A stretch of DNA of 64,000 nucleotides. Source: Sedimentisphaerales bacterium (lineage in GTDB: Bacteria; Planctomycetota; Phycisphaerae; Sedimentisphaerales; SM23-30). The position numbers were made by a program, and so were the translations under genes. The DNA is taken from NCBI GenBank assembly GCA_963666285.1, contig OY762711.1. One strand, written 5' to 3'. Of the stretch, positions 1 through 64,000 are shown piece after piece (position 1 is the first letter of the stretch; the number at the start of each line of letters is the position of its first letter). The notes under the pieces are model-generated. The model made no database searches. It was not told the origin of the DNA and saw nothing but the letters and a program-made list of their open reading frames with translations.

Positions 1-677
1 AACCAGTTGCAGACTTGGTCTTTTATCCAATTAAAATCACTTTGTTGTTTTGTAGTGTCAAAGGGAGCAGATATTAGATCAAGAAGCCATTTGGAATCAA
101 CTTTGGTATCTTTGCAGCCATCTTTGTTTAATGGAACAGCGACAGCAGGGACCGCTGCGTTATTGATATGTTCAAATACTTTGTCAAGAGCTTCAAAACA
201 GCTGACGCCGATAATGCCCCGGATTTGCCCGGTTTTAATAAGCTCGGCAACGACCGGAGAGCCTTCCGCGATAAGGACGATATATCCAAGTGCTTTAGCT
301 TTCTCTTCAATATTTAAGATGTCGCAACTGCCGCATTTTTTGCATACAAGGCCAAACTGGTCGTTGTATCCCTGGCACTTATCAGATGAAGCCAGGCAGT
401 TTGGCAAGAGCAGCAGTCTTTTATCATACGGAACACCTTGCAGCCAAGGCATCCATAGGTGGTTGCTTATCAGAACCATTATTAAGGCAATATAACCATC
501 ATCGAGGTTGTGAAGTGAGATAAACTCTTTTGCCAGTTTATATAATGTGTCAAATTCAACAGGCGGTACAGGTAATGTACTGCTGTTGGAATTAAGCCAA
601 GCATTTAAAATATCAGATATCTCATTTCTGGTATCTGAATCCAGCGGCATTATATATTGTAATTCAGGTTTATACAC
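1..677 (-). CDS. DUF116-domain protein, N-terminal part (runs off the left edge); probably a DUF116-polyprenyl synthetase fusion
   Basis: Manual translation of the minus strand (not in the ORF track): GTG at 677 or ATG at 650, open to base 1. Contains VPYDKRLLLLPNCL..KC....FGLVCKKCGSCDI...AKALGYIVLIAEGSPVV...GIIGVSC...AVPLNKDGCKDT, the Cys-rich DUF116 pattern. The fusion is inferred from family knowledge. Confidence 0.8.
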   Translation of the reverse strand, partial: MYKPELQYIMPLDSDTRNEISDILNAWLNSNSSTLPVPPVEFDTLYKLAKEFISLHNLDDGYIALIMVLISNHLWMPWLQGVPYDKRLLLLPNCLASSDKCQGYNDQFGLVCKKCGSCDILNIEEKAKALGYIVLIAEGSPVVAELIKTGQIRGIIGVSCFEALDKVFEHINNAAVPAVAVPLNKDGCKDTKVDSKWLLDLISAPFDTTKQQSDFNWIKDQVCNW

Positions 678-820
678 TTAATATTCTAGGCCTTTTTATC
701 AATTATGCAAAAAAATGAGGATGACTGGTAAAATTACCTGCCATCCTCGGATTATAGCATTTTTTTATAGTATTTTAAATACTATAACTTAATTTGTGTT
801 AGTTAAAAAGAACTATGACA

Positions 821-2026
821 TTATGATTTTATCAGTGGCTTAACAATTCTATAAGTTTCCTGAGCAATAACAAGTTCTTCATTAGTAGGTATCATAAATA
901 CCTGAACTTTTGAGCTGTTAGTTGAAATTACGGTTTCATTATTGGTGTTTTTTTCTTCATCCAGTTCAATTCCAAGGTAACTCAGCCCGTTAATAATTTC
1001 TTCTCTAACCAGGCGGTCGTTTTCGCCAACACCGGCAGTAAAGACAATTGCGTCCACACCATTCAACGCGGCAACATATGCACCAATATATTTGAGTATT
1101 CTATAGTTAAATGCATCAATGGCATTTTTAGCATCCTGATCGCCGTCAGCGGCAAGGCTATGTACGTCTCTCAAGTCAGAGGCTCCACATAAGCCTAACA
1201 TGCCACTTTTTTTATTCAAAAGGTCATTGACCTGCTTGGTGTCAAGATTTAGTTTGTCCATTATGTAAAGAAGTACGGCCGGGTCCATATCACCGCAGCG
1301 AGTTCCCATGATTATACCTTCCAGCGGGGTCATGCCCATGGATGTATCAATTACTTTTCCATTTAAAAAGGCAGTAATCGAACCACCGTTGCCGACATGG
1401 CAGGTGATTATCTTGCATTCATTGAATGGTTTGCCAAGTTGTTTGGCTGCTTTTTTAGCGACATAGCCATGACTTGTGCCATGGAAGCCGTATTTACGTA
1501 CGCCATATTTTTTATACAGTTCTAAAGGGACCGCGTACATATATGCTTTAGGCGGCATTGTCTGGTGTACAGCAGTGTCAAAGACCGCAACATTTGGAAT
1601 GTCGCCAAGGCTTTTCAGACATGCTTCAATACCAATTACATTTGGCGGATTGTGCAGCGGGGCCAGGTCATATCTATCTTTGATTGCCTTAATCACATCT
1701 TCTGTTATCAAACTGGAGTCAGTAAATGCTTCACCGCCATGGACCACTCTATGGCCGACACCTTGAACTTCGTTTATGTTGTCAACAACGCCGTGTTCAA
1801 GGTGAGTTAGTGCGTTTTCAATAACTTTCATAGCTTCAGAATGGTCGGGAATGTCTTTTCTGAAGTTAACAGTTTCTTTGCCTACAGGACTGTGAGTAAT
1901 GTTTGAACCTTCCAGGCCTATTTTTTCGACAAGGCCTTTGGCAACCAGGTTAAACTCATCACCCTCAATATCAAACATCTGGTATTTGATACTGCTGGAT
2001 CCACAGTTGATAACAAGTGTTTTCAT
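821..2026 (-). CDS. ackA: acetate kinase
   Basis: VINCGSSSIKY, GHRVVHGG, APLHNP, VAVFDTA, YGFHGTSH, DTSMGMTPLEG, FTAGVGEN and PTNEEL motifs. Confidence 0.97.
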   Translation of the reverse strand: MKTLVINCGSSSIKYQMFDIEGDEFNLVAKGLVEKIGLEGSNITHSPVGKETVNFRKDIPDHSEAMKVIENALTHLEHGVVDNINEVQGVGHRVVHGGEAFTDSSLITEDVIKAIKDRYDLAPLHNPPNVIGIEACLKSLGDIPNVAVFDTAVHQTMPPKAYMYAVPLELYKKYGVRKYGFHGTSHGYVAKKAAKQLGKPFNECKIITCHVGNGGSITAFLNGKVIDTSMGMTPLEGIIMGTRCGDMDPAVLLYIMDKLNLDTKQVNDLLNKKSGMLGLCGASDLRDVHSLAADGDQDAKNAIDAFNYRILKYIGAYVAALNGVDAIVFTAGVGENDRLVREEIINGLSYLGIELDEEKNTNNETVISTNSSKVQVFMIPTNEELVIAQETYRIVKPLIKS

Positions 2027-2100
2027 TTTCTATATTCCTTAAAGTGTCAATCAGTTATATTTTACCGTTTTGGTGTAATAATGAAAAAGTTTCAGTTTAA

Positions 2101-2127
2101 ATATCGGCAGGTTATGTGCGGTGCTTA
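2101..2127 (-). promoter_or_regulatory. sigma28/FliA-like promoter upstream of ackA
   Basis: Minus strand TAAG-N15-GCCGATAT, close to the TAAA-N15-GCCGATA(A/T) consensus, 75 nt before the ackA start. Confidence 0.5.
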
Positions 2128-2176
2128 ATTTATGGCGGGCAAACCGAATAATTATCGGTCACTAGGCGGCAGTAAT

Positions 2177-2209
2177 AAAAAAAGGCAAGTTCGTAGTGAA
2201 CTTGCCTTT
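2177..2209 (-). terminator. intrinsic terminator of pta
   Basis: AAAGGCAAGTTC-5 nt-GAACTTGCCTTT perfect stem with a T-run on the minus strand, 7 nt after the pta stop. Confidence 0.85.
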
Positions 2210-2216
2210 GGTTGTT

Positions 2217-3212
2217 TTACATACCTTGAATAGCTGTTATAGCGATTGTGGCTACAATGTCTTCTGCGGTACAGCCGCGTGATAGATCATTTACCGGTTT
2301 GGCTACACCCTGAAGTATCGGACCATAAGCACTAAAGCCTCCCAGGCGTTGTGTTACTTTATAGCAAATATTTCCAGCCCCCAGGTCTGGGAATATGAAT
2401 ACATTTGCATGGCCGCCAAGTGGGCTGCCGGGAGCTTTTGAAGAAGCAACACTAGGAACAAAAGCGGCATCAAACTGAAGTTCGCCATCAATGGCGTATT
2501 CAGAGCCAAGTTTGCTTTCAAGTTTTTCCTTCGCCAGTTCTGTAGCTTTAACGACTTTGGCTTGTCCTTCACCTTCGGCTGAACCTTTAGTTGAATAACT
2601 CAGCATGGCGACCTTGGGTGAAAAACCAAAGGATTTTGCTGTTTTTGCTGTTGCAAAAGCAATGTCTGCCAATTGTTCTGCATTAGGATCAATATTCAGG
2701 CCGCAATCAGAAAATAGGTAGGTCTCTTCGCCGCGGCACATAAAGAATAAGCTTGAAATAGTTTTTACGCCTTCCGCCGCTTTAATTATCTGTAAGGCAG
2801 GGCGGATAGTATCAGAAGATGAATGGATAGCACCGGCAACCAGCCCGTCGGCTTCATCCTGTTTTAGCATCATCATGCCGAAGTACATTTCGTCTTTGCA
2901 TATTTCCAAAGCTTTTTCGGGAGTCATTCCTTTAGCTTTACGGAGTTCGTAGAAACTATTGGCATATTCTTCCAGTTTCTCGGACTTCGCCGGTGCGATG
3001 ATGGCAAAGTCTTCTGGGTTAGCACCGGCAGCTTTCAAATCGCTGCTGATTTTGTCAATGTCACCAAGGATCGAAATTTTTGCAATCTTAGTTTCAATTG
3101 CAACTTTTGCAGCTTCGATCATTCTGGGGTCTGAACCTTCAGGCAGGACAATGTGTTTCACATTGGATGCGGCTTTTTCGAGAATCATGCTTCTAAATTT
3201 TTCGGTTGACAT
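2217..3212 (-). CDS. pta: phosphate acetyltransferase
   Basis: IVLPEG, AMLSYSTKGS, IDGELQFDAA, NVFIFPDL and GPILQG..KPVNDLSRGC motifs. Start moved to ATG 3212 (GAGAGG RBS); the track gives 3263. Confidence 0.95.
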   Translation of the reverse strand: MSTEKFRSMILEKAASNVKHIVLPEGSDPRMIEAAKVAIETKIAKISILGDIDKISSDLKAAGANPEDFAIIAPAKSEKLEEYANSFYELRKAKGMTPEKALEICKDEMYFGMMMLKQDEADGLVAGAIHSSSDTIRPALQIIKAAEGVKTISSLFFMCRGEETYLFSDCGLNIDPNAEQLADIAFATAKTAKSFGFSPKVAMLSYSTKGSAEGEGQAKVVKATELAKEKLESKLGSEYAIDGELQFDAAFVPSVASSKAPGSPLGGHANVFIFPDLGAGNICYKVTQRLGGFSAYGPILQGVAKPVNDLSRGCTAEDIVATIAITAIQGM

Positions 3213-3761
3213 TATGTCCTCTCTCAGGGTAAGTGGTAATGCATTTATCTTATTGTTATCCAATAAGTTGTATTATGTATAAATATTTTTATAAGCATTG
3301 TAAATGCTGTATCATTTTAATGAAACCACATAAGTTCTTTTGAAACATTGTTCCTGGTTTGCTGTGCTAAGAACTTAAGTAATACCCCCTTAGAAAATAA
3401 TTATCTATAAATACAAATAGCTGTCAAGGTTTATTAGATAGCATTTTAAAGTAAGCTTAAAATTTATGTAAGGAGTTTATTTATAGATGATTATGGTGAT
3501 TATTTGTTTTCATATTATTGCATTTGTTTTAGAGTTAACTGCTAAATCATAAGTTCTGAAAACTCAAGTATATCTAAAAAATAAATATCTAATAACGAGA
3601 TTGTGCAGAATGAAAGTTTTGTTGATGTTTTTGACTTAATGGACTATTATTACTTAACTTAATAAGCTATTTATAATTATATGTAAGAAATATAATTTAT
3701 AAGATACAAAATAAATAATACTAGTCAATTTAATCAAGATTAGATGTAAACTGAAAATATT

Positions 3762-4580
3762 TTGAAAACAAAACATATAAATTACTGCGATTTAGAAGGC
3801 AAGTCGAAACAAAATAAATGCCAGGTCAGATATCCACATTATTTGAATTTTTTGGGATGGTTTGGTTGTTTTAAGAAGTACGATTGCTCTGAGGTGGTAT
3901 TGCCATGTTCTAGCAGGAGTGTATTTCCAGCTATGGCGGCAAAGCTGGCTGGTAAAAAGACTGTGGTACTGGTTTCGACAAACTTTGAAATATCTCATGT
4001 TTCCAAATTGTTACTGCAAGTAGCAGATGAGGTTAGAACATATTCTGCATCTCTGGAGGATGCCTGTCGATCAAGGAAAGCGGCAAACAACAAGATTGTA
4101 GATGTAAGTGGGGCGGTTCAGAGCGAGTTTCAACAGGGAATATCGTTAGTCTATTCAGAAAACAAGTCAGTATTGGCGATTTGTGGAGAGAATAATATAA
4201 ACGGGCTTTTTGATATTTTCAGGATATGTGCGTTGGTGTACAGGGTTATACCTGATATGAAGTTAGGTATTATTACGCATTTGGAAGCAGTTAAAAAGCA
4301 GGTGAGTCAATGGCAGGCAGATTATGGAACACCAGATATGTGCTTTTTCATTGAAAAAATTACAAATTCAACTGATAATGAGTGCTGTATTCATGCAGCA
4401 TTGTCCGGCCCTGGGGTAGTAGATTCCCCTGTGTTATTTGATCTTGCCAGAAAAGCTAATGTTAATGTAATAGCTGATAAGAGATCAGCAAGTGATTTTC
4501 CTGGCAGTGAAGATAGTTTTTGGGTAGATGGAACCCGCATAAGGCAGTATGCCTCTGCGTTACTAAAGATATTAAAATAA
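3762..4580 (+). CDS. hypothetical protein
   Basis: 272-aa ORF ending 3 nt before the next gene; no motif recognised; start uncertain. Confidence 0.6.
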   Translation: MKTKHINYCDLEGKSKQNKCQVRYPHYLNFLGWFGCFKKYDCSEVVLPCSSRSVFPAMAAKLAGKKTVVLVSTNFEISHVSKLLLQVADEVRTYSASLEDACRSRKAANNKIVDVSGAVQSEFQQGISLVYSENKSVLAICGENNINGLFDIFRICALVYRVIPDMKLGIITHLEAVKKQVSQWQADYGTPDMCFFIEKITNSTDNECCIHAALSGPGVVDSPVLFDLARKANVNVIADKRSASDFPGSEDSFWVDGTRIRQYASALLKILK

Positions 4581-4583
4581 GAT

Positions 4584-5210
4584 ATGGAAAAGAATAAAAA
4601 GAGTAAATTCATATTTGTGCAGGCGTTGACCTGGGGGCGTATGCCGCTGATTCTTCTGACTTTGATTATTGTAGTTGCGATGAGCGAGAAGAAGACCCAG
4701 ATGGATACGGCCTGGTTTATTATAGCCTTTGCATCGATGGTGCTGAGTGCGGTGACGGACTTGTTTGATGGTTATTTTGCCCGTAAGTTTGAGGTTGTAA
4801 CGCGTATTGGTGGTTACCTGGATCCGTTGACGGATAAGGTATTTTATCTAACTGCTTTTCCCATGTTGGTTTATCTTGCAGGTTTGAAAGATGACAATTT
4901 TCACGCCAGGCTGCTGCTAGGGCTGGCGATATTGTTTCTGTTGAGAGATCAGTGGGTATCATTTTTGCGCTCGGTAGGAGCGTTATACGATGTAGATGCG
5001 AAGGCGAACTGGTCCGGTAAGGCCAGAACGCTAATATCGTTTCCAGTGATATGTATTGTGTTTTATTACCTGGAAGCTCCGACCAACTGGATGCACTTGC
5101 CAAAGTGGTTTGTGTATACTTCTGAGGCTGCTGGAATGACAATAAATACAATATCTATCTGGGTTTACACGGCGTATTACTGGCCGTGGATAAAGAAAGA
5201 GATGTCTTAG
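4584..5210 (+). CDS. CDP-alcohol phosphatidyltransferase family (PgsA-like)
   Basis: TDLFDGYFARK...TRIGGYLDPLTDK signature; hydrophobic segments. Confidence 0.92.
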   Translation: MEKNKKSKFIFVQALTWGRMPLILLTLIIVVAMSEKKTQMDTAWFIIAFASMVLSAVTDLFDGYFARKFEVVTRIGGYLDPLTDKVFYLTAFPMLVYLAGLKDDNFHARLLLGLAILFLLRDQWVSFLRSVGALYDVDAKANWSGKARTLISFPVICIVFYYLEAPTNWMHLPKWFVYTSEAAGMTINTISIWVYTAYYWPWIKKEMS

Positions 5211-5319
5211 CTCATACTGACTGGTGGTAATTTTTGAGAGGTATTAAGTAATCAAAAAAAGTGCTTACTTATCTTACCTTGTTCTAAAAGCTTAGTATTG
5301 TGAACTTTACAGAGGGATG

Positions 5320-6813
5320 TTATATCGTATCGGTTGGTATTATCTTTGTGGCGTCTGCTAAGGTAAGGTTTGCCAGGTTCTTTTGGGTGATATCGCAAAT
5401 CTGCTGAAGTTCTTTTTTAAGATTCTGGTCTTTAAGTTCCTTGTATATCACAGTGTTTTCCGGGTTAAGTCCGGTTACGTCAAGTAGTTGTATCGATTCC
5501 AGCGGGCGGGCAGGCAGCCATGAAGTGTAAGGTGACATTTCGTCTTCAACCGGGCATATGACTTTTCGTTCGACGAGCCTGTCGATTAGAGACTGGATAC
5601 AGTCGTCAGGGAGGTTGAGGTTGTCCCTGAGCTGTTTGAACGATACAGGGCCTTCTCCGCGTGAAAACGGGCCGCAGATGGCCATAGTTGCAGCGAGGGT
5701 GTCGAGCGGCCCCAGGTTGATGGCTGCGGCCATTTCAGAGGATTCCATAACAGAGAGATTGGCGCTGGTATGGGCGATTACGGCACCATAGAGGAATATG
5801 GTCCAAGAGATATTGATCCATAGCAGGAATATAGGTATCAGGCCGAGGTTACCATATATGTTGTTGGGGCCAACGCACTTATGTACATAGAAGCCAAAGA
5901 AGAATTTGAGCAGGAACCATACAGGTACTACCAGAGTTGCGCCAAAAAGAGCCCATCTGAACTTTGTGCGGGTGTTGGGCATAAGGCGGTAAACAAGAGA
6001 GACCATAATTATGCCGCCGATGATGGGGCTGATAGTGCCCATGCTGCCGATGAATATGCCGAAAGCCTTAGTTGATTCGAGGTATTTCTGGGTGTTTTGG
6101 GCGATATACAAAGCACCGGTAGCGACGATTGGCAGTAATGTAACTACAGACCAGTAAAGCATTAAGCGTTTACCATAAGAGCGATTCCGTCGTGCCTCGA
6201 ATATGCGGTTGAGTGCTTTTTCGATGTCGGTCAGCATTGATAATGCCGAGAAGATCATAACAATAACGCCGATGACGCCGACGGCGCTGGCGGTAAGCTT
6301 GCCTTGTACGTTATCGACGAGTTTTTCGATCTCATCTGCGACGTTGTACTGGCGGTCGTATTTGGTTTTGCCGGCAGGTTCGGCAGCAGGTTCAGAGGAG
6401 CTGTTATCAGTAGATTCTGCTTCGTAAGTGTTTTTATTATCGGAGTTTGTTTCTGGTTTGACTGTTGGGTTTTCTGAGTTGTCAGTTTGAGTGTCAGTGC
6501 CGCTGGTGACCTTGATCTGGCCGATGCCGGCGTTGTCTAGGAACTGGCGGAGAGAATGTTTCCCTTCATCGACAGTGCCCATAGCGCTCATGATGAGAAG
6601 GCTAAGGACCAGCAGCGGGATCATAGCGAAGATAGTACGGAAGCTTAGCGAAGCACTCATAGCCATAGCGTTGAGGTCGTGCAGCCGTTTGAGGCTGAAC
6701 CTTGCGAGCTGGATCTGGAATTTGAGAAATCTTACCCCTCGGTTGAGCTCCTGGCCGGGAGATGAAGTGATCTTTTCGATCCATTCTTTTGTTTTAACTA
6801 TTTGTTTTAACAT
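5320..6813 (-). CDS. YihY/BrkB-family inner membrane protein with C-terminal winged-helix-like extension
   Basis: ASLSFRTIFAMIP, IEKALNRIF, YRLMPN and YGNLGLIPIFLLWINISWTIFLYGA motifs. Confidence 0.9.
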   Translation of the reverse strand: MLKQIVKTKEWIEKITSSPGQELNRGVRFLKFQIQLARFSLKRLHDLNAMAMSASLSFRTIFAMIPLLVLSLLIMSAMGTVDEGKHSLRQFLDNAGIGQIKVTSGTDTQTDNSENPTVKPETNSDNKNTYEAESTDNSSSEPAAEPAGKTKYDRQYNVADEIEKLVDNVQGKLTASAVGVIGVIVMIFSALSMLTDIEKALNRIFEARRNRSYGKRLMLYWSVVTLLPIVATGALYIAQNTQKYLESTKAFGIFIGSMGTISPIIGGIIMVSLVYRLMPNTRTKFRWALFGATLVVPVWFLLKFFFGFYVHKCVGPNNIYGNLGLIPIFLLWINISWTIFLYGAVIAHTSANLSVMESSEMAAAINLGPLDTLAATMAICGPFSRGEGPVSFKQLRDNLNLPDDCIQSLIDRLVERKVICPVEDEMSPYTSWLPARPLESIQLLDVTGLNPENTVIYKELKDQNLKKELQQICDITQKNLANLTLADATKIIPTDTI

Positions 6814-7056
6814 AGTTTATGTTCGCTATGGTTTTTTATTGTCATATTTAAGTATAGTATCATTTTCGGAAAAAATTGGCATTGAAATTAGTGTATTCGC
6901 ATAAATATATATTAAATATAATGTTATAGCATGCAAGAAAAAAGAAATTGTAAGACTCGTTTAATAATACAGGTAAATATATGTTGTTAAAGGTGTTATA
7001 GTTGATATAATTGAAATAATCATTAAAACTTAGAGATCTTTTTTGAGGGCGCGATT

Positions 7057-8538
7057 ATGGATAATCTGATAGAGCAGCTGGGTAAGGAGATAATCGGCGG
7101 GGCTGTGCCTGACAGGAGTGTGTTGAGTGGAAAAGTAACGGATGACAGCCGAGAGGTCGCGGCGGGCGATATCTTTGTAGCGGTGAAGGGGCCGGAAGTG
7201 GACGGTCACCGCTTCGCGGGGGCGGCAAAGGCTAAAGGCGCGGCGCTGGTTCTAGTGGAGAACGGGATAGGCGCGGAGGCAGCGCGGACGGTCGGCGAAG
7301 CGGCTCGTTATGTAGCGAATAGCAGCGAAACACTAGGCAGGTTGGCCCAGACAGTGAACGGTTGGCCGTCAAAAAAGCTGAAGTTATATGGCGTAACGGG
7401 GACAAATGGTAAGACCACAGTAGCGACTATGGTGAAATGGATTTTAGAATATAACGGAGTTCGCTGCGGGTTTGTCGGTACGGTTGGTTATGATGTTGGG
7501 GGCGGGCTGGTTGAGCTGGCGAATACGACGCCCGGCAGTGTGCAGCTTGGGAGGTTGATGGGTGAGATGGTGAGTAATGGTATGCAGGCGATGGTGATGG
7601 AATGTTCGAGTCACGGACTGCATCAGAAGCGGACAGCAGGGCTGGCGTTTACAGCTGCTGCGTTTACTAATCTGAGCGGTGATCATCTGGACTATCATGG
7701 CGATATGGAAAGCTATCGTGATTGTAAGGCGATGCTGTTTGATCATCTGGTGGACAATGGTGTGGCGGTAATTAATAATGATGATGGTCATGCTTATCAT
7801 ATGATAAAGGTATGTGGCGATCGTGAGGTTTTGACTTTTGGGCTGGAGCGGAATGATGCCGACCTGGAGGCTCATATAAAAGAGATGGATATGAAGGGTA
7901 CCGTGCTGGAGTTGAGCTACCTGGGGCAGAAGTATAAGGTTCGCATGCCTATAGTTGCGAGGCATAATGTCAGTAATTTTCTGGCGGCGGCTGGTATGGC
8001 GTTGGGCGGCGGTATGAATATGAAGGCGATCTTGAAGGCGATGAAGGAGTTTCCGGGTGTGCCGGGGAGGTTGAGTGCGGTAGAGTGTGGTCAGGATTTT
8101 GGAGTGTTTGTCGATTATGCTCATACTGATGATGCCTTGGAGCGGGTGTTGGCGACAGTAAAGGAGCTGGCGGCGGGGCGGGTGATAGTGGTATTTGGCT
8201 GCGGTGGTGACCGGGACCGGACGAAGCGTCCTCGTATGGCAAAGGCGGCGCAGAAGTATGCGGATGTGATATTTGTGACTAATGATAACCCGCGGACGGA
8301 GGATCCTCAGCAGATAATAGGCGATTGTATTGCCGGGTTTGACAGCGGGGTGGAGTATAGTATATTGCCGGACCGGGCGGAGGCGATACATGCCGCGATA
8401 AGTGCGGCGGGTACGGGTGATGTAGTTCTAATTGCGGGGAAAGGGCATGAGAATTATCAAATAATTGGGACTGAGAGGAGGCATTTTTCAGATTTTGAGA
8501 CGGCGGGGAAATTTTTGAAAAATAGGCATAAGGGATAA
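7057..8538 (+). CDS. murE: UDP-N-acetylmuramoyl-L-alanyl-D-glutamate--2,6-diaminopimelate ligase
   Basis: GVTGTNGKTT, MECSSHGL, FTNLSGDHLDYH, VDYAHT, FGCGGDRD, DNPR (meso-DAP type) and AGKGHE. Confidence 0.96.
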   Translation: MDNLIEQLGKEIIGGAVPDRSVLSGKVTDDSREVAAGDIFVAVKGPEVDGHRFAGAAKAKGAALVLVENGIGAEAARTVGEAARYVANSSETLGRLAQTVNGWPSKKLKLYGVTGTNGKTTVATMVKWILEYNGVRCGFVGTVGYDVGGGLVELANTTPGSVQLGRLMGEMVSNGMQAMVMECSSHGLHQKRTAGLAFTAAAFTNLSGDHLDYHGDMESYRDCKAMLFDHLVDNGVAVINNDDGHAYHMIKVCGDREVLTFGLERNDADLEAHIKEMDMKGTVLELSYLGQKYKVRMPIVARHNVSNFLAAAGMALGGGMNMKAILKAMKEFPGVPGRLSAVECGQDFGVFVDYAHTDDALERVLATVKELAAGRVIVVFGCGGDRDRTKRPRMAKAAQKYADVIFVTNDNPRTEDPQQIIGDCIAGFDSGVEYSILPDRAEAIHAAISAAGTGDVVLIAGKGHENYQIIGTERRHFSDFETAGKFLKNRHKG

Positions 8539-8560
8539 GGCATAGGGCATGAGGGGAGGA
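8525..8560 (+). repeat. heptamer run GGCATAA-GGGATAA-GGCATAG-GGCATGA overlapping the murE stop
   Basis: Read directly from the sequence. Confidence 0.75.
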
Positions 8561-8679
8561 AAACACGCAAAGGGGCAAACTTTTTTACTCGCCTGCGGCG
8601 AAGAATATGGTTTACCATGAAAGACACAAAAAAGCGAAAAAGATTGAACCATAGATTGTCGCGGATGAACACTGATTTT

Positions 8680-8825
8680 TTATAGGTTTTGAAGGTATTT
8701 GGTATTAGGTGTTAGGGAAGGAAACGCCGCGGTCCTTCGATGAACTCAGGGTAGGCGGCGAGCAGAGAAATTAAGAATTAACAATTAACAAAAAAACTGG
8801 TAATATTCAACCATGGAAGGGGTGG
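8680..8825 (+). repeat. ~145-bp intergenic direct repeat, copy 1 (GGTATTA heptamers + GGGAAGG + hairpin with REP-like insert + AATTAAC heptamers)
   Basis: Near-identical to 9437-9581; partial copy at 12202-12304. Confidence 0.9.
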
Positions 8826-8894
8826 AATGAACGGAAAAATGTGTTGGATTACAGATAAACTTAGATGGACTGATTAGATTTTAAAAGGGAAGAT

Positions 8895-9398
8895 ATGAAA
8901 TATTTGGTAAAGTATAGCTATGTGACAGATGTTGCAGTTAAAGATTGGGTTGCCAAGACGCAGGCGTACTGGCAAAGGCAGGAATTTAAGTGCGAGGAGG
9001 TTAATGAAGGTGAGGTTGTCAAGGTTACAGGTTCAAGAGGTTCGATGGCGGGCAACTTTGGTTCGTTTGACATGAAAAAGCTGATATGTGGACTGGAAGT
9101 ATGCCGCAGTAGTGATGGTAAGGTTGAGGTAAGCCTATTGGTAAACGGAATTCTTCAGGATATAACAGATATCAATCTTTGGGATTTTAAGCTTGAGTTA
9201 ATTTTATACGAACGTTATGTAAATGATGTGGCAGAGCCTGTTTTTATGAGAGAATATATTGCGGCACGTAATAGAGGGTCAATATTATGGTCGATATCAT
9301 TATTTATATTAGGCAGGAGGCTGTCTAAGAAAATGAGAACACGGCTAGAAGAGTTGTGTGGCGATAATGAATTGCCGACTGTTGAAAGAAGAAGATGA
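8895..9398 (+). CDS. hypothetical protein flanked by direct repeats
   Basis: 167-aa ORF with AAGGGAAG RBS; no family recognised. Confidence 0.75.
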   Translation: MKYLVKYSYVTDVAVKDWVAKTQAYWQRQEFKCEEVNEGEVVKVTGSRGSMAGNFGSFDMKKLICGLEVCRSSDGKVEVSLLVNGILQDITDINLWDFKLELILYERYVNDVAEPVFMREYIAARNRGSILWSISLFILGRRLSKKMRTRLEELCGDNELPTVERRR

Positions 9399-9436
9399 AG
9401 GATGAATCTTTTGAATTGCAGATGGACGCGGATTTA

Positions 9437-9581
9437 TTATAGGTTTTAAGTATTTGGTATTAGGTGTTAGGGAAGGAAACGCCGCGGTCCTTCGATGAAC
9501 TCAGGGCAGGCGGAGAGCAAAGAAATTAAGAATTAACAATTAAGAACAAAACTGGATGATATTCAACCATGGAAGGGGTGG
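9437..9581 (+). repeat. ~145-bp intergenic direct repeat, copy 2
   Basis: Matches 8680-8825 (TATTTGGTATTAGGTGTTAGGGAAGGAAACGCCGCGGTCCTTCGATGAACTCAGGG...ATATTCAACCATGGAAGGGGTGG). Confidence 0.9.
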
Positions 9582-9665
9582 GAAAATAGTAAAGTGTAAA
9601 TTTAAAGGGTAAATATAAAAAGAGATGCCACGCGAACTAAGTTTGGTTATATTCTATTAAGAGTT

Positions 9666-10961
9666 ATGAAGGTATTGAGGTTAAAAACTAAAAAAAATGC
9701 ATTATTACTTATTCTCTGTTTGATCATAATTGTAACATATAAGTTGTTCGATAGTGAGTGCATTTTTGAGAAGGTAGATCGGTTGTCAAAAGATGTTGTA
9801 TTTGTAGGGACGGTAGATTTTGAGAGTCTGATTGTTTTGAGGCTGGGTGAACCAGAAATTGCAGATATACAGATGACAGAATCGCTTAATGTTGGTTATT
9901 CGGAAGATCGTGCCAGGGCGATACTTCCTTGTTATTCCACACTTTATACTTGTTCAGATGAAACAAGATTAATCTCGGTATTTGGGACAAAGGTAACGCT
10001 TTTTGATTTGAAAGGGAATCTGGTTGGGCAGTTAGACGTACTTGAGCAGGATAGTATGTTAGCTAAAAATGGGGTGCTGGGGCGATGCAGTGTTGAAGAT
10101 AGGAAGCTTTTTGTATTATATACATATATAGAAAGTCGTGAGATAGAAGAAGGTGATGCCGGTAAGGTTACTCTTAAATCTGTACAAGTCCAGAAAAATG
10201 TATTACTATCAATAGATCTGGAAACTTTTGAAATAGAGAAAGTAGTTGATGATATTTTGAATTGGAAAGTGTTTTCGGTGGCTGATGAGTTGTATGTTTG
10301 TGATGATTTTGATAAGTGTTATATTTATGATTTGACCGAAAAAGAGATAAAAGAGCGTGACTGGTCAGGATCGTATTTTGATTGTGAAGCTACAGGAGGG
10401 GTACTGGTATCTACAGTGTATAACATGGAGGAAGAAGATGTTACCCTGGTTAAAAGTGATGGTGTAAAGGTTATTTTACCCTGGGGCTGCCAGGGGCAAT
10501 GGGGAGCAGATGGAAAGGTATATTTTGTTAGAGGAAGGATAGAGCTTTGGCGATGTAATGCAGATGGCAGTCAGCTTGAAAAGGTTTTTGAAGGGCCAGG
10601 TCGAAAACGATATAATGGGTATGTAACCGGGAGTGAGCTTGTTTTTGATAGAAGCAGGACTATATTAGCATTTTGTTACAGGGTCGATTATTGTGAGATG
10701 TCAGTTATTAAGCCTCCGACTGGATTGGTTGTAATTGATCTTGAAAACGAAGAGTATATGCATATTAGACCTGATGAATGTATCGAAATGTTTTATGATG
10801 TAATGTTAAAGTCAGACACTTTTAGTCCGACAATATCTGTTCATAATTCAGGTAAGTACGGAGTTGATAAGCTGGAAAACCTTAAGGGTAGAGATTTTGA
10901 AATTAATGACATCTGGAATATGTGGTATTTTAGTGATATGGAGTTAATTAGTGATAGATGA
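9666..10961 (+). CDS. membrane-anchored hypothetical protein, possibly a TolB-like beta-propeller
   Basis: N-terminal hydrophobic helix; WGADGKVYF...LWRCNADGS propeller-like blade. Confidence 0.65.
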   Translation: MKVLRLKTKKNALLLILCLIIIVTYKLFDSECIFEKVDRLSKDVVFVGTVDFESLIVLRLGEPEIADIQMTESLNVGYSEDRARAILPCYSTLYTCSDETRLISVFGTKVTLFDLKGNLVGQLDVLEQDSMLAKNGVLGRCSVEDRKLFVLYTYIESREIEEGDAGKVTLKSVQVQKNVLLSIDLETFEIEKVVDDILNWKVFSVADELYVCDDFDKCYIYDLTEKEIKERDWSGSYFDCEATGGVLVSTVYNMEEEDVTLVKSDGVKVILPWGCQGQWGADGKVYFVRGRIELWRCNADGSQLEKVFEGPGRKRYNGYVTGSELVFDRSRTILAFCYRVDYCEMSVIKPPTGLVVIDLENEEYMHIRPDECIEMFYDVMLKSDTFSPTISVHNSGKYGVDKLENLKGRDFEINDIWNMWYFSDMELISDR

Positions 10962-11030
10962 AAGTGGTAAATTGTGAAAAAATTAGTCAGCAGGTTTCGA
11001 GCTGATGCCTAGTATTGGCAGGAGTAAAAA

Positions 11031-12146
11031 ATGTGTGATATGGAAATAGAAAAGCGGAAAGAACAGTATCGAGATATAAGTTTGCGGGCGGATGATTGTA
11101 ATGAGCCCGCTGATGCGATAAAGCTGCTGGAAGAAGGTCGGGAGCTGGCGGCGGCTAATGGCGATGGAGATTATGTGCAGTTTTTTGAAGCGGAGCTGGT
11201 GTATTATCGGGATGAAGATAATGATAAATTGATCGAGATGCTGTTGGCAATCGAGCCGAAGGATTATTTCATATATCGAAACCTGGGGTATTCGTATTAC
11301 TTTAAGGATGAGTATGATAAGGCGATTGAATATTTTGAAAAGGCGTTGAAATTGAAGACGGGTGATGTGGATACCTTGTTTGGAAAGGCGGAAGCGTTGA
11401 GTGAGATGAATAATGAGGAAGGAGCGATAGAGCATTTCAAGAGGGTGATAAAGATAAGATCGGACTATAGTGAAGCATATCGCAGGATAGGGGAACTGCT
11501 GCTTAATGCAGATGATAAAAGAGGGGCCGTAGAGTGGCTGGATAAGGCGTTGGCGATTGATCCGGAAGATTACATTGCTATGGCAGCTAAAGGAGTGGCT
11601 CTAAGTTATCTTGACAGGAAAGATGAGTCGATGGTTTGTTATAATCGGGCATTGGAGATACAGCCAAATTTCATTTATGCTTTGTGGTGTAAAGGTGTAG
11701 CATTATGCGATACAAACAATATAGAAGGTGGTATAGAATGCTTTGAAAAGGCACTGTCAATAAATCCAATTTACATAAAAGCATTAGGCAGCTTAGGTGA
11801 GGCTTTGAGTAAAATGGGCGATGATGATAAGGCCCTAGAATGTTTTGATAAAATACTGGTTTTAGAACCGGATGATAAATATATCTGGTGGCGAAAAGGA
11901 GAAGTGTTCGGACGGAAAGATGACAGAGAAATGGCTGATGAATGCTTTAAAAAAGCTTTGTTGATTGATGCCTGGGAAAAGAAGCTTGATTTGGATGAGG
12001 TTTTGGAGTTTGTAAATAAAGACAGTGGAGGAGACGGTGAAGGAATTCAGTCGTTATTCAAGAGACTTGGTGTCGAAGTCGATAGAGACTGTATGAATGA
12101 AATCCGAAATGCACTATTAAGTATGATTGATGATGGGAAGGGCTAA
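11031..12146 (+). CDS. tetratricopeptide repeat protein
   Basis: About seven TPR units (e.g. YRNLGYSYYFKDEYDKAIEYFEKALKL). Confidence 0.9.
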   Translation: MCDMEIEKRKEQYRDISLRADDCNEPADAIKLLEEGRELAAANGDGDYVQFFEAELVYYRDEDNDKLIEMLLAIEPKDYFIYRNLGYSYYFKDEYDKAIEYFEKALKLKTGDVDTLFGKAEALSEMNNEEGAIEHFKRVIKIRSDYSEAYRRIGELLLNADDKRGAVEWLDKALAIDPEDYIAMAAKGVALSYLDRKDESMVCYNRALEIQPNFIYALWCKGVALCDTNNIEGGIECFEKALSINPIYIKALGSLGEALSKMGDDDKALECFDKILVLEPDDKYIWWRKGEVFGRKDDREMADECFKKALLIDAWEKKLDLDEVLEFVNKDSGGDGEGIQSLFKRLGVEVDRDCMNEIRNALLSMIDDGKG

Positions 12147-12201
12147 TGAAATTACAGTTTTTATGCGTGCATTTGAACGGTGGTGTTGCTTCGTGACCTT
12201 G

Positions 12202-12304
12202 TTTTTACTCGCCTGCGGCGAGGGCTTGAATCACGGACACTGATTAATTATAGGTTTAGGTATTTGGTATTAGGTGTTAGGGAAGGAAACGCTTCCGGCG
12301 AAGC
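12202..12304 (+). repeat. partial third copy of the 8.6-8.8 kb repeat
   Basis: Shares TTTTTACTCGCCTGCGGCGA (8582) and AGGTATTTGGTATTAGGTGTTAGGGAAGGAAACGC with copy 1. Confidence 0.85.
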
Positions 12305-12511
12305 TAATTTATTGTTAGCTGACGCATATGTCGGCTTCTTTTATAATTGTTGCAATTATATACATTGAAATATTTTGTGAACATTATATTAGTAGATAAA
12401 AATGACACATAAAAACATTGTTATGAATGATAGTAGACGAAGAGAATTGCCAGCAACCAAAATCTTAATCTATCGCATCAAAAGCAATTTCCAGAGGTCG
12501 CTTTATTTATA

Positions 12512-13927
12512 TTGACCATGAAGGGCATGAAGCTAATGAAGAAAAAATTTAATGTTTTATTAGTAATTATATTTGCGACGAGTCTTTTTGCCGGAGATGA
12601 TATTGCAGATTTATCACCTTATAATCGAGTTGTTTCTATAGATGGTATAGGCAGTGATAGTGATTCGCGTTCCAGCGTATGCCGCAGTTGTATGACTGAT
12701 GTGGGCAGGTATCGCTATGAGTCAGCAGAACGGATTGCCAGACGTTTTGAAATATATAAGGAAATCGGGGTTGATATGCTTCGAGTTGAGGGGCTCGAAT
12801 GGGGTCGTTGTGAGGTTTCACCAGGTAAATGGCAGCATGTAAAAGAAATGGATAACTACATTAACATGCTGAAAAAATATAAGTTTAAGATTAAGCTTAT
12901 TGCCGGGACAATAATGTGTCCTCCCGGGTGGTATATTGAAAATAATCCTGATGTTCGCATGATTAACGAGAATGGATATTTATGCCGTAATACGCTAAAT
13001 TATTGGAATCCTGAAATCAGGCCAAAACTTGAAGAGGTTGTGGATAAGCTATTTGATTATTATGATAAGCTTGGTATTATGCCGTATGTTGAACAGGTAG
13101 TGGTTGATTTTGGTCAGGCAGGTGAGCCATTGTATCCGCCGGCCTGGACTCTTGGGCCGAAGTATAAGGGACCGGAGACATTCTGGATGTATAATCGACT
13201 GGCTCACGAAGATTTTCGCAGGGCAATGAAAGCAAAATATGAGTTTATTGAAATAGCCAACTCAGTCTGGGGTACAGATTTCCAAAGCTGGGAAGAAGTA
13301 ATGATTGTTCAGCCAGGAAAATTAACCGGGCCTTACTGGTATGATGTTTTAATACGTTATCGAGATGTGAAGCGTGATTTTGAAGCGTGGCAGATAGGCA
13401 ACTTTCAAAGAGTGTTGAAACGCTATAAGGGCAGGGTAAAACCAGTGGTTTATCTGGCCGGACGGGATGAAAGGCCCAAGATGTGGGCAGAAGCAGTTGG
13501 TACAGGTGAAGGACATCTGGATATTAAGTTAATGTGTGATCTGAGATGGCTTGCCAGGACTGCGATAGATAATGGCTGTATGCTGCAATATACTGGCGCA
13601 GAGAACAGGGCAGAAGTTGAGTATCTAGTGAAATATTTACGAGATAATAACCTTAAATATGAGATGTGGGGTGAGAATGCGGGAGTGTTTCAATGTGCTA
13701 ATGAACCACTTAAACTTGCTGATATAGTAATAAAAAATGATCTTTATGGTATTGATTATACCCACTCGCACTTTATGTTTAAAACTACAGGTTCGCCGAA
13801 ACCTGCCTGGGAAGAGACAAAGTCTGATATCAGGAATTATTCTGGTGATATTGAAGTTAACCCTGAGGTTGCCCCTGACCTAGAGAAAGCGTATCGGATG
13901 ATCAGAGAACATTATGGAGAAGAATAG
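12512..13927 (+). CDS. secreted glycoside hydrolase, GH14 (beta-amylase)/GH42-like TIM barrel
   Basis: Signal peptide (KKKFNVLLVIIFATSLFA); KEIGVDMLRV..LEWGRCE..PGKW, DFGQAGEPLYP and WGENAG; true start probably 12527 or 12536. Confidence 0.75.
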   Translation: MTMKGMKLMKKKFNVLLVIIFATSLFAGDDIADLSPYNRVVSIDGIGSDSDSRSSVCRSCMTDVGRYRYESAERIARRFEIYKEIGVDMLRVEGLEWGRCEVSPGKWQHVKEMDNYINMLKKYKFKIKLIAGTIMCPPGWYIENNPDVRMINENGYLCRNTLNYWNPEIRPKLEEVVDKLFDYYDKLGIMPYVEQVVVDFGQAGEPLYPPAWTLGPKYKGPETFWMYNRLAHEDFRRAMKAKYEFIEIANSVWGTDFQSWEEVMIVQPGKLTGPYWYDVLIRYRDVKRDFEAWQIGNFQRVLKRYKGRVKPVVYLAGRDERPKMWAEAVGTGEGHLDIKLMCDLRWLARTAIDNGCMLQYTGAENRAEVEYLVKYLRDNNLKYEMWGENAGVFQCANEPLKLADIVIKNDLYGIDYTHSHFMFKTTGSPKPAWEETKSDIRNYSGDIEVNPEVAPDLEKAYRMIREHYGEE

Positions 13928-14092
13928 TGTTGCGGAAAGGCTTGATTGTTATCAGGCAGGCAGTTTGATAGAATAATGTTGTTAATGTGTTGGAACTGTA
14001 ATATTATATAATAGAGCTAAAAAAGCTAATATTTAAGGCGATTTTGTGTATGGCGAGGATTGAAGTGGAGATATAGGCATTAAAATCAAAGG

Positions 14093-16159
14093 ATGAATAT
14101 GGATAGTATAAAATATATATTGATGGTATTGTGCCTGTTATGTGTGGGGCTGTGTGCCGAGGTGGTAAGCGGGACGGAAAAGGCGGCGGGTGAGGTCGAG
14201 CAGGTAACGGTAACTGTTGATGATAGAGTTAAGGACGGTGTGCCGGAGGGGATAGTTACGTTATTTGATAAGCTGGATAAGGCAGTGATAGCGGGTAAGC
14301 CGAGTGAGGTTGGCAAGCTGTTTGATTATGATAAGCTGGTTGAACTGTCGGCGTATGAGTCTATGCCGGAAGAGATGAAGGTTATGCTTAAGATTAAGCT
14401 GCCGTATACCATGCCGGAAAATATTCTGATGGGCTTTTTGCCGGTCTCGGCGAAAATAATGCATGTTAAGCGTGAAGATGGCAACTATATAGTGATGGTA
14501 AGGCATTTTGAGCGTAACGGCATATCTTCGCTGGCGAGATGGTGGGTGGTGCAAAGCGAGGATCAGTTTTTGTTTTATGATGTAGAGTTTTTTGATCTGC
14601 CGATTCGTTTGAGTATGAATATTCAGCTGTCACTGGCCCAGGCGTCGAGTGTGGTGTCGGAAGATCAGAAATCTGTTATGCGGAATATATCCGGTGCGAT
14701 AAATGCACTGTCAGACCAGGATTATTGGAGTGCGGAAGATTATCTCGGTCAGGTTGGTGATGTAAAGCTGCCGGGTCATTATGATATGCTGAGAAATGTA
14801 TTGGTGCTGATGTATGCGGTGGGGGTTGAGGATGTCGAAACCGGGTCAAAAATGATAAAGAAGCTGGAGAAGGACTACCCGGATATGCCGTATTTGAAGT
14901 TATGCCGTATTTTGATTAGTCTGCAGAAGGAGGATTTTAATAAGGCATTGGAGTATTGCGTCGAGTATAAAAAGCTGACAGGGGATATAGCGGATGTGCT
15001 TGTGTTGGAAGGAGAGGCCTATGAGGGGCTGGAAGAGCCGGAGAAGGCGTTTAAATGTTATTCAGACGGGTTAGCAGATATGCCGGGGTCGCTGGAATGC
15101 CTGGCGGGGTATATAAGGTTGTTCGAAGGCGATAAAACGATTGAGCTGGAGAAGAGGTTTACCGAAACGCCGTATCTGGCAGAGAATTTTTATGATTTCT
15201 GGGGTTTGCTGACTTATGGTGAGCATTATGAAATAGCGTCGATAGCTTTGGAGGTATATAAGAAGCTGTGCCCGGATCAGGATTGTAATATGTATGAGGC
15301 TGAGCTGGCTTATTTGCAGGGAGACTATAAGAAAATAATAGAAGCACTGGAGGGGAAACGGTCGAGTTATGTGGATGATGAAGATAAGCTGTTGATGTAT
15401 GATCAGTACCTGTTTACGGCATATATTGAGACACTGGAATTTGAGAAGGCGCTGGCATATTCGCTAATGTGCTATGAGGCAGATGGAGATCCTTTCCTGG
15501 TGATGATAGCCTGTGCGTATAGCGGTGAATATGCGAAGGCAGCTGAGTATCTGGCAGAATGTAAGTATTACGGCTATACTCTTGATGTTCTGGGTGAGAT
15601 ACCACTTTTTATGAATATGGTGTCTAATGATGAGATATGGAGTAATCTGAGTGTTGAGGTAGATAAGCTATCGAGTGGCAGTGAGGAAGAGTTTGTATCA
15701 CTGGTATTGCTGGACAGGACAGGCTTAGAGATGGACCAGACCAGATTGGAAGGTATTGTAAGCAGAGCGTTGGGTATAGATTTCAGTAAGGAAAAGGAAG
15801 GCGGTCAGTTTGTAGTTGGTGAAGGTGAAGCATATATTATAAAGTTGAATGGCGGGGTATTTATGTTCAATAATATTAATTCACCTTATGTATTTGAGGA
15901 GCTGGGCGAAGGATTAATGAGCCGTGATCTTTCCAGAGCAGCGATATCGCATAGAGCGTGGGTGTCTGTTGACATGCTGCAGCTTACAAATCCTGAAGAT
16001 ATAGATTATGCCTACCAGGTGGCAGGGAGGATATTGGGTGGGATAATAAATGATAATTGTGTGGCAGTTTATGCCCCATCGTTAGGTGTGCTTAAAGCAA
16101 ATGATGTATATATAAGGCAGGCACTGGTTGGTGACGATCCGCTGAAGGTGTTTAGATAA
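14093..16159 (+). CDS. secreted TPR-like repeat protein
   Basis: Signal peptide; several helical TPR-like repeats (LEGEAYEGLEEPEKAFKCYSDGL). Confidence 0.7.
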   Translation: MNMDSIKYILMVLCLLCVGLCAEVVSGTEKAAGEVEQVTVTVDDRVKDGVPEGIVTLFDKLDKAVIAGKPSEVGKLFDYDKLVELSAYESMPEEMKVMLKIKLPYTMPENILMGFLPVSAKIMHVKREDGNYIVMVRHFERNGISSLARWWVVQSEDQFLFYDVEFFDLPIRLSMNIQLSLAQASSVVSEDQKSVMRNISGAINALSDQDYWSAEDYLGQVGDVKLPGHYDMLRNVLVLMYAVGVEDVETGSKMIKKLEKDYPDMPYLKLCRILISLQKEDFNKALEYCVEYKKLTGDIADVLVLEGEAYEGLEEPEKAFKCYSDGLADMPGSLECLAGYIRLFEGDKTIELEKRFTETPYLAENFYDFWGLLTYGEHYEIASIALEVYKKLCPDQDCNMYEAELAYLQGDYKKIIEALEGKRSSYVDDEDKLLMYDQYLFTAYIETLEFEKALAYSLMCYEADGDPFLVMIACAYSGEYAKAAEYLAECKYYGYTLDVLGEIPLFMNMVSNDEIWSNLSVEVDKLSSGSEEEFVSLVLLDRTGLEMDQTRLEGIVSRALGIDFSKEKEGGQFVVGEGEAYIIKLNGGVFMFNNINSPYVFEELGEGLMSRDLSRAAISHRAWVSVDMLQLTNPEDIDYAYQVAGRILGGIINDNCVAVYAPSLGVLKANDVYIRQALVGDDPLKVFR

Positions 16160-16208
16160 GAAGAGATATAAGCGAGAAGTAAGAAGTCTTGTGGGGCTGA
16201 GGCAGCGG

Positions 16209-17360
16209 CTAGTTTTTATCGCTTCTCTTGGGTGGCAGTTTAACGAACTGGGCGGCGATGAGAGAGGCAACGCTAAGTGCTACTCCGACAAGGAAAGGGA
16301 TTTTGTAATCAATCATCCACAAGTAGCCGCCGACTACAGGTAGAACAACGGCGGCTATATGGTTAATGGTGAAGCTAACGGCGGTGCTGGCGGAGATATC
16401 TTTTGGGTCAGCAATTTTCTGGAAGTATGTTCTGATTGCCATCGCTCCATTGAAAACGATATGGTCGAGAATGTACATGAGCATGACGATCCAGGTAACC
16501 TGGCAGTAAGCGTAAACGGCGAATATGATTATCAGGCTGGAATATTCAATTGTTAAGATAGTTTTTTCTCCGATTTTGTTAATCGATCTGGCGACAAGCG
16601 GGGTGACGAAGTAGTTGATAATATTATTTACTACGAACAGAATTGTGACAGTCTGGATTGACAAGCCCATCCTTTTGACCAGAAGGAATACAGAGAAGAC
16701 CATAAATATCTGGCGTCTGGCGCCGGAAAGTAAGGTTAGTATATAGAAGAGCGAGTATCTTTTTCGCAAGATAAGTTTTTTGTGCTGTGGCTGTCCTTCG
16801 GTGTGTTTGGGGCCGAAAAAGAGCCCCCATAAGCCAACGCCGGTGACGATAGAGCCGATAATGGCAAACATTATGATATATGAGAGCTTATATGAGGCTA
16901 CAAGTACCAGCAGTCCCATAATGACACATACAATGGACATGATGCTGCGCTGTTTGCCCATGACAAGCGGAGATTCGGTCTGGTCAAAGTTCTGCAGGAT
17001 AAGTGACTGGTTGGTAGTTTCGTAATAGTGGAAGCCGAAGCTCATTATAACAGTAGTGACAATAAGCCCGGTATAAGATGGGAAGCATCCTGTGAGGGCG
17101 ATACCGATGCCCATAAGTATAATAGAGATAGCTGACAGTTTGTGTTCCCTGATGAGCAGCATAACAAAGATGGCACAAAGAGCGAGCAATCCGGGCAGTT
17201 CGCGGGCAGACTGGACAACGCCGATATGTAATCCGTCGAGATTGACCTTGTCAACGGCGAAATTATTGAAGAGGGTACGCCAGCCTTGCAGTCCGCCAGC
17301 GGATGCCATGGTGAGTGCCATGAGGTACCAGTAAATTGGTTTTTTCTTAATATTTTCCAT
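16209..17360 (-). CDS. MFS transporter
   Basis: About 12 hydrophobic helices; ARELPGLL, SFGFHYYET, LSGARRQIF and FTINHIAAV motifs. Confidence 0.9.
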   Translation of the reverse strand: MENIKKKPIYWYLMALTMASAGGLQGWRTLFNNFAVDKVNLDGLHIGVVQSARELPGLLALCAIFVMLLIREHKLSAISIILMGIGIALTGCFPSYTGLIVTTVIMSFGFHYYETTNQSLILQNFDQTESPLVMGKQRSIMSIVCVIMGLLVLVASYKLSYIIMFAIIGSIVTGVGLWGLFFGPKHTEGQPQHKKLILRKRYSLFYILTLLSGARRQIFMVFSVFLLVKRMGLSIQTVTILFVVNNIINYFVTPLVARSINKIGEKTILTIEYSSLIIIFAVYAYCQVTWIVMLMYILDHIVFNGAMAIRTYFQKIADPKDISASTAVSFTINHIAAVVLPVVGGYLWMIDYKIPFLVGVALSVASLIAAQFVKLPPKRSDKN

Positions 17361-17380
17361 GAGTTGTGTAATGCGGCAGG

Positions 17381-18070
17381 TTATAGTTTGCAGTGGTAGA
17401 TGATCTGTGCCGGGGCGGGAGCGGAGGTTGATATTATATTGAAACCGGCCCGTTCGAGCAGGCCCTGCATGATCCAGTCATAAGTGCTGAATTCAGAGGC
17501 AACATGTCGGGCGACCTCTTTGAGCATTTCAGGTGGGACAGAATCAATGAAGTTTTGCAGGCAGGTTGTAGGTGGTTCGTTTGGGGTGGTGGTGAAGACA
17601 ACATCGCGCAGGATGAATTGGCCGCCGGGTTTGAGAATTCTGGCGATATTTGTCAGTGCGATAAATTTCCAGGTGTCGGGCAGGTGGTGGAGGGCGAGAC
17701 CGGAGACAACGGCATCAAAAGAATCAGCGGGGAAGTCCATAGTGAGGAAACCGGCGTGCTGAGTATTGATTGATTTGCCTTCCTGGCTGGTTTTGGTTTT
17801 GACGTATTCGAGCATAATAGGGGAAATGTCTATAGCGGTGACGTCGTAATCAAGTTCGGAAGCGTATCGTGCGAATCGCCCTGTGCCGCAGCCGATTTCG
17901 AGGATGGCTGAGTGGGCGGGCAGTGTCAATAGATCGAGAATATGTTGGTTTTCAGCGTCAACGTTGCGGATAGTAGCCATGCGGTCATCATATTTCTGAA
18001 CTTCGTTGATATCGGTGTAGTCAGTGCCTACTTGCTGAATTTCGTTCCATTGCCAGGCTGGTGTGTTCAT
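17381..18070 (-). CDS. class I SAM-dependent methyltransferase
   Basis: ILEIGCGTG, AIDISPIML, SFDAVVS..ALHHLPD and RILKPGG. Confidence 0.93.
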   Translation of the reverse strand: MNTPAWQWNEIQQVGTDYTDINEVQKYDDRMATIRNVDAENQHILDLLTLPAHSAILEIGCGTGRFARYASELDYDVTAIDISPIMLEYVKTKTSQEGKSINTQHAGFLTMDFPADSFDAVVSGLALHHLPDTWKFIALTNIARILKPGGQFILRDVVFTTTPNEPPTTCLQNFIDSVPPEMLKEVARHVASEFSTYDWIMQGLLERAGFNIISTSAPAPAQIIYHCKL

Positions 18071-18312
18071 TGTTATTCTCTTGTGTAATAGCTTAATTCT
18101 TTGTTAAATGGAATTAAATATAATAAAAAAGGTAGTATTTTTGAAGATAAATCTAAAATGGAACTAACTTTAACTAAAATATGGCCGGTTTGAGAGGAAT
18201 AAGGTTGATTAAAAGAGAAAAAAATGAGTAACTTAATTTAAGTATGGGTGGTATAAGGTATTAGATGATGTTGGTGGTATTGCGATTTATTTACACATAT
18301 ACGAGGTTAAAG

Positions 18313-18993
18313 ATGTTAAGTAGTGATAATTTAAGACTTTATGAAGAAGTGTTGCTGCTGGCGATGAAGGATGAGGAAGGGACGATTGCCGGTGGAACGA
18401 TGTATAATTATGCGGTGGGGGGAGCAGTTGTGGCTGAGATGCTGCTGGAGAATCGAATTGAGGTTGAAGAATCACGTAGGAAGCTTGTTTCTATAGTTGA
18501 TAGCGGACAGATGGGAGATACGCTGCTGGATGAGTGGCTGCTAAAGATGGCAAGTGTTAAACGGAGGAAGAGCCTGCAGGGCTGGGTGGAGAAGATAGCC
18601 AGTACTAAGGATATGAAGAATCGAATAGCGATGCAGCTATGCGGTAAGGGAATCCTGCGGATGGATGAGGGGACGGTATTGTTTTTGTTTAAGAGGAATA
18701 TCTATCCTGAGATTAATCCAGAGCCGGAGAGGCGGGTGATCGGTCGTTTGTATAATGCGATCTTTTCTGAGACGAATGATATTGATGCACGAACAGTTGT
18801 GCTGCTGTCATTGGCGAAGAGTGCTAATATCTTGCCGGTAATTTTTGATAAGCGAGATTTGAAACAGCGTAAGAAACGGATAGATCAGGTAGTGAATGGA
18901 GACTTATGCGGGAAAGCGACCAAAGAAGCGATAGATGCGATGCATGCTGCAATTATGGTGTGCTGTATAATGCCTGCGATTGCGTCGACATAA
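18313..18993 (+). CDS. GPP34/GOLPH3 family protein
   Basis: LRLYEEVLLLAMKDEEG...GGAVVAEMLLENRI...GDTLLD pattern; ATG 18313 follows a GAGG RBS (track start 18265). Confidence 0.85.
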   Translation: MLSSDNLRLYEEVLLLAMKDEEGTIAGGTMYNYAVGGAVVAEMLLENRIEVEESRRKLVSIVDSGQMGDTLLDEWLLKMASVKRRKSLQGWVEKIASTKDMKNRIAMQLCGKGILRMDEGTVLFLFKRNIYPEINPEPERRVIGRLYNAIFSETNDIDARTVVLLSLAKSANILPVIFDKRDLKQRKKRIDQVVNGDLCGKATKEAIDAMHAAIMVCCIMPAIAST

Positions 18994-19000
18994 TAGAAAT

Positions 19001-19028
19001 GTTAGAAGTCAGGAGTTAGAAGATAGAA
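19001..19028 (+). repeat. heptamer run GTTAGAA-GTCAGGA-GTTAGAA-GATAGAA
   Basis: Read directly, just after the GPP34 stop. Confidence 0.7.
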
Positions 19029-19121
19029 GGTTTTGGATAGCCCTGGTGAGTATTGGGAAAAGGTATATTCGATGATTTACTATTGAAAATAATGACAATA
19101 ATATAAAGTGAAAGTTGAACA

Positions 19122-20222
19122 ATGAATAATATTTTGAATAAGTATATGTTGTTAATAATTCTTTCTATAAATGTTGCTTCTTTCAGTTTTGCAGAAGGAT
19201 TTTATCTTGCTGAGGATTCAGAATTAGACAGAATTAAAATTGTTGAACATATATTAAATCTTGATTCTGAATATTCGAGCTATCCACTTAACGTGCAATT
19301 GGGAATTATTGAGCTTTTGTTTAACTTCGATAATGATTCTGAGGGAATTAGCAATAAACAGTTAAGTACGGCATTAAATAAAAGGCTGGATGCTCTAGGT
19401 TCTTCCATAGACACAAATAACAATCAAAAGTTGCGAATAGCGACAATTGAAGCGTTAGTTGCTTTTCGTAATAACGATTGTGATATTTCTGCATTTACCG
19501 AATGGGCAAATATAGATATTGATAATTCAGTACCACTGATGATGATAGCAAATGCCTATTGGCAGAAAGGCGAAATTCATCAATGCCTAAAATATTGTGA
19601 AAAAGCGACAAAATGCTCAAAGGCCAGTCTAAATGAACTGAAGGTATTGGAGAATATTTTAGCAGCTTTAGACTATTTGGAGCTCAAAGAGAAGTATCTT
19701 GCCTGTTGTATTGTTAAGAGGGCATCATTTTTATATGATGCAATGATTTATCAACACACTATATTGTTAAAGGAACTCGGTATAATACAAAAACATTTTG
19801 GTTATAATATTGAATCACCTAACAGGGAAGCAAGGAAATACATCTGCCGCGTTATGCTGTCAAGGCCGATATGCTGGAATGTGGTATTTTGTGCTGTTTA
19901 CAAGAACATATTAAAATTAACAGAATTAAAGGACCTGGTATTGCCGCCTGATTCCGGAGTAGCTGCTAATAAACAAGAAGATGAAGTGAGCTTCTTGGAA
20001 TCGTATTATAACTATATTGTTTTTTCAAATGTATGTGTTGATACAGCGTTAAACAATAAGGATATAGATAGCCTGGAAAGTTTTATTGTAAATGAGGAAA
20101 AGTGGAGTATCGAACAGCTTGACAGAAATAAAATACTTGCCTTGGAGCGAAATATTGATGTAGACCTATGTTGTACGAATTGGAATGAAAGATTTTCAGA
20201 ATTGCATAAAACTGAAGAGTAA
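19122..20222 (+). CDS. secreted hypothetical protein, AT-rich
   Basis: Signal peptide-like N-terminus; one TPR-like helix pair; visibly lower GC than its neighbours. Confidence 0.7.
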   Translation: MNNILNKYMLLIILSINVASFSFAEGFYLAEDSELDRIKIVEHILNLDSEYSSYPLNVQLGIIELLFNFDNDSEGISNKQLSTALNKRLDALGSSIDTNNNQKLRIATIEALVAFRNNDCDISAFTEWANIDIDNSVPLMMIANAYWQKGEIHQCLKYCEKATKCSKASLNELKVLENILAALDYLELKEKYLACCIVKRASFLYDAMIYQHTILLKELGIIQKHFGYNIESPNREARKYICRVMLSRPICWNVVFCAVYKNILKLTELKDLVLPPDSGVAANKQEDEVSFLESYYNYIVFSNVCVDTALNNKDIDSLESFIVNEEKWSIEQLDRNKILALERNIDVDLCCTNWNERFSELHKTEE

Positions 20223-20341
20223 TTTGGGTCATAAGTAGAGTGAATTTTAGGGGAATGAGAGGATAGGTATATTTGCATATGATACAGATTTGGCTATAAT
20301 GGAATTTGATAAGGAATTTATATTTTTTGTGGAGGTTTGTT

Positions 20342-20932
20342 ATGCAAGATAGATATAACAGTCAGTATGAAGGTGATAAAATAGATGAGCGGCATATAGC
20401 CAAGCGAAATATGCTTCGCAAAGTGGGGCTGGTAGTGCTAATAACAGGTATTATTTTTACAGTTGTTGGTATGGTTGATTTCTTTCGGGCGTTTGGCAGT
20501 TTTGGCGGGCCACCGAAGCTGTTCTGGTGTGGTTTTGTTGGCCTTCCGCTAATGTTTTTTGGTGCGGTGATGACAAGTGCCGGTTATATGGGGGCGGTTG
20601 GTCGTTATACTACTGCGGAGGCGGCACCGGTTGCTAAGGATACGTTTAACTATATGGCGGATGGAACGGCTGACGGTGTGAAGACGATGGCTACAGCTGT
20701 TGGAGAGGGGATTGGCGAGGCTTTAGGGGGAGTTGTCGGAGCTGTGGGTGTCGGAGCGGAAGCGGCGGTACGATGTTCGAAGTGTAACGAGGTAAATGAT
20801 GCGGATGCGAAGTTTTGTAAGGAGTGCGGGTTTAGCCTGCAGAAGACGAAGGAGTGCCCGGTATGCTGTGAGCTGAATGATCCGGATGCTAAGTTTTGTG
20901 ATAATTGCGGGAAAAACTTTTTTGAAGTCTGA
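20342..20932 (+). CDS. membrane protein with C-terminal double zinc ribbon
   Basis: Two TM helices; CSKC..NDADAKFCKECG and CPVC..NDPDAKFCDNCG; ATG 20342 after GGAGG. Confidence 0.88.
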   Translation: MQDRYNSQYEGDKIDERHIAKRNMLRKVGLVVLITGIIFTVVGMVDFFRAFGSFGGPPKLFWCGFVGLPLMFFGAVMTSAGYMGAVGRYTTAEAAPVAKDTFNYMADGTADGVKTMATAVGEGIGEALGGVVGAVGVGAEAAVRCSKCNEVNDADAKFCKECGFSLQKTKECPVCCELNDPDAKFCDNCGKNFFEV

Positions 20933-20970
20933 AGTAAGAAGTCTGAAGTCTGAAGTCTGAAAATTGAAAA
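20924..20970 (+). repeat. heptamer tandem (GAAGTCT)n supplying the stop codon
   Basis: GAAGTCT GAAGTAA GAAGTCT GAAGTCT GAAGTCT GAAAATT GAAAA. Confidence 0.9.
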
Positions 20971-21079
20971 CAATTTTTTTTCACATTGAGCAGTTATCAG
21001 AAATGATAAAAACAGTACTAAGCGACTGAATTTCGAAAAGAGATAGCTTGCAGATAAAAAGAAATGAAATGGAAGGTAT

Positions 21080-22783
21080 ATGATAAGTAAACCTGGGAAA
21101 ATGTTAGGCTTGGTGGTACTACTTTTTGTAGTATCTGGAGTTTGGGCGGGAGGATCGAACAGTAGCTATGAAGGTTCTCATAAAGAAGTTGCTTTGAGAA
21201 TGCTGGCTGATCCTAATTATTTTCCGAGAGACCCAAATGGATATCCAGTTTTTGATACTGAATTCCAATTATTATGCAGTTTGGCAATCTTTGAAGATGA
21301 TCCGGATTGTCAGTTTGAAGTTGCCCGGAGGTTATTAGGCGGAAATACCATAAAGCAAGATGTTCAGAAAGGTGTTTACTGGATGGAAGCAGCTGCAAAG
21401 GGTGGGCATGCAATTGCACAGTCAATTGTGTCTGGTATGTATCAAGAAGGCGTTTATGTCGAGCGAGATTTCCAAAAATGTATTTATTGGGCAGAAAAGG
21501 AGGCAGGGCAATCTGATCCAATCAATTATTTTCTTATAGGGATGAAATTTATTTCAGATAAAAATATTCATCCTGATTGTAAAGAAGCAAAAAAGTGGTT
21601 TAATATTGCCAAGGAAAAGGGTTATACTAGTGCAGAGTCGCATTTTGAGAGTGTCAACATGCTAGAAAAAGATTTGAGTTATGGTTATCAAAAAGCTTTT
21701 GATAGAGTTATGGCCGGTGCTGAAAATGGGAATGCAAAATCTCAATATAAACTTGGTATTATGTATGACCTAGGAATTGGTATAGATTTCAACCCCAAAG
21801 AAGGGATAAAATGGATAAGGCAATCTGCTGATCAGGATTATGAACCGGCTCAGCGATTTATTATGTGTTCATATATGAATGAAGCATTTGAATTTCTTTA
21901 TGGTACAAATGTAATTAATCAGGATGAATGTGTTGCTATGATTAAAACATTTGCAATGAAAGGTGATAGCAGCAGTCAGGCTAATTTAGGACTATGTTAT
22001 CTTAAAGGAAAGTTTGTTGAGAAAGACTATAAGAAAGCGTTGTATTGGTCTCAAAAAGCGGCAAGAAAAGGGCTTGCTGTAGCGCAAAATAATATAGGAT
22101 TAATGTATTATCATGGTTATGGAGTTCCTATAAATTATGAGAAAGCGATCAGTTATTTTGAAAAAGCGGCAGATCAAAAATATCCAGGTGCATTTTTAGC
22201 TCTTGGAACTATGTATTTTAAAGGACAAGGTGTGTCTGTAAATTATGAGAAGGCATTTGAGTGTTATTCCAGAGCGGCGGTGTTAGGTGACAGTTATGCG
22301 AAAGTTATGTTGGGAAAAATTTATTATTTTGGATTGAATGGAGAAGTAAATTATAAAAAGGCTTTTAATTACTTCAAGCAGGCGGCACGCCAGCCGTATT
22401 GCATTGAAGATGCCAGATATTTTTTGGGTAAGATGTATGAGCGTGGTATATATGTTAAATGTAATCCATTTTTGGCGATCTATTGGCTTAAGAAGCCGGC
22501 GGAAAATGGTAGTGTTAAAGCCCAGATGTTGTTAGCCAGTGTTTTAGGGAGAAATAATGGTTTTGGCAGGGCAGACAATATTGAAGCGTATAAATGGCTG
22601 TATATTGCAAGTGCTGTGAACAAGGATGCAAAAAAGGCGTTGAATGAACTTGAAAAGGAATTGGATAGAGAGCAACTAGCAGAAGCGGTAAGAAGGGCTG
22701 AGGAGCTGGCCGCGACCAGTTCGCAAATGAAATTACCGGAAGGAAAAGAAAAGAATGGTTTCTGGAAGAGTCTATTTGAGTAG
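21080..22783 (+). CDS. secreted Sel1-like repeat protein
   Basis: Signal peptide; many AQ.NLG.MY..G.GV..NYEKA..Y..KAA units. Confidence 0.93.
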   Translation: MISKPGKMLGLVVLLFVVSGVWAGGSNSSYEGSHKEVALRMLADPNYFPRDPNGYPVFDTEFQLLCSLAIFEDDPDCQFEVARRLLGGNTIKQDVQKGVYWMEAAAKGGHAIAQSIVSGMYQEGVYVERDFQKCIYWAEKEAGQSDPINYFLIGMKFISDKNIHPDCKEAKKWFNIAKEKGYTSAESHFESVNMLEKDLSYGYQKAFDRVMAGAENGNAKSQYKLGIMYDLGIGIDFNPKEGIKWIRQSADQDYEPAQRFIMCSYMNEAFEFLYGTNVINQDECVAMIKTFAMKGDSSSQANLGLCYLKGKFVEKDYKKALYWSQKAARKGLAVAQNNIGLMYYHGYGVPINYEKAISYFEKAADQKYPGAFLALGTMYFKGQGVSVNYEKAFECYSRAAVLGDSYAKVMLGKIYYFGLNGEVNYKKAFNYFKQAARQPYCIEDARYFLGKMYERGIYVKCNPFLAIYWLKKPAENGSVKAQMLLASVLGRNNGFGRADNIEAYKWLYIASAVNKDAKKALNELEKELDREQLAEAVRRAEELAATSSQMKLPEGKEKNGFWKSLFE

Positions 22784-22804
22784 CAATATGAGTGGAGTTT
22801 ACAA

Positions 22805-22834
22805 TAAAAAAGCCCAGGAGTAAATCCCGGGCTT
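22805..22834 (-). terminator. intrinsic terminator (possibly bidirectional)
   Basis: Minus strand AAGCCCGGGA-TTTAC-TCCTGGGCTT followed by a T-run; homologous to 23571-23597. Confidence 0.8.
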
Positions 22835-22888
22835 ACAAGAGAGTAGAGAAGAAATTAGAATAAGGTAATAAGTTTGTCGCCCTAAACC

Positions 22889-23130
22889 TTAGTAGAAGAC
22901 TTTTGAGTTATCGAACAAGCGGGATAGCCGCAGATGGAGCAGATATAAAGTTAGCTGTCGAGAGCTGATTGAATTTAAGTATAGTATCTTGAATTTACTA
23001 TGCTTCAATGCTCCGGCATTATTTATATTTGTAATTGATAAATCCATCATTTTCCACGAAATTGAAATTCTCATCTTAATAACTTTCACTCCTTATCTCG
23101 ACATGAACGTAGCCTGAGTAGAATTAAAAA
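22889..23130 (-). pseudogene. internally deleted remnant of an MCP paralogue (5' flank fused to 3' tail)
   Basis: The 5' part resembles the MCP upstream region (ACRTTYATGTCGA, TATCAATTACA, GGAG). The 3' part resembles the MCP end (SAPSAAIPL in a shifted frame; TTC TAC TAA GGTTTA versus TTC AAC TGA GGTTTA). Confidence 0.6.
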
Positions 23131-23570
23131 AACAAGTAATTGCCCCGGTATTTGATTGTTTACGGTTATGGCGGTTGGGTGAATGCGGCAGAATATTTTA
23201 CTGTATTTGATTTTTGGGAAGAAAAATGTCTGGTATTAAATAATAAATGACGAGTTAATTATAAATAAAGTCGGTTAATCTTTTATTGAAATCGCAGATA
23301 TAATGTTTATATTTTTATTTATATAAAAGTATAATTATTGTAAAGAGCGGAGTGTCTAGTCCTATAACTGCGACAATTTCTGGGGAAAAGTTGAAATAAA
23401 AAGTGAAAAATTGAGGTGTACCGATGGATTGGGATTTCGCTTTGCTCAACATCTTCTTGTGTTTCATCTATATTCAAGGTGTTGCAGGGAGGCCTTTTGG
23501 GGCGGAATTATCAACAGGGGATTCGTTACTGCAACTTAAAAACTGAGAAAGGTAACTGAGAGTTTAAAAT

Positions 23571-23597
23571 AAAAAAGCCCAGGTAATATACCTGGGC
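23571..23597 (-). terminator. intrinsic terminator of the MCP gene
   Basis: GCCCAGGTA-3 nt-TACCTGGGC stem followed by T6 on the minus strand. Confidence 0.85.
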
Positions 23598-23646
23598 ATA
23601 AGAGAGAGTAGAGAGTAAATTAGGTATAAGTCTGTTATGTTAAACC

Positions 23647-25587
23647 TCAGTTGAAATCAATAAATTCTTTATCGTTGGCGGTATCAAATTTAATTGCCGA
23701 AGAAGGAGATAAATTTGTACTTTCTGCAGCTATCTGATGATATGCCAGGTCGGACACATTCATTCTATGATTTGAATTTTTGGTCCTGCTATCAGCACCT
23801 CCGACGATAGCAAAGAGTTCACCAATTATAAGGTTCATTTGTTCAGCCTGGGCACTAAGTTCCTCAGCTGCACTTGCAGCCTCTTCGGCATTGGCAGAGT
23901 TTTCCTGGGTTACCTGATCAATTTGTGAGATAGCGGTGTTGACCTGTCCGATACCTTGTGCCTGTTCCTGACTGGAAGATGCAATGTCTTCAACAAGGTT
24001 TGAGGTTTTAGTAATACTTGTGACGATTTCATCGAGAGCAGAGTAAACCTGTTCAGAAATCTGTACGCCGTTCTGGGAGTATCTAACGGAATCTTCAATC
24101 ATTGCAGAAGTGTCTTTGGCAGCCTCGGCAGACCTCATGGCGAGATTGCGAACCTCTTCAGCGACAACGGCAAACCCTTTGCCAGCTTCACCGGCACGAG
24201 CAGCTTCTACAGCAGCATTAAGAGCGAGCAGGTTTGTCTGGAAAGCGATTTCGTCGATAACCTTGATGATTTTAGATGTTTCATCGCTCGACTTGTGTAT
24301 ATCCAGGATTGCATCGTTCATTTTTTTCATTTCGGTAAGACCTTTTTGGGCCGATATATTTGTTTCGGAAGCAAGAGTTTTTGCCAGCTGGGCATTTTGG
24401 GCATTTTGCTGAGTCATGGAAGTTATTTCTTCCAGGCTGGAAGAAGACTCTTCGAGCCCGGCAGCCTGTTCGGTAGCGCCTTTAGCCAGAGCCTGTGCAG
24501 TTCCGGATACCTGAGAAGCAGCAGCAGCGGTATGTTCTGAACCGGCAGTTAGAGAAGAAATTATCCTGTTGACAGGTTTGACGATACCTGAAGTAAGGAA
24601 GTATGCGATGGTCACGCCAAGAATGATTGCGGCAATGGATGTAATTATAATGATAGAAACAATTCTAGCTGTAACAGTGTTTGTTTCCTGTTCGAGATTG
24701 GAAATGAAGTTATAGACACCGTCTCTTACTGACCTGGCACCGTTCATTACCGATTCAGAGGCCTGTTTTTGATTTATCTGTTCCTGGCGTTGAGCCAGGT
24801 TATATTTTCTGAAATCATCAACCTGTCGGCGATAGTTTTCAAGAGCTGTAATTGCAGAAGTGATTTCATGCTTAGTATTGTCAGAAGCCATAATAGTATA
24901 AGCTTCTTTCAGTATGTCTCTGGTATTATCAATTTGCTCTATCCAGGTTTTGGCAATCGAATCCTGCTTTTCCTGTTTAACAGCATTTTGATATTTATGA
25001 GCAGTAATATTGAATTCGTATACGGAGTTGAGACATTTTTGCGAGAAATATGCCCGCTCTACGGCATCTTTAGCAATCATTCCTTCTTTGTCTGTTTGTA
25101 GAGAATAATTCTGGGCAGCATCAATAACTTTTTTTACACATTCAACAACTTCAGCGGCAGCTTGTGCCCGAATAATGCCGGACTGTTTCTTTTGGTTTTC
25201 AATTTCTACATATTGGTTGTTGTGGCTGTTGTATTTGTCCATGTTCTGCTTTAGCAGATTTGCTTTTTCCTTGTTTTCAGCTGATTTCATAATATCTTTG
25301 ATTTCTTCAGCTTCTTTTAGTACATTTTTGCATTCGTTTTTCATTAGGTCGGAGTATTTATCATCTTTGTAGATAATATACCGCAGAGAATTAGCCTGAG
25401 TATCCTGTGAGTCGGTTAAGATTGTATTGGCCTTTTTAGCAATTTCAATTTGATCTAATATTTGTCCCATATTACCAATGGTCTTATTAAGTCCAGAATA
25501 ACCAATTAATGCTACTATAGTCATTAAAATAAGTACAAAGAAAAAACCACCATAAAGTTTAACGCTAAGTTTCATGTTCTTTAACAT
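23647..25587 (-). CDS. methyl-accepting chemotaxis protein
   Basis: Two TM helices around a helical periplasmic sensor; [40 protein letters not shown]. Confidence 0.97.
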
Positions 25588-26232
25588 TCTAAATCTCCAT
25601 TATATTGTTAACAAGTTCTTCTTTTCATGTAATTGATATGCGTATCAAAAACATCTTATTCACTTTTTCTTTCGACATAAATGTTGAAGGGGTAAATGGT
25701 AAATATAATGATAATGTCTTAAAAATGAGATGTTAGTTGAGAAAGCGTATGGATTACTTTTGACACTGTTTTGTTTTGTCCATAAACCCGTTGCAGATAA
25801 TGGGGAATTTGAAGGATTTGCAAGTTTGATGCTAAAAATAATGTTAAGCTATTTACTGCTATGAAAAGCAAAGGATTTACACAATTTTATGAAAATAATT
25901 ATAAAAAATAATATTAATAAAAAGTTTAGTCCAATAATCGCGAATATGCCTTTAATAAATTTATTCATAAATAATAAGTAGTTTTTAGATATTATCTGAA
26001 AGCAAAAGATGGTATTTTGTAATTTTAATGATAGGATTGTATTGATTATACACGTAAACAATGAAGCTGTTTTTGATCATGGGTTGCGTGTTTCTTTAAG
26101 TACAGGAGTAAAAAAGGTGATAAATATGGAATGGTGCTAGTATAAGTACGCTATTTATGGTAAAAGTATTACGTGGCAATAGCAGAATAAGGTTGTCTGC
26201 AGATGATTTTGACGAGATGGGAACTGAAATAA

Positions 26233-26991
26233 ATGAGAGATAGAATGGAATCTAAAAAGAATTTATTAGTAACCTTGTTATTGAGCGTTGTGTTTCTGGG
26301 AGGCTGCTATAATGATGTGAGTTATACACCGGCTGGCGCTGAGTTTCAATATTATCCGCTGCGTAATAAGGAAATAATAGGTTATTCTGTGCAGGGCAGG
26401 CCGATTGAGATGTTTAAGCTGGGTGAAGGGCGTGAGATTGTTTTGATAATAGCGACGATTCATGGTAATGAGCCTGCCGGTCTGCCTTTGGTTGAGGAGC
26501 TGATTGAGTATTTAAAGACGGATACATCGCGTTTGTATGGCAAGCAGCTGTTGATAGTGCCGGTGGCGAACCCGGACGGGTATGCAGCGGGAACCAGATT
26601 TAATGTAAATGGAATTGATTTGAATCGTAATTTTCCGGCAGGTAACAGGGTGGATAACAGTCGGAATGGAAACGGCGGACTAGGTGAACCGGAATCTCGC
26701 GCGTTATATAATATGATAAGCCTGTATCGTCCGGTACGAATAGTGAGTATTCATCAGCCTTTGGCGTGTATCGATTACGATGGCCCGGCGGACTGGCTGG
26801 CAGAAGCGATGGCAAGAGAGTGTGATTTGCCGGTGAAGAAGTTGGGGTCGCGGCCGGGCTCGCTGGGTTCATGGGCAGGAGTAGAGATGCAGATTCCGAT
26901 AGTGACTTTGGAGCTGCTTCGGAGCGATTCTAACCTGGGCCGGGCGGAGCTGTGGAATAAGTATGGACAGGCATTATTAGCAATCTTGTAA
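26233..26991 (+). CDS. M14 zinc carboxypeptidase, MpaA (murein peptide amidase)-like lipoprotein
   Basis: Lipobox LGGC; IHGNE, NPDG, GIDLNRNFP, EPESRA, SIHQP and VTLEL. Confidence 0.88.
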   Translation: MRDRMESKKNLLVTLLLSVVFLGGCYNDVSYTPAGAEFQYYPLRNKEIIGYSVQGRPIEMFKLGEGREIVLIIATIHGNEPAGLPLVEELIEYLKTDTSRLYGKQLLIVPVANPDGYAAGTRFNVNGIDLNRNFPAGNRVDNSRNGNGGLGEPESRALYNMISLYRPVRIVSIHQPLACIDYDGPADWLAEAMARECDLPVKKLGSRPGSLGSWAGVEMQIPIVTLELLRSDSNLGRAELWNKYGQALLAIL

Positions 26992-27020
26992 TTTGGGGTA
27001 GATTTCTCATTAGTCTTTAC

Positions 27021-27049
27021 TTGAAAAACTGGAGCCGGTTTGCTATAAT
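27021..27049 (+). promoter_or_regulatory. sigma70-type promoter with extended -10
   Basis: TTGAAA-N17-TATAAT with TGn before the -10 box. Confidence 0.7.
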
Positions 27050-27127
27050 TTTTCGACGTATGGGTTATAGTTCGAATATATAAATATTTGTGCTAATAAC
27101 AGCTAGTAAACTAGACATAGGCCGTGA

Positions 27128-27260
27128 CCTGGCCTTGTAATCAGATTTCGCTGATTTTTGCCGTTAGCGGGGGTAATTTTCCGTGTGAGCAATCCCTTTA
27201 TGCCTTTTTGAGGTAAGTTTAGATGGAAAATCACTGCGCATAAGGTCAAAAACAGCCAGG
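27128..27260 (+). ncRNA. candidate structured 5' leader (long imperfect rod)
   Basis: GCTGATTTTTG/CAAAAACAGC and ATTTTCCGT/ATGGAAAAT pairings plus shorter intervening helices; family not recognised. Confidence 0.4.
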
Positions 27261-27285
27261 AAAAAGAAAAATAAGGAAAGGTTCA

Positions 27286-27726
27286 ATGACTTTTTGTACT
27301 GTTATTAACTGTATGGACGGGCGGATACAGCTGCCGGTGTTGAATTTTTTGCGTGAACGTCTTGGTGTTGCGTATGTTGACAATATAACCGAGGCGGGTC
27401 CGATAAAATTTCTGGCAGAGCAAAATGACCAAGGTGTGATCCAGGATATATTTAACCGAATTAATATATCGATAAATCAGCATGGTTCAACAGCAATTTC
27501 GGTTGTGGCGCATTATGATTGCCTGGGAAATCCTCGTCCAGAATCTGAACAGAGAGTGCAGCTTGATAAAGCCGTTAAGTTCCTAAGTGAGCATTACCCT
27601 GAAATGGAGCTTTTAGCTTTGTGGGTAGACAGCGACTGGTGTGTTCATGAAATAAAAACAAGCCAAATTGAAGAAACAGGAAAAACGGTAAAACCTTATA
27701 TTAAAAAGGCTAACTGTATCATGTAA
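27286..27726 (+). CDS. beta-class-like carbonic anhydrase family protein
   Basis: INCMDGRIQ (CxDxR) and AHYDCLGN (HxxC) zinc-ligand motifs. Confidence 0.8.
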   Translation: MTFCTVINCMDGRIQLPVLNFLRERLGVAYVDNITEAGPIKFLAEQNDQGVIQDIFNRINISINQHGSTAISVVAHYDCLGNPRPESEQRVQLDKAVKFLSEHYPEMELLALWVDSDWCVHEIKTSQIEETGKTVKPYIKKANCIM

Positions 27727-27961
27727 CCTTTTCGTAGGTTCCGTCACCGCGTTTTTCAAGCTTTGTGAAGCCTTTATCTCTAAGGTTGCTATTGGAAAGG
27801 AATGGAGAGTATCCATTGCAGAGAGCGGGTACTTTTTTAATTTTTTTTCCACAATCCGGGCATTTAGATAGCTCTTTAGCAGACATTGACTGCATTATTT
27901 CAAAGCCATTTTCGCATTTTTCACATCCTTCGTCTATAGCTTTGTACTTATATATAGGCAT
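27719..27961 (-). CDS. FmdB-family zinc ribbon protein
   Basis: MPIYKY...CEKC...FEIMQSM.....CPDCG. Confidence 0.9.
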   Translation of the reverse strand: MPIYKYKAIDEGCEKCENGFEIMQSMSAKELSKCPDCGKKIKKVPALCNGYSPFLSNSNLRDKGFTKLEKRGDGTYEKVT

Positions 27962-28312
27962 ATTTGTTCCTTTTCTATTTCATTTCACAGCTCTATAGTA
28001 ATATTCAGGCAGTACACTATATTATATCGTCAGGAAATAGCCAATAGTTTTTCTTCTGTAAAAAATAATCTCAGACATTGGTAGGCCCATGTTGTTTATT
28101 TTAGTTCTAGTTTTTAGTTATACAAGCTGGGATATATGCCGATATTTTAATGGGCTGACCAAAATGGGAGTAGAATGGGATATAAAGATAAAAATATTTA
28201 AAAAGTCATATGAAGATGTATAAGCATTTTTGATAAGATATTGAAGAACTACTTTATAATATACATAAAATAACGGTCGGCCCAATCGGCGTTTTTAGTA
28301 TAAATATGACGG

Positions 28313-28341
28313 TTGACACTGCACTGTTAAATTGTTATAAT
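28313..28341 (+). promoter_or_regulatory. consensus sigma70 promoter of the pilus operon
   Basis: TTGACA-N17-TATAAT (perfect) with extended -10 TG. Confidence 0.8.
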
Positions 28342-28695
28342 TGGCTGTTACGGAAGAGAATGCGTAAAATAAGACCTTCTGTGTGGAAATAGCCTGAAGC
28401 TGGAGTTCAATAATACTTAGATATTAAGTAAATTGACCAGCCCAAAGCCATTTCTATAGTAATGGTAAATACCTTGTGTATGATTGTGTTTGTGAACATT
28501 TTTAGTTTAATCTTAGTATTATATTTAGAGGTTACAAGCTTAAGTGTTATAAGGCATAATCATGTATTGACACTGTAGAAAACCAGCACGCCAACCTGCT
28601 GTCCAGGTGTCCGACAGAATATTAAGGTTATATTTGTAAGTATAACAGCTTATATGTCGGAAGTAGGACAGCCCACCCTATTGAGGTAACCCTGT

Positions 28696-30465
28696 ATGTC
28701 ACGCAGTAAGAAAAAAATGGGCGACATTCTTGTCGAATGGGGCTTAATAGACAAGAAAGAATTAGCAAAAGCAGAAGAAATGGCAGACCATTCGCATCGA
28801 CGATTAAGTGATGTGATAGTTGAAATGGGTCTGGCAGATGAAGATCAGGTAATGAAGGCTTTGGCCCAGCAGTTCGATATGGAATATATCGATCTTGATC
28901 AGCATTCCGTTGAAAAAAGTGCCTTAGAGCTAATACCAGATAAAATAGTACGTGAAAATATTGTGTTGCCATTGGGGCATGAAGGTAACCGCCTGAAGAT
29001 ATTGATTCACGATCCGCTAGATTTAGATATGTTGGATATGCTTCGTTTCAGGCTTAATACCGAGCTGGAATGCTGCTTGAGCCCCAAGAGTAAAATTAAA
29101 CGTTATATTGATACGTTTATGGGTGATAATCTCTCGGCATCAATTGACCAGGAAATCGCGTCAATTGACCAATCAATTGATGCATCGCTGGATAAGTCGC
29201 TGGACTCTTCTATTGACCTTGACAGCCTTGACGCATCAAAGTTAGATGAAGATTCAGCACCAATCGTAAAGCTAATTGGTAAGATAATTGATGAAGCGGT
29301 AAAACTGCGAGCGTCAGATATTCATATTGAGCCGATGGATGATCGTATTCGCGTGCGTTATCGAATAGACGGTGTTTGCGTAGAGCGAGATAATATTCCA
29401 AAGCATTTGCAGAATGTTGTAATGGCACGTTTCAAGATTATGTCGGGAATGGATATTGCGGAAAGGCGAGTTCCGCAGGATGGTCGTATCAAGAAGAATT
29501 GCGGAGGAAAGGATATTGACTTCCGTGTAAGTGCGTTACCAGGTTATCACGGAGAGAGTATTGTACTTCGTATTTTGCGGCCAGATTCGGTTTTGGTTGG
29601 TATCCAGGCTTTAGGTTTCAGTCAGCGAGATTACGATCAGTTCGAGAAGATAATTCGCCGCCCGAATGGTATCTTTCTTGTAACAGGACCAACCGGTTCA
29701 GGAAAAACAACAACTCTATATTCAGCGTTGCAGGTATTGAATCGTCCAGATAAGAAGATAATCACCGCAGAAGATCCAGTGGAATATAACTTTGCCGGTA
29801 TGAACCAATGTCAGGTACGACATGAGATAGGCTTTGATTTTAAGATTATTCTAAGGTCTATGTTACGTCAGGCACCTAATATTATTCTGGTCGGTGAAAT
29901 ACGAGATAAGGAAGTGGCGGATATTGCTATCCAGGCGGCACTAACAGGTCACCTGGTGTTTAGTACACTTCATACGAATGATGCCCCCTCAGCGATTACC
30001 CGTTTGATCGATATGGGAGTAAAACCATTTTTGGTTGCCAGTGCAATCCAGGCGATTATGGCTCAACGTTTGATTCGAGTAATATGTCCGGATTGTAAGG
30101 ACGTTGATCCGAATCCGGATTTGAAGTCTTTGAGGCTGCTTGGATTTTCGGATGATGATGCACGAAACAAGACCTTTTATAAAGGTGTTGGGTGCAAGCG
30201 ATGCCACGGCAGCGGTTATCGTGGTCGAAAGGGTATCTTTGAGATGATGCTGATGAATGGTGAAATACGCGAACTAGCGTTCCAACGTGCACCATCCAAT
30301 AAGATTATGCGTGCGGCTATGGCCAGTGGTATGCTGCCGTTGGTAGAAGATGGCAAGGAAAAGGTTCTCCAGGGAATAACAACACTGGAAGAAGTAGCCC
30401 GTCATGCCCAGATTGAAGGAACAGTTGAAGAGGATATCCTGGTTAACGAAGATGAAGGGATGTAG
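28696..30465 (+). CDS. pilB: PilB/GspE-family assembly ATPase 1
   Basis: MshEN-like N-terminus; ASDIHIEP, GPTGSGKTT, EDPVEY, GHLVFSTLHTND and a CxxC...CxxC zinc motif. Confidence 0.93.
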   Translation: MSRSKKKMGDILVEWGLIDKKELAKAEEMADHSHRRLSDVIVEMGLADEDQVMKALAQQFDMEYIDLDQHSVEKSALELIPDKIVRENIVLPLGHEGNRLKILIHDPLDLDMLDMLRFRLNTELECCLSPKSKIKRYIDTFMGDNLSASIDQEIASIDQSIDASLDKSLDSSIDLDSLDASKLDEDSAPIVKLIGKIIDEAVKLRASDIHIEPMDDRIRVRYRIDGVCVERDNIPKHLQNVVMARFKIMSGMDIAERRVPQDGRIKKNCGGKDIDFRVSALPGYHGESIVLRILRPDSVLVGIQALGFSQRDYDQFEKIIRRPNGIFLVTGPTGSGKTTTLYSALQVLNRPDKKIITAEDPVEYNFAGMNQCQVRHEIGFDFKIILRSMLRQAPNIILVGEIRDKEVADIAIQAALTGHLVFSTLHTNDAPSAITRLIDMGVKPFLVASAIQAIMAQRLIRVICPDCKDVDPNPDLKSLRLLGFSDDDARNKTFYKGVGCKRCHGSGYRGRKGIFEMMLMNGEIRELAFQRAPSNKIMRAAMASGMLPLVEDGKEKVLQGITTLEEVARHAQIEGTVEEDILVNEDEGM

Positions 30466-30574
30466 TAAATATAAATAAAGGATTTTGTAAATATATAACG
30501 TTATTTGAGAGTGACATTCAGATTATCCGGCAGGGCTGTATACAGCCTGCCTGTTAGAAGAGGAAAATAGATTT

Positions 30575-31723
30575 ATGTCTGCCCCACAACCACAACAGCA
30601 GCAGCAACAGAAGATGATTCATATTGACCGTGTTCTTGAAACATGTATCAAGCAGGGCGGTTCGGATATTCATATTGTAACAGGTCGTCCGCCGGTATTA
30701 CGTTTACATGGCGGTCTTCGATCACTGGATACCAAAACTCTGGATTCTGATGATACCCAGGCGATAATGAAGTCGATTACACCGGACCGTAACCAGCATG
30801 AGCTTCAGGAAAGCGGTTCGACAGACTTTGGTTTTGCTTTTGGTGATAAGGGTCGTTTTCGAGTATCCGTGTTTCGTCAGCGTGGCGATATCTCTATTGT
30901 ACTGCGTTTGATTCCTAACCAGCTTTTGAGTTTTGATACAATTGGCTTGCCAGATCAGATAGCCGAGTTATGCCGCAGGCCACAGGGTATGTTTTTGGTA
31001 ACAGGACCTACCGGTTCTGGTAAATCAACTACCCTGGCGAGTATGATTAACTATATTAACGAAAATATCGACCACCATATAATTACTGTGGAAGACCCAA
31101 TTGAGTACTATCATTATCATAAGAAATCGGTAGTAAATCAGCGTGAAATCGGTAATGATGTACCGACATTTGCCGAGGCATTACGTCGTGCACTGCGTCA
31201 GGACCCGGATGTAATTCTGGTAGGTGAGTTGCGAGACTTAGAAACAATTGAAGCTGCGGTAGCTGCGGCAGAAACCGGTCACTTGGTATTCAGTACCCTG
31301 CATACAACAGGTTGCCAGGGAACCATTACCCGTTTGATTGATGCGTTCCCTGTAAACCAGCAGGAGCAGATTCGTGTACAGCTGTCAACTAACCTGATCG
31401 CAGTTTTGAGTCAGACATTATGTAAACGCCGCGGTGGAAAAGGTCGAATAGCCGGTTATGAGTTTATGATGGTAACACCAGCGATATCTAACTTAATTCG
31501 CGAGAATAAGACCTATCGTATTAACTCAGCGATTCAGACAGGTAAGAAATTTGGTATGCAATTAATGGACGATCATCTCTGGGAACATTATACCAAGAAG
31601 ATAATAGATGAGCGAGAGGCACTGGATAAAGCTCGTTATCCAGAACATATGCTAGAGAAGATATCAAAGTTAAAGATGGGTTTATCGTTAGAAGAAGAGA
31701 ATAATAACGCTGAAGAAAAATAA
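30575..31723 (+). CDS. pilT: type IV pilus retraction ATPase
   Basis: SDIHI, GPTGSGKSTT, LRQDPDVILVGE, ETGHLVFSTLHT, AISNLIRE and GMQ. Confidence 0.95.
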   Translation: MSAPQPQQQQQQKMIHIDRVLETCIKQGGSDIHIVTGRPPVLRLHGGLRSLDTKTLDSDDTQAIMKSITPDRNQHELQESGSTDFGFAFGDKGRFRVSVFRQRGDISIVLRLIPNQLLSFDTIGLPDQIAELCRRPQGMFLVTGPTGSGKSTTLASMINYINENIDHHIITVEDPIEYYHYHKKSVVNQREIGNDVPTFAEALRRALRQDPDVILVGELRDLETIEAAVAAAETGHLVFSTLHTTGCQGTITRLIDAFPVNQQEQIRVQLSTNLIAVLSQTLCKRRGGKGRIAGYEFMMVTPAISNLIRENKTYRINSAIQTGKKFGMQLMDDHLWEHYTKKIIDEREALDKARYPEHMLEKISKLKMGLSLEEENNNAEEK

Positions 31724-31790
31724 AGAATCAATATTAATTTGGAACTATAAATAAAAATAACTCGCAAACTGTAGATTTCAGTTTGAGGAT

Positions 31791-33548
31791 TTGATTATGG
31801 CAACAATACCGCCGGTAGAAAAATTAAAAGGTCGTCCGCTTGGCCGTGCATTAATAAAGATGGGTATTCTAACCCGAGATAAAGTGCATGAAGCTCTAAA
31901 TATCCAGAAGTCAGCAAATCGAAAGAACCCCATAGGTCAGATATTACTTGATCTGGGTTATGTGACAGAGAAAGATCTTCGTTTGGCTTTGGCATTTCAG
32001 CTGGGAATGGAATATGTAGATATTGCCAACCTGGACGTACCGGATGAGATAATTAATTTGCTAACAGCGCAAATGGCGATGACATACCGGGTGCTTCCTA
32101 TAGAATATGATGAAGCATCAAACCGCCTGGATATTGTAATTGACTCGTCAGATAATTTTTCAGCTACTGATGATTTACAGACGTTACTGGATTTTCATAT
32201 TCGCGCAATGATTACTGATACCGATGCCTTAGATAATGCATTAAACCGCTATTATGGCGACAAGGTTGAGAGTATCAATGAATTAATAACAGAGCTGACA
32301 GATGATTCATCATTTACCAACCTGGCAGATCGCGGCGCAAGTATAGATCTGAGCGAACTGCGAGAGGCGGCAGATTCGAGCCCGGTAAAAAGGCTGCTGA
32401 ACCTTGTTTTGTTACAGGCGATTCGAGATAAAGCATCGGATGTGCATTTTGAGCCATTTGAAGATGATTTCAAGATGCGTTATCGTATTGACGGTGTGTT
32501 ATATGAAATGGTGCCGCCGCCAAGGCATATTGCAGTGGCAATTGCATCTCGTATAAAGATTATGGCAGAGCTTGATATTGCCGAGCGTCGTCTTCCTCAG
32601 GACGGGCGTATTGCTTTGATGGTACAGGGGCGACCGGTTGACCTTCGTGTATCGGTTTTACCTACAATGTTTGGCGAGAGCGTGGTACTTCGTGTATTGG
32701 ATCAAACACAGGTTGACCTTGATCTTGACAAGTTAGGTTTTCGTGATCGAGATAAAAATACATTGCGTCAGCTGATCCACAAGCCAAATGGTATTGTGAT
32801 TGTAACAGGTCCAACTGGATCAGGTAAAACCACTACTCTTTATTCAGCCTTGAAAGAGTTGAATACTATCGATAGGAAGCTTATTACTACCGAGGATCCG
32901 GTGGAATATGATATTGATGGTATTATTCAGTGTCAGATCAGGACAGATATTGGTTTGACATTTGCTGCATGTTTGAGAAGTATTTTGCGTCAGGACCCGG
33001 ATGTGGTGTTAGTTGGTGAAACTCGTGACCTCGAAACTGCACAGATCGCTATTCAGGCATCGCTGACAGGTCACTTAGTATTTACAACAGTTCATACTAA
33101 TGATGCTCCGAGTACAATTGCTCGTCTGGTTGACCTTGGCGTAGATAACTTTATGATAACGGCGACGGTTGAAGGTATTGTAGGTCAGCGTCTGGTACGT
33201 ACCATTTGTAAGAATTGTCGTACCCCATTCCAGCCATCAGAGGAAATGCTGCTGGAATTGGAATTGACACCAGAAGAGACGTCTGGCAGGCATTTTTATT
33301 ATGGTCGCGGTTGCGATTACTGTAATAACACCGGTTATAGAGGTAGAATGGGTATTTATGAGGTTATGACCATAAATGACGAGATCCGAGAAGCGATCAT
33401 GAATAATGCTTCCTCGTCAGAGCTTCGTGAGCTGGCGATAGCAAATGGTATGACCTCGATGCGTGATGCCGGTATTGCTTCTATTTATGATGGCCAGACA
33501 ACAATTGAAGAGGTTGTCAAGGAAACAGTTCTAGAAGACATGGGTTAA
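31791..33548 (+). CDS. pilB: PilB/GspE-family assembly ATPase 2
   Basis: MshEN-like LG..L...G repeats; Walker A GPTGSGKTT, LRQDPD, HTND and a zinc motif; start may be ATG 31797. Confidence 0.93.
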   Translation: MIMATIPPVEKLKGRPLGRALIKMGILTRDKVHEALNIQKSANRKNPIGQILLDLGYVTEKDLRLALAFQLGMEYVDIANLDVPDEIINLLTAQMAMTYRVLPIEYDEASNRLDIVIDSSDNFSATDDLQTLLDFHIRAMITDTDALDNALNRYYGDKVESINELITELTDDSSFTNLADRGASIDLSELREAADSSPVKRLLNLVLLQAIRDKASDVHFEPFEDDFKMRYRIDGVLYEMVPPPRHIAVAIASRIKIMAELDIAERRLPQDGRIALMVQGRPVDLRVSVLPTMFGESVVLRVLDQTQVDLDLDKLGFRDRDKNTLRQLIHKPNGIVIVTGPTGSGKTTTLYSALKELNTIDRKLITTEDPVEYDIDGIIQCQIRTDIGLTFAACLRSILRQDPDVVLVGETRDLETAQIAIQASLTGHLVFTTVHTNDAPSTIARLVDLGVDNFMITATVEGIVGQRLVRTICKNCRTPFQPSEEMLLELELTPEETSGRHFYYGRGCDYCNNTGYRGRMGIYEVMTINDEIREAIMNNASSSELRELAIANGMTSMRDAGIASIYDGQTTIEEVVKETVLEDMG

Positions 33549-33853
33549 TTAATTAGTTTTGCGTGAGTGGCAGGAGTTTGAGCCAGTATTCACATGAGCT
33601 CGTATTAAGAATAATGTGAAGTTCTGGGCTATTTTTATTAGCTGGACAGCTGGTTTTTTGGGGTGAAAAGAAGTAAAATTGGATAAAAAAACATATAAAT
33701 ACTTGAAAATAAAGAGATAATATAAAAAATAAGATAGATGGTGGGCGTTTTATAGATTGATTGGTATAATCAGTCAAAAGTTAAAGCCGGTATAACCAAT
33801 CCGGTAAATTACGTAGAGAGTTACAAAAAAGCCTGCTTTTCGGAGAAAATACC

Positions 33854-35101
33854 ATGCCTACGTTCAATTATGAAGCAATGGATTCAATGGGCCAGGAAGT
33901 AAAAGACACCATTGAAGCTCTCAGTGCAGATGAGGCACTGAGTAAGATACGTAACCAAGGGCTATATCCTACAAAGGTAAAAGAGAAAGGTGCCCGCCGA
34001 GTAAAGAAAGATAAGATATCAGTTGGAACTGGTCCTAAGAGAGCGCGTGGTACCGGCGGTAAGGTAAAACTCAAGAAACTGACTCAGTTCACACGTCAGT
34101 TAAGTACGCTTCAGGATGCGGGTCTTCCGATCCTTCGAAGCCTTCGAATCCTGGAAGAGCAGCAAAAGCCGGGTGTATTAAAGAAGGTTTGCTGTTCAGT
34201 AGCAGATGATGTAGAAGCCGGTACAACCCTATCTGACGCGATGGCGAAATATCCCAAGTGTTTTAATAACCTGTATTCAAATATGGTAGCAGCCGGTGAG
34301 GCCGGTGGTGTATTGGACCTGATTTTGAACAGGTTGGCTGATTTTATGGAAAAGGCAGCGGCGTTGAAACGAAAAGTAATCGGTGCTATGATCTACCCGA
34401 TTGCGGTACTGACAATCGCTTTTTCTATCGTAATGGGAATTATGACATTTGTAGTGCCAAAGTTTAAGACAATTTTTGCAGATATGGGATCTGAACTTCC
34501 AGGAGTTACCCAGACTTTACTGGATATCTCAGTCTGGATTACTGAACAATATGGTTGGCTGATATTGCTGGGTTCACCATTAGGCCTGATAATGCTAATT
34601 AAGCTACTTCGTCTAAGCCAAAAAGGGCGATATGTTCATGACTCGCTCAATCTTCGTATACCGGTAGTAGGCCAGATATTAGGTAAGACGGCAATTTCCA
34701 GGTTTACCCGAACGTTGGGTACGCTGGTATCAGCCGGTGTGCCGATTCTGGATGCGTTGAAGATTACGGCAGATACAGCCGGTAACGAGGTTTATAAGTC
34801 CGCGATGATGAAGGTTCTGGAAAGTATCCGTCGTGGTGAGACATTTGCCGAGCCTCTGCGAAAAGCCAAAGTTTGTGACTCGCTGGTGACAAATATGATC
34901 GACGTAGGTGAAGAGACAGGTGAACTGGATAAGATGCTGTACAAGATAGCGGATAACTACGATGACGAAGTTGACGTACTTGTAGGTTCACTGGTATCGC
35001 TTATGGAGCCGGTTCTGGTTATTTTCCTTGGTGTAATATGCGGTTTTATCGTAATTGCTTTGTTTATGCCTATGGTAAAGATGATCGAAGACTTGGGTTA
35101 A
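33854..35101 (+). CDS. pilC: PilC/GspF inner-membrane platform protein
   Basis: FTRQLSTLQDAGLP, AGEAGGVLD, AMIYP, GEETGELD and SLMEP. Confidence 0.95.
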   Translation: MPTFNYEAMDSMGQEVKDTIEALSADEALSKIRNQGLYPTKVKEKGARRVKKDKISVGTGPKRARGTGGKVKLKKLTQFTRQLSTLQDAGLPILRSLRILEEQQKPGVLKKVCCSVADDVEAGTTLSDAMAKYPKCFNNLYSNMVAAGEAGGVLDLILNRLADFMEKAAALKRKVIGAMIYPIAVLTIAFSIVMGIMTFVVPKFKTIFADMGSELPGVTQTLLDISVWITEQYGWLILLGSPLGLIMLIKLLRLSQKGRYVHDSLNLRIPVVGQILGKTAISRFTRTLGTLVSAGVPILDALKITADTAGNEVYKSAMMKVLESIRRGETFAEPLRKAKVCDSLVTNMIDVGEETGELDKMLYKIADNYDDEVDVLVGSLVSLMEPVLVIFLGVICGFIVIALFMPMVKMIEDLG

Positions 35102-35219
35102 TGAAAATATAAAGAGTCTTGTAGCGAGACGAATAAATAGAAGGTAAGTAGTAACGAAGACACAGTAGTATGCGGGCGTAAAGAAGCCTAACTGCTGATG
35201 ATGTAAACAGGAGATATAT

Positions 35220-36152
35220 ATGATACGAGGTATTCGTAAAGGATTTACGCTGGTAGAGCTATTGGTGGTGATGGCGATTATTGGCCTACTGGTAGCGATA
35301 GCGGTCCCCGGCTTGAATCTGGCAAAGTTCAAGGCTAAAGAGGGAGTATTAAAGGCAAAGCTTAATACGATTAGTACGGCCTTGGAAAGTTTCAATGGCG
35401 ACCAGGGTTTTTATCCTGCGTCAAGCACATCCAGGACATCGCCGTATGGTGTATGGGACGCTAATGATGATGGAATGGTAAACGTTAATGATTCCGGAGA
35501 CCAAGATGCCTCTATAGTGGATACGGGAGCTCATTTACTGACAAGAGCTTTGATCGGAGCGGATGGTTTAGGTTATCAAAAGAATGGTTTTTATAGAGTT
35601 GGGAATAACGGCCAGCCGGTAGATATAAATAATAACAGTACCGTCCGAACAAATTATCTTGATACTGAGGGTTTCCAGATAGAGCCACTAAGTAATACAG
35701 TGAACCCTAATATAGAAGGTATGGACATGGCCGAAATTAATCGGCAGCTTGGCTTGGAGCTTGATACAACATATAAAGGTTATGGAGATGCTGCCTGGCT
35801 TAATCCTAACAGTGTTATCCGTGATGATTTGACCAGGTATTCTATGCCGATTTTGTACTATAAGGCGAATAAGCGAAATTATTTGATTGCCGGTGATAAT
35901 AACACAGGAACAGGAATATATAATTATAGTGATAATCAGGCGTTTACTGATCCTACTTATATGGAGTTAAGTGCTAGAGAAGTGTTAAATAATTTTGCGT
36001 ATTATATCTGGGATAACAATACTCCCGTGATTACTGATCCAGCAAGTCGTCCATGCAAGAAAGACAGTTTTATACTGATCACGGCCGGTAAAGATGGTCT
36101 GTATGGAACGGCAGATGATATATGCAGTTTTGATTTTAAGACAGGCAAATAA
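35220..36152 (+). CDS. major (pseudo)pilin, GspG-like, with large variable domain
   Basis: RKG|FTLVELLVVMAII class III signal; C-terminal LITAGKDGLYGTADDI. Confidence 0.88.
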   Translation: MIRGIRKGFTLVELLVVMAIIGLLVAIAVPGLNLAKFKAKEGVLKAKLNTISTALESFNGDQGFYPASSTSRTSPYGVWDANDDGMVNVNDSGDQDASIVDTGAHLLTRALIGADGLGYQKNGFYRVGNNGQPVDINNNSTVRTNYLDTEGFQIEPLSNTVNPNIEGMDMAEINRQLGLELDTTYKGYGDAAWLNPNSVIRDDLTRYSMPILYYKANKRNYLIAGDNNTGTGIYNYSDNQAFTDPTYMELSAREVLNNFAYYIWDNNTPVITDPASRPCKKDSFILITAGKDGLYGTADDICSFDFKTGK

Positions 36153-36225
36153 TTTGCCCGATCAGGGTAAAGATTAGTTTTAATAATCAAATAGTTTTAG
36201 GCTATTGATAAAATACGAAGGGTTT

Positions 36226-36657
36226 ATGAAAATGAAAAGTCGCAAAAAAGGTTTTACACTGGTAGAGGTGCTGGTAGTTATCGCGATATTGGCGATAATC
36301 GGTGCCGGAGCTGTTAGTGTAGCCAATAATGTGGTAAAGAAGGCTAAGGTAAACAAGACCAAAGCCGCGATCGCAAATATAGTTTCTGCGGTGGAAGAGT
36401 ATTATCGCGAGACAAAGACTTATCCAGCTAGCCTTTATTCGGATTTGGCGGGTAATCCTAAAACCAGTGTGATTATTGATAAGCTTGACGATGAATTCAA
36501 GAATCAAGACCCAAGTAAAGAATCTCCACTGCGTGACTCCTGGGGTAAAACACTGCATTATCTAAACCGCGGCAATGGCAATTTTCCAAAAATCACATCA
36601 GCAGGTCCGGATAAGGAATTTAATACTGCCGACGATATACTCTCTACCGATCAGTGA
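36226..36657 (+). CDS. GspG-like (pseudo)pilin
   Basis: KKG|FTLVEVLVV; DSWGK.LHY...SAGPD..FNTADDI; ATG 36226 preferred over TTG 36205. Confidence 0.88.
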   Translation: MKMKSRKKGFTLVEVLVVIAILAIIGAGAVSVANNVVKKAKVNKTKAAIANIVSAVEEYYRETKTYPASLYSDLAGNPKTSVIIDKLDDEFKNQDPSKESPLRDSWGKTLHYLNRGNGNFPKITSAGPDKEFNTADDILSTDQ

Positions 36658-36908
36658 TGAAAGTGTTCCGAAATATCTGGAGCATGATTCTGTCCCCAAA
36701 AAGTAAAAAAAAGTTAACTATTTGTGGGCGAAAAGGGTGGTCGGAAGTATAATCTATTAGAGTGAGAAGAATAATCAGTTAAAAAATGACAGGCATGCGG
36801 GATGAGGCGTAAGGGAAGGAAATCCGCATGTAGCGGAAAATTATTTGCTGCAAGGCGGCGGCTTTGCAAAGTGAAAAATGAATAGTGAAAAGTCAAGGCG
36901 TTCGCTTT

Positions 36909-36988
36909 GCTCACAGCTTGTTTTATTGCTAAAGACAAACTGATATAGATAAAAGATTATGATAAAAAGAACAAGACAATCAGGTTTT
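36909..36988 (+). repeat. shared upstream + prepilin leader block, copy 1
   Basis: 73/77 identical to 39640-39716; 33/33 identical to 38090-38122. Confidence 0.95.
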
Positions 36989-38008
36989 ACGATGGTGGAG
37001 ATGGTGGTGGTGGTTGCCATTATTGCCTTGGTATTGGCGGTAGGAATGCCGAATTTGCCAGGTATGCTCCGCAGTAATAAGATGTCAAGTGCTAAGAACC
37101 TGGTAAAGACAGCGCTGGCACAGGCTCAGAGTTATGCCGCGAGCCACAGCAAGTATGCCGGGATTCGTTTTCAGAAAGCGGCTAATGGAAAGACTTACCT
37201 GGTGCTGATCGAGCATGACCCGGTTTTTGATTATAATACCAATCCTGCCGGTGGTGGAGATATAATATCGACAAGGAATCAATACAGGTATGTTGCAATT
37301 CCCGGAGCGAAGCCAAAGGCGTTGCCTGATGGTGTAGGAGTTTTGGATGGTAATATGTATGGGGGGGGGGGGACAGGAGATACTGTATTGATTGATTATG
37401 ATATTTCAGTTGATAATAGTGTTGCCTGTATTGAAAACTATCAGACTTTTTCCATTATCTTTTCACCGACAGGTCAGCTGGTGACCAAGCAAGTTTCAGT
37501 ATATCCACGTTATGATAATACTTTGAAAACGATGGTTGCGTATTTTGATGATCCGGTTAGACCGGGAAATCATATAGGCAGTCAATATAAGGTAAAAACT
37601 TCAGCTTATACCTCATACGGCAGTTATGATACGGTTTATCCTGCGGATTTGATATTTGGTTCTATATTGTATTGCGATCCGGCGAGATACCAGGTAGTTG
37701 CCAATACAACATTAGACAGTGATCTGCTGAACAACCATGACTCACTATTGTCATATGATGCTCATTATGTACCTGAGCTGGGCGACAACAGCTATAATTC
37801 ATATGAATATGATACAGAGCCGTGGTGTTTCCTAGAATCCAGTTCGACGAGTTTTTATATTTATATGGAAAATGAGATGGTAGATGCATCGCCGGATGGA
37901 ACAACGAGGTATAGTAATTTCTTTAATCCATCGGAGGGCGGTTCTGAATATGAAGGGTGTGAATACTATATGCTGAATATGTATACAGGGGATATATTTG
38001 CAGAATAA
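36959..38008 (+). CDS. minor pseudopilin, GspH/FimT-like
   Basis: QSG|FTMVEMVVVVAII; AQAQSYA and IIFSPTG motifs; in-frame G12 tract at 37361-37372. Confidence 0.82.
   Translation: MIKRTRQSGFTMVEMVVVVAIIALVLAVGMPNLPGMLRSNKMSSAKNLVKTALAQAQSYAASHSKYAGIRFQKAANGKTYLVLIEHDPVFDYNTNPAGGGDIISTRNQYRYVAIPGAKPKALPDGVGVLDGNMYGGGGTGDTVLIDYDISVDNSVACIENYQTFSIIFSPTGQLVTKQVSVYPRYDNTLKTMVAYFDDPVRPGNHIGSQYKVKTSAYTSYGSYDTVYPADLIFGSILYCDPARYQVVANTTLDSDLLNNHDSLLSYDAHYVPELGDNSYNSYEYDTEPWCFLESSSTSFYIYMENEMVDASPDGTTRYSNFFNPSEGGSEYEGCEYYMLNMYTGDIFAE
37361..37372 (+). repeat. G12 homopolymer inside a pilin gene
   Basis: Twelve consecutive G (four GGG codons, aa 135-138). Confidence 0.95.
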
Positions 38009-38092
38009 AACAGTCATAAGGCCCGCCTTAGGCGAATCTTCGACATAAGTGAATGTAATCCGTCTGTGGCGGAAAAAGATATAGAAAGAATT

Positions 38093-39535
38093 ATGATAAA
38101 AAGAACAAGACAATCAGGTTTTTCGCTGCTGGAAGTAATGATGGCGGTAGTGGTCATGACGATGGGGATGGTGTTTGTCGCGAGTATGTTCCCGGTTGGT
38201 TTGTATAATGCACGCAAGACAGCGGATGCGACGATGAATGCTATCGAGCTGAATAATTCGGTTGTTTCGGCGGGGCTGGTGGTAGATGCCGCGATTAAAA
38301 CCGGATTGACAGGCCGAGGGAACTGTTTTGAGTTTCGAGATGCCCCTAACGATGTAAATAGTAATGATGTTTATGATAGTGGAAACGGTGAAGAAGGTAA
38401 TCCAAACAGCATTCATTTCCTGATAAAGCCAAATGTTCTGGCTGATTCAGTTGGAACAAATTCGCCGATTGTAGTAGTTGATGATATAGAATATGTACTG
38501 CTTCCAGGTGCCAATCCTCAAAACCAGTTTTGGTACTCAATGAATCCGCCTACTATAGCTTACACAGGTGCACCTTATTCCGGTGCATCGCTATTTATGG
38601 CTACTTATTTTGAAGTCTCTACCACAATAATACCTATTATCGATGGCACCGGAGGTTATTATGACCCATATGATTCAGGTGACTATGTAGATGATTACCT
38701 GTCTCCTGAGCTGACGACAGGTAGTTTTATCGGTGATATAGGTTTTGTTGCCAGTCCGCCGGTGTTTTATACAGATCAGGATGTGTTGGACAGGATAGAA
38801 AAGTTAAGCGGTGATACGCAGGCGGTGAATCTGGCATCAGTAGTGCAGCAGCAGGTTGTAAACCGGGCGGTTTATGATGTAACTATGGAGCGAAATTACA
38901 GTTGGGCGGCATTTTATGAGGGTACGGGCAAGCCTGAGTTTATGTATATTTTCACCTTGAAGAATCACCAGCGGAACGTTCGTTATGCGGTACAAGACCC
39001 GGCCAGTATGGTGTATAATAATCCGGTAGATCCAATATTTGATGGAGATCGGACGACTACGCCAACATATGGCAGTACCGGGCCATTGCCGTATGCTCGC
39101 GGAAGTGCATATGACAGACATTTCCCGGTGCCGTGGCTGGTGCATATGGATGTGCCAAAGGTGAGCGCATTTGCCAGACGTCAGGCTCCATATTATGATC
39201 ATATTTTGTCGGTATCCGCAGAGATAGCAAAGATTCTTCGTCCTGGAAGTATATTGCTTAATGCTGATCCTGATGGAGTAGATTCGCGAGATAGTACTAA
39301 AGTTTATGTAAATCACGATAAAATGATCTATGAGGTTGAAGATGTAGTTCCGATAGACCCGACAGACCTATCGGTCGGTTTTAACGTGATACTGACTGAT
39401 ACACTTGGAGATTCGGTAGATGGTGCCAGTATGTTTGCGTTCTGGGTATTTCCCCCAGCAATAAACCGTGCGACAAATGAGTATGAAGATGAACAGCCGG
39501 TGGTAGATGTAGTTTACCGGAAGGTGGAATGGTAG
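38093..39535 (+). CDS. minor pseudopilin, GspI/PilV-like
   Basis: QSG|FSLLEVMMAVVVM...FPVG; start at ATG 38093 by homology to its neighbours (track start 38066). Confidence 0.82.
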   Translation: MIKRTRQSGFSLLEVMMAVVVMTMGMVFVASMFPVGLYNARKTADATMNAIELNNSVVSAGLVVDAAIKTGLTGRGNCFEFRDAPNDVNSNDVYDSGNGEEGNPNSIHFLIKPNVLADSVGTNSPIVVVDDIEYVLLPGANPQNQFWYSMNPPTIAYTGAPYSGASLFMATYFEVSTTIIPIIDGTGGYYDPYDSGDYVDDYLSPELTTGSFIGDIGFVASPPVFYTDQDVLDRIEKLSGDTQAVNLASVVQQQVVNRAVYDVTMERNYSWAAFYEGTGKPEFMYIFTLKNHQRNVRYAVQDPASMVYNNPVDPIFDGDRTTTPTYGSTGPLPYARGSAYDRHFPVPWLVHMDVPKVSAFARRQAPYYDHILSVSAEIAKILRPGSILLNADPDGVDSRDSTKVYVNHDKMIYEVEDVVPIDPTDLSVGFNVILTDTLGDSVDGASMFAFWVFPPAINRATNEYEDEQPVVDVVYRKVEW

Positions 39536-39689
39536 TTTTAAGTTGTGTATAACACATCTTGAAAAAGTGAAAAAATAATAGTGAAAAGTGAAAGTTAAGG
39601 CGTCCTGATGTATGTTGACATCAGGAATAATTCGCTGTCGCTCACAGCTTGTTTTATTGTTAGAGACAAACTGATATAGATAAAAGATT

Positions 39690-40898
39690 ATGATAAGAAG
39701 AACGAGACAATCAGGTGTGACTCTGCCGGAGATGATGACGGCGGTTGCGATAACGCTGATAATGCTGGCGGCGTCGGGCATGATATTTAGCTCAGCGTCG
39801 AAGTCGTCCGGTAAGGCGATGGCCTTGAACGATATGATGACCGAGGCACGTGCGATAATCGGTCAGCTGGAAAGTGACTTTGCCGGGTATCGGGATGATC
39901 TGCCGATAACGCTGGTGTTTGAAGGTTATGATTTTATTGTCGATTCTAATTTAGATGGTTCTCCTGAATCAGATTACCTGGAAAGGCGAGATCGGGTATC
40001 GTTTTTTACCAACGGTGATTTCCAGGATATGTATGGTAACGGCAGTACTTTGATGGCCCGTGTTTTGTACAGTCAGAGTGGAGATACTGTTAATAACTCG
40101 AATACAGAAATACCCGGAGCCAGTATGGGTATTGCTCCTCTTCAAAGGGCGTTGTGCCGGCAGATGAAGATGATAACTAATAATGATACTAATAGTGCAG
40201 GAGCATATATTAACCCACTTTATGCGGGGAGCCACTATGCAAAAAATTATTGGCAGCAATATGAACTTGAGATATTTGAGTACGGTCCGGAATACCTGTG
40301 GAAGAGTGCAGATAATAACAGCTACTCTTCCAGCTGGTGGCTGTATGAGGATGCATCTGGTACAAGTAATAACATTTCATTCATCAGGCGTCCAGATTAC
40401 GACCTTTTTTACAAACAAGATGTCTTAATAACGAAAAATGCATCATATTCCCTACAAAGGAAAAATCAATATAAGCAAAGAAGCTGTGTAGTAACTGATT
40501 GTACCGATTTTACCGTGCAGGTGTGGATAAAGCCGCCGGGAGAATTTGCGTACAGGTGGTTTCCAACAAACTGGGATTTGGAGATAATGTCTGATTCTAC
40601 AACACGATCATATTGGAATGATAAAAGTAAACTTAATCAGCCGACGCCGTGTATTGGTATAAGCTGGAATATTGATGAGAACCATTTAATGCCGTTTGGA
40701 TATGGCTATTACATCGATGGAAGTATAAAATATCTATTTCCTGATTATCTGTTTCCTGATTATGATCGTACAGCTTTTGCTCCGCCGGAGAAGCCGAAAG
40801 CGTTTAAGTTCACGTTTAAGCTGCATGATAAAGGGCGGACGCATTTTCCTGAGGGTAAGAAGTTCACGTATATAATAGATGTGAGGGATAAGGATTAG
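39690..40898 (+). CDS. minor pseudopilin, GspJ/PilW-like
   Basis: QSG|VTLPEMMTAVAIT; ARAIIGQLESDF; C-terminal PKAFKFTFKLHD. Confidence 0.82.
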   Translation: MIRRTRQSGVTLPEMMTAVAITLIMLAASGMIFSSASKSSGKAMALNDMMTEARAIIGQLESDFAGYRDDLPITLVFEGYDFIVDSNLDGSPESDYLERRDRVSFFTNGDFQDMYGNGSTLMARVLYSQSGDTVNNSNTEIPGASMGIAPLQRALCRQMKMITNNDTNSAGAYINPLYAGSHYAKNYWQQYELEIFEYGPEYLWKSADNNSYSSSWWLYEDASGTSNNISFIRRPDYDLFYKQDVLITKNASYSLQRKNQYKQRSCVVTDCTDFTVQVWIKPPGEFAYRWFPTNWDLEIMSDSTTRSYWNDKSKLNQPTPCIGISWNIDENHLMPFGYGYYIDGSIKYLFPDYLFPDYDRTAFAPPEKPKAFKFTFKLHDKGRTHFPEGKKFTYIIDVRDKD

Positions 40899-41010
40899 AA
40901 ATCGATTTTATCGATTTCTAAAGTGAAGAGTGAAGAACTAAGAGTGAAGAGTTAATGTGTTCGGCTATCCTTCGACTAGCTCAGGACAAGTCGCCTCACG
41001 CTTATTTTAA
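40896..41010 (+). repeat. stop-anchored hairpin + AGTGAAG heptamer run + second hairpin element
   Basis: TAGAAATCGAT-TTT-ATCGATTTCTA then AAGTGAAGAGTGAAGAACTAAGAGTGAAGAGTTAA; relatives near 36849, 39533, 46117, 46312, 52926, 54060 and 54380. Confidence 0.85.
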
Positions 41011-41148
41011 TGCTTCGCTTTTTAATAATATTGAATTACTGATACGCTTGTGAAGGCGAACCACGGATGGTTACAGATTGACACTGTGAAATAAAGTAAA
41101 AAGACAGTTGCTGATGAGATATATGAATTGCCCGATTGAGAGGGTGCT

Positions 41149-44100
41149 ATGATGAAAAAGATAGAAATAAAAAATAAACGGGGCAGTACGCTGGTGCTGG
41201 CATTAGTGCTGACGATGGTACTGTTTATAATGGGGATAGCGTTTATCTCTACTACCAGTATTCAGCGTGATATGGTGGAAAATGCTTCTGACGGTCAGTA
41301 TGTAAATGACGGGGTTGATGTTGTAGTATCGAAGATAAAAGAAGTATTGAAGAAGGATCTGTTTGAGGATAAGGCAGGCTATACCGGTTTTCTGCAGGGA
41401 GTGGCCTCTTATGATTACCCGGATGAGAATAATAAATGGCTGGCGAGCCTGACACCGGAAGAAACTTCAGATGATTGGGATAATAATAATTCCAGTGATA
41501 CTTTTTACTGCTGGCCGCGGATAACGGATTTATGGGAGAGGTTTGATTGGGATGTAAAAAGAACACTGGTTGGCACCAGTAATTACTACTGGTTAAATTA
41601 CCATTATGACCCGGACCCGTTTTTTAGGCAGGATAGAAATGGCGATGGGGCAGCGGATTACCCGCAGGCACGGTATTTTCTAAATCCGATGTCATGGCGA
41701 TATATGGTAGAGTGGGATAATGATATACCATGCCGCGTGGTAGAAGATGATGAGTCGATAAGCGATACGCTGCTGGCAGGTGGGGCTGAAGCAGATCAGT
41801 GGCTGAGTGACAGCAATGTTACCAGCGATTTTAATACTTTTTTGAATGGATTAAGTTCAAGAAATAGTTATATTGCCGATCGACTGAATTTGTACCAATC
41901 AGGCTCGAACTGGTATGATAAGGACAATACCAATCAGGCTTATGCACCTGGGTGGTCATTAAAAACTACATATCCAGACAATCCGATTGATAGTGCTGAT
42001 GGTATGCGGGCTGATGCCGATGGTGACGGGGTAGCGGACAGTCGCTGGGTGAGACTTAAGCAGATAAATTCCGAAGGTGATTATCTGTATGCGGCGGTGC
42101 GGATAATAGATAACGGCGGTATGATTAATCTGAATACGGCGTTTCGCAAGCCGGGCCATGCAAATTTTAGTGGAAGTGGGATAAATCAATACTACAATCC
42201 CTACGATGGAAGCTATGTTGATAACACAGGATTATTGAGAGCTGAAGATGCAGAATTAGATAACTGGGATGGCAGCAGTGTTTCACATATAGATGCATGG
42301 AGTTTACTGCGTGGAACAGATATAGATAATGGTTATGAATCTATTATTTTTAATGATATGTTGCATTATAAAACATTTCCATCGGTTGAATATCTTAAAG
42401 ACTATAGTTTTGCGTTGAATCAGGCGGCATGTCCTTATATCAAATATCCAAGAGAATTTGGAGATACTACCAATAATACTTTTGCCTTTGCTGCTTTAGC
42501 TCCTGCATCTGGTACTCCATATACTCTAACTGGTTTTGATTTAAATGATGAGCTGGAGCTTAGAAACAGATTCTTTTTGAGAACTAATGTTAATACTAGA
42601 GTAAAAAATGACTGGCAAGCTACTTATGGCAATCTTGAAAGCGGCTATACTCGAACAAATAAATATGATAACAGTGGTGGTATCTTTTATTATTCTACAG
42701 GTTGGAACTGGTTTGAAAAGGGAGGATTACTGCTGACAGGAGACCCGCCTAACGATATCAGACCAAATGGAAATGATCAATTTTCCCGCCGTTCTATAAC
42801 GACGACGATAAATAAAGACCGTCTGGTAAGGCCGGAATTCAGGTATAGTTCTGATATTTCAGCTAATGATTACAAAGAAGATAATATTGTTGCTAATATT
42901 AGAAATTCAACCAGATATGATCTGGATGAATTTATGAATGGTTTACGCAGATGTAATATAAATGTTAATGCCGATAGTGCAGGTAGTGTGAGCGAGAAAG
43001 ATGGTGATGGCATTGATGACAATATTATAGATTGGGACCATAACAGTTCAACAACAGCAGATCAAGTTGTTTATGATATTATTACATTAAATAATGTTAC
43101 GGCAGCATATTATATGGCAATTAAGAGCATAGATAGTGCTGAGAACGTTAACAATTTGATACGCGATCATTTTGGTGAACATGGAGTCTGGTCTGGTGGA
43201 ACTCCAACTGTATATTCATCGCATGCTTTGGATTATAATACCGAAATGCTGGCAATGCAATTTAAGGCAAATTTTGAAGATTATTTTGATTATAATTCTT
43301 CAGGTGAGGAAGAAACAATAATAGCTCTTGACGGTACTGAATATAAAGACAGCGGGGGGACTGGAAGGAATCATAAGGAAAGGTACTTTGGCTTTGAAGA
43401 TGTCGCAAGAATTGAAGATGATATCTTGTGTATATCGAAAATATCATTTTATAAGATGACGAGTAATCCTGTGTCTGAAGATTCATCATCTGGAGAACCA
43501 AAATTATCAAACGATACATTGTTGCCAAATGGAACATATTTTGCTGTTGAATTATTTAATCCATCAACTTCTTCCAAAGACAGTACTGCCGATATGAAAG
43601 ATTATTATTTGCTTATTCTTGATAATAATAATCAAGTTAAGGAAATGTTTGATTTTAATGATTTTATTGATGCTGCAAAAACTGAATACTATGGTAAAGA
43701 TGGCACAAAAGTTTTGCCAACTGTAGGTGCCGCTGGTGGAAATGATACAGTAACGATATTGTTATATGATTTGACAACTTCGCATACATATGATTCTACT
43801 GTTTCTAATAATGGTTCAAAACAATATGTAGCAGGATCTGCCGCTTATGGTTTTTTGAATACATTTCCTGTTTCAAAACTTGTTTATGAAGCTGGTGAAA
43901 ATAGGGTAGGGACTACTTTCGGCAGCGGAAGCTCAGATATGTTTTTATATATAGATGTGAGGTCGTCTGGTTTACTTGACCCTGTTGAAACCTCTACACA
44001 ACTGAGTATCGACGATAAGATCGTTTTAGTTCGTAAGGGCGGTACTGGCAGCAAAGTTGCAAGCCTATTAACCAATACAGATGATGTTTATCCATGTGAT

Positions 44101-46119
44101 GTAGTGAGTCTGGAAAGTATTCAGCATGCATTTCATGTTTATAAAGAGTTTGAGGTTAAAGAGCAGAGTGCTACCACGAATTATGATGATGCCGTAGATT
44201 TTCTTGATGAAAGATATGAAGATTCTTCAGGTAATTATCAGTCAAGAACTGCTGATAATAAGTTAAGAAATTTTATTCGTAAAACTAACTTTGGTAGTTC
44301 AGAAATACTATTGCCTGCTTATGGTAAATATAACCCTTGGACATTTGAAAGTAGTGTAGCTAATCCTCCGGGAAATACTATGCTTGCCAGAATCAATATT
44401 GAAACGGAAAGAGATAATGTCGAAAATATAAGGTGGTCTTCTCCAGGCACATATGCTTTAAGCGATCCTGACGTTATGTTATTATATGATGATTTGTCTA
44501 TAGGAGTGCATAATATGCTGGGTATGAAAATTGAGGATTTTGATTTACGCCAGTTACATGATAGGTTTTCTATTGCTTCAAATCAATGTTGGTTTAAGAG
44601 CATAGGTCAACTTCAGGATATTTTAGTTGTGGGGGCAAGATATATAGAAGCTGATATAAATAATGACGGCAATTACCCAACTGACAGTACGTTTGCGACA
44701 GGAAGTACTGATGAAATATATTTTCAGCCTTTTATCCATTCGTTGGCTAAAGCAAGACAAGCTAGTGCTGTTAATGGTTATTGTACATATAACAATACAG
44801 AGTTGATAGGTAATCCTGGTCGTATGAATCTAGGTGATGAGCTATTTGCCCGTATACCGGAATTTATGACTGTTATTGATTACAGCAGGGATGGTATCGA
44901 TAATGACGGTAATACTGATAATTTCGAGTTAGCTGCAATATGTGATGATGACATTGATCAGGATACAGACGGTGATGATGATAACACGGCAAATGAAATT
45001 GATGCTGATGAAGTATTACAATATTCCTATTACAATACAGATGGTATAGACCAGGATGGATTTGTTGATAACGTTACAGGTGGTTTGACGAATGCAGAGA
45101 GATTAGATGCAGTTGACCCTGCCAGTGGTTTTGCTGATGAAGCGGAATATATGAAGAGCCGTGTAGGGGAATATGAAGTTGATATATACGGTCGGATAAA
45201 TATCAATACAGCGCCGTGGTATGTAATAGCGAGGCTGCCGTGGGTAACAGAAGAGATGGCGCAAGCTATAGTGGCGTACAGAGATAAAAAAAGACTAGAT
45301 AATACTACGTATTATACTATAGATTCTAATTTAGCTGCTCCTGCTGTTAATTATAGTGTCGGCAGAGCTAATGGAATGTGGGATGCGGTTTTAAATCAGG
45401 CTAAACTTATTTCAATTAATGTACAAGCAATTGCAGAAGCTGAAAATGCACCATTTCAAGTTAGAGAAGAAAGAGGTTTTAGAAGTATTGGTGAGTTGAT
45501 GAATGTTACTCATGGCCTACGGGGACAATATTCTTCCAGTTTTACTACACAGTTGGCTAGAATAGTAAATTCTTTAAGTGATACAGGTAGTAACCCAAGT
45601 GCAACATTTGCAGGTGGATGGCATGAGGTGTTTAATCCAACCAATTCTAAAGAGCTAGGTTTGGTAAGGGGAATTACATATAATAATGCATTTGATATTC
45701 AACGATGGGGCAAGAGGCGTAAACGTCTAGATGCGACAAATCAAACACCTGAAGGTGATTATATGGTTCAAACAGATTCTTCTAATGGTGTAGTAAAGTC
45801 AATTAATGATAATCGTTCGACAGTAGCAAGTTCACTGTCTGGTAGCTGGACTTTAAATGATATTTCGACTGTGACACCTTTTTATGATGATGAGTTTACT
45901 GTAGCAAGTAATGATAATGAATCTAAGCAGGCCATATTCAATAAGATAAGCAACCTGATAACGACGCGCAGTGATGTATTTACGGCGTATATTCTGGTGC
46001 GGGTTGGTCGAGATGGTCCTCAGAGGCGGATGATAGGTATCTTTGACCGTAGTAATGTGTATAGCGGCGATGATGAGGTTAAGCTGCTGGCGTTGTTCCA
46101 GGTGCCGGAGACGCAGTGA
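41149..46119 (+). CDS. giant GspK/PilX-like minor pseudopilin / putative tip adhesin (1656 aa)
   Basis: KRG|STLVLALVL (no Glu5, typical of K/X class); ADADGDGVADS, IIDNGGMINLNTA, GRININTAP...AQAIVAYR..GFRSIGELMNV (HhH-like) and NLITTRSDVFT; many DxDxDG motifs. Confidence 0.8.
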   Translation: MMKKIEIKNKRGSTLVLALVLTMVLFIMGIAFISTTSIQRDMVENASDGQYVNDGVDVVVSKIKEVLKKDLFEDKAGYTGFLQGVASYDYPDENNKWLASLTPEETSDDWDNNNSSDTFYCWPRITDLWERFDWDVKRTLVGTSNYYWLNYHYDPDPFFRQDRNGDGAADYPQARYFLNPMSWRYMVEWDNDIPCRVVEDDESISDTLLAGGAEADQWLSDSNVTSDFNTFLNGLSSRNSYIADRLNLYQSGSNWYDKDNTNQAYAPGWSLKTTYPDNPIDSADGMRADADGDGVADSRWVRLKQINSEGDYLYAAVRIIDNGGMINLNTAFRKPGHANFSGSGINQYYNPYDGSYVDNTGLLRAEDAELDNWDGSSVSHIDAWSLLRGTDIDNGYESIIFNDMLHYKTFPSVEYLKDYSFALNQAACPYIKYPREFGDTTNNTFAFAALAPASGTPYTLTGFDLNDELELRNRFFLRTNVNTRVKNDWQATYGNLESGYTRTNKYDNSGGIFYYSTGWNWFEKGGLLLTGDPPNDIRPNGNDQFSRRSITTTINKDRLVRPEFRYSSDISANDYKEDNIVANIRNSTRYDLDEFMNGLRRCNINVNADSAGSVSEKDGDGIDDNIIDWDHNSSTTADQVVYDIITLNNVTAAYYMAIKSIDSAENVNNLIRDHFGEHGVWSGGTPTVYSSHALDYNTEMLAMQFKANFEDYFDYNSSGEEETIIALDGTEYKDSGGTGRNHKERYFGFEDVARIEDDILCISKISFYKMTSNPVSEDSSSGEPKLSNDTLLPNGTYFAVELFNPSTSSKDSTADMKDYYLLILDNNNQVKEMFDFNDFIDAAKTEYYGKDGTKVLPTVGAAGGNDTVTILLYDLTTSHTYDSTVSNNGSKQYVAGSAAYGFLNTFPVSKLVYEAGENRVGTTFGSGSSDMFLYIDVRSSGLLDPVETSTQLSIDDKIVLVRKGGTGSKVASLLTNTDDVYPCDVVSLESIQHAFHVYKEFEVKEQSATTNYDDAVDFLDERYEDSSGNYQSRTADNKLRNFIRKTNFGSSEILLPAYGKYNPWTFESSVANPPGNTMLARINIETERDNVENIRWSSPGTYALSDPDVMLLYDDLSIGVHNMLGMKIEDFDLRQLHDRFSIASNQCWFKSIGQLQDILVVGARYIEADINNDGNYPTDSTFATGSTDEIYFQPFIHSLAKARQASAVNGYCTYNNTELIGNPGRMNLGDELFARIPEFMTVIDYSRDGIDNDGNTDNFELAAICDDDIDQDTDGDDDNTANEIDADEVLQYSYYNTDGIDQDGFVDNVTGGLTNAERLDAVDPASGFADEAEYMKSRVGEYEVDIYGRININTAPWYVIARLPWVTEEMAQAIVAYRDKKRLDNTTYYTIDSNLAAPAVNYSVGRANGMWDAVLNQAKLISINVQAIAEAENAPFQVREERGFRSIGELMNVTHGLRGQYSSSFTTQLARIVNSLSDTGSNPSATFAGGWHEVFNPTNSKELGLVRGITYNNAFDIQRWGKRRKRLDATNQTPEGDYMVQTDSSNGVVKSINDNRSTVASSLSGSWTLNDISTVTPFYDDEFTVASNDNESKQAIFNKISNLITTRSDVFTAYILVRVGRDGPQRRMIGIFDRSNVYSGDDEVKLLALFQVPETQ

Positions 46120-46129
46120 TTTTAAGCTT

Positions 46130-46431
46130 TGCTTAAAATCAAGTGATGAGTGAAGAACTAATAGTGAAGAGTTAAGGTTGGTCCCGATGAAAACATCGGG
46201 ACCTTTGTATTTTTAAGTATGGTATTATTAAGACAGGTGTCAGTAGGTATTGGGTATTTGGTGTCAGGTATTAGGTAAGGAATTCCGCTGAGAGCGGAAA
46301 ATTCAAATATATGCTTAAAATCAAGTGATGTATGCTTCGCATGTCACATGTGTGGGTGAAGAACTAATAGTGAAGAGTTAAGGTTGGTCCCGATGAAAAT
46401 ATCGGGACCTTTGTATTTTAAAGTATGGTAT
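46130..46431 (+). repeat. tandem ~95-bp duplication with GGTCCCGAT-N6-ATCGGGACC hairpin
   Basis: 46130-46224 versus 46312-46431 (the second copy has an insertion of about 25 bp). Confidence 0.9.
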
Positions 46432-47000
46432 CGTTGAGAAGGTATTGTTGTTATTAGGCAATATCTGTAAGTAACTCAAAGTGACCGATTTCATACTTTT
46501 TTTACCATAACATATTGTAAAAGAATTCTTTATGTTAAAATTATAGCTATTCTGCCTCTTTGCGGCAATCCTTGCCTGATATCCAAGGCATAATAGCTAA
46601 TACCTCTCAAGCCGGTCATCGATAAGTTTTAGCAAGTAATTTCAATCTGAAAAATTGTATACCTCCGGAATTAAAACGTCTATGAGATTATATGTTCTTA
46701 GCCTGTCGGGTTTTATGCAGAAATCTTATATTAAAACAATAATCATGCTGATGGTTTGGTGATTGGGTGGCGGTATGGTTGCCGGAAAGGATCACCAATA
46801 ATATATTTCGTCGGTGTATAAAAATCGTTCGGTTAGTTATAAAATATTGTTGAATTATTAAATGAAATTAGCTAACATCAAATAAATAAGTGAATTTTCG
46901 TATATTGTTTTAATATAATAAGTTACAGTAATAAAATCTCCAAATTGCGAAGAAAAATTACCACTTTTGGACAAGAGTTTTTCTTGGAAAGGTATAGACA

Positions 47001-48497
47001 ATGACAGCTCTAAAAAATTATGAAGTTTGGTTTGTTACAGGAAGCCAGCACCTTTATGGTCCTGAGACACTTAAGCAGGTTGATAAAGACTCTAAGCAAA
47101 TAGCTGAGGCTTTGGATAAATCACCTGAGATTCCATGTAAAGTAGTTTTCAAACCGGTATTGAAGACTCCGGATGAAATAACAAATATATGTGTCGAGGC
47201 AAATACAACACCTAATTGTATAGGTCTGGTTACGTGGATGCATACTTTCAGCCCGGCAAAAATGTGGATTAATGCATTGTCAATTCTGCAGAAGCCATTT
47301 GTTCATTTACATACGCAGTTCAATCGTGATATCCCCTGGGGTGAGATTGATATGGACTTTATGAATTTGAACCAGTCTGCTCATGGCGGTCGTGAATTTG
47401 GCTTTATTTGCAGTCGAATGAGGAAAAGCCGTAAGGTTGTTGTTGGCCATTGGCAGGAAGCAGACGTTCAGCAGAAACTGGGTGTTTGGATGCGTGCCGC
47501 AGCCGGCTGGAATGAGATGCGAAATCTGAAAGTATGCCGATTTGGTGACAATATGCGTCAGGTTGCTGTAACTGAGGGCGATAAGGTCGAAGCTCAGAAG
47601 CAGTTTGGAATGAGCGTAAATGGTTATGGTATTGGAGACCTGGTAGCAAAGATAAAAGATGTGACAGAAGCCCAGATAAAAGATCTGGTAGAGAAATATA
47701 AATCTGACTATGTTTTTAATGTTAGTGATGATTGTATGGAATCAATAACAGAATCTGCCCGGATAGAAGCAGGTATGAGGGCGTTTCTTGATGAGGGCGG
47801 TTTTAAGGCATTCACAACGACCTTTGAGGACCTTCATGGCATGTTGCAGCTGCCGGGGCTGGCAGTTCAGCGTTTGATGGCCGATGGTTATGGTTTCGGT
47901 GCCGAAGGTGACTGGAAGACAGCCGCGCTGGTTCGTGCGATGAAGGTAATGGCAACCGGGCTTGAAGGCGGTACCTCGTTTATGGAGGACTATACATACC
48001 ATCTTGACCCGGCCGATCCAAAGGTTTTGGGTGCCCATATGCTTGAAGTCTGCTCTTCAATCGCTGATGGTAAACCTTCGCTGGAGGTTCATCCGCTGGG
48101 TATCGGCGGCAAGGCTGATCCGGTGCGTGTTGTATTTAATGTTGCTCCTGGTGCCGGTCTTAACGCATCTTTGATAGATATGGGCAATCGTTTCCGTATG
48201 GTTGTCAATGCGGTAGATGTTGTTAAACCAGATGCAGACTTGCCGAAACTGCCGGTTGCTCGCGTTGTATGGGTGCCAAAACCTGATCTGAAGATTGGAG
48301 CAGCAACCTGGATTCTTGCCGGGGCTGCGCATCATTCGAGCTTTACGAAGGCGTTGACGGCTGAACATATGGAAGACTTTACTGAGATGGCAGGAATTGA
48401 ATATTTATTGATTGATGAAAATACAACTGTTTCTCAGTTTAAGAGTGAAATTCGTATTAATGAGATTTACTATATGCTTGAAAAAGGTCTGAAATAA
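47001..48497 (+). CDS. araA: L-arabinose isomerase
   Basis: [49 protein letters not shown] and GAHMLEVC. Confidence 0.97.
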
Positions 48498-48555
48498 TAA
48501 TAATCTTATTTCCGTAAAATATCAGCATTATTAAATGTTGAGTGTTTTGATCCAT

Positions 48556-48622
48556 AAAGGTTGAAGCATTGAGGTTTGTAGAAATATATATTTTACGATC
48601 TTCTATGTTTCAGCCTTTTTTT
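48556..48622 (+). terminator. long-stem intrinsic terminator after araA
   Basis: AAAGGTTGAAGCAT...ATGTTTCAGCCTTT stem (G-U pairs) ending in T7. Confidence 0.6.
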
Positions 48623-49000
48623 ATACACTATTTTCTAATTAAACTGCCTATTGAGTTCATAGGTAGTAAACTGGGTAAAATATGCCGTTTGTAGGTATAT
48701 TCTCCTACTAATATGCTTATTAGCCTGGTTTTAATAGCTAGGATTTATTAATTGAGTCGTCTTAAGGTGTCGCTGCTGAAGTTTTTCTGATAATTAAGGT
48801 GAAAGAGAGTGTTAATTAGTATTAATTTAGGTAAATAAAACAGTGTTGTGTGCAGTAAGTGCCTTAAAATCTGTATTTTATGATTGTGATTTTATAAAAG
48901 CATTTGGAATCTAAAAGTGTTTTTGTTAGTATATAATTAGCGTAAGTAGATTAATATGTTTCCCGGTATTAGAATCATTTTTTTGGCGATATAAATTTAT

Positions 49001-51034
49001 ATGCGTTTGTGTGTATTTATATTATTATTACTAGCTGTGTTATATCAGCCGTTATCTGCAATTGTTCCAGATAACCTGATGCTGATAGTGCCCAGCGATC
49101 ATGTAAACTATAATGGTGAAGTTGGTGGTCCTATCGGCTCATTTATCTATAGTGAATACCATGACAGGTTTTATATCTCTACTTATGGCAGTGATCGCGG
49201 AATACGTTGTTTTGTTGGGGCAGACGGGCAATTTCCTGATTGGGAAACCGACGAAATAAAGGCAGAGAATAAATTGCTTACTCCTATGGGCAAGTCCTGG
49301 CAATGTGCAACAGAAAGTATGATATTGAGAGTTGCCGGTTCCCCTGATATTCTTCACGGGTATTACAATTCAAATACCTCCACATATTCCTTAATACATG
49401 GTATGGTATTGAACCCTGAGCCGGTAACTGTAAATGGTATCAATTACGATGCAGAACAATTGGCGATAATCAGTGATCACAGTATTGCATCTTCTGCTGA
49501 ATCAACAAAGAGATTTTTGACTTGGGATTTAAGAGAGATTGGTTCGCCATCCGGAAGTGATCCGAATAATTTCGACCCGAATGAATATTCCTTATTGTCT
49601 GATGAGTTTAACCCTGATAATCTTCCCGATATGGCTAACGCTGAGTACGATACGGGAGTTTTGATGACAGAAGTTCCGGAATACGCAAACAATTCCGGGT
49701 ATGGATATACCGATTGGAATGATGCATTCAACTATATTTTAACATTTGACGATTTGGCTGCGGCAATAGGTGTAGATGCAGGTACTATAGCTCAGCAAGA
49801 TTACAATAGCGATAATGTGGGTTTATGCAAACCGGCATTTTCTTCTGATGGTAGAAAGTTGTATTATGTAAGTAATGATGGTCGAGATCATGGAGAAAGA
49901 TTATTTACGGGTATTTGGTCATCTGATATAGAAAATGGCATAAATAGAAGAATATTTAATGATACCGGTGACAACGGAACGCGTGTTTCAGATAGTTATT
50001 CAGTAACAATGTCAGATCCGGCTGTATTGCCAGTTGGATTAAGAAATTTGACAGGATACCCATATGAACCTGAGCTTGATCAGGTTTTATTTAACGGCAC
50101 AGAAGTAAGCGGTAATCTTTGTGGGGTGAATTGTCTGGTAGATGATGGGAGTGAGTATCCACCGGTTCATCCTGCAATAGAGGGTAAAAAAATACTGGAT
50201 TTTTTGGGTGTGGATGTCTACGATCCTGCATTTTACGATATAAATAATAATGATCCAGCAACCTGGCCAGATGATTATGATCCAAACACAGCGGACCCAA
50301 ATTCTTTTGTAGATATTTCAAAATGGCCTCAGATTAGATCGATTACAACTGATGCCAGTGGAAATATATATTTCTTCGTTGACAAGGTTAATACCCTCTG
50401 TAAATACGATCTGAAAGGCAGATTAATTTCACTTTCCAATAGCCCTCAGCTAATAATGTTTAACAGGTCGCAGGAAACATCATCAAACTCAGTTGATGTT
50501 TTAAAACTTCAAATTCGCACGATTCAGGCCCCTTATACGATAGGTGGCGATCCTCAAGTGATTGAGCAGGTAATGTTTATGGCATCAGGAGTGCAAGGAG
50601 TTGCAGGAGTGAATGTTTACTCAGCGTGCGATTTCAGCAGGGATGGGCAAGTAACACTGGAAGATTTGAATTATTTTGGCGAGCAATACCGGATATCGCA
50701 AGATCCAAATAACATGTTGGGTATTGAAGATCCGAATTTTGTGGAATATATAAAGGCAGATATAAATGGAGATGGAGCAATAAATGCTGAAAGAACAGGG
50801 CTTATCAGGCCATCTGTTACTGAAAAAGACATAAAAGTATTATATCAATTTATATTGCCGGGAAATGTTAATTTGGATAATTGTGTAGATATGCGAGATT
50901 TTGCTACGATTTCAGCCAATTATTATTCGACGGAAGCTAAAGACTGGTCAGAAGGTGACTTCGATTTTGATCAGGATGTAGATTTTTCAGATTTTATTCT
51001 TTTCCTTTCCAGTTGGTTAGAGTATGATAATTGA
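49001..51034 (+). CDS. secreted acidic protein with dockerin/EF-hand-like C-terminus
   Basis: Signal peptide; CDFSRDGQVTLEDL, GNVNLDNCVDMRDF and GDFDFDQDVDFSDF..FLSSWL. Confidence 0.8.
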   Translation: MRLCVFILLLLAVLYQPLSAIVPDNLMLIVPSDHVNYNGEVGGPIGSFIYSEYHDRFYISTYGSDRGIRCFVGADGQFPDWETDEIKAENKLLTPMGKSWQCATESMILRVAGSPDILHGYYNSNTSTYSLIHGMVLNPEPVTVNGINYDAEQLAIISDHSIASSAESTKRFLTWDLREIGSPSGSDPNNFDPNEYSLLSDEFNPDNLPDMANAEYDTGVLMTEVPEYANNSGYGYTDWNDAFNYILTFDDLAAAIGVDAGTIAQQDYNSDNVGLCKPAFSSDGRKLYYVSNDGRDHGERLFTGIWSSDIENGINRRIFNDTGDNGTRVSDSYSVTMSDPAVLPVGLRNLTGYPYEPELDQVLFNGTEVSGNLCGVNCLVDDGSEYPPVHPAIEGKKILDFLGVDVYDPAFYDINNNDPATWPDDYDPNTADPNSFVDISKWPQIRSITTDASGNIYFFVDKVNTLCKYDLKGRLISLSNSPQLIMFNRSQETSSNSVDVLKLQIRTIQAPYTIGGDPQVIEQVMFMASGVQGVAGVNVYSACDFSRDGQVTLEDLNYFGEQYRISQDPNNMLGIEDPNFVEYIKADINGDGAINAERTGLIRPSVTEKDIKVLYQFILPGNVNLDNCVDMRDFATISANYYSTEAKDWSEGDFDFDQDVDFSDFILFLSSWLEYDN

Positions 51035-51732
51035 TATTTCTATTTAAAGGCAGGTATTCTCTGAAAAAAAAGACCTTAAATAATGGATTCACGCTGGTTG
51101 AATTGCTATCTGTTATAGCTATCATAGGTATATTAGTTAGTATTATGCTCCCTGCGCTAAGAGGTGCGCGAGAAAAGTCTTTTCAATCGACATGTTTGTC
51201 GCATCTACAGCAGATAGGCTATGGCGAATTTATGTATGCCATGGATAATAATGACTATTTCCCTGATAAATATACCTTAGGCGGATTTCCATTCAGGGCA
51301 GCTCCGGGATATAGAAACCCAAATGATAAATATGGTTATGAAGAAACGTTTGGCCTGGCAGCAGTTTTAGATAAATATCTTAAAACTAGCTCTAGTAATG
51401 AGTTATGGGTGTGTTCGGGTCAGACTCAATCCTGGATGCGTGAGTTGGGAAATACATATTGGGCCAGTATTGAGAGTACCTCATTTACAAATGTGAGGGA
51501 TGCCGGTGAAACGGCAATAGCCGGCGATAATTATGTCTATAAGCCTTATACTCCGGGTGTAAGGGCCAATGGTTACGAACCAGGCTTTTTGTCTGACGGC
51601 AATGCAAGCTATGACCGGTTTTTCATAGATGAAGATGAAAGATATCAGCCGCATTCGTTTGGGGTAGGCAGTAAGGGCGGAGCGAGTGTATTGTATGCCG
51701 ACTGTCATGCATCTTCGTTGAAAGAAGAATAA
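51031..51732 (+). CDS. prepilin-type N-terminal cleavage/methylation protein (planctomycete DUF1559/H-X9-DG-like)
   Basis: NG|FTLVELLSVIAIIGILVSIMLPALRGARE...CLSHLQQIG...MYA; C-terminal H.....GASVLYADCH; start uncertain. Confidence 0.85.
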   Translation: MIFLFKGRYSLKKKTLNNGFTLVELLSVIAIIGILVSIMLPALRGAREKSFQSTCLSHLQQIGYGEFMYAMDNNDYFPDKYTLGGFPFRAAPGYRNPNDKYGYEETFGLAAVLDKYLKTSSSNELWVCSGQTQSWMRELGNTYWASIESTSFTNVRDAGETAIAGDNYVYKPYTPGVRANGYEPGFLSDGNASYDRFFIDEDERYQPHSFGVGSKGGASVLYADCHASSLKEE

Positions 51733-51872
51733 AACCAGTCTCATTTCTAAGTTTTTTCCTGTTTTAATCAAATTTTCTCTATATTTGTAACTTCTTTTAT
51801 TTAAGTAAGATATGTATAGTGTGCCTTATTTTACTTTATCTGTTAAGATTCATTTGATATGATACCGGGTCT

Positions 51873-52931
51873 ATGAAGACCGCAAAGTTACATTATGACC
51901 TTCCAGAAGAGCTAATAGCGCAGGAAGCGTTGCCGGACAGGACAGCCTCGCGGCTAATGGTGCTGGATAGAGTGTCTAAGTTGGTAGAACATAAGCATTT
52001 TAGTGATGTTATTGATTATTTATCTCCAGGTGATTGCCTGGTAGTAAACGAAAGCCGTGTTGTTCCTGCCCGTTTTTATCTTCGTCGCAGCAGTGGAGCC
52101 CAGGTTGAGGGATTATTTCTGCGAATAGCAGAGGGTGGGTATTGGGAGGTAATGCTGAAGAATGCCGGGCGGGTAAAGGATGCAGAAATACTTTATATGG
52201 TGCTTCCCGGTGATGAAATAAGGGACAATAGTCCGGGTTTTAAGGTATTGGGCAAGAATGAGCAGGGATACTGGCTCCTGGAGGCTCCGTATCGCGAATT
52301 TCAGGAGATTCTGGAAGAGTATGGTTCTACCCCGCTGCCGCCTTATATACGGCGTGATAAGCGGAATCCAAGCGAGCAGGCTGACCGGAAGCGGTATCAG
52401 ACAGTGTTTGCGGATACTGCGGGTTCGGTGGCAGCACCGACAGCGGGTCTTCATTTTGATGATGATCTGTTAAGACGTGTTGGTAAGAAGGGTGTAAGGC
52501 TGGCAAAAGTAACGCTGCATGTGGGTCCTGGAACATTTAAGCCGGTGGACGCGGAGGATCTGGAGGAGCACCAGATGCATAGCGAATGGTATAGTCTGGA
52601 TGAGGGCAATGCCGCGGAAATCAATCGAGCGAAGGAAATGGGTAACCGGGTTGTAGCGGTTGGGACAACTGCGGTAAGGACGCTGGAGACATGCGCGGAC
52701 GCCAACGGACGGGTAGCGGCCGGCAGCGGCTGGACGGATATTTTCATTATGCCGGGTTATGAGTTCAAGGTAGTTAAGGCGATGGTAACGAATTTTCATT
52801 TGCCGGGCTCGACCTTGCTGGCGCTGGTTAGTGCTTTTTATGGGTTGGATGAGACAATGGCTGCCTATAATCTAGCGGTGAAAGAGAGATATCGATTTTA
52901 CAGCTATGGAGATGCGATGCTAATTAAGTGA
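51873..52931 (+). CDS. queA: S-adenosylmethionine:tRNA ribosyltransferase-isomerase
   Basis: LPEELIAQ, PLPPYI, YQTVFA, GSVAAPTAGLHF, TLHVGPGTF, TNFHLP and YRFYSYGDAM. Confidence 0.97.
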   Translation: MKTAKLHYDLPEELIAQEALPDRTASRLMVLDRVSKLVEHKHFSDVIDYLSPGDCLVVNESRVVPARFYLRRSSGAQVEGLFLRIAEGGYWEVMLKNAGRVKDAEILYMVLPGDEIRDNSPGFKVLGKNEQGYWLLEAPYREFQEILEEYGSTPLPPYIRRDKRNPSEQADRKRYQTVFADTAGSVAAPTAGLHFDDDLLRRVGKKGVRLAKVTLHVGPGTFKPVDAEDLEEHQMHSEWYSLDEGNAAEINRAKEMGNRVVAVGTTAVRTLETCADANGRVAAGSGWTDIFIMPGYEFKVVKAMVTNFHLPGSTLLALVSAFYGLDETMAAYNLAVKERYRFYSYGDAMLIK

Positions 52932-52977
52932 AAAATGAAAAGTTGCGGTGTCGCTATCGCGACCTTGTTTTAAAGCT
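52926..52977 (+). repeat. heptamer + hairpin element overlapping the queA stop
   Basis: AAGTGAAAAATGAAAAGTTGCGGTGTCGC-TATC-GCGACCTTGTTTTAAAGCT; same tail as 54438-54451. Confidence 0.75.
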
Positions 52978-53003
52978 AAGCGAGAAAGAAGGTTAGGTGA
53001 TTG

Positions 53004-53102
53004 ATGAATGGCTCAATACTGCGAGAAAAAAGTTTTGCATTTGCATTAAGAGTTGTTACGCGAAAGAAGATTAAGTTTTTGAAAGCGGATTATTGGGATT
53101 AG
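53004..53102 (+). pseudogene. truncated four-helix-bundle protein (TIGR02436 / 23S-rRNA-IVP-like) N-terminus
   Basis: MNGSILREKSFAFALRVV... after an AGGTGA RBS resembles the family N-terminus (I.EKSF.FA.R.V); stops after 32 aa. Confidence 0.65.
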
Positions 53103-53153
53103 AGAAGGAAAGATTTTGTTAAGTATATTATTGAATATTAAAAGGAATAAATA

Positions 53154-54062
53154 ATGACAGTGGATGTAGCAGCTAAGATAGCGGAATTGAAAAAAGAACG
53201 AGATGCGATAATACTGGCACATAACTACCAGATAGGTGAGGTTCAGGATCTGGCAGATTTTGTAGGAGATTCGCTGGAGCTTAGCCGAAAGGCAGCAGCG
53301 GTAAAGGAAAGCGTGATAGTCTTTTGCGGCGTTCATTTTATGGCTGAAACAGCAGCGATTCTGGGACCTGATAAGACTGTATTGCTGCCGGATAAGAATG
53401 CCGGGTGTCCGATGGCGAATATGATAACTGCCGAGCAGTTGAGAGAGTTGAAGGCAGAGCATCCAGAAGCACTGGCAGTTTGCTATGTTAATAGTACGGC
53501 TGATGTAAAGGCAGAGTGTGATTATTGCTGTACGTCTGGTAATGCGTTAAAGCTGGTGGATAAGCTTCCTAAGGATCGCGAGGTTATCTTTGTGCCTGAC
53601 AGGCATTTGGGCAGTTTTGTGGCTGAGCAGTTAGGTCGAGAGTTGATATTGTGGCCCGGCTATTGTGCGACCCATGTTCGGATAACCGAGGAAGATATAG
53701 CTGAGGCCCGTAAGCAATATCCTGGGGCGCCGGTTATTGTGCATCCGGAGTGTCCGAAGAATTTGCGGGATGCGGCCGATTATTCGCTTAGTACCGGTCA
53801 GATGGTGGCGTTTGCTAAAGAAAGTGATTGTAATGAGTTTCTGCTTGGAACTGAGATTGGTATGCTGCACAGGCTGAAGATGGATTTTCCGGATAAGGAA
53901 TTTTATCCTGTGACAGATAAGGCTGTTTGCCCGAATATGAAGAAGATTACTGCTGAGAAGGTATTGTGGTCGCTGGAGAGTATGGAGACAGTTATCAAGG
54001 TTGATGAAGATATAGCGGTAAGGGCGCTGAAGGCTTTGGAGAACATGGTAGCGGTTCTGTAG
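53154..54062 (+). CDS. nadA: quinolinate synthase
   Basis: ILAHNYQ, VGDSL.L, FCGVHFMAETA, AGCPMA, CYVNS, VHPEC and CPNMK. Confidence 0.97.
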   Translation: MTVDVAAKIAELKKERDAIILAHNYQIGEVQDLADFVGDSLELSRKAAAVKESVIVFCGVHFMAETAAILGPDKTVLLPDKNAGCPMANMITAEQLRELKAEHPEALAVCYVNSTADVKAECDYCCTSGNALKLVDKLPKDREVIFVPDRHLGSFVAEQLGRELILWPGYCATHVRITEEDIAEARKQYPGAPVIVHPECPKNLRDAADYSLSTGQMVAFAKESDCNEFLLGTEIGMLHRLKMDFPDKEFYPVTDKAVCPNMKKITAEKVLWSLESMETVIKVDEDIAVRALKALENMVAVL

Positions 54063-54379
54063 ATCGGTTTGACGCAAAGTCAAAATGGCTAAAGTGATGA
54101 GCGAAGAGTAAAGAATTGTGAAGTTTATTTTATTTAAGATTCATTTTAAATATATTCCCGTTGCATGAAAGCTGTTTAATTTGTATTTCAGTGGTGGTGA
54201 TACCAAAAGGTCGAAAATGGGCGATTTTGCCCCTTTTACGGCGGCGAACGGCGGTGAATTGAGGCCTTACGGCGGGCGATAAACGAGAACGGAGGCGAAC
54301 GGAGGGGTCGCGGCGGGCAGGGGATTGGACTGAAATTTGGTAAAATCGGTAGATTTTGGCGTTGGGCGGACCAAAAAAT

Positions 54380-54451
54380 AAGTGATGAGTGAAGAGTTAA
54401 GAGTGAAGAATTGAGGTGTTCGCCTGGCGGCTCACGGCTTGTTTTAAAGCT
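54380..54451 (+). repeat. AGTGAAG heptamer + hairpin element
   Basis: AAGTGATGAGTGAAGAGTTAAGAGTGAAGAATTGAGGTGTTCGCCTGGCGGCTCACGGCTTGTTTTAAAGCT. Confidence 0.8.
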
Positions 54452-54659
54452 GACGCGTAGGTAAAGTTCAATCAAAATTGCGGCACCTGAAGGATGTGAA
54501 GAGTTAGAAGAAAGAAGCGAGAAGGAAAACGATAAGCTTTGCTAAATGAAAAATGAATAATGAATAATTAAAAGTGAAAGTGTGAGGTTCCCTGTGTTTA
54601 TTGGGACTGATGAATACGGATAAGTATTTTATTCTGCCAAAAGATCGTATAGATAAATT

Positions 54660-55448
54660 TTAATTTCCTAGTCCAAGCTTAAAAGGTTTTTTCCATAATA
54701 TTTCAGGCTTTTTGCCGTAATTTTGGATTAAATCATATAATTCATTTGAACTGCCGCGATAGGATATTACATCAATATCTGTTTTCCCAGAAGCTTTATC
54801 ATAAACCTCTTGAGTAATATACGAAACTGCTATTTTTCTATAGCCATAATCCAAAACAAGTAAGTTATCGCGTTGCGATAATTGAGATAAGATATTTGAA
54901 TCATCTTCAGGCAAATCTGAACTCCTAATCAGGTCTTTTCTTTCCTGCTTCCAACTTTCATATTCCGCTGGGTCATAATACATGCCGGGGCTTTGTAACT
55001 TATCTACGATAGCTTTAATTTGTTCCATATCCTGATAAATTCGTATTTTTGAATATGTCTCATCAAACTGAGGCGACTGAGATACTTTATCTTTAATGAA
55101 GTGAGTAATAGATACAGGGTAAATATAAGTAAGTCCGCATGAACCGCCAGAGGTAATAACTTGCCAACCACTTCCAATCCAGAAATGAACAAGTAATGGG
55201 AAAAACTTATCTCTTTCAAAATAAATTATTGTATCTTTTTCTAATTCAGGTAGTTCAAGATGGTTTACTTCGTTAGATTGTTTGATTTCAAATTCACCAG
55301 GAAATTCTGCATCTTGTTGTAACTCTTTTAATTCTTGCCGGATTTTTTTGGTTTCTTCACTCTCTGTGTTATGAGAACTATAGCCAATCCCAAAACCAAT
55401 GAGTAGAGTTACCAGCGTAGTAGTAATTACGATTATTTTATTATTCAT
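54660..55448 (-). CDS. membrane-anchored hypothetical protein, AT-rich
   Basis: N-terminal TM helix and AAGGG RBS; no family recognised. Confidence 0.75.
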   Translation of the reverse strand: MNNKIIVITTTLVTLLIGFGIGYSSHNTESEETKKIRQELKELQQDAEFPGEFEIKQSNEVNHLELPELEKDTIIYFERDKFFPLLVHFWIGSGWQVITSGGSCGLTYIYPVSITHFIKDKVSQSPQFDETYSKIRIYQDMEQIKAIVDKLQSPGMYYDPAEYESWKQERKDLIRSSDLPEDDSNILSQLSQRDNLLVLDYGYRKIAVSYITQEVYDKASGKTDIDVISYRGSSNELYDLIQNYGKKPEILWKKPFKLGLGN

Positions 55449-55472
55449 AAAAATTACCCTTAGTATAGGATT

Positions 55473-55859
55473 TTAATCAAACTTAATCATATTCAAGTTG
55501 GTCCAAAGATATATCTTAAAACTATCCTGATAAATAGGTGCTTTATCTTCATCGTATAGCACATCCCATTCTATATCATAGCCCTGTATCAGTTCTCTTA
55601 CAGTTTTGCCAGATTCACCAATTGTCAAGCCAAGTACAGATTCCAGATGAACTCTAAGTTTCAGGTTAATAAAGAATCTCTTATAGAATTCTTCTGCTCG
55701 TGTCAATAATTCAATATAATCGCCAATACCATCATGTGCAACAAAATTGTCGTGAAATCAGAAATATGCTTGTTAATTGTTATAGTAGGTAAAATAGACA
55801 CCACAAGCCTTGGCAAAATTATTATAGTTGTTTCCATATTTATGCAGTAGTATTTTATG
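55473..55859 (-). pseudogene. decayed 3' fragment of a gene upstream of 54660-55448
   Basis: The frame of the 77-aa ORF extends upstream through two in-frame stops (..GVYFTYYNN*QAYF*FHDNFVAHDGIGDYIELLTRAEE..). Confidence 0.5.
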
Positions 55860-55933
55860 CTTTGGGAATGTGTGAAGGAGGTGGGGTGAGAGCAGTCAGG
55901 GGAGGTGGTTTGTCGGAGTGGGAATTTCAATTG

Positions 55934-56043
55934 TGGTGTGGGATAATCTATTGACAATGTCTTTTGTTTTGGTTTTGATATTTGATGGATATTTGATAGA
56001 ATTGATTACAGAAAAGCGAAGTGTAAAGTCGGTCACTTTGAGT
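55934..56043 (+). repeat. upstream block duplicated at 59052-59128 and 59256-59278
   Basis: TAATCTATTG..AATGT.TTTTGTTTTGGTTTTGATATTTGA.GGATAT.TG.TAGAATT.ATTAC and AAGTGTAAAGTCGGTCACTTTGA are shared. Confidence 0.85.
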
Positions 56044-56081
56044 AAAATATAGTGAATTGGAGTATGCATTGATATATATGT

Positions 56082-58958
56082 ATGGTTGAGGTTTGGAGAT
56101 TTATGGTTGATAATAAAGCGGATAAGCGAAAAAGAAGATTCCGGTTGAGGAATATTATTATATTCTTTGTGGTACTGGTCTGTTTCGGTGGGGCATATTA
56201 TATATTGATGGGGCCGAGTACTGCCGAAGTCGAAGCCAGGGCCAGGAAAGCAGGGATATTGTATCTTGGGGAGGATATGAAAAAGCGATATGAGCCACTG
56301 CCTGCGATTGAGGATAACGCATTACCGGCGTTACAAGAGTTTTTTGATAATTGGGTGGGCTGGTACAGTTTTTTTAGGGAAAACCGTGGTAATTATTCAT
56401 TTAAGTATAATAAAGGTTATGTGCCGTATGGTAAAGATGACTTTCCAGAGCCGGAAAATATAGTGACCGGCTTGACTGAGGAGGAAAGGGCGAATCTTAT
56501 ATATTTCGTCGAGAAAAAAGATGATTATATTAATGAGCTTGTAAGGATAATACGCAGTAAAGGGAGTTACTACAGTCCTGAATGGCATGATGAAATATGT
56601 TCGATGGATGGTCTGTCAGAGATTAAATCAACGGTACAAATACTGAATTTGAAGGCTCTGTATTGTATCGAAACAGGTGACAGAGATGAAGCGATCAACC
56701 TGATAGCTGATATACATAAGCTTGCAGGTTATAGCAGGAGCAGGCGGAATGCGATAGGTGAACTTGTTGCGATTTCGGTAAGAGCTTTTGCTCAGCGAGT
56801 TTCATTGGCGTTGATAGAAAGGGGGCTGACATTAGCCCAGATAAACAAACTTGCCGAAGTAATACCTGATTATGGCGAAGAGATTTCTGTTGTGAATATG
56901 TTGACTTTGGAAGTCGGTGAATATAATGAAGTCGGCTTTGTGGTGGTCGGGCCGCATTCAAAGCCGGATAAATTGAAGTTTGTTAAGGAGAGCAGGTTTG
57001 TCAGGCAGTATCAGAAAATAAATATGCTGGAAAAGAAGATCGCATTTAAGCAGGAAATAATGAAGGGCGGTAAGTCGATAGATAATTTTTCGGGTCGGTA
57101 TGATGAATATATTCAAGAAATTGAAAGAGCCGGTACTAATGGGTTTTGGTGGAAAATATTTCATCAGGACGAATTTATGCAATACAGGTCTGATTGCAAT
57201 TGTATGAAAATGCTGTTGAGGACGGAGAATGTTAGCAGGATAGTCAGAATTGCGTTGGCGGAGGAACGATACTGGCTAAGTGAGGGTGAATATTGTTATG
57301 ACCTGAGACAGTTGAAGGGCTTGTACCCGGAACTGGAAACGGGCGATTTGTTTAACAGTAATTTAGGTTTTAATCTTGAGCGGATAGAAGATAGGAATGG
57401 GGAAGGGTATTTGTTGTGGTCGAAGGATTACGATCTGGATTACGATGAAGAAGATCCTCTATTGACGGCAAAATGGAGGCAGGGGTCTTATTGGAAAAAT
57501 CATGGCCGGTATGTATTGAAAATAGTAGAGAAAGAAGAGCTGATACGAATATGCTTTTTAGCTGATCAGCTGCCAGTTAAAGGATGTGATGGTTCAGGAG
57601 GGGATGAGCTTTTGGAGGAGCTGCTAAGTGGTGCGGCAGTTGAGATAGGAGCAAAGAGCAGGGGTGGGGTTGCTGATTATGGCAGGGTCAGGGCGGTGAT
57701 GGAGAAGCTGGTTGAAAAGGGGTATGCTGATGAGGTATTGCCTTTGGGCAGGAAAATAATAGAGGCAGGATGTAAGCAATCGGATGTTCCGGGTTTTGGC
57801 CGGAAAATAGATAAAACAGGTGAACAGGTAAAAGGCTGTGTGTCTGTTGCAGTGAGAGCATTGGAGCAATCGTCGTTGAGTGAGGTAGAAAGATATATCC
57901 GGGCAGTTGATTGGGCCAGGAGCGGAAATATTAATTCTGAAGAAATAAAGCCTTTGAAAGAATACATGGAGAGTCGAGATTCTAAGGAGAGTTGGAGTAT
58001 TACAGCGGATAAGCTGCTGGAAGAAATGGCGGATAAAGATTTTTCAAATATCAATGATGGTATGGTTAGAATTGGTGATAGAGAGTATTATACAAATTGG
58101 ATTGTGCACGCATTGAAGGAAGCAGGCCGGACCGATGAGATGATAGAGTTTTGTCGGAGAGAGGCTGAGATAATGGGTGATTCTTATCGGCTGATAGAGC
58201 GGTTGATTGAAGTTGAGAGGATTGATGAGGCGGTAGAATATATTTCGCCTGCAATACGGGCGATAGATGAGGATAACTGGTATAGTTCCGGTGATTTGAT
58301 TACACTGCATTGGTTCTATTTGACCGATCAGGGCAGCAGCCGGGATATGGCGAGATTTGATGCGGCAGATATCGCGTTTGGTGGTATAGTAGCGGGTAGC
58401 GATAAAGATTATATAGAAGAGCTTGGTGTGTGGGATGAAGCGCGGAAATGTATAATTGGATACTGGGTGACGGGCGTTTTGCCGTGGGAGGATGAGCTAT
58501 GGCCGCTGGGTATGCCGGAAAAATATTGGGTTGAGGTTGACAGGGATTTAGATGAAGCTGATTTTCCACTTTACGACCGGCTGATCGATTTTTATTTGTG
58601 GGAGGACAATACAAAAGAATTGTTTTTCTGGTATAAGCAGGCAAAAGAAAATAAGCATAGTATAGAGTTGAGGGATAAAGTATTAGACAGGGTGCTGTAT
58701 AAAGTTGCCGGTCAGAAGGAAGATCCGTTATTGGCGGCCATGGCAAAGATGGATACGGCGAGCAGGTTAATTAAAAGGAAGCAGTACTTTTGGGAGTCCG
58801 GAGCGAAGAATAATGTTTATGAGGCCAGGCAGCTGCTGCTGGAAAATGATATGGAGGAGCAATGGAAGGATATGTATGATGAATTCATGGACAGGTATAA
58901 AGATGAGTCAGGTTTTGTAGAGTCGCTTAAAAAGAGAATGGAAGAGAGAGGTTCTTAA
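56082..58958 (+). CDS. membrane-anchored chimeric hypothetical protein (958 aa)
   Basis: N-terminal TM plus a helical domain; the C-terminal half resembles the helical region of SWIM-zinc-finger-family proteins (recalled similarity, not searched). Confidence 0.65.
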   Translation: MVEVWRFMVDNKADKRKRRFRLRNIIIFFVVLVCFGGAYYILMGPSTAEVEARARKAGILYLGEDMKKRYEPLPAIEDNALPALQEFFDNWVGWYSFFRENRGNYSFKYNKGYVPYGKDDFPEPENIVTGLTEEERANLIYFVEKKDDYINELVRIIRSKGSYYSPEWHDEICSMDGLSEIKSTVQILNLKALYCIETGDRDEAINLIADIHKLAGYSRSRRNAIGELVAISVRAFAQRVSLALIERGLTLAQINKLAEVIPDYGEEISVVNMLTLEVGEYNEVGFVVVGPHSKPDKLKFVKESRFVRQYQKINMLEKKIAFKQEIMKGGKSIDNFSGRYDEYIQEIERAGTNGFWWKIFHQDEFMQYRSDCNCMKMLLRTENVSRIVRIALAEERYWLSEGEYCYDLRQLKGLYPELETGDLFNSNLGFNLERIEDRNGEGYLLWSKDYDLDYDEEDPLLTAKWRQGSYWKNHGRYVLKIVEKEELIRICFLADQLPVKGCDGSGGDELLEELLSGAAVEIGAKSRGGVADYGRVRAVMEKLVEKGYADEVLPLGRKIIEAGCKQSDVPGFGRKIDKTGEQVKGCVSVAVRALEQSSLSEVERYIRAVDWARSGNINSEEIKPLKEYMESRDSKESWSITADKLLEEMADKDFSNINDGMVRIGDREYYTNWIVHALKEAGRTDEMIEFCRREAEIMGDSYRLIERLIEVERIDEAVEYISPAIRAIDEDNWYSSGDLITLHWFYLTDQGSSRDMARFDAADIAFGGIVAGSDKDYIEELGVWDEARKCIIGYWVTGVLPWEDELWPLGMPEKYWVEVDRDLDEADFPLYDRLIDFYLWEDNTKELFFWYKQAKENKHSIELRDKVLDRVLYKVAGQKEDPLLAAMAKMDTASRLIKRKQYFWESGAKNNVYEARQLLLENDMEEQWKDMYDEFMDRYKDESGFVESLKKRMEERGS

Positions 58959-59343
58959 ATTATGAATTATGGATGCTGGTTATGAAACAGGCTGAGGAAT
59001 TGTGATACTTTTAATATAAGTCTAAATCCAGTAAATATGATAAACTGGCTTTGGTGTTGGATTAATCTATTGGGAATGTTTTTTGTTTTGGTTTTGATAT
59101 TTGACGGATATGTGGTAGAATTTATTACTCAAACTGACCGATGGTCAATTTGAGAGGTATTAGTTATTTGGTATTAGGGAAGGTTTGCCGCAAAGCGGCA
59201 AGTTAATTAAATCATTAATGTAACAATTTGCATTAAATTGTGTTACAGCAATAAAAAGTGTAAAGTCGGTCACTTTGATTAGATTATAAATAGCTTAGCG
59301 TTTAAGTTGTTCATGGATGAACGAGATATTCAAGGATTGGATT

Positions 59344-62300
59344 ATGAAGGCGAAGTCGTATTTAATAATTTTCGGGATATTCCTATTAATAATCAATATA
59401 TGCGGTATCGCATGGATACAGCACACAATATCTTCTAATAAGAATGTGGTGAAGGTCCGTTCAGCGTGTTTTTATCCGGACGATTACAACCCTGACAGGA
59501 TAAAAGTAACATTCGACCGGAAGCTGGCGAGTGACAGTGAGATAGGTAATACTGCCGCGGCATTGTTTGAGGTTGAGCCTTCGCTGTCCGGCAGCTGGCA
59601 ATGGGAAAGTGGTAGTACCGCATCGTTTTGCCTGGACATGCCGTTGGGGCCGGGCAGAAAGGTAAGTTTGAGTGCGGTAGAGAATTTTGTCGAGCTAACG
59701 AGCTATGAGCTTGACTGTGATGATGGTTTGTCACTTGAGACAGTTCCACTGTGTTATGAATATGCGAGGGTGATGACGTCCGATAATCATAATGTGATGG
59801 TCGAAGTTTCGTTCAATCAGCCGGTAAGCCCGGACGACTTTATGAAGCATGTGCGGTTTTATGATGCGGGTGTACTGGAAGATAAGATAATCAGAAATGT
59901 CAAGGCGGTGACGCATGAAGCCGGCAGTGAGATAGTTGTCCAGGTTGCCAGGAGCGATTCAGACAGGCTGCTGATGGTGATAGATAAGGAGCTGAAAGGT
60001 GATAAGGCGGATTTGCCGCTGGGAAATGAGGTAAAGGAGATCCTGGAGATCGACTGTCGGTTTATGTACCTGGATCAGTATGTATATGGTGGTGATTTTG
60101 GAGAAAGCGTACGGGTAGATCTGACATTCAGTCAGAAGCTGGCAGAAGAGCTGCCGGAGCTTAATATATCGCCAAAGGTTGAGGGGCTGACGGTAAGTAG
60201 GTGGCGTGATGAGCTGGTTCTGAGAGGTAAATTTGAGCCGGCAACGAGATACGCGATAAAGATACCGGCGGTGCTGTCGTCAGAAAATGAGGTAACACTG
60301 GGTAAAGAAGTTGAGGTTCTGGTTGATATTCCGGATGCAGAGCCAAAGGTTGAATTTGTTTATTCCGGCGGGATATTGTCGCCGCGCGGAACAAAGACAA
60401 TCGAGGCCAAAGCTGTGAATATTTCTAACCTGGAGCTCAGGTCGTGGCGAGTATATGAAAATAACCTGGTGTCATTTTTGCATGGCGGCAGGGTCGGCGG
60501 AACGGCACGAGAAGTGAACAGCAGGGATATAGAGCTTGACCTGTCGAGAAATAAGGCAGAGAAGCTGGCATTGGAGTTGAACACATTGATTGGTGCGGGT
60601 CCGGGAATATATTCGCTGTCGATAAGGAATAAAGAATGTTTTTGGAACCGGGACGATAGCCTGGTAGTGATTTCCGATATTGCGATAACGACCAAACAAT
60701 CCAAGGATGAGGTTGTGGTATGGGTTACCTCGCTGGCAGATGGTAAGTGTATAGAAGGAGCAGTGGTAAAAGGGATATCGTATCAGAACCAGAAACTGGC
60801 AGAGGGCAAGACGAATAAAGACGGAATAGCAAGGTTGAAGTATGTTACGGGTGGTGACAAGGGAGCGATATGGCTGGTGACGGCGCAGCTGGGAAAGGAT
60901 ATGAACTATGTTAAGCCGGGATTAAACCAGTGGGTAGTAGATGGAGTTGATCAATCCGGCAGACCGTGGCCGGAAAATTATGAGGTGATGCTGTACCCGG
61001 AAAGAGGAGTGTATCGACCGGGTGAAAAGATATATATAACCGGCGTGATAAGGGATAAGACAGGTGGCGTGCCGCCGGTTATGCCTTATGAGCTGAAAGT
61101 GTACCGGCCGGACGGCAAAGAGGTTGAAAGTGTGATAGTCAAGCCGGGTGAGGGCAGCCATGGAGTATTTCAGAATGTTTTCCAGACGATGGTGTATTAC
61201 CAGACGGGATTATATACAGTGAGTGTGTGTTTGCCGGGTTCTGAGCGAGAGCTGGGCAGTACGAGTGTTTCGTTAGAAATGTTTACCCCGCTGCGTATGA
61301 AGGTTCAGGCGTCCAGCAGCCATATGAGGTATGGCCCGGAAGAGAATCCAAAGCTTGATATCTCGGCCCGTTATCTGTGGGATCAGCCGGCGTCGGAACT
61401 GGAGGCAGCAATTAATAATGACTATGTGCAGAGGTGTTTTGTTGCTGAGGATTACAAGGACTACAGCTTTGGTGTCAAAAGAACAGCTGAAGAAGTAAAG
61501 GCGAAAACAGTAAAGCAGAATTTGAATGAAGAAGGAAAGCTTGAAGTTGAGCTGGAGGTACCGGAATCGCTGAAAAAGGGATACTATCGATTGTATTCGA
61601 CGGTGACGGTAACGGAGCCGGGAGCGAGGTCGGTTTCGAGCAGCAGCTCGGCTATAGTTGATTTACTGGATCATCATATTGGCGTACGTAATATGGCCGG
61701 CAGGATAGCGGTGCCGGGCGAGTCGTTTAATATCGAATGGGTTAGCCTGGATGGTCAGGGTAAGCCGCTGGCGGTAGATGTTCTGAGCTATGAATTATTG
61801 TCGATAGAATATAATACAACGCTGAAGATAGTAAATGGTGAATATGTCTGGGATTCAAAAGAGAAGATAACCAAGGTCTTGGAGGCGGAACTGCAATCGA
61901 TAGATAATCATGCCGGGGAATTTGCGTTGAAATGCGATAACAGCGGTTATTACAGGCTGGTTCTGGAAGATGCAGAAAGCGGCAGCAAGACAGAGGTAGA
62001 TTTTTATTGTTCGGAATACGGCGATAAGCACAGCCTGGCGATGAATGAGCCTGAAAAGGTTGAGGTTGTGACAGATAAGTCTGTTTATAAGCCAGGTGAT
62101 ACGGTAAAGGTATTGTTGAGAAGCCCGGTAGAAGGACAGGTGCTGGTGACACAGGAAACTGATCGCGTATTAAGTTACTACCTGGCAGAGGTGCGTGATA
62201 ATGCCGCGGAGCTGGAGGTGACGGTGGATAAATCGGCACGAGGCAGTGTTTATTTTGCAGCTACGGTGATCCGCAAGGTTGACCCGGAACAGACAGACTG

Positions 62301-64000
62301 GCTGCCGCATCGAGGATATGGAATGGCTCGAGTGAAGATAGATCATTCATCTAATAAGCTGCCGCTTGAGATAGTGTGTGAGGGCAGACAGAAGCCGGGA
62401 AGTAAGACCACTGTAACGGTTGACAGTGGTTTGCCGACGGACCCGAACCACCCGGCGATGGTTCACTTATGGGCGGTAGATGAGGGGGTATTACTGGCGT
62501 CCAATTACAAAAATCCGGATCCATATAAATTCTTTTTGCAGGCGAGAAAGCCGGGAGTAAGCAGTTCAGATTTGTTTAACAGGCTGTTGCCGGATTATAA
62601 GCGAGCGGAGTCGATGGTGAGAATAGGAGCGGGAGGAGAGTCTGAGTTTGGCCGTTTGCGTCGCAGTAGTCCGACAGCGACAAAATCCCGCGAGTCGGCG
62701 GTGATATGGAATGATGTATTGCCGACAGATAAGACCGGTAAATTGCAGGTAGAGCTGGTGATGCCGGAGATGACCGGACAGATGCGTTTGATGGCGACAG
62801 CGTTTGATGCGGATCGATACGGGAGCTGTGATGGTTCGGTGGTTTTGGCGAAAGAGCTGTCGATAGAGACATCGTGTCCTAAATTTGTGGCACCGGGCGA
62901 CAGGTTTATGGTGCCGGTGCGAATATTCAATAATAAGACAGAAGCGGTATCAGTTTGGCTGGGGGCAAAACTCTCCGGTGCGGTTGGCAGTGAAGAAAGC
63001 GGGGTAAGAGAGTTCAGTATCGAGCCTAATAAGTCGATTTTGTATATGATGAATGTTTGTGCGGTAGAATCAGGAGAAGGCAAGATAGAATTAACCGCAG
63101 GAACCAATGGCGGGCAGGGGATATCTGATAATGTTGTATTGAATATGACAGTACGGCCGGTATCAGCATTGTGTACCGAGGTTAAAACTGAGGCATTTGA
63201 CGCCGGGAGTGAAATAAGGATATCGCCTTCAGAGACGTATATTGCAGATACAGAGTATATGAAGCTGAAGATATTTTCCAAGCCGTCGATCCAGATGGCA
63301 CCGACGCTGGAGAAGCTGGTTGGATATCCTTATGGATGTGTGGAGCAGACAGCCAGCAGGGTATTTGGTTTATTATTCTCTCGTGAAATAATCGAAGCGG
63401 GTCGAAACGAGGATATTGAGACATTAGTAGAGGCCGGTCTGGCGAGGTTGTGGAGTATGCAAACGCCTAACGGCGGTTTGAGCTATTGGCCGGGCGGTAC
63501 TTCGGATTATCCTTGGGGTACTGCGTATGTCGGGTGGTGTCTAACAGAAGCGAAAAAAGTTGGGTATGCGGTGGATGACAGGTTTGTTGAGTCGCTGATG
63601 GACTACTTGGAGAAGGAACTGGTGAATACCGGTTCGTATAATAATGAGGTTGATATCAATACCAGGGCTCTGATATGCAGGGTGCTGGCGAGCAACAGCA
63701 GGGGGCAAACCGGCTGGATTAATAGTTTGTATGAACGAAAAGATCGGCTGGATATGGGCGGTAAAGCACATTTGGCAATAGCGTTGCACAATCTGGGCCG
63801 TGATGAAGAAGCATTGCAGCTTTTGCCGGAAGAAGCTATGGAGGTATCGATAGAAACGACTTCCAGCGGCCGGTTGACATCGAAACTATATCAGCAGGCA
63901 TTGCTGCTGATGGTCTTGATGGAGATAGTGCCGGAAAATATGAAGGCGGCACAGCTGGCCGAAGAGGTAAGTAATACCATATTGGATGGCAGGATTTACA
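59344..64000 (+). CDS. bacterial alpha-2-macroglobulin (YfhM-like), truncated by the window end
   Basis: Not in the ORF track. ATG 59344 after an AAGGA RBS; N-terminal TM; ERGVYRPGE, LWAVDEG, MPEMTGQMRLMA, PKFVAPGD, thioester YPYGCVEQT (CVEQ at 63337-63348, same frame) and MQTPNGGLSYWPG. Confidence 0.93.
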   Translation, partial: MKAKSYLIIFGIFLLIINICGIAWIQHTISSNKNVVKVRSACFYPDDYNPDRIKVTFDRKLASDSEIGNTAAALFEVEPSLSGSWQWESGSTASFCLDMPLGPGRKVSLSAVENFVELTSYELDCDDGLSLETVPLCYEYARVMTSDNHNVMVEVSFNQPVSPDDFMKHVRFYDAGVLEDKIIRNVKAVTHEAGSEIVVQVARSDSDRLLMVIDKELKGDKADLPLGNEVKEILEIDCRFMYLDQYVYGGDFGESVRVDLTFSQKLAEELPELNISPKVEGLTVSRWRDELVLRGKFEPATRYAIKIPAVLSSENEVTLGKEVEVLVDIPDAEPKVEFVYSGGILSPRGTKTIEAKAVNISNLELRSWRVYENNLVSFLHGGRVGGTAREVNSRDIELDLSRNKAEKLALELNTLIGAGPGIYSLSIRNKECFWNRDDSLVVISDIAITTKQSKDEVVVWVTSLADGKCIEGAVVKGISYQNQKLAEGKTNKDGIARLKYVTGGDKGAIWLVTAQLGKDMNYVKPGLNQWVVDGVDQSGRPWPENYEVMLYPERGVYRPGEKIYITGVIRDKTGGVPPVMPYELKVYRPDGKEVESVIVKPGEGSHGVFQNVFQTMVYYQTGLYTVSVCLPGSERELGSTSVSLEMFTPLRMKVQASSSHMRYGPEENPKLDISARYLWDQPASELEAAINNDYVQRCFVAEDYKDYSFGVKRTAEEVKAKTVKQNLNEEGKLEVELEVPESLKKGYYRLYSTVTVTEPGARSVSSSSSAIVDLLDHHIGVRNMAGRIAVPGESFNIEWVSLDGQGKPLAVDVLSYELLSIEYNTTLKIVNGEYVWDSKEKITKVLEAELQSIDNHAGEFALKCDNSGYYRLVLEDAESGSKTEVDFYCSEYGDKHSLAMNEPEKVEVVTDKSVYKPGDTVKVLLRSPVEGQVLVTQETDRVLSYYLAEVRDNAAELEVTVDKSARGSVYFAATVIRKVDPEQTDWLPHRGYGMARVKIDHSSNKLPLEIVCEGRQKPGSKTTVTVDSGLPTDPNHPAMVHLWAVDEGVLLASNYKNPDPYKFFLQARKPGVSSSDLFNRLLPDYKRAESMVRIGAGGESEFGRLRRSSPTATKSRESAVIWNDVLPTDKTGKLQVELVMPEMTGQMRLMATAFDADRYGSCDGSVVLAKELSIETSCPKFVAPGDRFMVPVRIFNNKTEAVSVWLGAKLSGAVGSEESGVREFSIEPNKSILYMMNVCAVESGEGKIELTAGTNGGQGISDNVVLNMTVRPVSALCTEVKTEAFDAGSEIRISPSETYIADTEYMKLKIFSKPSIQMAPTLEKLVGYPYGCVEQTASRVFGLLFSREIIEAGRNEDIETLVEAGLARLWSMQTPNGGLSYWPGGTSDYPWGTAYVGWCLTEAKKVGYAVDDRFVESLMDYLEKELVNTGSYNNEVDINTRALICRVLASNSRGQTGWINSLYERKDRLDMGGKAHLAIALHNLGRDEEALQLLPEEAMEVSIETTSSGRLTSKLYQQALLLMVLMEIVPENMKAAQLAEEVSNTILDGRIY

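Follow-up and report, generated by a model that had tools for sequence, protein, structure and literature searches.

Organisation of the pilus operon

The window analysed here is a stretch of 64,000 nucleotides from a Sedimentisphaerales genome, in which three consecutive genes on the plus strand encode minor prepilins: an H/FimU-like protein of 349 aa (36959..38008), an I/PilV-like protein of 480 aa (38093..39535) and a J/PilW-like protein of 402 aa (39690..40898), the class names resting on gene position and weak profile matches. Each is the full-length orthologue of the H, I or J protein of relatives. They are followed by a K/PilX-like prepilin of 1,656 aa (41149..46119) and preceded by two further pilin genes, G1 (35220-36152) and G2 (36226-36657), and by the assembly genes for a pilB-like ATPase, PilT, a second pilB-like ATPase and PilC (28696..35101), all on the same strand. 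The prepilin cleavage/methylation motif (PF07963) lies above its cut-off in H, I and J, and PilT reaches 449.5 bits with TIGR01420 (cut-off 319.1); the family matches to GspH, PilX_N and T2SSK are weak and below cut-off.

The core minor pilins FimU-PilV-PilW-PilX of type IVa pili are presented as the equivalents of GspH-I-J-K in PMC7248040. The operon resembles such a set in its four prepilins in a row (H-I-J-K), the last without Glu at position +5, near pilB, pilT and pilC, but its subunits are far longer, at 349-1,656 aa, and do not reach the curated family cut-offs. With PilT above its cut-off, the GspH-, GspI- and GspJ-like labels of the original prediction suit a type IVa pilus more than they do a type II secretion system. 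Judged by sequence, H, I and J are core minor pilins of a PilT-containing pilus operon.

Extent of the shared start-region DNA

The start regions of these three genes contain nearly identical DNA. As predicted, positions 36909-36985 of H and 39640-39716 of J are identical at 73 of 77 nt, with 50 nt of this block upstream of the ATG (36959 and 39690) in both genes, and positions 36956-36988 of H and 38090-38122 of I are identical at 33 of 33 nt; both values were reproduced when re-measured, and the 33-nt repeat was found by direct comparison and in read contigs. The leaders begin alike, with MIKRTRQS|G in H and I and MIRRTRQS|G in J, and the identity stops at the Gly(-1) codon between H and J and one codon further between H and I. 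The H copy consists of the tail of a genome-wide dispersed repeat (the first 17 nt of the block), a unique spacer, the ATG and the leader codons to Gly(-1). The 77-nt repeat is thus real, although the true block is longer, reaching back to about 36868 in H and 39565 in J, and in the I copy (38078..38122) the likeness extends to about 15 nt upstream of the ATG if gaps are allowed. All copies lie on the plus strand in direct orientation, with start-to-start spacings of 1134, 1597 and 2731 nt. Within the genome, the spacer and leader of the 77-mer match J and I and nothing else. The leaders of G1 and G2 are not homogenised, nor is that of K, which has its own leader.

The anchored scores of the pairs among H, I and J (65, 30 and 24) rank first to third among the genome's 1,540 prepilin pairs, the next being 17, and also head the 2,358 pairs in 147 related operon loci. 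If gaps are allowed, the three pairs reach 67, 33 and 27, whereas the highest value among 6,000 cross-genome pairs is 14. Prepilin leaders here often have an RQS|G-like ending and often use A-rich codons, which would favour convergence on a preferred leader peptide. However, convergence or an assembly artefact cannot yield 50 non-coding nt identical by state, and the null maxima of 14-17 stand against the observed 65. Convergence is refuted for H and J, whose identity covers these 50 nt and all synonymous sites, and for H and I the nine identical codons given the same peptide have a P of about 6e-4, the background being codon usage in the leaders of the 53 remaining prepilins. Regarding the assembly, the repeats proved genuine: in the public runs X1 and X2 both 33-nt exact repeats form contigs of their own at two-copy depth (49-50 as opposed to 21-29 for unique pieces), so that the read contigs carry two copies of each 33-mer with single-copy flanks. 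Convergence or artefact is hence barely credible.

The dispersed element at the left edge

The left edge of the H/J block is formed by a heptamer repeat element, which is present before H in a hairpin-less form (36868..36925) and before J with a 28-nt hairpin module (39565..39656, module at 39604-39631), both on the plus strand. They have in common a private AGGCGT allele (36896-36901 and 39598-39603), found in 2 of the 57 complete element copies, namely these two, and in 1 of 80 hairpin copies. Because the two elements differ in the hairpin module and in heptamer units, one more event is needed if the block was spread by conversion. No element of this family stands in front of I.

Intergenic heptamer direct repeats oriented towards nearby start codons, which may be tolerated at protein ends, are described by MacGregor (2015; PMC4679880). 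In relatives, four-helix-bundle (TIGR02436) and GxxExxY (TIGR04256) cassettes are found in the gaps between pilin genes, and leaders are formed from the cassette arms. Here, by contrast, the spacer and leader are unique sequence and not heptamer units, the element merely bounds the copied block, and no cassette gene ORF was found between H, I and J, so that it represents an empty copy. It could be assumed that the element itself moves, carries its 3' flank of spacer, start codon and first codons along and overwrites the start of a neighbouring gene. Of the 139 local repeats of the genome two are "start-only", and both have a period-7 array at their beginning. An element of this type also stands before 2 of 9 four-helix-bundle genes among those listed from elsewhere in the genome, and the leader-forming arms of the relatives' cassettes point the same way. 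However, no further copy of spacer and leader exists in the genome, and the copies present are local (2.7 kb). The old H start was replaced and not displaced upstream, the leader of I comes without an element, and intergenic elements of this kind are so frequent here that one next to a gene start is no surprise. We therefore consider this explanation unlikely.

A structured RNA in the shared block was rejected, as the folding z-scores against shuffles are 0.05 for the H region and -1.6 for the I region, the value of -3.1 for the J region is that of the element's hairpin, and there is no Rfam match. A promoter scan was uninformative (21 sites compared with 15.7 +/- 4.3 in shuffles). An origin of the start from a group II intron remnant was likewise rejected, with no Rfam match, no domain V/VI sequence before the ATG and no BLAST match of the shared start region to the genome's intron copies. 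Selection could also preserve a common start for equal or co-regulated translation of H, I and J, as these are predicted members of a single tip complex (PMC7248040) and their shared DNA spans the translation start. This is decidedly improbable, as the sharing is absent in the congeners G001-G003 and in nearly all of the 147 loci, leaves out K, and is accompanied in H by folding no better than that of shuffles and by no Rfam match.

Mature pilins and gene order in relatives

Profile comparisons of the H, I and J classes align the N-terminal 27-80 residues only, in agreement with the original observation that the mature domains share no visible likeness. The residues directly after the cut are conserved within each class (H GFTLVEM, I GFSLxEVM, J GVTLxEM), and the right edge of the identity consequently falls where selection begins. 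Each mature part is a full orthologue of its own class and none is swapped. The order H-I-J was found in 132 of 151 loci, 18 others being cut by contig ends and one lacking the block; in all 132 complete loci the genes are single-copy and in order, with no duplication or reordering.

The original prediction also held that recombination between the copies would delete, duplicate or swap whole mature pilins, which found no support: no such case was found in the 151 loci, the depth in X1 and X2 is even, and no recombinase family was detected among the window ORFs of 90 aa or more (6 of 28 ORFs in one set had no Pfam match). Homologous recombination requires a minimum of about 25 bp, a length that the direct repeats of 33 and 77 nt exceed, which would suit a programmed system deleting, duplicating or swapping mature pilins. 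Two further observations could be read in this direction, namely a mosaic pattern of the J alleles when two close strains of one relative are compared, and an I contig in X3 that begins exactly at the repeat without I's own upstream DNA. However, the J mosaic starts near residue 115 and not in the leader, and X3 is patchy, so that tip-clipping of contigs explains the pattern. Crossover junctions within the cleaved leader leave the mature pilin unchanged and could only result in deletion or duplication of needed subunits. The repeats are direct and not inverted, and X1 and X2 contain no high-frequency rearranged alleles, rare variants being dropped from contigs. A joint 36889-39591 in the read contigs was rejected as a deletion and read as another element copy, because it has a 29-nt side and 13 additional letters that are found once elsewhere in the genome. 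Such a system is therefore highly improbable.

Known pilin variation systems differ accordingly. In the Moraxella tfpQ/tfpI inversion and the IncI1 shufflon, inverted sites and an adjacent recombinase produce alternative mature parts; short repeats at pilin gene junctions are common to both and to the present locus, but here the repeats have direct orientation, a recombinase was not detected, and the pilus needs the three products jointly. In Neisseria pilE/pilS, silent partial cassettes alter the mature major pilin at high frequency (PMC4023411; PMC2188307). Gene conversion among pilin genes is the common feature, but the present locus has three complete minor pilin ORFs with start and leader, whose mature parts are untouched. 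No silent leaderless pilin cassettes were found, H, I and J being complete ORFs and single-copy orthologues.

Leaders in relatives and direction of copying

In G001-G003 the three starts differ from each other, with a best anchored score of 10. Two closer relatives were compared by protein only, the assignment of proteins to one genome being indirect and two key leaders (H and J) being cut off by gene calls. One has MRNKTRQS in I and MINKTRQS in J, alike within the genome and unlike the (K/R)RTRQS found here; the other has MNKRTRQP in H and MIHKNRQY in I. The leaders of closer relatives group by genome and not by orthologue, but order-wide concerted evolution of leaders is unsupported. The order-wide anchored means within and across genomes are 2.26/1.79 for H/I, 1.25/0.69 for H/J and 0.98/0.65 for I/J with this genome included, and differ only slightly without it.

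J was considered as the last donor on account of the G003 J leader (MFNKTRQS), which was dropped after the peptides of the closer relatives had been compared. H is the likelier last donor, the direction being drawn from peptides only. RQS|G-like endings are common in prepilin leaders across the order, which weakens the case for older events and for a direction. The H and I trees do not fix the order in which this genome and its two closer relatives branched, no relatives' DNA was found over the H and I starts in X1-X3 at 80% likeness, and metagenome and genome scans revealed no lineage closer than G001/G003.

Local copying of gene starts

Ectopic gene conversion, or concerted evolution between paralogous bacterial genes, is known for example from the tuf and rrn copies. 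As in those cases, a bounded tract is identical within the genome including silent and non-coding sites, and the flanks keep their orthologous history: copies of the tract in one genome resemble each other more than orthologous starts do (by DNA against G001-G003 and 146 other loci, and by the leader peptides of relatives), its edges are sharp and the flanking coding sequence retains the orthologous phylogeny. In contrast to those cases, the partners are distinct subunit classes without alignable globular domains, and the tract, bounded on the left by a dispersed repeat, comprises only 5' untranslated DNA and a leader that is cleaved off.

We consider it probable (roughly 70%) that start-region DNA was copied among H, I and J by local non-reciprocal recombination and that the copies survive only up to the cleavage site. 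The recent gene conversion or copying originally proposed agrees with the non-coding and synonymous identity, its absence in three congeners and the grouping of relatives by genome, although copying was probably repeated rather than a single event. Gene conversion between neighbouring minor pilin genes, or an equivalent duplication followed by deletion, would account for this. The H/J tract may have begun in, or included, the two heptamer/hairpin element copies, which lie on the same strand at a distance of 2.7 kb, and may have stopped at the codons for the conserved Gln-Ser-Gly; H would have been the last donor to I and J, with earlier J-to-I and J-to-H copying in the lineage. Selection would cut the tract at the mature helix, as the leader is discarded and each mature N-terminal helix is class-specific. 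The outcome would be near neutral and become fixed, and selection would eliminate any deletion between the repeats, since core minor pilins are lost with it. What is observed of this scheme is the common DNA with both of its edges, the mature genes without any swap and the private base that links the two elements. The X1-X3 contigs revealed no intermediate, polymorphism or reciprocal product, so conversion, duplication-deletion and element-driven copying are not told apart.

The shared starts are probably an evolutionary scar and not a switch, and give no pointer to a new switch or variation system. They provide a natural case of how far conversion tracts reach between ancient paralogues, namely untranslated DNA and a disposable leader but no class-specific codon beyond, which supports prepilin leaders as interchangeable, nearly free sequence and makes leader likeness a poor guide to pilin class. 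Our literature search, mostly at title level and without supplements, found no description of leader-only conversion among minor pilins.

The locus further suggests that dispersed heptamer elements seed such exchanges. A more far-reaching and rather doubtful idea is that heptamer/hairpin elements are portable anchors that repeatedly move "gene heads", each comprising a ribosome-loading region, a start codon and a leader to be cleaved, from one exported-protein gene to a neighbour that diverged from it long ago, so that leaders would evolve in concert and translation starts of tip subunits be coupled while mature proteins stay unchanged. The same anatomy recurs in a pair of permease paralogues of this genome, which are 24% identical and whose DNA matches at 92% over 169 nt, beginning with a heptamer array and running as far as codon 15. 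It recurs likewise in the operon of G089, where the leader of H is of the J type (MKK) and the DNA upstream of it is shared too.

Shared start region of the minor prepilin genes

The pilin operon runs in the order pilB-like, pilT, pilB-like, pilC, two pilins, H (36959-38008), I (38093-39535), J (39690-40898) and a K-like prepilin (41149-46119; 1,656 aa, without Glu5). PilT scores above the curated cut-off, which favours reading the locus as a type IVa pilus operon with FimU, PilV, PilW and PilX equivalents (H, I, J and K, respectively), class names taken from gene position and from weak matches below cut-off. In model systems piliation requires every one of the core minor pilins, and prepilin peptidase cleaves off the leader (PMC7248040). 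K/PilX-like proteins measure about 1,070-1,720 aa within the family and about 450 aa in other families; K carries a helix-hairpin-helix motif at residues 1348-1380, and its inserted parts gave no Pfam match. A GTATAAT motif, a possible internal promoter, lies 60-250 nt 5' of H in the window (36745-36756) and in the family members L005, L014, L016, L018 and L038, and also 5' of K in L016 and L020.

The shared starts of H, I and J are real and well bounded. Recounting reproduced the original prediction exactly: 36909-36985 and 39640-39716 (H/J) are identical at 73 of 77 positions, 50 nt of this block lying 5' of the ATG, and 36956-36988 and 38090-38122 (H/I) at 33 of 33. The common start MI(K/R)RTRQSG was likewise recovered as MIKRTRQS/G in H and I and MIRRTRQS/G in J. 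All repeats are in direct orientation, spaced 1,134, 1,597 and 2,731 nt apart, and in gapped comparison the likeness of the I copy reaches about 15 nt 5' of the ATG. Scored backwards from the cleavage site, the three pairs rank first to third (65, 30, 24) among the 1,540 pairs that the genome's 56 prepilin ORFs can form, and the fourth scores 17. Spacer and leader together have no other match at E < 0.01 in the 6.35 Mb genome. After the cut, Phe occupies +1 in H and in I, which diverge at +2, and Val occupies +1 in J; identity stops at the cleavage site because the residues directly past it are class-conserved. Rfam gave no match in the shared region. A start-codon-carrying group II intron of the same genome, considered as a source, proved unrelated by sequence comparison; its copies, at C1:1407250-1407972 and in no fewer than five further places, give unrelated genes an identical MPTRQ start.

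The 77-mer opens with 17 nt that form the tail of an intergenic element dispersed through the genome. The element consists of a heptamer run followed by an AGGTGT core, a 28-nt hairpin that some copies lack, a short stem and a T-run; 80 copies have the hairpin. A hairpin-less copy precedes H (36868-36925) and a hairpin-type copy precedes J (39565-39656); I has no element of this type in front. The core reads AGGTGT in 55 of 57 complete copies and AGGCGT in the remaining two, those of H and J, and this private variant indicates that the two elements share descent. The copied H/J block thus spans about 120 nt in H coordinates, and the hairpin module was afterwards gained or lost. Two of the nine four-helix-bundle genes listed from the genome are preceded by an element of this type. 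An 87-nt direct repeat 3' of K (46147-46233 and 46353-46439; 93%, 206 nt apart) consists of two element copies with the GTCCCGAT hairpin.

Origin of the shared starts

The proposed gene conversion or copying is the best fit, given the 50 shared non-coding nt and codon identity beyond chance. Convergence at the protein level cannot have produced the former, and nine identical codons for the same peptide have a probability of about 6e-4. Local gene conversion, or duplication followed by deletion with the same end product, would have copied the start DNA; the process may have drawn on homology between the elements at the left edge and on the conserved Gln-Ser-Gly codons at the right edge, and selection would have purged tracts that reach into the mature helix. 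Copying by the element of its own 3' flank and selected co-regulation that keeps the starts alike are minor alternatives. Tuf/rrn conversion, Moraxella inversion and the shufflon are known comparators. The locus shows three of four features tested for ectopic gene conversion between paralogues, lacks those tested for pilE/pilS variation and, of the marks of pilin inversion systems, lacks inverted sites and a recombinase among the window's ORFs. A limited literature search turned up no account of conversion confined to the leaders of minor pilin classes. The shared starts are most likely a neutral scar.

Integrity of the mature pilins

The original prediction also held that recombination would delete, duplicate or swap mature pilins in frame. 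A programmed swap is unlikely: a crossover in the cleaved leader leaves the mature pilins unaltered and could only delete or duplicate needed subunits, and no recombinase family was found among the window's ORFs of 90 aa or more. H, I and J can be aligned along their full mature length with the same-position genes of 10 relatives, and trees place each with its own orthologues; between classes, alignment is limited to the N-terminal helix region. Of 301 genomes of the order, 250 had a J match, and 120 regions were taken from these. A further 20 regions were anchored on pilC and 14 loci came from metagenomes, one of which was removed as a duplicate; another 12 loci were omitted because they duplicate loci of the numbered genomes. 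None of the 151 loci with prepilins has H-I-J duplicated or reordered; the genes are single-copy and in order in 132, 18 are truncated where the contig stops, and the remaining one (G012) has no such block at that place. Loss of J would be under-detected in a sample picked via I, J or pilC matches. In G012 (L009) the operon ends after the second pilin, followed by unrelated genes, and this 86% complete genome gave no I or J match. In two close strains of a relative, H (P0002/P0072) is identical at 355 of 356 residues, I (P0073/P0045) at 503 of 508 and J (P0063/P0064) at 280 of 418. The J proteins diverge from about residue 115, with about 55% identity beyond, which by sequence points to allele replacement of the globular domain; this mosaic boundary, distant from the leader, also speaks against a programmed swap.

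Contigs of X1 and X2, two public sequencing runs of one sample, break exactly at both 33-nt exact repeats. The 33-mers have depths of 49-50 against 21-29 in unique pieces, so each repeat occurs twice, which answers the earlier concern about an assembly artefact. No variant letters occur across 36932-38330. The depths therefore indicate no large sub-population with H, I or J missing or doubled, a result that speaks to high-frequency rearrangements, as these contigs lose rare variants. In X3, a second sample with patchy cover, the I contig begins at the repeat without I's own upstream DNA, a pattern that fits both tip-clipping at the end of a short fragment and an H-deleted molecule. At 37361, within H, the G-run of X3 is one base shorter, which would be a frameshift if genuine; X1 and X2 agree with the window.

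Relatives and direction of copying

In three congeneric genomes (G001-G003) the H, I and J starts are dissimilar, the best likeness being I/J with 10 points. The 147 loci that have at least two prepilins yield 2,358 pairs, of which those of this genome were again the top three, ungapped or gapped, with gapped scores of 67, 33 and 27 against a cross-genome maximum of 14 in 6,000 pairs. The next-best pair (26) belongs to G089 (L143), where H carries a J-type MKK/A leader and shares with J about 50 nt of upstream DNA starting in a repeat; H leaders are mostly long and basic in the five f4-family relatives listed. The G089 likeness is probably an independent copy event.

Protein searches found closer relatives at 54-68% identity, whose H, I and J were assigned to common lineages by inference. 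On this grouping, I (MRNKTRQS) and J (MINKTRQS) of one lineage resemble each other and differ from this genome, in line with the expectation that leaders are more alike within genomes; another lineage has MNKRTRQP in H but MIHKNRQY in I. The G003 J leader is MFNKTRQS, and six more distant H leaders end in Ala, not Gly. Parsimony tentatively suggests an ancestral J NKTRQS and an older H KRTRQ, which would make H the more probable source of the latest copying into I and J, placed after the nearest lineage had branched off; earlier copying from J is possible. Direction and older events stay tentative because the H leader of the nearest lineage and the J leader of the other are absent from the gene calls, and RQS/G-like endings are widespread in the order. 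With 4 differences in 77 nt, the last event is far younger than the relatives' splits.

Parallel cases and leader variability

Of the genome's 139 local direct repeats (length 40-400 nt, identity 85% or more, spacing 0.3-8 kb), two are start-only: the H/J block and C1:5796792-5796960/5799493-5799660 (L167:793-961/3494-3661). The latter (169 nt at 92%, copies 2,701 nt apart) begins in a heptamer array and extends as far as codon 15 of two membrane proteins, 24% identical, in a GntR/ABC transporter operon whose third membrane-protein paralogue lacks it; start-only anatomy is therefore not limited to pilins.

Relatives support the view of leaders as nearly free sequence. Period-7 repeats lie between ATG and Gly in 25 of 681 testable leaders from 18 genomes, mostly of J and I (e.g. 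L051, L054, L055, L080), against 0-3 for other periods; a looser test gave 37 of 878. At least seven loci (L063, L071, L082, L133, L147, L047, L099) have a repeat-armed four-helix-bundle (TIGR02436) or GxxExxY (TIGR04256) cassette inserted between their pilin genes. The four-helix-bundle ORF of L133 and that of L147 continue in frame into J, and in L063 a cassette with an internal deletion precedes another pilin.

About 30 scattered prepilin-like genes (220-325 aa) on C1 of this genome show the reverse of the H/I/J pattern, an almost invariant mature start, FTLIELLVVISIIALLVSILM, behind unrelated leaders. Exported proteins of about 200 aa form tandem arrays at C1:563370-565480, C1:1514062-1516105 and C4:40619-41950; their signal peptides, ends and intergenic DNA are near-identical, but their middles have diverged.
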